Sequence record: DRR723986_7888
Reading direction: 5' to 3' (one strand)
DNA: 42,472 nt
Within the stretch, counting starts at the first letter, position 1. Every line of letters starts with the position of its first letter. Positions 1 to 42,472 of this stretch are shown here, one piece after another. A program made the translations under genes and the position numbers. A model generated the notes under the pieces. It made no database searches, was not told the DNA's origin, and worked only from the letters and a program-made list of their open reading frames with translations.

Positions 1-142
1 CTGCGACCGGGTCGCAGACGGGAGGCCGCCACGCTTGGCCGGAATAGCTTTGATTGGTGTAAAGTGAGGCCTGATGATGCATCGGTGCAAACAAGTCTGC
101 GCCAGATGATTTGGCCAACGCAGTGTTAGATGCACTTCCGGT

Positions 143-1003
143 ATGAATTCAGTCGATCACCCAACAAAAGCCAGGTTTATGGACTATCGCAAGGGCTATC
201 GCGAGGGTCGAACGCGGCTCGGCAGGTTTGTGCGCGAGGGCGTATTTGGCGGGCATGTCCCGAGGCCGATCCTGGTCCTGACAACATCGCGCTCTGGCAG
301 CACCTGGTTATGCCAGGCGCTTTCAGCCGTTAGCAGGGCTGGCGATATCCCTGAGCATATTCGTCCTGAACACACCAGTCAGGGCGGTGATGATGCAATC
401 CTCCGGCGAGTAGAATCGCTGGTCACGGACATCAGGCGGGATCTCGATACGCGTCGTACCGGCGGCTCCAAGATTATCTGGGATAACTTTCCAGCCTTAG
501 AAAACCTCGCTGATCCCCGTGCGGCACAGCAAGTATTCGAACCTCTTCTGGAATTGAACCCGGTGATAATTCGCCTGCAGCGGCAGGACAGGGTCAGCCA
601 GGCCATTTCCCGGTATATTGCCCGCTCGACCGGTCATTATCACCAGCGCAGAGCCTGGTTTCCCATGGGCGCAACAGGTTCCAAAAAGCGCGCCAGAGCA
701 CTGCAAGATCTGACATACGACAGAGCTGCGATTTCACGTGCTACGCGAATCCTGTCACGGGCAGAGGAAAACCTTGATGTGTTCACGGCTGCGCTCGGTA
801 ACCGAGTGATCGGGGTCACCCTGGAAAATCTGGAAGAGAATACAAGAGAATGTCTTACCCGGCTGGCAGCTGAAGTCCTACCGAATATGGCGCCTGATGA
901 GCTAGAGCGGCGGGTGGAGAGAGGTTTGGCGTCCGTGACCTTGACGCCGACAAGAACGGGCTTGAACGTCCAGTGGAAGGAGCGCTACCTGGCTGGTGAA
1001 TAG
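143..1003 (+). CDS. Stf0/LpsS-like sulfotransferase
   Basis: 5'-PSB-like loop LTTSRSGSTWL; 3'-PB-like segment RLQRQDRVSQAISRYIARSTG typical of Stf0-family sulfotransferases. Confidence 0.75.
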   Translation: MNSVDHPTKARFMDYRKGYREGRTRLGRFVREGVFGGHVPRPILVLTTSRSGSTWLCQALSAVSRAGDIPEHIRPEHTSQGGDDAILRRVESLVTDIRRDLDTRRTGGSKIIWDNFPALENLADPRAAQQVFEPLLELNPVIIRLQRQDRVSQAISRYIARSTGHYHQRRAWFPMGATGSKKRARALQDLTYDRAAISRATRILSRAEENLDVFTAALGNRVIGVTLENLEENTRECLTRLAAEVLPNMAPDELERRVERGLASVTLTPTRTGLNVQWKERYLAGE

Positions 1004-1048
1004 CGGGGCCGCGCCCTTATTCCGGCCGCGCAACCAGCGGCCCATAAT

Positions 1049-1909
1049 TCAGTCTTCATCCTCTTCCGCGGCCCTGAGCCGCTCCAGGCGACTTTCTTCC
1101 TCCGCCAGCGCGGCCTTGATCTCTTCCATTACCGCGTCGAGATCGGCCTCATGGGTATCAAGCTCCGCCTGACCGGTCAGCGTGATGTCCGGATGCAGGT
1201 CACCTTCCTCGTAGAGCTCCCATATTTCCTGGGCGTAGCGCGTGTCGAGAATATCGGGGGCGAACTGGCCGTAGTATTCCGTCATGTTGGCGACATCGCG
1301 TTCCAGCATCGCCCGGGCATTGTTGTTGGAAGCCGCGTCCACCGCCTGAGGAAGATCGATAATCACCGGCCCCTCCTCGTTAACCAACACGTTGAACTCC
1401 GACAGATCGCCGTGGATCAGGCCAGCGCACAGCATGCGCATGACGTAGTGCATCATCAGCGCGTGGTCTTCGCGTGCCTGCTCAGGCGACATGCTCACGT
1501 CGTTGAGCCGCGGCGCGACATCGCCTTCCTCATCGGTAATCAGTTCCATGAGCAGCACGCCATCGGTGCAGCCATAGGGTGTCGGCACCCGCACCCCGGC
1601 GCGGCTCAGGCGATAGAGCGCGTCCACTTCCGCATTCTGCCAGGTCTCTTCCTGCTGCTGGCGGCCGAAGCGGGAGCCCTTCTCCATCGCCCTGGCCCGA
1701 CGGCTATTGCGTACCTTGCGTCCCTCGGTGTATTGCACGGCCTTCTTGAAGCTGCGCTTCATCGCGTCTTTGTAGATTTTCGCGCAGCGCAGCTTTGATC
1801 CGCAGCGCACCACGAAAACGTCGGCTTCCTTGCCGCTCATCAGCGGGTACATGACTTCGTCGATCAGGCCGTCTTCTACCAGGGGGCGAAGGCGATTTGG
1901 GATTTTCAC
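1049..1909 (-). CDS. RIO1-like (PA4780-type) Ser/Thr protein kinase
   Basis: SGKEADV, CAKIYK, catalytic IHGDLSEFNVL and IIDLPQAVD motifs of RIO kinases; GTG start. Confidence 0.9.
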   Translation of the reverse strand: MKIPNRLRPLVEDGLIDEVMYPLMSGKEADVFVVRCGSKLRCAKIYKDAMKRSFKKAVQYTEGRKVRNSRRARAMEKGSRFGRQQQEETWQNAEVDALYRLSRAGVRVPTPYGCTDGVLLMELITDEEGDVAPRLNDVSMSPEQAREDHALMMHYVMRMLCAGLIHGDLSEFNVLVNEEGPVIIDLPQAVDAASNNNARAMLERDVANMTEYYGQFAPDILDTRYAQEIWELYEEGDLHPDITLTGQAELDTHEADLDAVMEEIKAALAEEESRLERLRAAEEDED

Positions 1910-2042
1910 AGGTTCAGGGCTTCCGGGGGCCGAAAAAACGGGTGCTGCCCAGTATCGAGCAGATGGCTACTGTCCCACACTCGGTGATTGGCATCCAGCC
2001 GGGTCACTGGTGTTTTTTTGCTTTCCCGCGGCTTTGCTGTCG

Positions 2043-2453
2043 TTAGGGTCGGGTCTGCCCGTCACCACAGAGCGCGATCGCTTCAATCTCCAGCTCCAGT
2101 TCCGGTAGCGCCAGCGAGCTGACCTCGACAATGGTGTCGGCGGGGTAGGGCGGAGAGAAATAGCGCTCGCGAAGGGCGACGATTTTCGGAAAGTTCCCCA
2201 TGTCCCGCAGATAGATCGTCACTTTCACAAGCTGCTGCAGGCTGGAGCCGCCGGCTTCGAGTACGGCGGCCAGATTTGCCATGGTCTGTTCGACCTGGGC
2301 ATCGAAGTCACCAACGCCGACGAGTTCCCCGGCAGGGCTGATAGCGGCCTGGCCTGAGCTGATCAGCAGGTCGCCGATCCGAAAGGCCTGGGATATCAGG
2401 TAGGATTCGAAGGGATCGGGATCAGTCTTCACCTGAATCGCATCGTTATTCAT
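2043..2453 (-). CDS. RidA/YjgF/UK114 family protein
   Basis: SQA..GDL..SGQ, VKVTIYL, SLALPELELEIEAIA; 136 aa; the usual catalytic Arg position reads PAD, so probably not canonical RidA. Confidence 0.85.
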   Translation of the reverse strand: MNNDAIQVKTDPDPFESYLISQAFRIGDLLISSGQAAISPAGELVGVGDFDAQVEQTMANLAAVLEAGGSSLQQLVKVTIYLRDMGNFPKIVALRERYFSPPYPADTIVEVSSLALPELELEIEAIALCGDGQTRP

Positions 2454-2476
2454 AGCACGTCTTGCTCCTGTTGCTT

Positions 2477-3649
2477 TCAGGACTCCAGTTCGAAGGTCAG
2501 GCCTGCGTAGTCGGTGAGTCGCTTGATGAGCTTTTCACCCATGGCCGGGGCGCTGGTATAGATGCCGCCGGGCAAGTCCGGGCAGTCCTCTATCAGGCAC
2601 ACGGCACTCTCGGCGATCATCTTGGAGGTGGAGCCGTAACCCGGGTCCATGTCGCCGCCGACCGCAGCGCGCAGTTCATCACCCTCGGCGGTAGTGCCGA
2701 TAAACAGCACATCGTAATTACCCGCCTCCCGGCTCTCGCGAGAGGGACCCTCACCGGGCTGGGGTACACCTTCTCCCTGCAGGGGATTATGGCTTGCCAC
2801 GAATTCGGCCACGGCTTTCCCCTCGTCCCCGGCGCCTGCCACCATCATCTCGTCGTACTGGAAGTCTTCGCCGTACAGGTGATCAAGCAGGGCATTGGAA
2901 CGGTGGATGTTCTTGGTATTGATAGCCGCCATGATGAACGGCGCTACCCACTGGCCAAGGGACTCATCTTCATAGATCGCGTTGTCGGCCGGTTGATCCG
3001 GGCCCTGGAAACCATTGGCCAGCGAAAAGGGGTTTACCAGGATACCCAGTAATTGCGGGTCGCTACCCAGCGCTGCCATGGTGGCGTTGAGTGATGCCGC
3101 TGTGCCCCCGGAGAACTCTCCGTTCATCGCCCGCACCCGGCCCTTGACCCGGTTGCAGGGTTTGCCGAAACGTTTGATGGCTTCGCGTTGCAGAAACAAC
3201 ACGCCGAGGTCGAACGGCTCAGAGTCAAACCCGCAACTGTGAACAATGCGCGCACCGCTGGCCGCAGCCGCGTCCTGGTGCTTGCTGATCATTTCATGCA
3301 TCCAGCCGGGCTCACCCGACAGGTCCACGTAGTCGGTACCCAACTCGGCGCAGGCCGCTACCAGGTCAGAGCCGTACAGCTGATAGGGGCCTACGGTGGT
3401 GCAGATACACTTTGCTGAGCCGACCATGGAGCGTATGGACCCGGGGTCAGCGGCGTCGGCGACGATCAGGGGTGTGTCCGCGGCAGCGCCGATGGCCTCC
3501 TGGACCTGCGCGAGCTTGTCCGCATTGCGGCCCGCCATAGCCCAGCGCAAGCCGTGACCCTGCCGGGCAACCATGTATTCGGCAACCAGCTGTCCGGTGA
3601 AGCCGGTGGCGCCGTAGATAACGATATCGTACTCGCGAGTGTCTGCCAT
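2477..3649 (-). CDS. Saccharopine dehydrogenase-like NADP-binding oxidoreductase (trans-acting enoyl reductase family)
   Basis: YDIVIYGATGFTG, AGRN, TVGPY, YVDLSGE, HSCGFDS, SGGT, DPGYGST motifs. Confidence 0.88.
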   Translation of the reverse strand: MADTREYDIVIYGATGFTGQLVAEYMVARQGHGLRWAMAGRNADKLAQVQEAIGAAADTPLIVADAADPGSIRSMVGSAKCICTTVGPYQLYGSDLVAACAELGTDYVDLSGEPGWMHEMISKHQDAAAASGARIVHSCGFDSEPFDLGVLFLQREAIKRFGKPCNRVKGRVRAMNGEFSGGTAASLNATMAALGSDPQLLGILVNPFSLANGFQGPDQPADNAIYEDESLGQWVAPFIMAAINTKNIHRSNALLDHLYGEDFQYDEMMVAGAGDEGKAVAEFVASHNPLQGEGVPQPGEGPSRESREAGNYDVLFIGTTAEGDELRAAVGGDMDPGYGSTSKMIAESAVCLIEDCPDLPGGIYTSAPAMGEKLIKRLTDYAGLTFELES

Positions 3650-3672
3650 GCGAAGTGTCCTGATTCTTGTAG

Positions 3673-4020
3673 TTAGCTGATGGGCCGGTCAGGGTAGACC
3701 TGTCGGTCCGCCGGGGCAAGGTGTGCCCGACTGGATGTTTGGGGTGTCAGCGACTCAGTCTGGACGAATACCAGTAGTGACTGTGCTTCCTGCTTCGCCG
3801 CATCCAGTGAGCCGGTCTGGTCAGACAGGAGTTTCTCCCGGAATCGCTTACTGAGGTAATTCTGGATATGGATCCTGACTCGCGCTTTAACGATGGGCGG
3901 GCAGATCGGTTTGCTGATCTAATCCACCGCACCCGCTTCCAGGCCGCGCTCCCCGTTGGCAGAGTCGCCCGCCAGCAGGCCTGACAGTATTTTGATGTTG
4001 CCGGGCTCATCATCGACTGC
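3673..4020 (-). pseudogene. Degraded response-regulator receiver-domain gene (internal deletion plus in-frame TAG)
   Basis: Hand translation: AVDDEPGNIKILSGLLAGDSANGERGLEAGAVD*ISKPICPPIVKARVRIHIQNYL. Receiver N- and C-terminal motifs are present, the middle is missing, TAG at 3919-3921 sits at the usual Tyr, and there is no obvious start. Confidence 0.75.
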
Positions 4021-4126
4021 TGAAAGTAACCCGATAGCCCAGGACCCTATGGAAGTGCTGCTGCGCGCGACGCCAGGCGACACCCGGGCGTGCCGACCCT
4101 ACGGTCCGCCGCGGGTCTGGGACCCT

Positions 4127-4154
4127 GAACGAAGCGTCCCCGCAGCCTTCGCTC
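4127..4154 (-). terminator. Possible hairpin just downstream of the BASS gene
   Basis: Minus-strand GAGCGAAG...CTTCGTTC stem with a G-U pair; no clear U-tract. Confidence 0.25.
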
Positions 4155-4157
4155 GGT

Positions 4158-5069
4158 CTAGGCGGGATAACTGAGCGGCGTTCTGCGATTGATCCAGCGA
4201 TGCAGGTATACCTGCCCGATGCCTACCAGTAATGCTGCTCCCCCGTAGATCAATACCGTAAACAGGATCGCGTCGCCGATCGGGTCACTGACACCTGCTA
4301 CGGCGGGAAACATCGACGCCTTGATCAGCAGGCCAAGGTTGCCGTTGCGCACCGTGACCTCAATGTTAATAGCGGTAACGTCCCGCGCGGCGAGGCCCAG
4401 CAGGCGGGGCAGAAACAGGGAAGTGGAGGCCAGCAGGGCCAGGAAGCCCAGCACAATCATCAGGTTGCTCATGCCGAAACGGGGTAGGTCGACCCGTCCC
4501 GATACGGTCGCGCCGAGTACAATCAGCAGGATAAAAAACAGGGAACCGCGAATGCAGTATTTCGAAAACGCGGGTGCCACCGCTGGCAGATAACTCAGCA
4601 ACACCATGCCGGCGACCAGGGGCAGCAGGAGGATGAGGGTGATTTCCTTCGCGATCTGTGCCGCAGGCATAACGAAGTCAGGCGGCATGTGCTGGCTGAT
4701 CAGCAGGCTGAGGACAACAGGCGTTGTGACCAGGCACGCCAGCGTGGTTATGCCGGTCAGGGCGATGGACATGGCCACGTGACCCCGGCCCAGGAAGGTA
4801 AACACGTTGGACAGGGTGCCGCCCGGAATCGCGGCGCACATTGCCAGGCCTATCGCCACCCCTGTATCCAGCTCCAGCATTGTGAGAAACAACCAGGCGA
4901 GCAGGGGTACGGCGGCCATCTGGATGACACAGCCCGTAGTAACCGCCAGGGGCGCACGTGCCACTGCAGCGAAATCACGGACCTTGAGCGTCGCTCCCAT
5001 GCCAAGCATCGCCAGGAACAACTGCGTTGCCGCGATCCAGTACTCGTATTGACCGTATAAGTCTGCCAT
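4158..5069 (-). CDS. Bile acid:sodium symporter (BASS/SBF) family transporter
   Basis: AMLGMGATL, AIPGGTLSNVFTFLGRG, IEVTVRNG; many TM helices; ATG at 5069 preferred over the upstream in-frame start at 5138. Confidence 0.88.
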   Translation of the reverse strand: MADLYGQYEYWIAATQLFLAMLGMGATLKVRDFAAVARAPLAVTTGCVIQMAAVPLLAWLFLTMLELDTGVAIGLAMCAAIPGGTLSNVFTFLGRGHVAMSIALTGITTLACLVTTPVVLSLLISQHMPPDFVMPAAQIAKEITLILLLPLVAGMVLLSYLPAVAPAFSKYCIRGSLFFILLIVLGATVSGRVDLPRFGMSNLMIVLGFLALLASTSLFLPRLLGLAARDVTAINIEVTVRNGNLGLLIKASMFPAVAGVSDPIGDAILFTVLIYGGAALLVGIGQVYLHRWINRRTPLSYPA

Positions 5070-5194
5070 GCCGGGATAATGCCTGCTCAACCGGGTAAAG
5101 ACCACGGCGCCCACGAGGTTTTTTCCAGGATCGAGCACGCTGAGCCCTCCGCCCGAAATTCGCAGTGCGCGGTTGCCTTACCTATACTTGGCCT

Positions 5195-5728
5195 ATGGGT
5201 ATGTCTTTGAACGTCAGGCTCTTCCGGCTGGTATGCCTGTTACCAGTGCTGGTCCTGCTGTCTCCCGGTGTCGCTGCCGGGCCGGTATACAAAACCGTGG
5301 ATGAGAACGGGGTGGTTGTGTTTTCCGACACGCCGCCGGCTGGTGATGTGGAGGCCGAGGTCATCGAAATCAACACGCCGCCGGCCCAGTCCCCCGAAGA
5401 TCACCTGGAGCGGCTGGATGCGATGCGTGAAACCACCGACCGCATGGCTGCAGACCGGCGAGAGCGCGAAAAACACCGTGCCGAGCTTCGTGAAATCAAC
5501 GAACGTAGCCAGCAGCAGTCAGAACCCCAGGTCGTGGAGTATCGTCAGAGCACCGATTACTGGCCGGTGTATGGTGGCCCGGTTTATGTTGGTCCGGGGC
5601 GTCCACCCTATCGCCCGGGTTACCGGCCGACGCCCGAACATCCGATTGCCAGACCGCCGGTGCGTCCCCCGCCTGCCGGCGGTTCGAATTCCCAGTTGAT
5701 GCGTCCCATACTGGGTTCCGGGCGCTGA
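5195..5728 (+). CDS. DUF4124 domain exported protein with Pro-rich C-terminal tail
   Basis: Signal peptide followed by VYKTVDENGVVVFSDTPP; coiled-coil middle; Pro/Tyr/Arg-rich tail; start 5195 or 5201. Confidence 0.8.
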   Translation: MGMSLNVRLFRLVCLLPVLVLLSPGVAAGPVYKTVDENGVVVFSDTPPAGDVEAEVIEINTPPAQSPEDHLERLDAMRETTDRMAADRREREKHRAELREINERSQQQSEPQVVEYRQSTDYWPVYGGPVYVGPGRPPYRPGYRPTPEHPIARPPVRPPPAGGSNSQLMRPILGSGR

Positions 5729-5772
5729 GCAGCCCGCTGGGACGGAGACACTCAAGGGCAGCTATAAGTGGC

Positions 5773-6990
5773 TTATTGGCCGCCTGATTGCTTGCGCAGG
5801 TCATCGCGCACCCCGCTGAGCAACTCGGTAAAGATCCGGAAACTCTCGTCAGCGGCCAGGCGCTCGGCAATCAGTTGCTCGAACGCATCCTTCTCCAGCG
5901 CCATCAGTTCCTTCAGCAATTCCTCGCCGGGCTCGTGTTCGGCCCGGTCCCGGATGGCCAGTACCCGGGCATAGAACACATCGACCCGGTTTTTCTTGCG
6001 CCTTGCCTGCCATCGGGCGAGCCCTACCAGGCTGGTGAGCACCAGGAAGCCCATATAAACCAGCAGGTTGATGGTTTCCGCGTAACGTTCGAGGAAACCG
6101 GGCTCGTCCCGCTCGAGGTAATACCGCGCTCCCCGGTGCAGCGGAAAGTTCAGCTCCATCGGGTCGAAATCCTCGTTGAGCCAGCTGAAAATGTTCGGCT
6201 CGATGGCGGCGAAGCGCGCCTTCTGCTCAATGAGGCTGCGGGTGAGTTGGTAGATCGCGATCTCGGATGCGTCGGTACGTGCCACCAGCAGGGTGTCTAC
6301 GCTCAGCGTGCTGATTCCCTTGTCGTTTCCCGGAATATTGTAAGTCAGTGCGGGAATCCGGGCGGGCTCCAGCTGTGGCACCAGGTGGCTGATTCCCTGT
6401 TCAAAAAATTCCCGGCGGCTCCCGTCCACCTGATCCAGCGATACCAGGCGATAGCCCTCCTGGTACCAGCCGGTATTGCCGGGGTTGATCGGGCCGACAT
6501 AAATAAGCATATCCGTCATCCCCGGGGAAAAGACCTCAACCAGTTCTGCCTTGCCACCAAACCACTCGCTACGCTGCGCGGATAGCTCGATGAACTTGCG
6601 CCCCGTATGGGACTGGTTGACGACGTATACCAGCACCCTCTCCGGATTCTGGTCGAGGTCGAAATCCTCACGGATGAGGATTTGCAGAACGCTGGGAAAC
6701 AGCGGCAGGATGGTTCTTACCCCGGTGACGAAGGGATGGCTGTTCTCGGTAATGGTGATGTCCGCCAGTCCCTGGGCCAGCGCCTCCAGCGGGGCGATTG
6801 CCTGGGTCGGGCTCACCTCGAGCAGTTCGATACCGGCCTCGCGCTGCAGGATATGGTCGATCGCCGATGCGTTTACGCTCTGGTGGCCGACGGGGTAGAT
6901 AGTCAGTTCCCCGGAGCTCAGGCCGCAGCCGCTGATAAGTACAAGCAAGGCGAACAGAGTGAGAGTTCTGCGACACTTGATCGTTATCAT
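5773..6990 (-). CDS. TAXI-family solute-binding-like protein with C-terminal TM helix and cytoplasmic tail
   Basis: Lipobox-like LISGC; TAXI-like IPALTY..TLSVDTLLVAR..IYQLTRSL..FPLHRGARYY; hydrophobic LLVYMGFLVLTSLVGLA followed by RRKK; ATG at 6990 chosen because the longer ORF overlaps the divergent gene. Confidence 0.75.
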   Translation of the reverse strand: MITIKCRRTLTLFALLVLISGCGLSSGELTIYPVGHQSVNASAIDHILQREAGIELLEVSPTQAIAPLEALAQGLADITITENSHPFVTGVRTILPLFPSVLQILIREDFDLDQNPERVLVYVVNQSHTGRKFIELSAQRSEWFGGKAELVEVFSPGMTDMLIYVGPINPGNTGWYQEGYRLVSLDQVDGSRREFFEQGISHLVPQLEPARIPALTYNIPGNDKGISTLSVDTLLVARTDASEIAIYQLTRSLIEQKARFAAIEPNIFSWLNEDFDPMELNFPLHRGARYYLERDEPGFLERYAETINLLVYMGFLVLTSLVGLARWQARRKKNRVDVFYARVLAIRDRAEHEPGEELLKELMALEKDAFEQLIAERLAADESFRIFTELLSGVRDDLRKQSGGQ

Positions 6991-7078
6991 GATGTTATGG
7001 ATTGGCTTGCCGGTCACTTGATTCGACAGTGTATTCTCTGGATGATGACTTGTCACAGTTGTCTTAACGCCTTTTCTG

Positions 7079-8053
7079 ATGAATGTACTTGATAAAATAG
7101 CGAGCCGGGATCCTGCTAGCGATGAGCAAAGTCTGTCGGCCCGGCTCAGCCATTTTCGCGACAGAGAACCTGTCAGCGGGCCACGGCCAATGGATTTCGA
7201 GGCAGAACAGCCGCGCTGGGATCCAGCACGACTGGTGCCGGAAACCACGGTATCTTCCCTTTCCATCGAGAAGCTCAAGTCAGCTATCGCGACCCATGGG
7301 GCGTTGATCGTTCGCGGGTTCTTCGACAGTGACGAGGTTCGGCACTATCGAAGCGTAGTAGACCGGGTCGTTGACGCCTGTAAGGAGCAGGAGCCTCCAG
7401 AGGGCGAGCCAGTGCCACGTAATCTGCCCTTTCGCAATCCGCCGTCATCCCTGGAATCATTACTGGTCTACCAGAAGCTGAAAAATTCTAGGGGGTTTCA
7501 CCGACAGTCTGGCTCAGCGATGTGTGTCGAGTCGGCCTCCGTTGCTGAGCAGTTGTTGGCGACTTATGAGGCCAAGGGCCTGAAGGCATTGATGGCCGAT
7601 TATCTTGGCGAGCCCCCCTGTCTCTCAGCCCTGAAATGGGTTTTACGTCGCTCGAAACTGCCTGTAGCGGAAGCCGGATGGCACCAGGACGGCGCTTTCA
7701 TGGGATCTGATATCAACAGTCTTAATATGTGGGTTGCCCTGGACCACTGTGGTGCTGAATCGGGGGCGCCTGGCCTGGATGTTTTGCCACGCCGACTGAC
7801 CGATATTTTCTCCCCCGGAAAGGAGAGCGCAATATTCAGCTGGTCGGTTGGTGGAGACGATATCAGGGAGGCCTTCGGCGAGGACGCGATATGTAGCCCG
7901 GAATTCCTGCCCGGCGATGCGTTCTTCTTCGACCACTTCTACCTGCACCGAACACAGTATCGCGAGCATTTCAGCCGGCCTCGATACGCGATAGAAACCT
8001 GGTTCTTTGGTAGCAGAAATTTTCCGCGTAACCAGGTTCCCCTGGCCTGGTAA
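7079..8053 (+). CDS. Phytanoyl-CoA dioxygenase (PhyH)-like Fe(II)/2OG dioxygenase
   Basis: GALIVRGFF, WHQDG, NMWVALD, PGDAFFFDH..LHRT, RYAIETWF; HxD...H facial triad. Confidence 0.8.
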   Translation: MNVLDKIASRDPASDEQSLSARLSHFRDREPVSGPRPMDFEAEQPRWDPARLVPETTVSSLSIEKLKSAIATHGALIVRGFFDSDEVRHYRSVVDRVVDACKEQEPPEGEPVPRNLPFRNPPSSLESLLVYQKLKNSRGFHRQSGSAMCVESASVAEQLLATYEAKGLKALMADYLGEPPCLSALKWVLRRSKLPVAEAGWHQDGAFMGSDINSLNMWVALDHCGAESGAPGLDVLPRRLTDIFSPGKESAIFSWSVGGDDIREAFGEDAICSPEFLPGDAFFFDHFYLHRTQYREHFSRPRYAIETWFFGSRNFPRNQVPLAW

Positions 8054-8129
8054 GTTCTACCGAGAAAGCGTCCGCATAGCCTGCGTGTGATCATGGGCAG
8101 CCCGTGGGTCAAGCGCCGGTCGGTGTGAT

Positions 8130-9116
8130 CTAACTTCGGTTGAGTTTAATCTCAATTTCGCCGCGTTTGGCGGCGTATTCCAGTGCCATGCGCAGTCCTT
8201 CGCGGGCGTCCTCCTCAGAGAGCTGATGGAGGCTTGGGTCCCAGGGTAACTCGTGATAACGCTTTCCGAGCCAATAGTACTTCAGCGAGTCTGATGTCCA
8301 GTCCTGGTAAATTTCCTCCCAACTCAGGCGCTCAAAATGTGGCTTCAAGCAAATGGGAGTCAGCGGCTCTCCCTCCGGTTGATAGCGAAAATCAACCGAC
8401 AGTCGCATTCTTTTGCTATCGAGATTGTCCAGCGCAGCGTGCACCGTGAGAGCACTGAAGATCAGCACATCCCCGGCTCCAAAGGCAGAGCTGTGCCACT
8501 GCAGGGCATTGATAGCCGGTGGCAGTTTCGCAGCCCTGTTGCCCGGTCCAAGGTGGTACTGGACCGGTAGTACGCCATATTTGTGAGAGCCGCTCAAAAC
8601 CTTAAGCGGTCCCATGGCAATAGGGCAGTCACCCAGCGGTATCCAGGCGGCAGTAAGTCGTTCGGAGCCCTGGTTATTGGGAAAGTCCTGATGGGGTGGG
8701 GTAGTGGCTGGCGTATGTTCGGGGAAAATGAGCCGGGCAATGGATAAGGGGTGGGGAAACGCCGATTCGCCGAGGATGATTTTCATTATTCGGAGCAGGT
8801 CTTCATCATGGGCCAGGGCGTGAAAGCGCTCGAGCTTCATGATCCGGTCGTGGACCGCAAAATAGGCTTCTTCACCCTCCCTGAACGGCTCGGCGGTAGC
8901 CTTGGCTTGTGATGTTTCTGCTCCGCCAGCAATAACACCTGCGTCTGCGAGTATGGCGGTGAAGTCCTGTCGCAGATCGGCGATCTTTTCAGCGGCTATC
9001 AACTGTCGAAAGAACAGGTAGCCATCATCTAAAAAGCGTTGCCTGAGGGCTTCCGGGCTATCCAGCAGGGTGTTCGATATGGGGAATGGCAGTAGGGGCG
9101 CAGCATCGGGGTTCAT
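8130..9116 (-). CDS. Phytanoyl-CoA dioxygenase (PhyH) family protein
   Basis: FLDDGYLFFR, TPPHQD, AWIPLGD, GPLKVLSGSH, AGDVLIFSALTVHAA, RLSVDFRYQ. Confidence 0.88.
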   Translation of the reverse strand: MNPDAAPLLPFPISNTLLDSPEALRQRFLDDGYLFFRQLIAAEKIADLRQDFTAILADAGVIAGGAETSQAKATAEPFREGEEAYFAVHDRIMKLERFHALAHDEDLLRIMKIILGESAFPHPLSIARLIFPEHTPATTPPHQDFPNNQGSERLTAAWIPLGDCPIAMGPLKVLSGSHKYGVLPVQYHLGPGNRAAKLPPAINALQWHSSAFGAGDVLIFSALTVHAALDNLDSKRMRLSVDFRYQPEGEPLTPICLKPHFERLSWEEIYQDWTSDSLKYYWLGKRYHELPWDPSLHQLSEEDAREGLRMALEYAAKRGEIEIKLNRS

Positions 9117-9196
9117 GGTCGTAGCCCAATCTTATTACCGCACTTTGATATTTTTATTTTATCGCAAGTAAGGCTGCAGCTGTCGCAACACATAGA

Positions 9197-9919
9197 TTAA
9201 GTCCCTGTCGAGGATTCTGACTCCAGGGAATAGTAACCCTGATCGAACAACCACTGGTGCTTGCGGTAGATGGCCATTCTTGCATCGGCGTCGAGATCCT
9301 CAATGGTGGCCTTTCGCGGGTTCGCAGTCACGTTCGCCCTGGGAAATTCTTCCGGTGGCGTTCCCGTCAACTCAGCGATAAATCGGGTAAACGTATGATC
9401 CAGTTCCTCGGCGCGAAATACGTGGAGATTTTCAGGTAGGCGCCCATCGATCATCAGGAAATCCTCAGTCCTGTAACCTGCGTCACTGCCCTTGCTCCGA
9501 AAATACCCCGAAGATTCGACGAAATCTTTTATGGGCCCCTGGGCCAGCTGAATCTTTTCCTCCACTTCCGGTACCTGGAAAGGTTTAGCCTGGAGCACGT
9601 TATTACGCCCGTTGCGGTAAAAATTATAGATTGAGAGTTCCAGGGTAAAGGGGTGGCGTATCACCGCTACGATATAGGGTATTTTCCGGACATCGATGCC
9701 GGTCAGGTCGAGTGTCCGCTGGCAGTCGCCATAGGCTTCTTCCAGCGTCTCATGACTGAAACCGGCGATTAGTCTGGCCTTGAAATGCCACTCTTCGAGA
9801 GTGGATTTCAGGGAAGAACTGAAAATCGGTGTAGCAAGGTTCTGGCAAAGATAGTTGGTGCAGGAGGTACCCCCAGCCTTCGGTATGTGAATGAACAACA
9901 CATCCTTATTGAAGACCAT
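9197..9919 (-). CDS. Sulfotransferase family 2-like protein
   Basis: LFIHIPKAGGTS (5'-PSB) and VIRHPFTLELSIYNF (3'-PB). Confidence 0.8.
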   Translation of the reverse strand: MVFNKDVLFIHIPKAGGTSCTNYLCQNLATPIFSSSLKSTLEEWHFKARLIAGFSHETLEEAYGDCQRTLDLTGIDVRKIPYIVAVIRHPFTLELSIYNFYRNGRNNVLQAKPFQVPEVEEKIQLAQGPIKDFVESSGYFRSKGSDAGYRTEDFLMIDGRLPENLHVFRAEELDHTFTRFIAELTGTPPEEFPRANVTANPRKATIEDLDADARMAIYRKHQWLFDQGYYSLESESSTGT

Positions 9920-9964
9920 GTGGTTTGCTACCTTTGCCGGTTTTTCTTGATCATCGCATTCAGC

Positions 9965-11866
9965 TCAGGGGAAAAGGCTGTCAAGCTCCTCAAGCGGCCT
10001 CACGGGGAGCCTGTTACTCAGCTCTTCAATATCCTTCACACTGAATCTGTCTGCGAGGATGCCGGCAAGAATGGCATCGTAGTTCTCGTCCAGCGTGCGG
10101 TTGTCTGCCTGTAGCCCCCGGATGATGGCTACGCCCTTACGGTATGGGCCGGCCATTGCCTCGAATACCCTGATGTCCAACTCGGGTCGGAATTCCTGCA
10201 GGATAAAAATGAGTTTGTAGACGTCGCCACACCAGGCGTTGAAATGGCGGTCTCGTTCGGCCATGACATATTGCTCCGGGAATACATCGTCAATTACCAC
10301 GGTGCATGATGCGGGGACACGCTTTTCGACATTCATGAAATCCCGCAGCACATACTCGGCCAGGTGCATGCCATCGATGAAGGCCAGCTCGAAGTTGGCA
10401 CTGAATATCTCGTCACACAGCTTTTCGTCTGAAAAAAATCGATCACTCTCCTGTTTGAAGATGCGGCTTGGAAAGCGCAGGGGATGTACAACCTCGTATG
10501 CCGGGTCGACACCCACACTGGGGCAGCGTGCCAGGCTCATGCTGGCGCCGTCATCCACGCCGATCTCAAAATAGGCTTGCGGCTTTATCTTGTCGTGCAG
10601 TTTTTTCAGTATTGTGCGGTAACCATAAGCTTCCGGCTTCACCGGGTGCGTTATGCCGAGCGGCTTCAGGGTTGGCCTGATTGTCCGTTCATCCGCAGCA
10701 ACGGGCTTGAGGGTAAGTGAAGGCATGGGGCCTTCGACGTCTTGCTGCACCCTGCTGATGTAAATGTCGGCAAGGTCGCGCAGTATTTTTGCCCTGGCCT
10801 GGCCATATTCGGTGGATATTGTCGGTACGGTGCGATTGCAGTTGCTGACTTCGCCGAAAACAAGCGTCGGTCTCAGGCTGAAGTTCTTTTCGTCGCCGGT
10901 GACCTGCTGGTATTTTTCATAGTATCGGCCGACCAGCGCTTCGCGTTGCTCGGAAGTCAGGCTGGTGGTAGTACCTCCATGGTCCTGATGGAAGCTGCCT
11001 TCCCCGGGAAAGCTGACATACTGGTTGCGTTCATCCTGGGTCAGCCGAGTGAACAATTCGATGTTGGCGAGCCCCGCGCCTGCTTCATCAAATCGCTCAT
11101 CGAAACCACCGCAATCTTCAAGAACTTCCCGGGTTGTTATCAGACAGTTTGTTTCTATGGCGTCCAGGGTGTGCTTGTTCGTGTTTTCTCCCGGAATAAC
11201 CGCATAGTCGAACAGGCTATAACCGTTCGCTGGCCAACCCAGTTCTTTCAGCGCCACTTCCTCCGCTTCGAAGGCCTTTTCTACATGGCGCAGGTTTTGT
11301 GATGCGGGTCCTAAGGTGTATTGCGGCACATTGATGACAGGGCGGGGCGTAGACTCAATGATGGCGCGCGTGTTGCGTACGATGCCGGGAGACAGGATAT
11401 GAGCGCCATCGATCAGCAATGCAATTGTATCGAAGCTTGCCGCTTCTATTCCGAGATTCAGGCCGTGAACCGGGGATGGATGACCATCCACGCGAATGAC
11501 CTGAGTAACTCTTGGGAATCGCTGGAAATCGGACATGCCGAGCGGCACCCTCGAACCGTTGTCGATCACAATGACTTCAATCAGTGACGGATCGACGTCC
11601 TGGAAATGCGGCGCGCAACTTGTCAGCGTTCTTTCGAGTTGTTGCGGGATGTTATAGGCGGCGACGATGAAGCTGATCCCCTTGAATGGCCTGCCCCCGG
11701 TAGCGCCTGAGAAGTCTATCGCCTGGTCGAACTTGCGATAAAAGCTGTCGGTGAGCCGCATGAGGTGCTGATCTTTCTGCCGGGTTATCCTGAGCTCTCT
11801 GGCGAGTGCCTGATTGCGCAGACGAAGAGCCCGTATTTCGGCACGTAATTTGTCTTGACCTGTCAT
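9965..11866 (-). CDS. Glycosyltransferase family 2 fused to class I SAM-dependent (Methyltransf_24-like) methyltransferase
   Basis: GT-A motifs SFIVAAYN, IEVIVIDNGS, GGFDERF; C-terminal YFEIGVDDGAS, VGVDP, AFIDGMH, VVIDD, WCGDVYK. Confidence 0.8.
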   Translation of the reverse strand: MTGQDKLRAEIRALRLRNQALARELRITRQKDQHLMRLTDSFYRKFDQAIDFSGATGGRPFKGISFIVAAYNIPQQLERTLTSCAPHFQDVDPSLIEVIVIDNGSRVPLGMSDFQRFPRVTQVIRVDGHPSPVHGLNLGIEAASFDTIALLIDGAHILSPGIVRNTRAIIESTPRPVINVPQYTLGPASQNLRHVEKAFEAEEVALKELGWPANGYSLFDYAVIPGENTNKHTLDAIETNCLITTREVLEDCGGFDERFDEAGAGLANIELFTRLTQDERNQYVSFPGEGSFHQDHGGTTTSLTSEQREALVGRYYEKYQQVTGDEKNFSLRPTLVFGEVSNCNRTVPTISTEYGQARAKILRDLADIYISRVQQDVEGPMPSLTLKPVAADERTIRPTLKPLGITHPVKPEAYGYRTILKKLHDKIKPQAYFEIGVDDGASMSLARCPSVGVDPAYEVVHPLRFPSRIFKQESDRFFSDEKLCDEIFSANFELAFIDGMHLAEYVLRDFMNVEKRVPASCTVVIDDVFPEQYVMAERDRHFNAWCGDVYKLIFILQEFRPELDIRVFEAMAGPYRKGVAIIRGLQADNRTLDENYDAILAGILADRFSVKDIEELSNRLPVRPLEELDSLFP

Positions 11867-12248
11867 AGTGTCTCTTGTTTGGGCGTAGGCGAGTGGAAGG
11901 TGCCGCAGCGCCTGTCGAAAGTTGCGCTGATCTTACTATCAGTTCCCGGGCTTGGCTAACTGGAAGCCGCCCGGGTGAGCCGGCTCAACCGCAAATATAT
12001 GAATCTATTATTTGTATTCTCGCATGAGCGCAGGCAGGTCTGCCGCCTGGTCAAAACGCCTTGTTGAGCCAGTTAAGTACGTCTCCGTGTTCCTCGGACC
12101 TGTCTCTCCCAGTGCTGTAGCAGTTTTGCTACGAGTGCTCGCTCGGTTCGTTTCGTGATAGCGTACAATTTGCTGCACAGAGATAAGACAATCTAGTGGA
12201 TTGGCGTCGCTGTAAGACCATTCAAAATCGGGATGACCAGGAATAATC

Positions 12249-13067
12249 GTGAGTTCAGCACCCATCAAACGCCCACTCATCCTCCACGCCCACCTGTTCA
12301 AGAATGCCGGGTCCACCTTTGACTGGAGCCTGCGCAGGCAGTTCGGGGATGCTTTCGTCGACCATCGCGACGATGCGGCTATGCGCGATAACCCGGCCTA
12401 TCTGCAGCGCTATCTGCAGGACAACACGGCTATCTCTGCCTTGTCTTCCCACTGGTTGCCCCTGCCGCTGCAACCGGCAGTCATGGCTAATGCACACCTT
12501 TGTCTGCTGATCCGCCATCCCGTGGATCGCGCCCTGTCGGTGTACAACTTCGAGCGCCAGCAGGATGCCGACGGGCCTGGTAACCGGCAGGCACGGGCGC
12601 TCTCCTTTGCGGACTACGTCGCCTGGCGGCTGGAGCCGCAGGTTGGTCCGGCCTTGAAAAACTTTCACACCCGCTACCTGTCCGGGCGCTATTTCGATAA
12701 CGATCTGGAGCAGTCTTTTGATCGTGCGCTTGCCTTGCTGGATGACACTCCCCTGGTTGGTCTGGTAGACCAGTATGCGCTGAGCATGGTGCTGTTTGAA
12801 CGTGGTCTGCAGGGGGACTTCCCGGGTATCGACCTGTCCTTTGAGCCGCAGAATACCAGTCGCTCCACCTCAGACTCGCTGGGCGACAGGTTGCGCAGCG
12901 TGGCGCAGCGCTTGGGCCCGGTGCTCGAAGCACTGGAGACCCAGAACCGTTATGACCTGCGCCTATACCGCGCGGTCGAGGAACGACTTCGGCAACAGCT
13001 GCTTGCCAATCCAGGCCTGCAGCAGGACGCGCAGGCCATGGCGCAGCGCAGCGGAGCCCTGGCATGA
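12249..13067 (+). CDS. Sulfotransferase family 2-like protein
   Basis: LHAHLFKNAGST and LIRHPVDRALSVYNF; C-terminal NRYDLRLY; GTG start after GGA; stop overlaps next start (ATGA). Confidence 0.8.
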   Translation: MSSAPIKRPLILHAHLFKNAGSTFDWSLRRQFGDAFVDHRDDAAMRDNPAYLQRYLQDNTAISALSSHWLPLPLQPAVMANAHLCLLIRHPVDRALSVYNFERQQDADGPGNRQARALSFADYVAWRLEPQVGPALKNFHTRYLSGRYFDNDLEQSFDRALALLDDTPLVGLVDQYALSMVLFERGLQGDFPGIDLSFEPQNTSRSTSDSLGDRLRSVAQRLGPVLEALETQNRYDLRLYRAVEERLRQQLLANPGLQQDAQAMAQRSGALA

Positions 13068-14707
13068 AGGGGTTAACTTACCGGTTGCGTCGCCGCTACC
13101 GGGTTGCGCTGCGCAAGGCGCGTACCTTGCTGCAGGGGCCGCCGCGACATCCGGAGTTCGTCAAGGCGACCCACTACCTGGCCGATGGCTGGGCGCTGAA
13201 TTTCCTGCAGATTGTGCGGCCCGCGCAGCTGCGCGAAGACTTCCGGCGTATCAGGGAGGATGGGTTCAACACGGTTATTTTGGTGATTCCCTGGCGCGGT
13301 TTCCAGGTCGATCATCTCGCGCCGGCCTATGACGACTTTTACCTGCGGCAGTTGGAGTGCCTGCTGGCAGCCGCCGATCGCGCCGGCCTCTCGGTCATCG
13401 TGCGTATCAGCTATGCCCACCAGATACTGGATCGCCAGCCGCTGTCAGGATTGACCCAGATGCAACGGCTGATCCTCGATCCCGATACCCAGGCGGCCTG
13501 GCTGGATTACTGCGCCACCGTGTTTGAAATCTGCCACGGCTTTCACTGCTTCCGGCAGGGCTTCCTGAGCTGGGAGGAATTCTGGCATGCCTTTGGCCGC
13601 TGGCAGCTTTACCGGCCGGAGTATCGAGAGCAGCTCATGGCTCTGACCGGTTTCTCCGACTACCTGCAATCTCAGGGCTTGCCGGCGCTGGATCGCCTGC
13701 CTCGGCCTGAGGAGCCCGACTACAGCCAGTTCCACAGTTTCATCAACTGGCGTATCCGGCAACTGTTTGAGCTGGTAGCGGCGCGCTTCCCCGGCCTCGG
13801 TATGGAAGTCCGCGTGGACAAGGACCGTCAGGTGAATGCCGATGAGACCGTCAGCTGGCTGTCCAACGATAGCTATCTTGATCGGGACATCACGCGATTC
13901 ACGTACTGGGCGCCCTTTATGGGCGCCGAGAATCGCGGTGAGATCCTTGAGCCGGGCCAGGCCCTGGCGCTGCTCGATCATGCGCTTGAGGAGCTCTGTG
14001 CTGGCGGGGAGCACACGAATCACATCATTGACCAGTTCAATTTTGTCGACGACGCACCCAAGTTCCACGGTATTCACGCCCGTATCGAAGACCAGGGCAT
14101 CGGCAAGTTCCTGGTCGGTGCGGCGGATCTTCTGGTTCGCAAAAGTGCCGGTTACGGGGTCTGGGCTTATCGCGACTACCGGCAGAATCTGCTGTTCAAT
14201 GCGCGCTTCCTGATGGGGCTGTCAGGCTGGTACGCACCTGCGGCCCCAGTCGTGCCCCGGCGGCGTGGCGGCGTGAAGCTGGGCTCGGGTGCGGTCCTGC
14301 GCCAGATATTGCCTGCCAAGGTTTCAGGGCTGCAGACGGTGGTGCCCTTCGATTCCCTCGAGCTGCGCGCTGCGCTGGCTGGGGCAGGGCGCGGCGCTGC
14401 TGAGGCTGGACTGGAAGTGCGCTTCAACGCCGGTGAATGGCAGCCCCTCACAGACACCGGGCACGGTGAACTTGGGGTGACTCTCCCGATAGAGCGGCCG
14501 CTTATCATGGAAGACGGGATCGTGCTCGAGCTTCGCAACCACGGCAAGCCCTTGGCACTGGACGCGTTATACCTGTTCCACCACGTTTTTCGCGGGGGCA
14601 TCCATACCGAGCACGGTGAGCCCTCGACTCACCGCGACGCCCTGGTGGCATTCAATCATTCCCTGGATGAGGCCTGCGTTAATCGCTCGGCGGACGAAAC
14701 TGGCTGA
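13064..14707 (+). CDS. Glycoside hydrolase-like (clan GH-A-like TIM barrel) protein with C-terminal beta-rich domain
   Basis: EDFRRIREDGFNTVILVIPWRGFQ, AADRAGLSVIVR, FLSWEEFW, GYGVWAY; LFNARFLMGLSGW opens a CBM-like domain. Confidence 0.6.
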   Translation: MKGLTYRLRRRYRVALRKARTLLQGPPRHPEFVKATHYLADGWALNFLQIVRPAQLREDFRRIREDGFNTVILVIPWRGFQVDHLAPAYDDFYLRQLECLLAAADRAGLSVIVRISYAHQILDRQPLSGLTQMQRLILDPDTQAAWLDYCATVFEICHGFHCFRQGFLSWEEFWHAFGRWQLYRPEYREQLMALTGFSDYLQSQGLPALDRLPRPEEPDYSQFHSFINWRIRQLFELVAARFPGLGMEVRVDKDRQVNADETVSWLSNDSYLDRDITRFTYWAPFMGAENRGEILEPGQALALLDHALEELCAGGEHTNHIIDQFNFVDDAPKFHGIHARIEDQGIGKFLVGAADLLVRKSAGYGVWAYRDYRQNLLFNARFLMGLSGWYAPAAPVVPRRRGGVKLGSGAVLRQILPAKVSGLQTVVPFDSLELRAALAGAGRGAAEAGLEVRFNAGEWQPLTDTGHGELGVTLPIERPLIMEDGIVLELRNHGKPLALDALYLFHHVFRGGIHTEHGEPSTHRDALVAFNHSLDEACVNRSADETG

Positions 14708-15449
14708 CATAGTCCAGCGAGGTGGTGGTGGGGATCGGCTCGTCCGCTCGAGAATCGGCCTGCGGATAACCCAGCCAGGCCAGGTTGTCCTCCCACTCGC
14801 GATTCAGCAGCGCCAGGTCCGCGGCGTTCAACCAGCGTCGCCAGTCACCATAGCCTTTTGATCGCGCCACCCGTTGATATTCGCCGGGAACCCGGGCCTC
14901 GGTCTGGAGGTCCAGTTCGAGATAGGCTTCCAGGCCACTCCAGTCGCCATCCAGCAGGTTTTCATAGCGTGCTGCCTGGGGGTGGAACGCGTCGAAATAG
15001 GCCCGCTGCTCCCGGTGCAGGTTGTTGAAGACGGCGATTGGCGCCCGGCCAACGGTGGCGGCGATCAGGTTATACAGTTCGACTGTCGATTCACCCTCAG
15101 GGTCCTGCACCTTGCGCTCCAGCGCTGCGTAGCAGCGGTCGAAGCCCGCGCGATCGCCGCTCTCCTGGAAGTCATAGAACAGGTACAGCAGCATGCTGAT
15201 GAACTGATCCCGCGGATCGCGGTAGATAGCGATATGGCGGCCGAAGTTTGCAATCAGGGCATTGGACGAGGTCACCCGACCGATCAGTACCTTGCTGAGG
15301 CTCGCCGCACTGCCGCCCAGGATGCCTGCCAGTTGCTCATCGGTATCCGGTTCAAAGTAGAGCGGGGTGTCGGGGTCCAACGCGGCTTTGATGCGGCTGA
15401 ACAACATGGTGGTCCCGGACTTGGCCAGACCGGATATCAGGTAGTGCAC
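14679..15449 (-). CDS. Sulfotransferase-like (P-loop-type PAPS-binding) protein
   Basis: ISGLAKSGTTML, YRDPRDQFISML, RYENL, RSKGYGDWRRWL, LGY; GTG at 15449 preceded by GAGGAG. Confidence 0.72.
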   Translation of the reverse strand: MHYLISGLAKSGTTMLFSRIKAALDPDTPLYFEPDTDEQLAGILGGSAASLSKVLIGRVTSSNALIANFGRHIAIYRDPRDQFISMLLYLFYDFQESGDRAGFDRCYAALERKVQDPEGESTVELYNLIAATVGRAPIAVFNNLHREQRAYFDAFHPQAARYENLLDGDWSGLEAYLELDLQTEARVPGEYQRVARSKGYGDWRRWLNAADLALLNREWEDNLAWLGYPQADSRADEPIPTTTSLDYVSQFRPPSD

Positions 15450-15459
15450 TGTTTGCTCC

Positions 15460-17442
15460 TCAGTTGCCGTCTGCGCCCGCTGTCTTGTCGAACAAGCCGG
15501 GGTGGTGCGTCGCATAAAGCCTGCCCGTCTGTTCGGCAAACTCCAGTGACAGGTGATGCCGATCGTAAAAGGCCGGTGATCCCTCAGCTGTTGTGATCTG
15601 GCAGCCTTGCAGTTCGCGCCCCGGGCAGAGCAGGGCCACACGGTCCACGTAGTGGTCGGTCAGGGCCATGATAGCGTCGAAGTAGCCTTCCTGCTCTGGT
15701 TGTTCCTCAAAATAGGCCACCCGGTCGCGGTCCTTGCAGGCATCCGGCGTGCCTCGCTTATTGATCAGCAGACTGCAGTCGACGTCTGTATTGATGAAGC
15801 CGCCCAGGGTGATCAGCCCGATGTCGGGCCGCAGGGTCTTCAGCTGGGTCAGCAGCAGCACAAGGCTGTCCTTACTGTTATTCGCCGGTTCCTGGGTAAA
15901 GGGTCGGTTGGCGCTGTAGATCACCCAGTCGATGCTGGCCAGCAGCTCCGGCTCAAACAGGGTATCGAGTCTTTGCTGGCACTCGGCTTGTTCGGCGACA
16001 ACGCGGCCAGCTACCAGCGACAGGCTTCCGCAACGATTGGTGGTACCGAACAGCAGGAATTGCAGCGCATGGTGTTCAGCATAGCCGGCCCGGATGGCGT
16101 TGTAGCCATCCGGCTCATGGGAATTACCGAGTACCAGTACGCGGGTGCCGCCCGTCGATGGGCAGTCCCTACCTTTCACCAGACGCCCCAGCGCGCAGGC
16201 CTCGCGCAGGTGGGAGTAGCGGCGCTGGCTCGCTTCACTGAAGGCCTCTGCGCTAATGGCCAGGTTCGGGTAGCGCCAGCCCCAGCCGCCAGACTGCCAG
16301 CTATGGGCGTTGACAGCCGCGGTAAGTGCAAGCAGTGTCGCCAGCCCGCCGAAAAACGCCCTGGAATCTGCGGCGTCGCGGTGACCGTTTTCGCTGGATG
16401 TTCGGCGGTAGAAGCGGCGTTCGATGCCGTAATGCAGCAGGCAAGTCGCAATGAGCATAATCAGGGCCAGGGTAAGTTGCTCCTGCCAGTTCAGTGCGAT
16501 GCCGTACTCGTAGCGGTAGAACACGATGATGGGCCAGTGCGCCAGGTACAGCGCGTAGGATGTCGCACCGAACCAGAGGGCGAGGCGGTTGCCAAGCAGC
16601 CTGAAACTGAGCGCCGGAGCCCCGCCGGGCAATCCACCGGAGAACAGGACCAGTGTGGCGCCCAGGGTCGGCGCCAGTACCACCAGGCCTGGGAAGCCGG
16701 ATTGGTCATCAATCCAGGCAACGGACCCGACGATCAGCAGCAGGCCGAGCCACAAGCTGAGTTGCGCCAGCGCGGCCGTTCGCCCGCTGGCTGACCACCC
16801 GCTGGCGTAGCGGGACAGGGGTAACAACAGCGCGCCGGCAACGAACTGAAAAACCCGGAAGGGTGCAAGGTAAAAGGCAGCGTCACGATCGACTCCGGTA
16901 TAGACGACGCAGGCTGCCAGGCTGGATCCTCCTATTAGCAGCAGGGAAAGGGTAAGTGGCAGGTGGCGGCGCAGGGCAAGCAGGGCGACGATCAGCAGCG
17001 GCCAGACCAGATAGAACTGTTCCTCTACGCCCAGCGACCATGTGTGCAGCAGCGGTTTCAGTTCGCTGGCTGCGGCCCAGTAGCCTGACTCGAGGTAGAA
17101 GACGATGTTGGAGACGCTGAACAGGGCCGCGATGGCGGAGCCGGAGAAGGCTGCCATGTCAGCCGGCAACAGGATAACTGCCGCCAGCACGGTGCTGGCG
17201 ATAATGGTGGCCAGCAGGGCCGGCAGCAGTCGCCGGATGCGCCGGCCGTAGAACTCGCCGAAGTGAAAATTCCCCTGCTCAACCCGCTCGCTGATCTGGC
17301 GGGTAATGAGGTAACCGGAGATAACAAAAAAGACATCGACGCCCACGAAACCGCCGCCGAAACCAGGCGTGCCGAGGTGAAACAGCACCACCGCCAGCAC
17401 GGCGATCGCACGCAGGCCATCAATATCAGGGCGGTAATTCAC
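15460..17442 (-). CDS. Acyltransferase family 3 + SGNH domain O-acyltransferase (OafA/OatA-like)
   Basis: RPDIDGLRAIAV..FH, GVDVFFVISGYLIT, RRIRRLLP, HTWSLGVEEQFY; SGNH-like LGNSH and YDRHHLS. Confidence 0.9.
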   Translation of the reverse strand: MNYRPDIDGLRAIAVLAVVLFHLGTPGFGGGFVGVDVFFVISGYLITRQISERVEQGNFHFGEFYGRRIRRLLPALLATIIASTVLAAVILLPADMAAFSGSAIAALFSVSNIVFYLESGYWAAASELKPLLHTWSLGVEEQFYLVWPLLIVALLALRRHLPLTLSLLLIGGSSLAACVVYTGVDRDAAFYLAPFRVFQFVAGALLLPLSRYASGWSASGRTAALAQLSLWLGLLLIVGSVAWIDDQSGFPGLVVLAPTLGATLVLFSGGLPGGAPALSFRLLGNRLALWFGATSYALYLAHWPIIVFYRYEYGIALNWQEQLTLALIMLIATCLLHYGIERRFYRRTSSENGHRDAADSRAFFGGLATLLALTAAVNAHSWQSGGWGWRYPNLAISAEAFSEASQRRYSHLREACALGRLVKGRDCPSTGGTRVLVLGNSHEPDGYNAIRAGYAEHHALQFLLFGTTNRCGSLSLVAGRVVAEQAECQQRLDTLFEPELLASIDWVIYSANRPFTQEPANNSKDSLVLLLTQLKTLRPDIGLITLGGFINTDVDCSLLINKRGTPDACKDRDRVAYFEEQPEQEGYFDAIMALTDHYVDRVALLCPGRELQGCQITTAEGSPAFYDRHHLSLEFAEQTGRLYATHHPGLFDKTAGADGN

Positions 17443-17613
17443 GGTTTAGCTAGTCTGCTTGCATCGGCGCCCGGACAGGGGCGGTAGTGCGCAGTATATC
17501 CACCGGGTGACTCATGCCCAAGCCGGCAGCTATGCCGGTTCCGCTTAGCCTGACTTGACTCGCTGGGTCATTCAGCGAAGATGCAGCTGTGCCCCTCATT
17601 TGCGAGAGCCAGT

Positions 17614-18501
17614 ATGAGCGACGAAACCCCGGTTGTCCCGATTCCGCAGGAAGCCTTTGACTGGTACGACGAATACGCGCACGGGCTTATCGACAGGCGG
17701 ACCTTCCTCAGCCGCCTCGCGGTTCTCGGCGTGGCGGCAACGGCGGTCAGCGCCGCCTTGCTGCCCGACTATGCCCGCGCCGAGCAGGTTTCCTTCAACG
17801 ATCCCGATATCCTTGCCCGTTACGCGACCTTCCCCTCGCCCGATGGGCACGGTGAAGGCAGGGGCTATCTGGTGGTGCCGGTACAGGCGCAGGGCGAGCG
17901 GCCCGCGGTGCTGGTGGTACATGAGAACCGGGGCCTCAATCCCTACATCAAGGATGTTGCCCGGCGGCTGGCGAAAGCGGGCTATATCGCCTTTGCGCCG
18001 GATGCCCTGTACCCGCTGGGGGGGTATCCCGGTAATGACGACGAGGGCCGGACCTTGCAGCGCTCGCTGGAGCAGGACAAGATCGCGCAGGATTTCATTG
18101 CTGCTGCCCGCTATCTCAAGACCCTGGATGGCGGTAGCGGCAGGCTCGGCGCGGTGGGTTTCTGTTTCGGCGGTTACATTGTCAACATGCTGGCGGCCAC
18201 GGTGCCCGAACTGCTGGATGCAGGCGTGCCGTTCTACGGCACACCTGCTGCCCCGGAACTGTGGGACAACATCCGCGGACCACTGATGGTCCAGCTGGCC
18301 TCCCTGGATACCCGGGTCAATGCCAGTTGGCCCGATTACGAATCCGCGTTGAAAGCCGCTGACGTGCCCTATGTCATGCACATGTATGAGGGAGCCAACC
18401 ACGGGTTTCACAACGATTCAACCGCACGTTACGACGAACAGGCCGCCGCGCTCGCCTGGCAGCGAACCCTGGCGTTTTTTGCAACCCACCTCGACGGCTG
18501 A
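17614..18501 (+). CDS. Dienelactone hydrolase family protein (YghX-like)
   Basis: YDEYAHG.IDRRTFL N-terminus, VHENRGLNPYI, GFCFGG nucleophile, HGFHND. Confidence 0.9.
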   Translation: MSDETPVVPIPQEAFDWYDEYAHGLIDRRTFLSRLAVLGVAATAVSAALLPDYARAEQVSFNDPDILARYATFPSPDGHGEGRGYLVVPVQAQGERPAVLVVHENRGLNPYIKDVARRLAKAGYIAFAPDALYPLGGYPGNDDEGRTLQRSLEQDKIAQDFIAAARYLKTLDGGSGRLGAVGFCFGGYIVNMLAATVPELLDAGVPFYGTPAAPELWDNIRGPLMVQLASLDTRVNASWPDYESALKAADVPYVMHMYEGANHGFHNDSTARYDEQAAALAWQRTLAFFATHLDG

Positions 18502-18614
18502 TTGTCACTGGGGGCGAGTGCTCCCGACTGGCGCGGCAAGCCTGCCGGCCCGGCGGTGGTGGGTCCCGCCAGATTGGCGTACTATCTGGCGACTTCGCAA
18601 GGTGGAAGTGCAGT

Positions 18615-19085
18615 ATGACCGTGGTACAGAAGTTGGATCGTGATCTGATAGAGCGTTGGCTGGACGAATCGCGTGTCGCCTACGATCTCTGCGGGGAATG
18701 CGACGGCCTGCATATTCGCGCCCTGCGCAGCCTGGAAGGGGCCATCGATAGTCGCCTGTTCCTGGAGCGCTATGGGCTACTGTTGACCACCGAGCTGGAA
18801 ATCAGGCCCATGGCCCTGCTGGCAGTGTCCGCCGATCTGGGTTCCCTCAACATGGACTTTCCCACTCTCAAGGTGTTTCTTGACGTTGTGGACGATGCCA
18901 CGCCGCAGCTGGTTATTGCCGGGGTCATGCCCGCCAGTTCGGGGCTGACCCTGCAACAGTTCGCCGCGTTCGTGGCGATGACCATGGAAGGTACTCGTCA
19001 ACTCGCAGCAGACTGTCTGCAACTCGATTACCTGTTCCCCACCGGTAGCGGCAGCCAGGCGGCACCTACCTCAGCCCTGCACTGA
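18615..19085 (+). CDS. YbjN-domain protein
   Basis: 156 aa; CGECDGLH; LNMDFPTLKVFLDVVDD pattern resembling gammaproteobacterial YbjN-like proteins. Confidence 0.65.
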   Translation: MTVVQKLDRDLIERWLDESRVAYDLCGECDGLHIRALRSLEGAIDSRLFLERYGLLLTTELEIRPMALLAVSADLGSLNMDFPTLKVFLDVVDDATPQLVIAGVMPASSGLTLQQFAAFVAMTMEGTRQLAADCLQLDYLFPTGSGSQAAPTSALH

Positions 19086-19170
19086 TCCGTCGTCGCCAGG
19101 ATGTTTTCCTGGCTCAAATCTGCGCGATCTCGGCTATCCTTGTGATGCTGTCACACAAGGAGCGACTGGC

Positions 19171-19539
19171 ATGATTGGCTATATCACAATTGGTACTAAC
19201 GACCTGGCGCGCGCCTGCGCTTTCTACGATGCACTGCTGGCGGAAGTCGGCGCCACCCGGATGATGGAAGCGGACAATTTTGTCGCCTGGTCATCCGCGA
19301 GCCCCGGCGCGGCGCTGGCGGTTACTTCTCCGCACGATGGTAAAGCGGCGACCGTGGGCAACGGCGTCATGGTAGCGATCGCTGTATCCGACGAGGAGCA
19401 GGTAAAGCGGGTGTACAACAAGGCGATGGAGCTGGGTGCGACTGACGAAGGCCCTCCGGGTCCTCGTGGGGATAACTTCTATGCCGGCTATTTCCGCGAT
19501 CTGGATGGCAACAAGCTCGATGTCTATGTGATGGGCTGA
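19171..19539 (+). CDS. VOC/glyoxalase family protein
   Basis: MIGYITIGTNDL..A..FYD, GNGVMVA, DEGPPGPRG..FYAGYFRDLDGNKL; AAGGAG RBS. Confidence 0.9.
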   Translation: MIGYITIGTNDLARACAFYDALLAEVGATRMMEADNFVAWSSASPGAALAVTSPHDGKAATVGNGVMVAIAVSDEEQVKRVYNKAMELGATDEGPPGPRGDNFYAGYFRDLDGNKLDVYVMG

Positions 19540-19573
19540 CTATCAGCAGTGGCGCGCGGGGACTCGCCTGCTT

Positions 19574-20107
19574 TCAGCTGTCCAGCGCGCCCAGGTGTTC
19601 GGCGAGTTCAATTACATGGGGGTCGTGTTCTCCCAGCTCGCGCAGCGCGCTTGCCAGTTGCAGGGCGTAATCGCGGTTACTGCCGCTCGGGCCGTGGGAG
19701 TGGTGGATATGGCGGGCGAGCTCGGCCACCGGTGCCGGACCGAGAAAAGCGGGGTTGTCTTCCCGCGCCACGTAGATCACGCCGGGGACCTCAAGCTGGC
19801 GGCCGGGCAGGGTGATGGCGAGTTCGAAGCGCTGGTAGCCGTTCTTCTCCCGGTGATCGAGGTGGACGAACACATCATGCGTCACCAGGTAGGCTACGCC
19901 GCGGCAGATGGCAGCCGGTGAGGGGATCAGGGTGACCACCCGCCCCGGTGCTTCCGGGGTACCGCGATGATCGTGTGAACCCTGCCAGAAGCGCCGTTCC
20001 CAGCCATGGATATGACCTTCCGCGCGGTCCAGGAACGGGAAGTCCACCTTGTAAATCAGTGATCCGTAGCCGAATACCCAGGTAGCGTCCGCTTCGTCTG
20101 CAGGCAT
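19574..20107 (-). CDS. chaC: Glutathione-specific gamma-glutamylcyclotransferase (ChaC family)
   Basis: WVFGYGSLI, RRFWQGSHDHRGTPEAPGRVVTL, LDHREKNGY, GPSGSNRDY; ATG at 20107. Confidence 0.85.
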   Translation of the reverse strand: MPADEADATWVFGYGSLIYKVDFPFLDRAEGHIHGWERRFWQGSHDHRGTPEAPGRVVTLIPSPAAICRGVAYLVTHDVFVHLDHREKNGYQRFELAITLPGRQLEVPGVIYVAREDNPAFLGPAPVAELARHIHHSHGPSGSNRDYALQLASALRELGEHDPHVIELAEHLGALDS

Positions 20108-20115
20108 GGCCGGTT

Positions 20116-21582
20116 TCAGGCAGCCGCTTTTTCGGTGCTGGTAGCGGGTTTGTCGAAATCCGCCAGGCTGACCTCGGCATGCTGCTTCTGGTAATCGCGA
20201 AAGCTGCCAGGGAACAGGAAGGGCGGGTAACCCGCCGAATTGCGGTAATAGCTCTGGCAATCTGGTGCCGCCCAGGAGTAGCGCTTGAAGCGATCCGCCA
20301 TCCAGGCGAAATAGCCCTTGCACTTGTCGAGCGCAACATCGACCACCGGGATTGACGCGGCCCGCATCTCGGACAGCAGCCGGACGATGGTTGCCACGTT
20401 CTGTTCCGCGGTGCGGAAGTAGGACACATTGAGCACCAGGGCGTTGGGTCCCATGGCGAAGAAGTAATTGGGGAATCCGGGCGTCGCCAGGCCCTTGTAG
20501 GCCTGTGGCGTATCGCCCAGGGCCTCGGCCAGGGTTTGGCCGGTAGAACCGCGCACCTCGATGCGATCGTAATCCATGATCCGGTAGCCGGTGCAGTAGA
20601 TGATCACATCCGCTTCGAGTTTCTGGCCGCTCGAGGTGATCACGCCATCTTCCACCACTTCGGTCAGGCCTTCGGGTACCAGTGAAACATTGTCCCGGTT
20701 CAGCGCCGGGTAGAAATCATCAGATACCAGGCCCCGCTTGCAGCCGTAGCGGCTGTCGGGGGTGAGGGCACGTCGCAGTTGCGGATCCTCGATAACACTT
20801 TCAAGGTAGTTGAGCGCTACCCGTTCGAACTGGTCCATGCGCTTGTGCCCGAGGGTGGCCGCGTACTCCACCTGGCCCATCATCAGCGCCTGTACCTTGC
20901 GGGTGATTTTCATCAGCAGCGGCAGGCGGCGGAACCAGCGACGCCGGGCATCGCTATAGAATTTCCTGCCCCGGGGCATGATCCAGTTTGCAGAGCGCTG
21001 CAGGACGGTCAGTTCCCCGGCGATTTTGGCAATCTCGGGAACGATTTGCACTGCGCAGGCGGCGGAGCCGACGATGATCACCCGCTTGCCTGCCAGGTCC
21101 ACCGAGTGATCCCAGCGGGTCCCATGCCAGCTGGGTCCGCGGAAGCGGTCGCGCCCGGGTACCTGCGGGAACAGCGGAGTGTGCTGGTTGCCCATCGCGT
21201 TGATGACCACGTCCGCGTCGAAGGTCGTACCCTGGTCGCTTACCAGTTGCCAGTATCCGCTGTCCTGCCAGGTGATGGTGGCAATGCGGGTGTTCAACCG
21301 CAGGTGGGGGTCCAGGCCGAAATCATGGGTGCATTTGGCCAGGTAAGCCTGGATTTCCGGCTGCTCGACGAAGCTGGCGGTCCAGTCCGGGTTGGGTGCA
21401 TAGGAGAACGAATAGGAGTGGGCCCAGACGTCACAGGCCAGACCGGGGTAGGAGTGCAAGCGCCAGGTGCCGCCCGGTGCATCCAGGGTGTCGAACAACG
21501 TGAAGTCGGTGAAGCCCTGGCGCTTAAGTTCCCGGCCAGCGGCGATACCCGAAGGCCCTGCGCCGATAATGGCAATCCGCAT
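20116..21582 (-). CDS. Flavin-containing monooxygenase (Baeyer-Villiger type)
   Basis: IIGAGPSG, GGTW..YPGLACD, FRGPSWHGTRW (FxGxxxHxxxW), IYCTGY, FPNYF. Confidence 0.9.
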   Translation of the reverse strand: MRIAIIGAGPSGIAAGRELKRQGFTDFTLFDTLDAPGGTWRLHSYPGLACDVWAHSYSFSYAPNPDWTASFVEQPEIQAYLAKCTHDFGLDPHLRLNTRIATITWQDSGYWQLVSDQGTTFDADVVINAMGNQHTPLFPQVPGRDRFRGPSWHGTRWDHSVDLAGKRVIIVGSAACAVQIVPEIAKIAGELTVLQRSANWIMPRGRKFYSDARRRWFRRLPLLMKITRKVQALMMGQVEYAATLGHKRMDQFERVALNYLESVIEDPQLRRALTPDSRYGCKRGLVSDDFYPALNRDNVSLVPEGLTEVVEDGVITSSGQKLEADVIIYCTGYRIMDYDRIEVRGSTGQTLAEALGDTPQAYKGLATPGFPNYFFAMGPNALVLNVSYFRTAEQNVATIVRLLSEMRAASIPVVDVALDKCKGYFAWMADRFKRYSWAAPDCQSYYRNSAGYPPFLFPGSFRDYQKQHAEVSLADFDKPATSTEKAAA

Positions 21583-21783
21583 AGTCCGCCTCGTTTGCGT
21601 CTAGTGGTCAGTGATGGCGCAGGATACCGTGGCTTCAGGCTGCGCTAACTCACCGCCCCGGGAAGCCGAAGAATGGTACAAAAAGGCAGACCGCGGGAAA
21701 TTCGGGTAAAAGTCCGGAAAGCAGTGGACGCGTGCTCCGGCCCCTCGCTAACCTAGCTCGACTCGCGTTGCCGGAAGCCGGTT

Positions 21784-22098
21784 ATGATCAGGATCCTGTT
21801 ATTTGTTCTGTTGTGTCTCCCGGGCCTCGCCTCAGCGGGGGTTTATATGTGCGTCGATCCCGCAACCGGTGAGAAAACCTTTACCGACAAGGCCTGTGAA
21901 ACGAAAAAGTCCGGGGAGAAACTGGATGTAAAACCCCACAACTTTGGCGACTCCGGGCACCGCTCACCGAACACGTCCGGCAAGACCTGGACCAGCGATC
22001 GCGATGCACAGGGCTCTGACCGTACCGAATACACCGGGCAAACCGGACACCGTCGCAATATCGAAAAAGCCCGCAATACGGTGGCCGACTCAAACTGA
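21784..22098 (+). CDS. Small exported DUF4124-like protein
   Basis: Signal peptide ending ASA, then GVYMCVDPATGEKTFTDKAC. Confidence 0.7.
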   Translation: MIRILLFVLLCLPGLASAGVYMCVDPATGEKTFTDKACETKKSGEKLDVKPHNFGDSGHRSPNTSGKTWTSDRDAQGSDRTEYTGQTGHRRNIEKARNTVADSN

Positions 22099-22117
22099 GG
22101 GCCACCTGCGGTGTGAT

Positions 22118-23377
22118 TCAGCGCAGCGCGTAGCGCACCGGCAGGGATTTCAGACCGCCGACAAATATCGCCTTGATCCACTCGGGATCAGATGCCAGTT
22201 CAATCTCGTCCAGGCGCGGCAGCAGTTCGCGGAAAAAGCACGCGACTTCCAGCGCTGCCAGGTGCTGCCCCAGACACATATGCGACCCGTAGCCGAAGGC
22301 GAGCTGCTGCTTGGGGTCGCGGGTGATGTCGAGACGGTTCGGCTGGTCGAAGGCCTCCGGGTCGCGATTGGCGGCCGGATACCACAGGGCCAGATTGTCT
22401 CCGGCCCGAATTTTCTTGCCGTGCAGTTCCAGGTCCTGGGTGGCGGTGCGTACCATGTGGCGCACCGGTGAAACCCAGCGGATGATTTCCTTGGCGGCGC
22501 CAATGTCGAGGTCCGGTCGGTCGCGCCACAGGGCCATTTGCTCCGGGTGTTCGATCAGGGCCTTCATGCCGCCGCTGATGGCGGCCGAGGTGGTGTCGTG
22601 CCCGGCACTGGCGGTGATGATGAAATAGCTCATCTGGTCCAGCGGGTCCATGGGCTGTCCGTCGACCTCGGCGTTGGCGAGCACCGACGCCAGGTCATCG
22701 CGCGGATTGATCTTGCGGTCGGCAATGACGTCGTTGAAGTAAGCGCCGAAGTCGTGCAGCACCTGCATGCCGGCAGTCGGGTCATCGCCACGCTGCAGGT
22801 CGGGGTCCTGGCCACCGAAAATTTCCTGGGTGAGCTTGAGCATGGTCTGCTCCGATTCCCGTGGCAGCCCCAGGATCGACAGGATGATCCGCAGTGGGAA
22901 ATACAGGGCGATGTCCCGCACGAAGTCGCACTCGCCACCCATGTCCACCATCTTGTCGACGAATTCCCTGGCCAGCGCCTGGACCTCGGCTTCCAGCTTG
23001 TCGATGCTGCGCGGCAGGAACCACTCGCGGGTGACCTTGCGCAGCTTCAGGTGCTTTGGGCGGTCCATGTGAATCAGGGTTTCCAGACCATTGGGCGTGC
23101 CGAAAGTCTCCAGCAGCATCTGCTCCATGGCCTCGGGTACCAGCACGGTGCGCGGTGCGCTGAGAAACTCATCGTTGGCGCTGCCGATGGATTTGACGTC
23201 GTCGTAGCGGGTCAGTGCCCAGAAGGGCCGGTACTCCGGATGCTCCACCCAGGCGACCGGATCGTTGCTCCGCAGGTGGTCGAACAGGGCATACATTGTG
23301 TCCTCGCGCCCCATGATCGACGCGTCCAGGATGTCCGCTGGGCGAAAGGATGTTCCGGTCTCTGCTGGCTGGTTCAT
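22118..23377 (-). CDS. Cytochrome P450
   Basis: I-helix AGHDTT, EIIR (ExxR), heme motif FGYGSHMCLG; ATG at 23377. Confidence 0.93.
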   Translation of the reverse strand: MNQPAETGTSFRPADILDASIMGREDTMYALFDHLRSNDPVAWVEHPEYRPFWALTRYDDVKSIGSANDEFLSAPRTVLVPEAMEQMLLETFGTPNGLETLIHMDRPKHLKLRKVTREWFLPRSIDKLEAEVQALAREFVDKMVDMGGECDFVRDIALYFPLRIILSILGLPRESEQTMLKLTQEIFGGQDPDLQRGDDPTAGMQVLHDFGAYFNDVIADRKINPRDDLASVLANAEVDGQPMDPLDQMSYFIITASAGHDTTSAAISGGMKALIEHPEQMALWRDRPDLDIGAAKEIIRWVSPVRHMVRTATQDLELHGKKIRAGDNLALWYPAANRDPEAFDQPNRLDITRDPKQQLAFGYGSHMCLGQHLAALEVACFFRELLPRLDEIELASDPEWIKAIFVGGLKSLPVRYALR

Positions 23378-23518
23378 AGGACGCTCCGAGTCTATGGGGC
23401 GAGCAGAATACCACGGCTGCTGACGCTGTCGAAGCGGTGGCCGGGCGCTCCGGCTGCGCTGTTGGAGTCGTCCAGTTTGCGTCCAGATCCGGCTTGTCGG
23501 CACCGACGTAAGTCACCC

Positions 23519-24277
23519 ATGAATCTGGCGAGTGTGAGCATGGACAGTCCAAAAGCCGCCCTGGTAGTCGGCGCCAATGGTGGTATCGGGGGGGCGGTAT
23601 TGCGCGCCCTGGTCGAGGACGGCCGCTACGCGATCGTCCACGCCGTGAGCAGAATGCCGCCACCGGCAGGGGAGTGGGACGCAGGGAACAGCGTTGTCTG
23701 GCACTGCTGTGACCACAGTGAAGAAGGTATTGCTGCAGTAGTTGGCGATCTAACCCAGGAGGGGACAGCCCTGGCCCGGGTGGTGATCTGTACCGGCGTT
23801 CTGCACGGTCCGGACTTCCAGCCGGAAAAGGCGCTCGACCGTCTGCGGAGTGCGGCCATGACCTCGCTGTTTGAGGTGAATACCATTCTGCCGATGCTTT
23901 GGCTCAGCGCCCTGTCGCCGCTGTTGCGCAAGGCGGGGGACAGTGTGGTGGCAGTGTTGAGTGCCCGGGTGGGCAGCATCGCCGACAATCGCCTGGGCGG
24001 CTGGTACAGCTATCGGGCGTCGAAAGCGGCGCTCAATATGCTGCTGAAAACGGCGGCGATTGAGCTGTCGCGGCGCGCGCCCCGGGTCAAGCTGATCGCC
24101 TTTCACCCGGGAACCACCGACACACCCCTGTCCCAGCCCTTCCAGTCCCGGGTCGCGCCGGACAAGCTGTTTACCCCCGGGTTCGTTGCCGGGCGCCTGT
24201 GTGAGCTGATGGATGGTGCGGTGGCGGACGGCGAACTGGCCTACATTGACTGGGCTGGCGAACCCGTCGCCTGGTAG
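23519..24277 (+). CDS. Short-chain dehydrogenase/reductase (C-factor/CsgA-like subgroup)
   Basis: VVGANGGIG, LSARVGSIADNRLGGWYSYRASKAALN, FHPGTTDT; start 23519 or 23540. Confidence 0.88.
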   Translation: MNLASVSMDSPKAALVVGANGGIGGAVLRALVEDGRYAIVHAVSRMPPPAGEWDAGNSVVWHCCDHSEEGIAAVVGDLTQEGTALARVVICTGVLHGPDFQPEKALDRLRSAAMTSLFEVNTILPMLWLSALSPLLRKAGDSVVAVLSARVGSIADNRLGGWYSYRASKAALNMLLKTAAIELSRRAPRVKLIAFHPGTTDTPLSQPFQSRVAPDKLFTPGFVAGRLCELMDGAVADGELAYIDWAGEPVAW

Positions 24278-24352
24278 CGAAACCGGTTCCTGCTGGCACA
24301 GCGGCGCCCCTTGCTCTATTCTGGCCTGCCCCGGCTTTCACGGAGCTACCCC

Positions 24353-24706
24353 ATGCTGCGAACGTCTATTCTTCTGGTCCTGGTACTCGCGCTGTCCGCC
24401 TGCGCGCAGTATGAAAACAAACGCGGGGTGGATGTCACCTGGCAGGCGACGATGCTGGACGGGCTGGAGAAGGGGGTTACCACCCGGCAGGATGTGCTCA
24501 AGCTGCTCGGGCCGCCATCGCAGCTGATCGCACTGGACGATGAGACTGTGCTGTATTACCTGTTCGAGCGCTCTGATGGCGAAGGCTTGATCCTGGTCCT
24601 GTATAACCGCTTCAAGGTTGATACGCGCTACGATCGGGCGGTGTTCTTCTTCGATGACAATGATCTGCTGACCGATTATGCGACCCACGTCTACCCGGCG
24701 AGCTAG
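24353..24706 (+). CDS. BamE/SmpA-OmlA-like lipoprotein
   Basis: Lipobox LSAC; GVTTRQDVLKLLGPPSQ, LYYLF, AVFFFDDND. Confidence 0.7.
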   Translation: MLRTSILLVLVLALSACAQYENKRGVDVTWQATMLDGLEKGVTTRQDVLKLLGPPSQLIALDDETVLYYLFERSDGEGLILVLYNRFKVDTRYDRAVFFFDDNDLLTDYATHVYPAS

Positions 24707-25289
24707 CGCGCTGGTGCTGCTGGTCGCTGCGCTCCTGCTCGGCGGCTGCACCCAGTGGCGCTATGACCTGGGTGCGCGCCTGGATGAGGCGTCCACGCCA
24801 GAGGTCGGCAGCGATCTTACCCTGGCGGAGGTGCTGGTGTTGCTGGGCCCACCCCACCGGCTCTCGCGCACTGCAGACGGCTTCGCCATGGCCTGGGAAC
24901 ACTGGCAGGTGAAGGAAGACAGCCTTGGCTTCAGCCTGGGTTTCCTGGGAGCGGATTTCCTGTCCATTGACTGGGGCGAGTCCCGGGTCAGCGGCGAATT
25001 CCTGCTGCTGGGTTTTGACCACCAGCACAAACTGACCTCCAGCCGATTTTCCAGCTGGGATAACGACGCCGGCAGCGGCTCGGCGATCCAGCCCCTGATC
25101 AGCGCGGTATCGGTGGTGGATACCGACGACCTGACCGGGCGCATGCCCCAGCATCGCTGGGGAGCGGCTTCCCTGTTGCGTCTGCCCGAAGCGCTGAACC
25201 TGAACTCCCGGCCTGATATGGGGGCCACCGGTATCCAGCAGCGCGGCACGCCCACTGGTGTTGGCCAGCAGTCGCTCGAGCTGGACTGA
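24678..25289 (+). CDS. Putative lipoprotein with BamE-like motif
   Basis: Lipobox LGGC; TLAEVLVLLGPPHR and LLLGFDHQHKL; overlaps upstream gene by 29 nt. Confidence 0.6.
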   Translation: MRPTSTRRASALVLLVAALLLGGCTQWRYDLGARLDEASTPEVGSDLTLAEVLVLLGPPHRLSRTADGFAMAWEHWQVKEDSLGFSLGFLGADFLSIDWGESRVSGEFLLLGFDHQHKLTSSRFSSWDNDAGSGSAIQPLISAVSVVDTDDLTGRMPQHRWGAASLLRLPEALNLNSRPDMGATGIQQRGTPTGVGQQSLELD

Positions 25290-25409
25290 CGACGCTGCCC
25301 GCCGCAGGCCGGGACCAGCTTGCCAAGCCGTACGCCGTGCGATAGAAAGGTGCATCCGGTTGGGCCATGCCGCGCAGCGCCCGCCACAGAATAACGACAG
25401 GAGTCATCA

Positions 25410-27062
25410 ATGGAACTGGATACTATTCCCGCAATCGTCCAACACTGGGCCGCTACCTGCCCGGACAAGGTCTGGCTGCGCGATTTGCAAGAGGACGCTT
25501 CGGACGATTACACCTGGGGTGAGGCCCAGGCCCAGATAGGGTCTGTCGCCGCGATGCTTGAGGAGCGCTTTGGCCATGGCGAACAGATGGTGGTGCTATC
25601 GCGGAATCGGCCCCACTGGTTCATGGCGGACCTGGCTATTATCAGTTCGGGCAATGTCACCGTCAGCATGTTCACGACCTTGCCGGCGGCTACCGCGGAA
25701 TACATTCTGGAGCTCACCGCCGCGAAGGTGATATTCGTTGGCGAGACCAGCAACTGGGAGCAGGTGTCATCGGTATTGCCGGCGGACATCACCCTGATCA
25801 CCTTGCCGGGAGTGGATATCGAACAGCCCCACCTCACCTGGGAGGAGATCCTCGGGGAGTACCAGGGCAGGGCGCCGGGCTACCAGTGCCAGCACGACGA
25901 TATGATGTCGCTGGTGTTTACCTCCGGTACCACCGGTATGCCCAAGGGCGTTATCCAGACCCACGACAGTAACCTGATCCCGATCCGTCGCTTCATCAAG
26001 GCCTTCGGCATCCGCGACAACCCGCGATACTTTTCCTATCTCCCCCTGTCCCACATTGCCGAGCGCCAGATCGTCGAGTACTCATCGATCGTTGCCTGCG
26101 GCGAAGTGAATTTTAACGAGGCGCTGCCCACCATCATGCGCGACCTGCAGCGCACCCGGCCGCATATGTTCTTCGGTCCCCCGCGGATGTGGGAACAGTT
26201 CCAGCAGGCGGTCATCGGCAAGTTCGGCGGTCAGGACGCCCTGCGCCAGGCCCTGGAACAGGACAAGGAAGGTATCGGCAAACTGGTGCTGGATACGCTG
26301 GGCCTGGGGGAGGTGGAGTATTGCCTGACCGCCGCGGCGCCGACGCCGCCGGCCCTTATCCACTGGTGGGATGACCTGGGCCTCACCCTGATGGAGGGTT
26401 TCGGCCAGACCGAGGCCATGGGCCTGATTGTCAGCAGTGAAGACCAGCGGCGCATCGGCTCGATCGGCAAGCCGGTGGGCGAGGTGGAATACAAGATTAC
26501 CGAGGAGGGTGAACTGGCGGTCCGCGCCGAGGGTTGCACCCCCGGCTACTACAAGCAGCCGGAGAAGACCGCTGAACTGATCCGCGACGGATGGATTCAC
26601 ACCGGTGACAAGGCCCGGGTCGACGAGGACGGCTTTGTTTACATCACTGGCCGGGTGAAGGATTACTTCAAGACCATCCAGGGCAAGTTTGTAGCGCCGC
26701 CACCGATCGAGGGCGAATTTGCCAAGAACCCGCATGCGGAGCAGCAGTGCCTGTTGGGTCGGGGTTTTTCCAAGACCGTGATGATCGCGGTGCTCACCGA
26801 GGAGGCCCAGGGGCGCGACCCCGATGAAGTCGCACAATCACTGCGTGAGACCACTGAGTCGATCAACAGCGAGGTGGAAAAGCACGCCCGGATCGGTGCT
26901 GTCATCGTCTCCAGGGAGCCCTGGAGTATCGAGAACGAGGTACTGACCCCGACCCTCAAGATCCGTCGGGAGAAGGTCGAGGAGCGATTTGCCGAGCTTG
27001 CCGAGCAACTTGCCCGGCAGTCTGCCGAGACCCGCGAACTGCTATTGCACTGGGCGGATTAA
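25410..27062 (+). CDS. AMP-dependent long-chain acyl-CoA synthetase
   Basis: FTSGTTGMPKG, SYLPLSHIAER, EGFGQTE, GWIHTGD, ITGRVKD, LTPTLKIRR; AGGAG RBS. Confidence 0.92.
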   Translation: MELDTIPAIVQHWAATCPDKVWLRDLQEDASDDYTWGEAQAQIGSVAAMLEERFGHGEQMVVLSRNRPHWFMADLAIISSGNVTVSMFTTLPAATAEYILELTAAKVIFVGETSNWEQVSSVLPADITLITLPGVDIEQPHLTWEEILGEYQGRAPGYQCQHDDMMSLVFTSGTTGMPKGVIQTHDSNLIPIRRFIKAFGIRDNPRYFSYLPLSHIAERQIVEYSSIVACGEVNFNEALPTIMRDLQRTRPHMFFGPPRMWEQFQQAVIGKFGGQDALRQALEQDKEGIGKLVLDTLGLGEVEYCLTAAAPTPPALIHWWDDLGLTLMEGFGQTEAMGLIVSSEDQRRIGSIGKPVGEVEYKITEEGELAVRAEGCTPGYYKQPEKTAELIRDGWIHTGDKARVDEDGFVYITGRVKDYFKTIQGKFVAPPPIEGEFAKNPHAEQQCLLGRGFSKTVMIAVLTEEAQGRDPDEVAQSLRETTESINSEVEKHARIGAVIVSREPWSIENEVLTPTLKIRREKVEERFAELAEQLARQSAETRELLLHWAD

Positions 27063-27074
27063 TCCGCCCAGGGC

Positions 27075-28325
27075 TCAGGGCTGGATATAAGCCCGGGGGA
27101 GATCTGGTGACCGGGGCAGGTAGCGGTCCCGCAGCATCGTCTGGCGGCTGCGCATGCTGTCCACCTTGCCACCCAGGATAACCAGGTCTGCCGCAGTGGT
27201 AACTTCCAGCGGATCGCCGCTCCACAGCACCAGGTCGGCAATCGACCCTTCGCGCAACAGGCCGTTGTCGATACCGAAGATGCGGGAGGGGTTGCGGGTC
27301 AGGGCAGCCATCGCTGCACCGTGATCCAGGCCATTTGCCACCGCGTTGCCGGCCATCTGCCGGTTCTTGCGCGCATTGTGACTCGGCGCGCCGGTAAAGC
27401 CGATGGTGACACCCGCCTGCTGTAACAGGGCGGCGTTATCGAGTCGGGCCCCCAGGCTGTCGAAGCCTTCCGGCAGGTTGGCCAGTGGGTCCAGCAGCAC
27501 CGGAACGTCCGCCTCCGCCAGCTGGCTGGCAACCATCCAGGCCTCGGCTCCACCCTGAATTACCGCCTTGAAGCCGTTGCGTTCGGCAAAGGCGATGGTC
27601 TGCAGGATGTCGCTCGCGCGGTCTACTTTGAAAACCACGGTTCCGCCATCAGTAAACCCTTTTAATACCTCGCGCCCCTGGCGGGTGAGGACGGCCTGGT
27701 CGCCATTGCGTGGGGCGGTGCGGGCTTCGGCAACGGCCTGCTCCAGTTGCATCCACTGGGCCGCCCGTGAGCCGCCCGTGAGCTCGGAGCTGCCGCTACC
27801 CAGTACGATGAACAGCACGTTATCACCGATGAAACCGTCATAGCTGCCATCGAGGCGGACCATGCGTCCTTGCCCCGCAATGATCGAGTCGCCGGCGGTA
27901 GCGCCCAGCAGGGTGAAGCCGTAGCCTTCTATCCGGGTTACCGGAACTATCGTCGAATTGGGGTTGTACGCTGTCGCCACGTTGAATTCCGGGCGCAGGA
28001 ACGGTGCGGTCAGACCGGAAATCGTGCTGTCGACAGACGAGGGTTCAAGGTTGACCTCGGACAGACCGATCACCGAGATTCCGGCGAACAGGGCCGGGGT
28101 TACCGGACGCCCGTCGGCATTGATAATCCGGGTGTCGGATTCACTTGAGAGGTCTTTACCAATTTTGCTGATGCGGCCATCGCGGATCAGCAGGTCGGTG
28201 TCACTGAGGATGCCGTCGGGGCCCTGGGTATGCAGGGTCGCGCCCCGTACCAGGATATCCTTGGCAGGGACTGAAACGCTGATGCAGGCGAGCAACAGAG
28301 CGGTGATAAATGCCAGGCGATTCAT
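27075..28325 (-). CDS. Exported amidohydrolase-fold protein lacking metal-binding His residues
   Basis: Signal peptide; DLLIRDGRI, GLLREGSIADLVLWSGDPL; HxH site reads FAGISVIG. Confidence 0.8.
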   Translation of the reverse strand: MNRLAFITALLLACISVSVPAKDILVRGATLHTQGPDGILSDTDLLIRDGRISKIGKDLSSESDTRIINADGRPVTPALFAGISVIGLSEVNLEPSSVDSTISGLTAPFLRPEFNVATAYNPNSTIVPVTRIEGYGFTLLGATAGDSIIAGQGRMVRLDGSYDGFIGDNVLFIVLGSGSSELTGGSRAAQWMQLEQAVAEARTAPRNGDQAVLTRQGREVLKGFTDGGTVVFKVDRASDILQTIAFAERNGFKAVIQGGAEAWMVASQLAEADVPVLLDPLANLPEGFDSLGARLDNAALLQQAGVTIGFTGAPSHNARKNRQMAGNAVANGLDHGAAMAALTRNPSRIFGIDNGLLREGSIADLVLWSGDPLEVTTAADLVILGGKVDSMRSRQTMLRDRYLPRSPDLPRAYIQP

Positions 28326-29680
28326 GGGCGTACCTCCTGCAGTTGTCCAAGCTCGAAGTCGGAGACCGGTTGCAACGCCGGATCCTGACGGTCGTAAACC
28401 AGTGCGCCGTCAATGAAAACCTTGTCGGCCCGGGTGTAGACACTGAAAGGATTGCCGCTCCACAGCACCACGTCCGCCATCTTGCCGGCTTGCAGGCTGC
28501 CGGTCTGGTCTTCAATGCCCAGTGAACGCGCGGCGTTGGAAGTAATCCAGCGAATGGCCCGCTCCGGCGGTATATCCAGCCCGGCACGCTGGCCATAGGT
28601 CATGGCCTTGGCTGCCTCCTGGTTGAGCCGCTGGATACCTTCTGAGGAATCCGAGTGGACGATGGCACAACCATTGTCCGGCCGATCCACCAGCGCGATG
28701 TTTTCCTGGATGCCGTCGTAGGCCTCCATTTTGAAGCCCCACCAGTCGGCCCAGAGTGCGCCGCAGACGCCGTTTGCCGCCAGTTCGTCGGCGATCTTGT
28801 AGGCCTCTACTCCGTGGTGGAAGGTGCCCACCTTGTAGTTAAACTCGCGGGCCATATCAAGGATGGTCATCATTTCATCGGCGCGATAGCAATGCATGTG
28901 GACAATGATCTCGCCACGAAGTACGCCGGCCAGGGTCTCCAGTTTCAGGTCGCGCGCCGGCGGGGTCGCTGAGCCGTCCCCGTTCGCCTGCTTTTGCTCG
29001 TAATCTTCCCAGTCCCTGATGTAACGCTGGGCGAGGATCCACTCCGCCCGGTAGCGGGCCACGTTGCCCATACGGGTAGAAGGCGCCTGCGTCCTGTTAC
29101 CATAGACGCGCTTGGGGTTTTCTCCGCAGGCCATTTTCAGTCCGTGCGGCGCGCCGGGGAATTTCATGTCCTGGTAGCTGTTGCTGTGGACCGTCTTCAG
29201 GGTGACGCCGCGCCCACCGAACAGGTTGGCTGAACCGGGCAGCACCTGCAGTGAGGTTACGCCGCCAGCCAGCGCCCGGGAAAAGCCCGGATCCTGGGGC
29301 CAGACGCTGTGCTCCGCCCAGTTGTCGGCGGTGACCGGGCTGGTGGATTCGTTACCATCCGAATGCGCATTGACCGATGGGCTGGAGTACACGCCCAGGT
29401 GGGAATGTACATCGATGAGCCCCGGCGTCAGCCAGCGGCCGGCCGCGTCGATGAGCTGGGTATTGTCCGGCACCTCGCCGTCACCGACCCAGGCTATGCG
29501 GCCATTTTCCAGCAGCAGGTTGGCCTGGTCGAGACGCTGGCCGTCACCGGTCAGGATAGTCGCATTGGTAATCAGCGTGGTCTGCGAGGGCAGGGGCTGA
29601 TAGGTCGAGGGGAACGGTTCGGAAGCGGTGGCGAGAACTGCGCCCGATAGCAGGAGCAGGGTGGCGATAAGGTGTTTCAC
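28322..29680 (-). CDS. Exported metal-dependent amidohydrolase
   Basis: Signal peptide; TPGLIDVHSHLG, KMACGENPK, HMHCYRADE, FHHGVE, VHSD, GKMADVVLW; GTG start. Confidence 0.88.
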   Translation of the reverse strand: MKHLIATLLLLSGAVLATASEPFPSTYQPLPSQTTLITNATILTGDGQRLDQANLLLENGRIAWVGDGEVPDNTQLIDAAGRWLTPGLIDVHSHLGVYSSPSVNAHSDGNESTSPVTADNWAEHSVWPQDPGFSRALAGGVTSLQVLPGSANLFGGRGVTLKTVHSNSYQDMKFPGAPHGLKMACGENPKRVYGNRTQAPSTRMGNVARYRAEWILAQRYIRDWEDYEQKQANGDGSATPPARDLKLETLAGVLRGEIIVHMHCYRADEMMTILDMAREFNYKVGTFHHGVEAYKIADELAANGVCGALWADWWGFKMEAYDGIQENIALVDRPDNGCAIVHSDSSEGIQRLNQEAAKAMTYGQRAGLDIPPERAIRWITSNAARSLGIEDQTGSLQAGKMADVVLWSGNPFSVYTRADKVFIDGALVYDRQDPALQPVSDFELGQLQEVRP

Positions 29681-29766
29681 GTGAGAGTAACCCTGAGTAT
29701 TTCGAAGGGCGGCGGATGTTAGCAGAATCTTCTCGCCGGGTCAGGTGTGGCTTACGGCCGTTTTGC

Positions 29767-29787
29767 CGCGCCCCGGTCCGGGGCGCG
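29767..29787. terminator. GC-rich perfect inverted repeat downstream of folE (possible terminator or mRNA stabiliser)
   Basis: CGCGCCCCGG-T-CCGGGGCGCG, about 11 nt after the folE stop; no U-tract on the minus strand. Confidence 0.4.
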
Positions 29788-29798
29788 CGATGCCGGCA

Positions 29799-30479
29799 TC
29801 AGCCCAGGAATTCGGCGCGGGTGCTTGGATCAGCCTTGAAGGCACCGCCCAGGGCCGTGGTCCGGGTTTGGGAATTGGTGTCCATCACGCCGCGTGATTT
29901 CACGCAGTAGTGGACGGCGTTAATGGTGACCGCAACATCCTCGGTGTTGAGCAGGGTCTGGAGGGCGACCAGCACCTGCTGGGTGAGGCGCTCCTGAACC
30001 TGCGGCCGCTGGGCGAAAAAGCGCACGATGCGATTGATCTTGCTCAGGCCGATAATTTTGTCGCTGGGGATGTAGGCTACCCGAGCGCTGCCGTCGATGG
30101 TCACAAAGTGGTGTTCGCAGGTGCTCACCAGGTCGATATCGTCAATGCGCACCATTTCCTCAACGTTCATCTTGTTGTCGATGACCGAAATCTTGGGAAA
30201 CTGGCTGTAGTCCAACCCGGAAAAGATCTCGTCCACGTACATTTTCGCGATCCGGTGCGGGGTCTCACACAGGCTGTCGTCCCGCAAATCCAGGCCCAGG
30301 GTGCGGGTGATGTCGGTGAAGCTTTGCTTGATCCGCTGGTATTTCTCGTCCCTGCTCAGGCCAGTATGGATCAAAGGCGTTTCAAGACCGCGGTCCAGCA
30401 GGGCATCGCGGACCATTTTCGCCTCCGCGGACAGGGTTGATGGGAAGGACAGCGTGTTTTCAGCTAGCACGGGTTCCAT
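29799..30479 (-). CDS. folE: GTP cyclohydrolase I
   Basis: [54 protein letters not shown] at 30479 after GGAG. Confidence 0.96.
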
Positions 30480-30494
30480 GGCGATCTCCAACAG

Positions 30495-30523
30495 ATTGTA
30501 GGGCTTGATACGCCCTGTTTCAG
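30495..30523 (-). promoter_or_regulatory. Candidate sigma70 promoter of folE
   Basis: Minus strand CTGAAA-17 nt-TACAAT just upstream of the GGAG RBS. Confidence 0.4.
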
Positions 30524-30621
30524 GAGGCGGATTTCCCGTGTTGGGATTTTTGCCGAGGGCTCAGCCGGGCCGGAGAAGGCTGCCCGTGGGGTAGCCCCGG
30601 CCGGTCCCCCGGAAAGAGGGG

Positions 30622-31413
30622 TCAGGGTCGTTGCAGGAGCAGGGTTTGCTGGGCGGTTCCAAGCAGGCCATGCTCGTCAAACAGCATCGCCGTGGACAGC
30701 CCCATACCATTTGCCTCCCAGCGGGATACGAAGCTCGCGCCGATCCACTCGGAAACGGGCAGCCGGTGCAGGTGGATGGACAGGTCCGGGTTGACGAATT
30801 TGACCACCGAGACGTCGTCGTTGCGGGACAGGGCATTGCCGCAGTCGGCGAGGGGGCACAGACGCTGGAAGGGCGACATGGGCTCGTCGGCAAGCAGCGG
30901 TGGGGTCCGCATCCAGACGGTATTCGGCCCGTGACGAAAGGGCTGGCCTGCTGGTTCACGCAACTCGATGCTGTCAGCGAACGCCGGCAGGCCATGCCCG
31001 CCGTGGATTCTGGGAAATTCTGCCGGCTCAGAGCGATTAAAATCCGGCGATTCCCACGCCGTGGTGGCGATGTCGCCGATGTCGGCCTGGGTCAGCAGCA
31101 GGGCACTGGCAGTCGCGCAGAGCACATCCTTGCGGTCGATCAGGCGCAGGGCGACCGCGGCGACCATGCGGCCCTCGCGGACCACCTCGGCCTCTACCCG
31201 GAAGCCGGCTACCGGCACCGGCCGGAACAGGTCGAGGGTTAGCCGGGCCAGTTGTTTGCCCGGCACCGCCAGCTCCGCGCTGCGCGCGACTGCCGCCGCG
31301 ACCGGGCCGCCGTGACAGGCATCTGCCGACCAGGGACCTCGAGCGCCATCGTTACCGACGTACATGCCCTCGGCGTCGAGGAAGAAAAAAGGCTGGGCTG
31401 GGCTATTATTCAT
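30622..31413 (-). CDS. Acyl-CoA thioesterase-like (double hot-dog) protein
   Basis: ARGPWSADACHGGP, RLTLDLFRPVP, VVREGR, LADCGN, FVNPDLSIHLHRLP. Confidence 0.85.
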   Translation of the reverse strand: MNNSPAQPFFFLDAEGMYVGNDGARGPWSADACHGGPVAAAVARSAELAVPGKQLARLTLDLFRPVPVAGFRVEAEVVREGRMVAAVALRLIDRKDVLCATASALLLTQADIGDIATTAWESPDFNRSEPAEFPRIHGGHGLPAFADSIELREPAGQPFRHGPNTVWMRTPPLLADEPMSPFQRLCPLADCGNALSRNDDVSVVKFVNPDLSIHLHRLPVSEWIGASFVSRWEANGMGLSTAMLFDEHGLLGTAQQTLLLQRP

Positions 31414-31575
31414 GGAAAGGTGTCTGATCCTGTGCTCGGGCACCTGAGTCTGGTTTGTCGGCGCCGGATTGGTGAGAAAGTCGACTATCCTGCAGCCATT
31501 CGTCTATCGTGTGCAAGCGAGAGCTGACGTCTCGCAGCAGTCGGTGCATGGGAATACACGCAAAGGAGTTATCAC

Positions 31576-32598
31576 ATGGTGCAAGCTGCGCCCATTAAGG
31601 TGGGTATCATGGGTTTCGGCCAGACAGGTCGCCAGATTTACGAACTGGCCTCGCGTAGCGGGGATGTGGAGGTCGTTGCCATCGCCGACATCGGCAAGCC
31701 GGATATCCTCCACTACCTGCTCCGGTCCGAAGTAGAGCAACCGGAGCGCCATGAACTCCAGGGCAATTTCCTGGTCAACCCGAATTTCCGCGCGCGGCTG
31801 ATGCGCATCGACCAACCCGCCGAGATGCCCTGGGATGTGTTCGGGGTCGACGCGGTGATTGATTCGACCGGCAAATACCGCGAGCAACGCCACATGCAGG
31901 AACACCTGGACAATGGTGCCGGCCGCGTCCTGTTACGCACCCTGCCGCTGGACGGCATCGACCGTATCGTGATGCCGGGCATCAACGAGGCGGCGATCGC
32001 GCCGGCGGACCGGATGATCTCCGCGGGGTCCGCTACCACCACCGCGTTGTGCCTCCTGCTGCACATTCTTTCCCGTCACTTCAGCATCGAATGCGGCAGC
32101 ATGACAACCGTTCACGCCTATACCTCGGACCAGGTGCTGCAGGACTATGCGGGCAGTGATTTTCGCCGCAGCCGGTCCGCAGCGGAGAATATTATCCCCA
32201 ATAACCATGAGGCTGGTCTCTGGCTGGGCCGTGTGCTGCCTGCCTTCGAGGGCAAGATTCTCACCTCGGCCCTCAACGTCCCCATCCACGAGGGTTGCCT
32301 GCTGGATACCAACCTGGTTTTCCCGGATAGCGCGGTCAGCGCCGAGGACGTCAACCAGGCGGTTCGCGACAGCGCCCCGGACTACCCGGGCATCGTCAAC
32401 GTGGTAGAGGACCCGATTGTTTCCTCCGACGTAATCGGCAATCCGCACTCCCTGTTGTTCGACACCAAGGGCACCATCAAGGCCGGCGACCACACGATCA
32501 AGATGCTGGCCTGGTATGAAAACCTCGGCCACGCGGCGCGCCTGCTGGACGTGGTGCGCCTGTATGCCAGGCTCGACCGCCAACAGGAGGCCGCGTGA
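31576..32598 (+). CDS. GAPDH-like protein lacking the catalytic cysteine (putative pseudoenzyme)
   Basis: Full-length GAPDH fold: GIMGFGQTGR, VIDSTG, TTVHAYT.DQ, RRSRSAAENIIP, PIVSSD; active site reads SAGSATTTAL instead of SNASCTTNCL; AAAGGAG RBS. Confidence 0.85.
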   Translation: MVQAAPIKVGIMGFGQTGRQIYELASRSGDVEVVAIADIGKPDILHYLLRSEVEQPERHELQGNFLVNPNFRARLMRIDQPAEMPWDVFGVDAVIDSTGKYREQRHMQEHLDNGAGRVLLRTLPLDGIDRIVMPGINEAAIAPADRMISAGSATTTALCLLLHILSRHFSIECGSMTTVHAYTSDQVLQDYAGSDFRRSRSAAENIIPNNHEAGLWLGRVLPAFEGKILTSALNVPIHEGCLLDTNLVFPDSAVSAEDVNQAVRDSAPDYPGIVNVVEDPIVSSDVIGNPHSLLFDTKGTIKAGDHTIKMLAWYENLGHAARLLDVVRLYARLDRQQEAA

Positions 32599-33596
32599 TG
32601 AGAGTTGCTATCAATGGCTTCGGTCGCATCGGGCGCTCGGTTTTTCGTATCCTGGAAGAATCCGCCAACATCGACGTAGTAGCGATCAACGACCTGTTCG
32701 ACCGCGAGGCGCTGCGCTACCTGCTCAACTACGACACGGTGATGGGGCCTTTCGGCAAGAGCCTGGCCCTCGAGGATGATGAGTTTGTTACGCCCAAGGG
32801 GCGTACCAGGCTGCTCAGTGAACGCAACCCCGCGGACCTGCCCTGGGCTGAGCTGGGCATCGATGCGGTTGTCGAGGCCACCGGGGTATTTCGTGCGCGC
32901 GAGCAGTTGCAGCAGCACCTGGACGCCGGTGCCGGGCGGGTCGTGCTAACCGTGCCGGCCAAGGACCCGGTGGATTACACGGTGGTGCTCGGCGTCAATG
33001 ACGACGGGCTGGGGCCGGAGCACCGGATCGTCTCCAATGCCAGCTGTACCACGAATTGCCTTGCCCCCATGGCGAGCGTGCTGCACCAGCAATTCGGGAT
33101 CAGCGAAGGCGTGATCAACACGGTCCACGCCTACACCAATGACCAGCGCCTGGCCGATGTGCCGCACTCTGATTGGCGGCGGAGTCGGGCAGCAGCAGAG
33201 AACATCATCCCGACCTCCACCGGGGCGGCGAAAGCCGTGGGTGAGGTGCTGCCCCAGCTCAAGGGGCGCCTGCATGGTATTGCCGCCAGGGTGCCGGTTC
33301 CGGATGGTTCGGTGGTTGACCTGTTCGTCAAGCTCGAGCGCAATGTGACGGTTGACGAGGTCAATGCGGCGGTGCTCGCCGCATCGTCGTCGGATAGCCT
33401 GCGGGGGATACTGCAGTATTCCGATCAACCCATTGTCTCGTCCGACATCATCGGTAATGCGCATTCGTCGATTTACGATAGCAGCTTCAGTGCAGTTACC
33501 GGCGGGCGCTATCTGCGAGTCCTCAACTGGTACGACAACGAATGGGGCTATTCCTGTCGGGTCTGTGACCTGCTGGCCCGTTTTGACAGCTGGTAA
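32598..33596 (+). CDS. gap: Type I glyceraldehyde-3-phosphate dehydrogenase
   Basis: INGFGRIGR, SNASCTTNCL, VHAYT, TGAAKAV, RVP, WYDNEWGYS; ATG overlaps upstream TGA (TGATG); AGGAGG at 32585-32590. Confidence 0.93.
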   Translation: MRVAINGFGRIGRSVFRILEESANIDVVAINDLFDREALRYLLNYDTVMGPFGKSLALEDDEFVTPKGRTRLLSERNPADLPWAELGIDAVVEATGVFRAREQLQQHLDAGAGRVVLTVPAKDPVDYTVVLGVNDDGLGPEHRIVSNASCTTNCLAPMASVLHQQFGISEGVINTVHAYTNDQRLADVPHSDWRRSRAAAENIIPTSTGAAKAVGEVLPQLKGRLHGIAARVPVPDGSVVDLFVKLERNVTVDEVNAAVLAASSSDSLRGILQYSDQPIVSSDIIGNAHSSIYDSSFSAVTGGRYLRVLNWYDNEWGYSCRVCDLLARFDSW

Positions 33597-33602
33597 TGCG
33601 CG

Positions 33603-36242
33603 ATGAGTAATGTCCCGGATCAGTCGCTCTCTGCCACCCTGCGCGCCAATGTCAGTGCGCTCGGTGCCTTGCTCGGTGAAGTGGTTGCGGCTGCCGAGGG
33701 GGAGCCTTTGCTGGATCTTGTCGAGCGCATCCGGGTCCTGTCGCGCTCGGCACGGGACGGCACGGCGGGCGCGCGCGAGGAGTTACTCGAACTGCTGCAC
33801 AAGCTGGAAGACGGTCAGCTGGTGCCGGTGGCTCGGGCCTTCAGCCAGTTCCTGAATCTGGCCAATATTGCCGACCAGCAGCATACCGTATCGCGGGAGA
33901 TGGACCCGCTGAATTCAGCGTCGCAGGCGCTGGCCAGGACCTTCGAGGAACTGCTGCAGCAGGGGGTGTCCCGCGACGGACTGCTGGCCGCGATCCGCGA
34001 CCTGAAAATAGAGCTGGTGCTCACCGCACACCCCACCGAAATCATGCGCCGCACGCTGATTCACAAGCACAGTGAAATTGGCAAGTGCCTCGGCCAGCTC
34101 GAGTTGCAGGGCCTGACCCCGCGCGAGCGCGACCAGCTGCAGGCCAGGCTGCGGGAACTGATCACCCAGATCTGGTTTGGCGACGATTTCCGGATTAATC
34201 GGCCGACTCCGGTGGACGAGGCCAAGTGGGGTTTTGCCGTCGTCGAGGATTCCCTGTGGCAGGCGGTTCCCGAATTTCTGCGCCGCCTTGACCGCGCCCT
34301 GCAGGACCTGTGCGGTGCCCGCCTGCCGCTGGACGCGGCGCCGGTCACCTTCGTGTCGTGGATGGGCGGTGATCGCGATGGCAATCCCAATGTCACAGCC
34401 GAGGTCACCGAGGAAGTGTTGCTGCTCAGCCGCTGGCAGGCAGCGGACCTTTACCTGCGCGATATAACGGCGCTGGTAGAGGAATTGTCCATGACCCGCG
34501 GTAACGACCAGCTGCGCGCCCTGGCAGGTGATGCGCATGAGCCTTACCGCGCGGTGTTGCGGGGTTTGCGTGGCCTGCTGCGCGATACGCTGGCAGCGCT
34601 GGAAGCACGTCTGGCCGGACAGCCGGCGGGAAATGAGCGCCTGTTGCAGCACCGGAACGAGCTGCTCGAGCCCCTTGAGTGCTGCTACCAGTCCCTGCGC
34701 GAGGGCGGTATGGCGACCGTGGCCGACGCGGGTTTGCTCGATCTTATCCGTAAAGTACGCTGTTTCGGGGTGCACCTGGTGCGGCTCGATATTCGTCAGG
34801 ACAGCGATCGCCATACCGAGGCCTTGTCAGAACTGACCCGCTATCTCGAACTGGGCGATTACCGCGAGTGGGACGAGGCACGCCGCCAGACGTTCCTGCT
34901 CTCCGAGCTGGCAAGCCGCCGACCCCTGTTCCCCTCGCGCTGGACGCCCGGTCCGGCAGTGAGCGAAGTACTGGCTACCTGCGCTGTGACCGCCCGGCAG
35001 CCGGAGGAATCCCTGGGGGCATATGTTATTTCAATGGCGCGCCAGCCCTCGGATGTGCTGGCGGTTCACCTCTTGCTCCGGGAGTCGGGGGCGGAACGCG
35101 CGATTCCGGTCGCGCCGCTGTTTGAGACCCTGGACGACCTGTCCCGGGCGCGCCAGGTGATGGACGCCCTGTTGGTCAGCGACTGGTACCGCAGCTACAT
35201 CGATCATCGCCAGATGGTGATGATTGGCTACTCGGACTCCGCCAAGGATGCGGGCAGCATGGCGGCGGGCTGGGCCCAGTACCGGGCCCAGGAGGAGCTG
35301 CTGGAAAGCTGTGCCGAACACGGCGTGGGCCTCACCTTGTTCCACGGCCGTGGCGGCACCATTGGTCGCGGCGGTGCCCCGGCTCATGACGCCTTGTTGT
35401 CGCAGCCACCCGGCTCCCTGCGCAATGGCTTGCGGGTGACGGAGCAGGGAGAAATGATTCGCACCAAGCTTGGCTGGACGTCGCTGGCGGTGAAGACCCT
35501 GGCCCTGTACACCACGGCAATCTGCCGTGCCAATTTGCAAACGCCGCCGGCGCCGGATCCCGAGTGGCGGCGCCTGATGGACATCCTGGCGGAGGAGTCC
35601 TGCGCCGCGTACCGGGCGGTGGTTCGTGGCCATGCGGACTTCGTCAGCTATTTTCGTGCTGCCACCCCGGAGCAGGAACTCAGCAGCCTGCCCCTGGGTT
35701 CGCGGCCGGCGCGCCGGGCCGGGGGAGGTGGTATTGAGAGCCTGCGCGCAATCCCCTGGATCTTTGCCTGGTCACAAAACCGTCTCATGCTGCCCGCCTG
35801 GCTGGGCGCCGGAGCGGCACTGCAGGCGGCGCTGGACCGCGGTGAGGCGGATACCCTGCACGCCATGGGGGCGCAGTGGCCGTTTTTCGCCGCGCGCCTG
35901 TCTATGCTGGAAATGGTGTTTGCCAAGGCCGATGCCGGATTGTCTGCCTATTACGATGAACGCCTGGTGCCCGCCGAGCTGCAGGACCTGGGCATCGAGC
36001 TGCGTCAGCAGCTGGCAAGCGACCAGCAAACGATATTGGCTATCGTCGGCCGGCAGGCGCTGCTGGACGAACAGCCCTGGATCAGGCAGTCGTTGCAATT
36101 GCGCAATGTCTATACCGACCCCCTGAACTACCTGCAGGCGGAGCTGCTGCAGCGCAACCGGGTAGCCCCGCGCGCGGATCTGGAGCGGGCGATCATGGTC
36201 ACCATTGCGGGAATTGCCGCCGGGATGCGCAATACCGGCTAG
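33603..36242 (+). CDS. ppc: Phosphoenolpyruvate carboxylase
   Basis: [49 protein letters not shown]-terminal MRNTG; 879 aa. Confidence 0.97.
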
Positions 36243-36383
36243 GGCGGGTTATTGCGCCGCCTGATAAATGTTGCCCGGTCCTGTTCCCCTGCCCGGTGGA
36301 TGCAGTAGAATCGGTACCCGGTTTGCCAGCCGGCCACTGTCAATCCCTTTTCCCATCAGGCTACCCGCAAGAGGTTGATAATC

Positions 36384-36956
36384 ATGATGAAAACATTCAA
36401 CGCTGTACTGCTGTCCACATTGCTCGCTCTCGGCAGCCAGCTGGCGCTGGCCGACAGCTACAGCGATACCGTGACTGCATTTCGCAATGCTGGCGAAACC
36501 AGCGGCTTCTTTCAAAACGCCTATGGCTACGCAGTATTCCCAACCATCGGCAAGGGCGGTATCGGCATCGGTGGCGCGCACGGGAAGGGCAGGGTCTTTG
36601 TGCAAGGTAACCACGTGGGCAACTCGTCCATGACCCAGGTGACACTCGGTTTCCAGCTCGGCGGCCAGGCCTTCAGCCAGATGATTTTCTTTGAGGATGA
36701 GCGGGCTTTCCGCGAATTCACCACCGGCAACTTTGAGTTCAGCGCCCAGGCGACTGCCGTTGCGCTGACGGCAGGTGTATCGGCAGAGGCCAACACCGGG
36801 GGCGGCACCACCGCCGGCGCCAGTGGCGGTCGCAATGATGCCACCACCGTGCACGGTGGCTACCGCAAGGGAATGGCGATCTTTACTATTGCCAAGGGCG
36901 GCCTGATGTATGAAGCGGCCGTGGGCGGTCAGAAGTTCAGCTACGAATCGCTCTGA
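36384..36956 (+). CDS. YSC84/SYLF-related exported protein
   Basis: Signal peptide; YAVFPTIGKGGIGIGGAHGKG, GFQLGGQ, GGLMYEAAVGGQKF. Confidence 0.8.
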   Translation: MMKTFNAVLLSTLLALGSQLALADSYSDTVTAFRNAGETSGFFQNAYGYAVFPTIGKGGIGIGGAHGKGRVFVQGNHVGNSSMTQVTLGFQLGGQAFSQMIFFEDERAFREFTTGNFEFSAQATAVALTAGVSAEANTGGGTTAGASGGRNDATTVHGGYRKGMAIFTIAKGGLMYEAAVGGQKFSYESL

Positions 36957-37648
36957 GTGACTCCCGCCAGCTGGCGCGCCTGCGCCAGCGCCCCGGCGGG
37001 AACTTCTCCTGACAGGATGACGTGCCAGCACCGGGGCCCATGAGCACCCAGCACCATGTGCATGGCGATATCCGCGGTACTCGACGGACCTGAAATGATA
37101 TTGATACCCCGGGGGCGCTGCTCTGCGGGGATGGCGTCTATTCGCTGCCAGGCATCGTCCAGGGTGCCAAGCAGATCATCCGTATGCACCAGCACGATGT
37201 GGTCTTCCGGCAGCAGATTGTTGGCCGCCGGGTTGGCCTTGCCGGTGTAGGTTACAACACTGCCAGTTTCCACTATCCCGCAGCGCGCGTAGCTCAGCGC
37301 CGCCGGATCACCGTCTACCGCCGTGCCGAAGCGCGGTAGCAGGCCCGCGTCCCGCCAGGGCATGGCGGCCAGGCGCGGGTCATTGCCGGCAACCAGCTTG
37401 TGGCTGCGATGGCGCTGGTAGAGGTAGCGCGCGACGGCTTTGACCGTCTCGGAACGGCTCTGCGCCACATCTACCGAACCCTGGTTGCGCAGCACGTTTG
37501 CCAGGAAGGCGCTGCAGGGTTCCTCGCCGGGTAGCCTGGCGCTCGGTCCGCGGCCCAGAGCCTTAAGTTTCGCGTCGATGGCAGGCGCCTCGCCACTGTG
37601 GCTGGCGTGACGGATGCGCGCAAGGATCTCGGTGCGGGCCTCACTCAT
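36941..37648 (-). CDS. lutC: Lactate utilization protein C (LUD domain; LutC/YkgG/LldG)
   Basis: ARTEILARIR, GIVETGSVV, LLPEDHIVLV, ISGPSSTADI..VLGAHGP; downstream of lutB. Confidence 0.85.
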   Translation of the reverse strand: MSEARTEILARIRHASHSGEAPAIDAKLKALGRGPSARLPGEEPCSAFLANVLRNQGSVDVAQSRSETVKAVARYLYQRHRSHKLVAGNDPRLAAMPWRDAGLLPRFGTAVDGDPAALSYARCGIVETGSVVTYTGKANPAANNLLPEDHIVLVHTDDLLGTLDDAWQRIDAIPAEQRPRGINIISGPSSTADIAMHMVLGAHGPRCWHVILSGEVPAGALAQARQLAGVTQSDS

Positions 37649-39056
37649 CGCGCTGTTGCTCCATGTACTGCTGCATAAAAGTGCCCGCCTGGGGTGCCGG
37701 GAAGTCCCGCTCAGCGGTCCAGCCTGCCGCCATGGGCAGGCTCCCGAAAGCGCCTTTTTTCCGGCCGAGGCGGTGCAATAGCGGTATTGCCAGTCCGGTA
37801 ATGAAGCGATAGAGCCGCGGTTGGCGCAGCAGCCAGGCGTGGACTTTCAGGCCACGGCGCCAGCGCTTTGGCGAGAGTCCGGCGCGGGCTTCCTCGTGGC
37901 GCAGATCGCGCAGCAGGTCGGGTAGGGGAATATTAGCGGGACAGACCTCCGCACAGCGCCCACAGCTGGTGCAGGCGTTGGGCAGCACGTGGCTCTCCTC
38001 CAGTGAGGTGAGTAGCGGGGTCAGTACCGAGCCCATGGGTCCGGGATAGACCGAGCCATAGGCGTGCCCACCGGCTCCGATGTACACCGGGCAATGGGTG
38101 AGACAGGTACCGCAGCGGATGCACTGCAGCATGTCGCGGTAATCGCTGGCCAGGATGTCGCTGCGATGATTGTCCAGCAGGACGATATGCGTCTCCAGCG
38201 GGCCATCCGGCTCCTCCGCTCGTCGCGGACCCGAGTAATAGCTGGTATAGCAGGAGATGGGCTGGCCGGTGGTGGACCGAACGAGCAGGCGCAGCAGGGC
38301 GTTGGCGTCTTCCGCACGCGGCAACACCCGGTCCACGCTGGTGCAGATGATCAGCACCGGCGGCAGGCTGGCGCAGAGGTCACCATTGCCCTCATTGGTC
38401 ACTAACAGGCTGTAGCCGTTTTCCGCGATCAGGGCATTTGAGCCAATGATGCCAACGTCGGCATTCAGGAAGTGGTCGCGCAATACCTGGCGCGCCTCAC
38501 CGACCATCGCCGGCGGGTCAGCCAGTTCCCGGTCGCCAAGGTCGTGCTTGGCCAGGAATAGCTCGCGAATCTCATCCGGCGACTTGTGCAGGGCGGGGCC
38601 GACGATATGGGAGGGCTTCTCGCCCGCCTGTTGCACGATGTACTCCCCGAGGTCGGTCTCAATGACCTGCAAGCCGGCCTTTTGCAGGTGACTGTTGAGC
38701 TCGGTCTCCTCGGTGATCATCGACTTGCCCTTGGCGATACGCTGGGCGTCGTGCTGGCGGATGATGCCGAGCACAATCTCATTCATCTCATCGCCATCGC
38801 GGGCGAAATGGAGCTGGTTGCCGTTGTTTTCGGCTTCTTCTTCGAAGCGCGCCAGGTAGTGGTCCAGGTGGTCCAGTGCATGCTGGCGTACCTTTGCCAG
38901 ATGATCCCGCAATCCCTGGAAATCACCGAAGCCATCGACCGCCGAATTCCGCTTGCCGGGCACAAAGGCGCCGAGCAGGTCCCGGGTCAGTACCTGCGCC
39001 GGTTTTTCCAGCGCCTCGCGGGCGTGTTCGGGAAATGCATTACTGTCGATCTGCAT
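37641..39056 (-). CDS. lutB: Lactate utilization Fe-S protein B (LutB/YkgF/LldF)
   Basis: KGKSM..EE, ETDLGEYIVQ, PSHIVGPALH, VTNEGN, two CxxCxxCxxxCP ferredoxin motifs, YPGPMG. Confidence 0.92.
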   Translation of the reverse strand: MQIDSNAFPEHAREALEKPAQVLTRDLLGAFVPGKRNSAVDGFGDFQGLRDHLAKVRQHALDHLDHYLARFEEEAENNGNQLHFARDGDEMNEIVLGIIRQHDAQRIAKGKSMITEETELNSHLQKAGLQVIETDLGEYIVQQAGEKPSHIVGPALHKSPDEIRELFLAKHDLGDRELADPPAMVGEARQVLRDHFLNADVGIIGSNALIAENGYSLLVTNEGNGDLCASLPPVLIICTSVDRVLPRAEDANALLRLLVRSTTGQPISCYTSYYSGPRRAEEPDGPLETHIVLLDNHRSDILASDYRDMLQCIRCGTCLTHCPVYIGAGGHAYGSVYPGPMGSVLTPLLTSLEESHVLPNACTSCGRCAEVCPANIPLPDLLRDLRHEEARAGLSPKRWRRGLKVHAWLLRQPRLYRFITGLAIPLLHRLGRKKGAFGSLPMAAGWTAERDFPAPQAGTFMQQYMEQQRDE

Positions 39057-39059
39057 CGA

Positions 39060-39854
39060 TCAGCTGTCCTCGGCCTGGCCGATGGCGGGCGTCGCGAGAT
39101 CGCCTGCCAGCAATTCGGCAACGTGTCGGACCTCGATATCCCGGCCCTCGCGCCGTGCCCGACCGGCCAGGTTGAGCAGGCAACCCAGGTCGCCGCCGGT
39201 GAGTATGTCGGCGCCGGTGCGCTCAGCATTGGCCAGTTTGTCGGAGGCCATCTTGGCCGACAGCTCCGGCATTTTGGCGCAGAAGGTGCCGCCAAACCCG
39301 CAGCAGACGTCGGTGCCTTCCATCTCGGTAACGGTGACCCCGGCCAGCGATGCGAGCAGGTCGCGCGGCTGCTGGCGTATACCCAGTTCCCGCAGACCGG
39401 CGCAGCTGTCGTGGTAGGTGACCTTGCTGGCCGATGTCCTGGCCTGGGCAGGGCTTATGCCCGCCACGTCATTCAGGAAGCTGGTCAATTCGTAGGTTTT
39501 GGCGGCCAGGTCCAGGGCTCGCTGGCGCCATTGCCCTTCAAGCAGGCCGGGGTAGTGATGACTGATCATGCCTGCACAGGAGCCCGATGGCAGTACCACG
39601 TATTCCCAGGGCTCCAGCATCTGGATGACCTGCTTTGCCAGGGGGACTGTGGACTCGTAATCGCCGGTATTGTAAGCCGGCTGGCCGCAGCAGGTTTGTG
39701 CCGGCGGCACATGCACCGCACAGCCGGCCTCTTCCAGTAACTTGATGCTCGCAAAGACGACCGACGGACGGAACAGGTCTGCCAGGCAGGTTGCGAACAG
39801 GGCAACCTCGAATCTCGGTCGGCTCGCCTTGCCTGATGTTCCACTGTTTGCCAT
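39060..39854 (-). CDS. lutA: Lactate utilization protein A (CCG-domain Fe-S; LutA/YkgE/LldE)
   Basis: ALFATCLAD, QTCCGQP, PSGSC, TYHDSC..LRELG, CCGFGGTF, DLGCLLNL. Confidence 0.9.
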   Translation of the reverse strand: MANSGTSGKASRPRFEVALFATCLADLFRPSVVFASIKLLEEAGCAVHVPPAQTCCGQPAYNTGDYESTVPLAKQVIQMLEPWEYVVLPSGSCAGMISHHYPGLLEGQWRQRALDLAAKTYELTSFLNDVAGISPAQARTSASKVTYHDSCAGLRELGIRQQPRDLLASLAGVTVTEMEGTDVCCGFGGTFCAKMPELSAKMASDKLANAERTGADILTGGDLGCLLNLAGRARREGRDIEVRHVAELLAGDLATPAIGQAEDS

Positions 39855-39949
39855 TCAACCCGCCTGTAAGCTGGTCGCCGCGGACCGGGCGCGACGAAGT
39901 GAATGCAGTATAACGAATGCCTTGGGCCAGTCCTATGCCGGGTGAGCGC

Positions 39950-42472
39950 TTACAGCAGGAGCAGCGCAAGACCGCTGGCGACGCCGGCGGCGGTGAGCAG
40001 CAAGCCCTGCGCCAGCGGGTGTTGTGCCTGCAGCAGGGCCACCCAGATTACCTTGCGCTCCACCTTGATACCCGCTTGCGCCAGGCGCTGGATACGAGCC
40101 GACTGACCAGGGTCAAAGACCGGCAGCAGTGCCGAACCGAGGTACAGCACCACGTCATCTATGAGCAGGAACGGGCCGCGGTAACGCAGACGCGGACCGC
40201 CGCCGATGTGGTAGTGCTGCAGATGGTCCACCAGCACAAAATTGTCCGTGCTGATGCCAAGATGGCCCGGCGGCGTTTGGTAGAGCAGGTAAATCAGCAG
40301 GGCGGGCCCGGACAGGATCAACAGCGCGCCGGCCAGCGTGGTGGGGCTGGCTACCAGGCCCACCAGGGTCAGCACAACGCCGGCACAAGCCAGGCCATAG
40401 AGTAATCCGAGCTGGCGGAAGCGCTGCCCTCGGTTGCTCGCCAGTGGCAGCCAGTCGATGGTGTCGGCCAGGGCATCGATAGGTTCGGCGCCGCTCGGCT
40501 TTGCCTGGCGATAGACCAGCGCCCGCAAATGATGAAGATGAGCAAACAGGACAGCCAGCAAACACAGCAGGCCGCTGGCAGCCAGCGCGACCCGGTACAG
40601 CAGCGTGTCGCGTTGCTGTCCTTGTTCCCGGCGCTCGATTTCTTCACTCAGCAGTGCGGAGCGCAGGGGCACTTCGCTGGTCCCCGTAGCGGAGAAACGC
40701 GCCAGTTCCGGTTTTAGCGGATCGAGGGCGAGGACGCGCGTGCCCCAGGGCTGCAGCTGTGTCGGGGTAAAACCAACCGCCAGCGCTGGCGCGTCGAGGA
40801 AATTCCATTGACTGTCGAAGCGGTAGATAGCGGCGCCCGGGCCCTCGGGGTCGCTCAGGATGACCCACCACTGGCCATTGATACGGCAAAAATCGCGCAC
40901 CTCGCTGTGCCGGGCGCTGACTGCTGCTGGCGGCAGCAGGAGAATTTCATCCAGCTGCTTGCCGAAGCCCGCCGTGTCCGGGCGAAAGACGCTGATTGCG
41001 GGGCCGAAGCTGCTCGACATGAATAGCAGTCCGTCCTGCAGTTGCAGCACGGGTCTTGCAGGGGGCGTAACGGCGGCGGAGGCGAGCAGGGTATTGCTCT
41101 GGTCGTACTTCTCCAGGCCGCGAGTAGAGACCAGGTAGCGCTCGCCGGTGCGTTCGTGTATCGCCAGGGCCCGGGCGCTGAACCCGCTGGAAATTTCACG
41201 CCAGGGCTCGCACTGCGCCGGTTCCAACTGGCAGCGGCTGATGCTGAAGCGGGTGTCCTCGGGTGTATCCCCATGCTGACCCGCGGACAGCAGCAGGCCG
41301 GTCGATTCCTGCCATTGCATCTGCGTCACGGGGTGGGCCACGCCCAGTTCCGCAGCCGTGTGCTTGCCCGTGCCTACCCCGGCCCTGTCGTGAACATACA
41401 AGGTGTCATCAACCCAGAGTAGCAGGATGCCGCCGGGACCGGTAGCCATGGCCTCCGGTCCGTCGAGGCTGACGGGCTGTACTCGGGTGATATAGCTGCT
41501 GCCCAATACCGCGAAACCGATAGCGAGCAGTACAGCCGCAGCTCCAGCAAGCCGGGAGCGTCCCCGGGAGTGCTGGGCACGCTGGCGAATATCCGGCGTC
41601 ACCCGGAAAGGGTAGAGCGCGAATAGGTTGGGCGCGCCGGGTAGCCGGCGCGATGCCGGGGGCGTGCTGCTGCTCTGGTCGCGACGCGGTAGCTCGAGCT
41701 TGCTGCGGACGCCAGCCTTTGTTGCCCTGATGCTCGGGTCGCGTGCCAACCGGGTCGCGGCGCTGGTCACCGCCTTTTCCTCAAGCGCCTGCCTGGTTGC
41801 CAGGGCTTCCTGTTCACGCGCTTCCGCTGCAGCCTTTTCCTTCGCCAGTTGATGCTGTTTGGCGGCCCGCTCCTGGTCTGCCCGTTCACGGGCCAGGCGT
41901 TTTTCCCGTGCCTCTTCCGCCCGCCGACGATCTTCCTCCAGCTTGCGGGCACGCAGTGTTTCTTCCTTCTCCTGGCGTCGGCGCAGTTCCTCTTCCTGCC
42001 GGCGCTGAGCCTCCTGGGCCCGCTTTTGCTCCTGTTCAGCCCGGAGTCGGGCGGCTTCTTCTGCCCGCCGATGTTCTTCCTCTGCCCTGGCATGGGCAGC
42101 CTGGGCCGCTGCGAGCAGTCGCTGTTCTTCTTCCCGCGCCTTGCGCTCGGCGGCTTCTGCTTCGGCCTGCTGGCGGGCGGCCTCGCGCCGGGCTTTTTCG
42201 GCTGCCGCTTCGGCCAGCGCCTTGCGCTTTTGTTCTGCCTTCAGCGCCTTTTGTCGCGCCTGCTCCTCGGCGGCAGCGCGCCGGGCAGCTTCCCGAGCGG
42301 CCTTGCGTTCCGCCGCTTCTTTGCGCGCCGCCTCACGCGCCGCCGCTTTTTCTGCTCGCCGCTTCTCCGCTTGCGCCTGGCGTTCGGCCCTGGCGCGCGC
42401 GGCAGCTTCCTCCCGCAGGCGTTTCTCCTCGGCCTTGCGGCGGGCGGCTTCCTCGGCTTCGCGGCGCTTGCG
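39950..42472 (-). CDS. Large membrane protein, 5' end outside window: long E/R/K/A-rich helical region, TM, beta-propeller-like extracytoplasmic domain, several TMs
   Basis: Hand translation shows the frame of ORF 39950..41770 stays open to the window edge (234 more codons, RKRREAEEAARRKAEEKRLREEAAA...); later hydrophobic segments and repeated beta-blade-like motifs. Confidence 0.75.
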   Translation of the reverse strand, partial: RKRREAEEAARRKAEEKRLREEAAARARAERQAQAEKRRAEKAAAREAARKEAAERKAAREAARRAAAEEQARQKALKAEQKRKALAEAAAEKARREAARQQAEAEAAERKAREEEQRLLAAAQAAHARAEEEHRRAEEAARLRAEQEQKRAQEAQRRQEEELRRRQEKEETLRARKLEEDRRRAEEAREKRLARERADQERAAKQHQLAKEKAAAEAREQEALATRQALEEKAVTSAATRLARDPSIRATKAGVRSKLELPRRDQSSSTPPASRRLPGAPNLFALYPFRVTPDIRQRAQHSRGRSRLAGAAAVLLAIGFAVLGSSYITRVQPVSLDGPEAMATGPGGILLLWVDDTLYVHDRAGVGTGKHTAAELGVAHPVTQMQWQESTGLLLSAGQHGDTPEDTRFSISRCQLEPAQCEPWREISSGFSARALAIHERTGERYLVSTRGLEKYDQSNTLLASAAVTPPARPVLQLQDGLLFMSSSFGPAISVFRPDTAGFGKQLDEILLLPPAAVSARHSEVRDFCRINGQWWVILSDPEGPGAAIYRFDSQWNFLDAPALAVGFTPTQLQPWGTRVLALDPLKPELARFSATGTSEVPLRSALLSEEIERREQGQQRDTLLYRVALAASGLLCLLAVLFAHLHHLRALVYRQAKPSGAEPIDALADTIDWLPLASNRGQRFRQLGLLYGLACAGVVLTLVGLVASPTTLAGALLILSGPALLIYLLYQTPPGHLGISTDNFVLVDHLQHYHIGGGPRLRYRGPFLLIDDVVLYLGSALLPVFDPGQSARIQRLAQAGIKVERKVIWVALLQAQHPLAQGLLLTAAGVASGLALLLL
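41771..42472 (-). repeat. Low-complexity coding repeat (EAARR/KAEE-type charged helix)
   Basis: Imperfect repeats of GCC/GAG/GAA/CGC/AAG codons encoding mostly A, E, R, K, Q with no Pro or Gly. Confidence 0.7.

Follow-up and report, generated by a model that had tools for sequence, protein, structure and literature searches.

A conserved GAPDH paralogue without the thiol nucleophile, coupled to gap in several bacterial groups: a candidate non-catalytic partner subunit

Introduction

What is the role of a glyceraldehyde-3-phosphate dehydrogenase (GAPDH) paralogue that lacks the thiol nucleophile and overlaps with a canonical gap gene? This question is raised by the window (the whole stretch of DNA that was analysed, 42,472 nucleotides of sequence record DRR723986_7888), in which two full-length genes of the GAPDH fold lie in tandem and are followed by a phosphoenolpyruvate carboxylase (PEPC) gene. 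The best explanation, to which we assign a probability of about one in two, is that the first gene, here called pgap, encodes a selected non-catalytic subunit in mixed GAPDH tetramers with Gap, thereby tuning Gap.

The pgap-gap-ppc locus

The features of the locus are as follows; the short motifs, the overlap and the two catalytic-column codons were read from the sequence, the latter also with the help of the alignment.

31564..31568, + strand: AGGAG, Shine-Dalgarno-like, 7 nt 5' of the pgap ATG
31576..32598, + strand: pgap, GAPDH-fold paralogue without thiol nucleophile, 340 aa, intact ORF
32032..32034, + strand: pgap Ala153 (GCT), in the catalytic-Cys column
32116..32205, + strand: pgap S-loop segment, residues 181-210, AYTSDQ...RRSRSAAENIIPNN, with the highest conservation in the family
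32275..32277, + strand: pgap Asn234 (AAC), in place of the Ps-site Arg (RVP to NVP)
32585..32590, + strand: AGGAGG, ribosome-binding site of gap, within the pgap coding sequence
32596..32600, + strand: TGATG, overlap of the pgap stop and the gap start, translational coupling
32598..33596, + strand: gap, canonical type I GAPDH, 332 aa, ATG start (TIGR01534, 421.5 bits, above the cut-off of 367.2)
33045..33047, + strand: gap Cys150 (TGT), catalytic
33603..36242, + strand: ppc, phosphoenolpyruvate carboxylase, 879 aa (PF00311, 1072 bits; NF000584, 1091 bits)

The pgap TGA (32596-32598) and the gap ATG (32598-32600) have one A in common, and ppc starts 6 nt past the gap TAA. Base for base, the sequence agrees with the preliminary description, which had set the Ala codon of pgap against the Cys codon of gap and had reported the TGATG overlap, the gap ribosome-binding site inside pgap and the short distance to ppc. 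Its remark that the Cys-to-Ala exchange is more than a one-base change also holds, as GCT and TGT differ in two bases. The lineage of the window has two more catalytic GAPDHs elsewhere in the genome, and a separate Epd-like gene is found between tkt and pgk in Halieaceae.

The pgap protein

Both pgap (Gp_dh_N, E 1.9e-15; Gp_dh_C, E 3.7e-38) and the gap protein carry the two Pfam domains of the GAPDH family, and they are 38-39% identical (39% over 334 columns). The AlphaFold monomer model of pgap has a pLDDT of 90.2, and its top PDB matches in Foldseek are solved GAPDHs with TM scores of 0.85-0.88 (about 0.87). In addition to these domains and the fold, pgap shares with type I GAPDH (GapA; TIGR01534, GAPDH-I, EC 1.2.1.12) the residues His176 and Thr179, the RRSR S-loop, the GxGxxG motif and Asp32. 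It differs, however, by the missing catalytic Cys of the SCTTN motif, by an Asn at the Ps-site Arg and by the loss of the TGAAK loop, and it reaches 235 bits against the TIGR01534 cut-off of 367.2. Epd is likewise a GAPDH paralogue of gammaproteobacteria, but it needs the same Cys, and pgap scores 181 bits against the cut-off of 539 of the Epd model; all 8 other matched GAPDH/Epd NCBIfam models besides TIGR01534 also place pgap under their cut-offs. Thus, pgap is homologous to the type I GAPDH family but does not belong to it functionally.

The differences are concentrated in motifs, which read exactly as the preliminary description had quoted them. In pgap versus gap, the catalytic motif is SAGSATTTAL versus SNASCTTNCL, the phosphate-binding (Pi) loop NNHEAGLWL versus TSTGAAKAV, the Ps-site motif LNVP versus ARVP, the dinucleotide motif GFGQTGR versus GFGRIGR, and a further motif WYENLGH versus WYDNEWGY. 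The retained HAYT and RRSRSAAENIIP S-loop, the intact reading frame and the AGGAG in front of the ATG were likewise found as described. The protein ends in LDRQQEAA, with neither a Cys nor a C-terminal extension. According to PMC8615399, Cys150 and His177 are catalytic, Arg232, Thr180, and Thr182 bind the C3 phosphate, and the new Pi site is formed by Ser149, Thr151, and Thr209. As pgap has lost both the thiol nucleophile and the Ps-site Arg, it cannot oxidise glyceraldehyde-3-phosphate by thioester chemistry.

Distribution, gene order, and gene trees

The Halieaceae-type set comprises 80 genome loci, from which 76 pgap orthologues and 75 partner Gaps were aligned. A canonical gap lies directly 3' of pgap in 74/74 of these genome loci with room for it, follows 55/55 Asn-231 paralogues with room in a metagenome scan, and was found after pgap in 3/3 further gammaproteobacterial genomes examined. 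The arrangement is not due to chance because it is seen in every related locus with enough sequence. The overlap is mostly kept as well: a 1-nt stop/start overlap is present in 63 and a 4-nt ATGA in 9 of 78 Halieaceae-type loci (together 72/78), while the metagenome pairs show the 4-nt form in 35/55 and the 1-nt form in 8/55 (together 43/55). The synteny with gap that the preliminary description had proposed to examine is invariant. No fused pgap-gap protein of at least 596 aa was found.

In the GAPDH tree, the upstream (pgap) sequences form a clade of 25 rows (99*) and the partner Gaps a clade of their own of 14 rows (99*), with matching sub-groupings; the trees of pgap and partner gap mirror each other. 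The pgap clade is old and occurs in several phyla, so pgap is not a local duplicate. A second phylum includes at least two genomes, G004 and G139, where the pair represents the only GAPDH-like genes found. The covariation in rate between pgap and gap is not specific, since the partial Mantel r was 0.50 for pgap and gap given ppc versus 0.57 for pgap and ppc given gap.

Glycolytic genes are recurrent neighbours, with pyk, pfk, or ppc 3' of the pair in some lineages. The link to PEPC suggested in the preliminary description holds in Halieaceae, where ppc follows gap in 67/73 loci, but not elsewhere: ppc was near the pair in 1/80 metagenome loci (L136), and a neighbour scan of 50 pairs showed pyk, pfk, or unrelated genes. 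As a third gene, ppc is hence specific to the Halieaceae lineage. Upstream, eda lies directly 5' of pgap in 49/72 loci and 150-170 nt away in 3 more, and it is absent from the window. From the eda-pgap-gap-ppc block in Halieaceae, it follows that the pair may handle the triose phosphate from the Entner-Doudoroff aldolase.

Conservation and selection

The pgap reading frame is intact in 76/80 genome loci, yielding 76 full-length ORFs without stops; of the other four, two are cut at contig ends and two are frame-shifted (L067 and L078, both MAGs). The median dN/dS of pgap is 0.18 (maximum 0.35), compared with about 0.13 for gap (695 pairs, dS < 1.5). The paralogue is thus maintained under purifying selection, as had been supposed (dN/dS < 1), and shows no neutral decay. 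That pgap is a pseudogene in decay or an artefact of sequencing, a reading for which the two frame-shifted loci could be cited, was effectively refuted by the conservation data: the intact frames and the dN/dS of about 0.18 are joined by the two-base difference between the Ala and Cys codons, by pgap-derived residues that are alike across phyla, and by profile matches in 119/151 sampled genomes of the Halieaceae family and 53/151 of the second phylum.

In the catalytic-Cys column, the 76 Halieaceae-type proteins have A63 G10 S2 P1. Of the expected conservation of the Cys-to-Ala change, the loss of Cys (0/76) was thereby borne out, but Ala itself is not uniform. At the Arg231 column, Asn is found in 76/76 pgap versus Arg in 75/75 partner Gaps, and His occupies the Thr208 column in 75/76 pgap. 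The partner Gaps keep the catalytic Cys in 75/75, and their His, TGAAK, and Arg231 are equally invariant (75/75). Among 69 metagenome members, the Cys column reads S37 A26 C4 T2; because four members of the upstream class (L150, L155, L158, and L166) retain Cys, non-catalysis is no class-wide rule.

Could another thiol take over, so that pgap is a working GAPDH or Epd? The candidates are Cys159 (the Cys of TALCLL, named in the preliminary description), Cys173, and Cys241, the last two of which are present in 75/76 and 74/76 Halieaceae-type proteins, respectively. Cys159, however, occurs in 60/76 of that set, and family-wide the three are found in only 26, 41, and 35 of 86 members, with no Cys column exceeding 48%, which excludes the TALCLL Cys as a substitute. 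Moreover, pgap lacks the Ps-site Arg and the Pi loop, and a bacterial GAPDH with a Cys-to-Ala exchange loses activity (PMC4106842). We regard this reading as very improbable.

The old active-site pocket

Alignment A3 contains 86 rows of diverse family members, with 33 invariant columns. Among them are Arg19, His180, the three GxGxxG glycines, and also Asn234 at the Ps-site Arg column; at least 90% of the rows retain Asp38, which corresponds to Asp32. Across the family, the pocket shows no variation at Ser152, Thr154, His180, and Asn234, and 97% conservation at Asn209. Such an invariant polar pocket resembles a ligand or substrate site more than a purely structural subunit. Within the 76 Halieaceae-type proteins, Asp38, His180, Thr183, and the RRSR arginines are invariant, and the three glycines, the catalytic His, and the Asp32 equivalent are each present in 76/76. 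In the GFGRIGR motif of this branch, however, the NAD-contacting Arg10 is replaced by Gln in 71/76 and Ile11 by Thr in 64/76, and dinucleotide binding is therefore uncertain there.

The remodelled, not degraded, pocket together with the retained glycines and the nearly invariant Asp38 may indicate a separate enzyme with a new thiol-free NAD(P)-dependent chemistry, working either as a homo-oligomer or as a site in a mixed tetramer. An example would be the His-assisted oxidation of a hydroxyl or gem-diol in a phosphorylated C3/C4 compound near Gap, and superfamily members without the usual Cys are described as still being reductases (PMC12041015). On the other hand, the residue in the Cys column has drifted between A, G, S, T, P, and C, the ex-Pi loop (residues 211-220) is the least conserved segment of the family (0.44), the only positively charged Ps-site residue to be lost has given way to a neutral Asn, and L174-L176 carry Gln in place of the RRSR arginine that aligns with Arg195. 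The variable neighbourhoods point to no candidate substrate, and strict coupling to gap with a fixed overlap is commoner for subunits than for consecutive pathway enzymes. A separate enzyme is accordingly considered unlikely, if worth keeping in mind.

Somewhat less probable still is a role as a ligand sensor or moonlighting protein without enzymatic activity, which would act on Gap or other targets with no stable mixed tetramer and might bind NAD(H), a triose phosphate, or RNA. The conserved Rossmann glycines and Asp32 equivalent and the remodelled yet conserved pocket would suit it, and for a trypanosomatid GAPDH-like protein (Cys152 to Pro) it was likewise proposed that the cofactor site is kept for a ligand (PMC4106842). 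But synthesis with Gap at nearly 1:1, as implied by the stop/start overlap, is a waste if the target of the regulator is an abundant enzyme, and one would expect default mixing of GAPDH paralogues that come from one mRNA and have compatible S-loops.

A third reading, which we consider improbable, is that the thiol-less pgap is not dead but performs a Cys-independent reaction or substrate handling within a mixed tetramer with Gap. Possible forms are a direct oxidation of the glyceraldehyde-3-phosphate gem-diol or the capture and hand-over of 1,3-bisphosphoglycerate via His180, Asn209, and Asn234. If true, a housekeeping GAPDH would be a two-site heteromeric machine with a chemistry not known for the GAPDH fold, and whole lineages would be concerned (Halieaceae, a Marinimicrobia-like phylum, and Binatia-labelled MAGs).

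Comparison with known systems

Plant chloroplast GapA/GapB form an A2B2 heterotetramer of two catalytic subunits, with regulation by GapB through a C-terminal extension that contains Cys. The likeness lies in two GAPDH paralogues proposed in one tetramer, one of them with a regulatory role; pgap differs in being thiol-less and in lacking a CP12-like Cys-bearing C-terminal extension. In TbGAPDHL, the trypanosomatid flagellar GAPDH-like protein, the nucleophilic Cys is likewise replaced (by Pro), and the protein is predicted to be inactive while its cofactor region is conserved (PMC4106842). TbGAPDHL is eukaryotic, belongs to the paraflagellar rod, is unpaired with an active GAPDH gene, and shows little conservation between species. 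In contrast, pgap combines good conservation with a strict linkage to gap.

Catalytically dead or impaired paralogues or subunits that selection has kept and that act in a complex with the active enzyme include the trypanosome AdoMetDC prozyme (PMC6221367), plant PDX1.2 (PMC6829848), and the catalytically impaired TrpA of Chlamydia, which regulates TrpB (PMC8376405). For pgap, the corresponding features would be a complex with Gap and an effect on Gap activity. No bacterial GAPDH example of a dead-paralogue partner was found in the literature searched, in line with the preliminary description, which knew of no characterised bacterial system of this kind.

A proposed role for pgap

No segment of the family is more highly conserved than the S-loop (mean top-residue frequency 0.79-0.88), and that of pgap is 63% identical to the partner S-loop, compared with 38% for the whole proteins. 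The S-loop is also the sole low-confidence part of the pgap monomer model (block pLDDT 46-64); in known GAPDHs, the S-loop is ordered through inter-subunit contacts. From the overlap coupling, the S-loop conservation, and the mirrored trees, we infer a pgap-Gap hetero-oligomer. Conservation of the S-loop and the interface is equally compatible with a pgap homotetramer.

In the non-catalytic subunit reading, pgap and Gap would be made from one mRNA in a fixed proportion and would co-assemble into mixed GAPDH tetramers. There, pgap would serve as a non-catalytic subunit, probably with retained dinucleotide binding, and may tune how active, cooperative, or stable the glycolytic Gap is, or how it is regulated, a role similar to that of the AdoMetDC prozyme or PDX1.2. 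Two features that mark a pseudoenzyme partner are present, namely the lost catalytic residue in all 76 Halieaceae-type orthologues combined with purifying selection, and the obligate co-occurrence with an active paralogue (74/74, 55/55, and 3/3 loci with room). In several bacterial groups, the locus thus points to a non-catalytic protein, so far undescribed, as the partner of a central metabolic enzyme.

Gene Block in the Window

The genes pgap, gap, and ppc lie in tandem on the plus strand of the window. Here, pgap denotes a GAPDH-fold paralogue without the catalytic Cys, gap the canonical GAPDH gene directly downstream (its product is the partner Gap), and ppc the gene for PEP carboxylase.

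Features of the pgap-gap-ppc block and its flanks in the window
29799-30491, minus strand: FolE, GTP cyclohydrolase I (361.7 bits), flanking the block
30622-31443, minus strand: divergent ORF upstream of pgap; sole match weak and sub-cut-off, to a thioesterase family
7 nt before the pgap ATG, plus strand: AGGAG for pgap (sequence read)
31576-32598, plus strand: pgap, 340 aa (ORF read)
32032-32034, plus strand: pgap codon 153, GCT, aligned with Cys150 of gap
32585-32590, plus strand: AGGAGG for gap, within pgap
32596-32598, plus strand: pgap stop TGA, one base common to the gap ATG
32598-33596, plus strand: gap, 332 aa counted from the ATG
33045-33047, plus strand: gap Cys150, TGT, counterpart of the pgap GCT
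33603-36242, plus strand: ppc, 879 aa, starting 6 nt past the gap stop
36375-36956, plus strand: small protein, weak SYLF-domain lipoprotein match (39.7 bits, cut-off 200), flanking the block
36941-37648, minus strand: ORF of 235 aa in the LutC position, no NCBIfam match
37641-39056, minus strand: LutB-like gene, 435 bits, just short of the 444.8 cut-off
39060-39854, minus strand: third gene of the lut-like trio, sub-cut-off Fe-S oxidoreductase matches only

The two GAPDH-fold proteins share 39% identity in a pairwise alignment and both carry Gp_dh_N and Gp_dh_C. With the NCBIfam type I GAPDH model (cut-off 367.2 bits), gap passes at 421.5 bits and pgap fails at 235 bits. Since pgap also scores under the cut-offs of all eight other matched GAPDH/Epd models, its identification as Epd was rejected. 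The tandem arrangement reported in the preliminary description was confirmed in its coordinates, the GCT-for-TGT exchange, and all other motif differences listed there. A scan for consensus promoters and terminators gave no sigma-70-like site and no signal exceeding that of shuffled sequences. The adjacent genes at 36941-39854 (minus strand) resemble a lutABC trio (lactate utilisation).

Conservation of pgap in Halieaceae-Type Genomes

A genome scan with one genome per species delivered 80 loci. In 79 of them pgap is encoded with 66-84% identity, and their record titles are mostly Halieaceae, Parahaliea, Halioglobus, Haliea, Seongchinamella, and Kineobactrum; L080, a metagenome-assembled genome (MAG) titled Candidatus Neomarinimicrobiota, holds a pgap of 47% identity. 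Together with the window, 76 full-length, stop-free sequences were obtained. Five loci lack a full-length pgap: L066, L069, and L077 are cut by contig ends, and two MAG loci are frame-shifted. In the latter, pgap runs over two frames (L067:6001-7018 and L078:6001-7012), reflecting either real decay or an assembly error.

Columns are given in conventional GAPDH numbering, with E. coli numbering one higher. According to PMC8615399, the catalytic residues of GAPDH are Cys150 and His177, the Ps site consists of Arg232, Thr180, and Thr182, and the new Pi site of Ser149, Thr151, and Thr209. The column of the catalytic Cys is occupied in pgap by Ala (63), Gly (10), Ser (2), or Pro (1) and never by Cys (0/76); in the partner Gap it is Cys in 75/75. 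Asn replaces Arg231 in 76/76 pgap sequences and His replaces Thr208 in 75/76, with Arg and Thr, respectively, in 75/75 partners. Retained in all 76 are His176, Thr179, the RRSR arginines, Ser148, Thr150, the three Gly of GxGxxG, and Asp32.

For pgap the median dN/dS is 0.18, with a maximum of 0.35; gap has a median of 0.13 (Nei-Gojobori, 695 pairs with dS <1.5; overall, unsaturated estimates came from 1118 of 2415 pairs). The preliminary description had regarded pgap as a maintained dead paralogue coupled to gap, and what it proposed to look for in orthologues was found: the Cys is lost, dN/dS lies below 1, and a canonical gap follows immediately 3′ wherever at least 1 kb of sequence was available (74/74 genome loci). 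A sequencing error was rejected because GCT and TGT are two bases apart and none of the 76 sequences has the Cys, and a pseudogene was rejected in view of the 76 stop-free ORFs and their dN/dS. Another Cys, such as that in TALCLL, was considered as a rescue nucleophile. It is present in 60/76 Halieaceae-type sequences and in 26/86 across the wider family (the 86 members of the family alignment), where no Cys column exceeds 48%, and the idea was therefore rejected. Thus, pgap has the GAPDH fold, lacks the thiol, and is kept by purifying selection.

Over 86 pgap/Gap pairs, pgap is best conserved in the S-loop (residues 181-210, mean top-residue frequency 0.79-0.88), which shares 63% identity with the S-loop of its own partner Gap, versus 38% overall. 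The least conserved part is the former TGAAKAV loop (residues 211-220, 0.44 versus 0.91 in Gap). Both families are fixed to at least 95%, but for different residues, in no more than four columns (pgap/Gap): Asp96/Glu93, Ser201/Ala198, Asn209/Thr206, and Asn234/Arg231. The AlphaFold model of pgap is of high confidence (pLDDT 90.2, pTM 0.89) outside the S-loop, for which block means are 46-64, and the solved structures closest to it are GAPDHs without exception. A PDB sequence search gave canonical GAPDHs only among the matches listed (best 2ep7_A at 1.8e-58), with no natural Cys-less relative in the 60 of 140 matches listed, and an ESM Atlas search returned GAPDH-named clusters only. By homology pgap is a member of the GAPDH family. 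Of the features that define a functional type I enzyme, four are absent: the Cys, the Ps-site Arg, the Pi loop, and a score above the model cut-off.

Spread and Phylogeny of the Family

Representatives at 50% identity were searched exhaustively without a profile, which yielded 150 proteins. Of these, 148 were aligned (two of >700 aa were left out), and 19 have Asn at the Arg231 column together with a residue other than Cys at the catalytic column. A metagenome scan, queried with an alignment of distant members of this kind, was evaluated for its best 80 loci. Here, 69 contain an upstream paralogue with Asn at the Arg231 column and 11 contain canonical GAPDHs only. The Cys column of the 69 holds Ser (37), Ala (26), Cys (4), or Thr (2). 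A canonical gap is directly next in 55/55 loci with at least 600 nt of downstream room, overlapping by 4 nt in 35 and by 1 nt in 8, and the 14 loci that reach a contig end include no exception. The four paralogues that keep the Cys (L150, L155, L158, and L166) keep the catalytic His as well; in L155 and L166, the very next gene is a canonical gap.

A FastTree phylogeny (135 rows) places nearly all Cys-less representatives in a single clade of 22 rows (96*). A quick IQ-TREE phylogeny (81 rows) groups upstream paralogues in a clade of 25 rows (99*) and their partners in one of 14 rows (99*). Sub-groupings common to both clades are L080/L136/L129, window/L001/L131, and L093/L107/L113/L116; pgap and gap co-diverge. 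L155 and L166 (Cys) and L159 (Ser) lie outside the main upstream clade, near the base without resolved placement. Because of this position outside the Cys-less clade, L155 and L166 may be intermediates.

A profile of the 86 family members scores pgap at >440 bits and partner Gaps at about 370-390 bits, and also sets other GAPDHs apart. Counting matches at E 1e-125 or better, the gene was found in 119/151 genomes of the family of G005 (the Kineobactrum genome of L044) and in 53/151 genomes of the phylum of G004 (the genome of L080). In the class of G005 at least 4/400 genomes match, a floor since scoring was limited to five candidates per genome and passed over one genome; the three besides G005 (L174-L176, from other gammaproteobacterial genomes) each carry a Ser/Asn-231 gene with a canonical gap directly next. 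These three have Gln at the Arg195 column, an RRSR arginine invariant in Halieaceae pgap. Relatives of a soil-type member bear source names (MAG labels as deposited) such as Candidatus Binatia. The family is old and widespread over several phyla. The genomes G004 and G139 have no GAPDH-like gene beyond the pair, G037 has one additional sub-cut-off match, and G072, from the second phylum, apparently holds two pairs (G072:C3:7483-8930 and G072:C7:130395-131869). No pgap-gap fusion was present among proteins of at least 596 aa (four matches). In the 329-aa representative fragment P0126, no stop separates a pgap-type C-terminus from the canonical gap N-terminus that comes next, which may reflect a natural fusion or a frame error.

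Genomic Linkage

Across 78 genome loci, pgap and gap overlap by 1 nt in 63 and by 4 nt in 9 and are 0-5 nt apart in 5; the frame-shifted L078 has a spacing of 349 nt. The pairing with a specific canonical Gap is strict, with stop and start mostly overlapping. ppc comes next in 67/73 loci and is missing from L043, L046, L058, L064, L067, and L080. Upstream, eda (KDPG aldolase; NF004325, 274 bits, cut-off 241; in L001 at 5161-5985, plus strand) ends <150 nt before pgap in 49/72 loci with room and 150-170 nt before it in three more, so that an eda-pgap-gap-ppc block is formed in these Halieaceae-type loci. A k-mer comparison of upstream regions did not find an operator; the 3′ end of eda turned up instead. 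The window itself gave no match to eda at all, and its ORF at 30622-31443 (minus strand) occupies the place held by eda in relatives.

Outside Halieaceae the neighbours vary: gap is followed by pyk in L093, L098, and L099, by pfk in L113, by ppc in L136, and by a GH57 glucanotransferase in L126 and L154, the remaining neighbours being unrelated genes. The pair has a glycolytic context, and the link to PEPC that had been suggested at first was not borne out as a property of the family, ppc being a Halieaceae-specific addition to the operon. The invariant partner of pgap is gap, not ppc. Three Halieaceae-type genomes (L085/G001 and those of L087-L089) have four Gp_dh_C genes each, two of them being the pair. 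The third, examined in L085/G001 only, is Epd-like (336 aa, between tkt and pgk), and the fourth is part of an open frame spanning about 490-500 aa. These genomes therefore have three catalytic GAPDH types, of which the pgap partner is one.

Possible Roles of the Thiol-Less Paralogue

GAPDH is an obligate oligomer. As the stop/start overlap implies coupled synthesis, the conserved pgap S-loop is compatible with that of the partner, and one would otherwise expect a dead paralogue from the same mRNA to disturb active Gap, we infer with a probability of about one half that pgap and Gap co-assemble into mixed tetramers, in which pgap would be a non-catalytic, probably dinucleotide-binding subunit. 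The same conservation data fit a pgap homotetramer with a function of its own equally well. Rate covariation was rejected as evidence for the mixed tetramer because it is not specific to pgap and gap (partial Mantel test, no signal beyond that of ppc). The conserved polar pocket (His180, Asn209, Asn234, Ser152, and Thr154) also leaves room for a thiol-independent activity or ligand sensing by pgap.

In its possible way of working, pgap would come closest to the dead-paralogue partners trypanosome prozyme, plant PDX1.2, and Chlamydia TrpA. A trypanosomatid GAPDH-like protein follows the same sequence logic (Cys to Pro; PMC4106842) but has no active enzyme as a partner and shows poor conservation. 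Full-text literature searches, which covered few subscription journals, did not turn up any bacterial GAPDH that lacks the Cys and is coupled to gap.

Biological Significance

GAPDH is among the most studied enzymes and is regarded as a homotetramer in bacteria. In the present case, a canonical Gap is translationally coupled to a conserved paralogue lacking the thiol. Many pgap proteins are publicly annotated as "type I glyceraldehyde-3-phosphate dehydrogenase", which overstates their capability and makes metabolic reconstructions count too many GAPDH copies. The finding carries weight because it concerns a central enzyme in abundant lineages: pgap occurs in about four fifths of the sampled Halieaceae-family genomes and about a third of those of the second phylum, at least two of which gave no canonical GAPDH other than the partner Gap. 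Should pgap and Gap sit in one tetramer, central glycolysis of these abundant lineages, marine and soil alike, would run via a live/dead hetero-oligomer. The GAPDH step would then be under an additional, new level of control, and bacteria would offer a further pseudoenzyme example.
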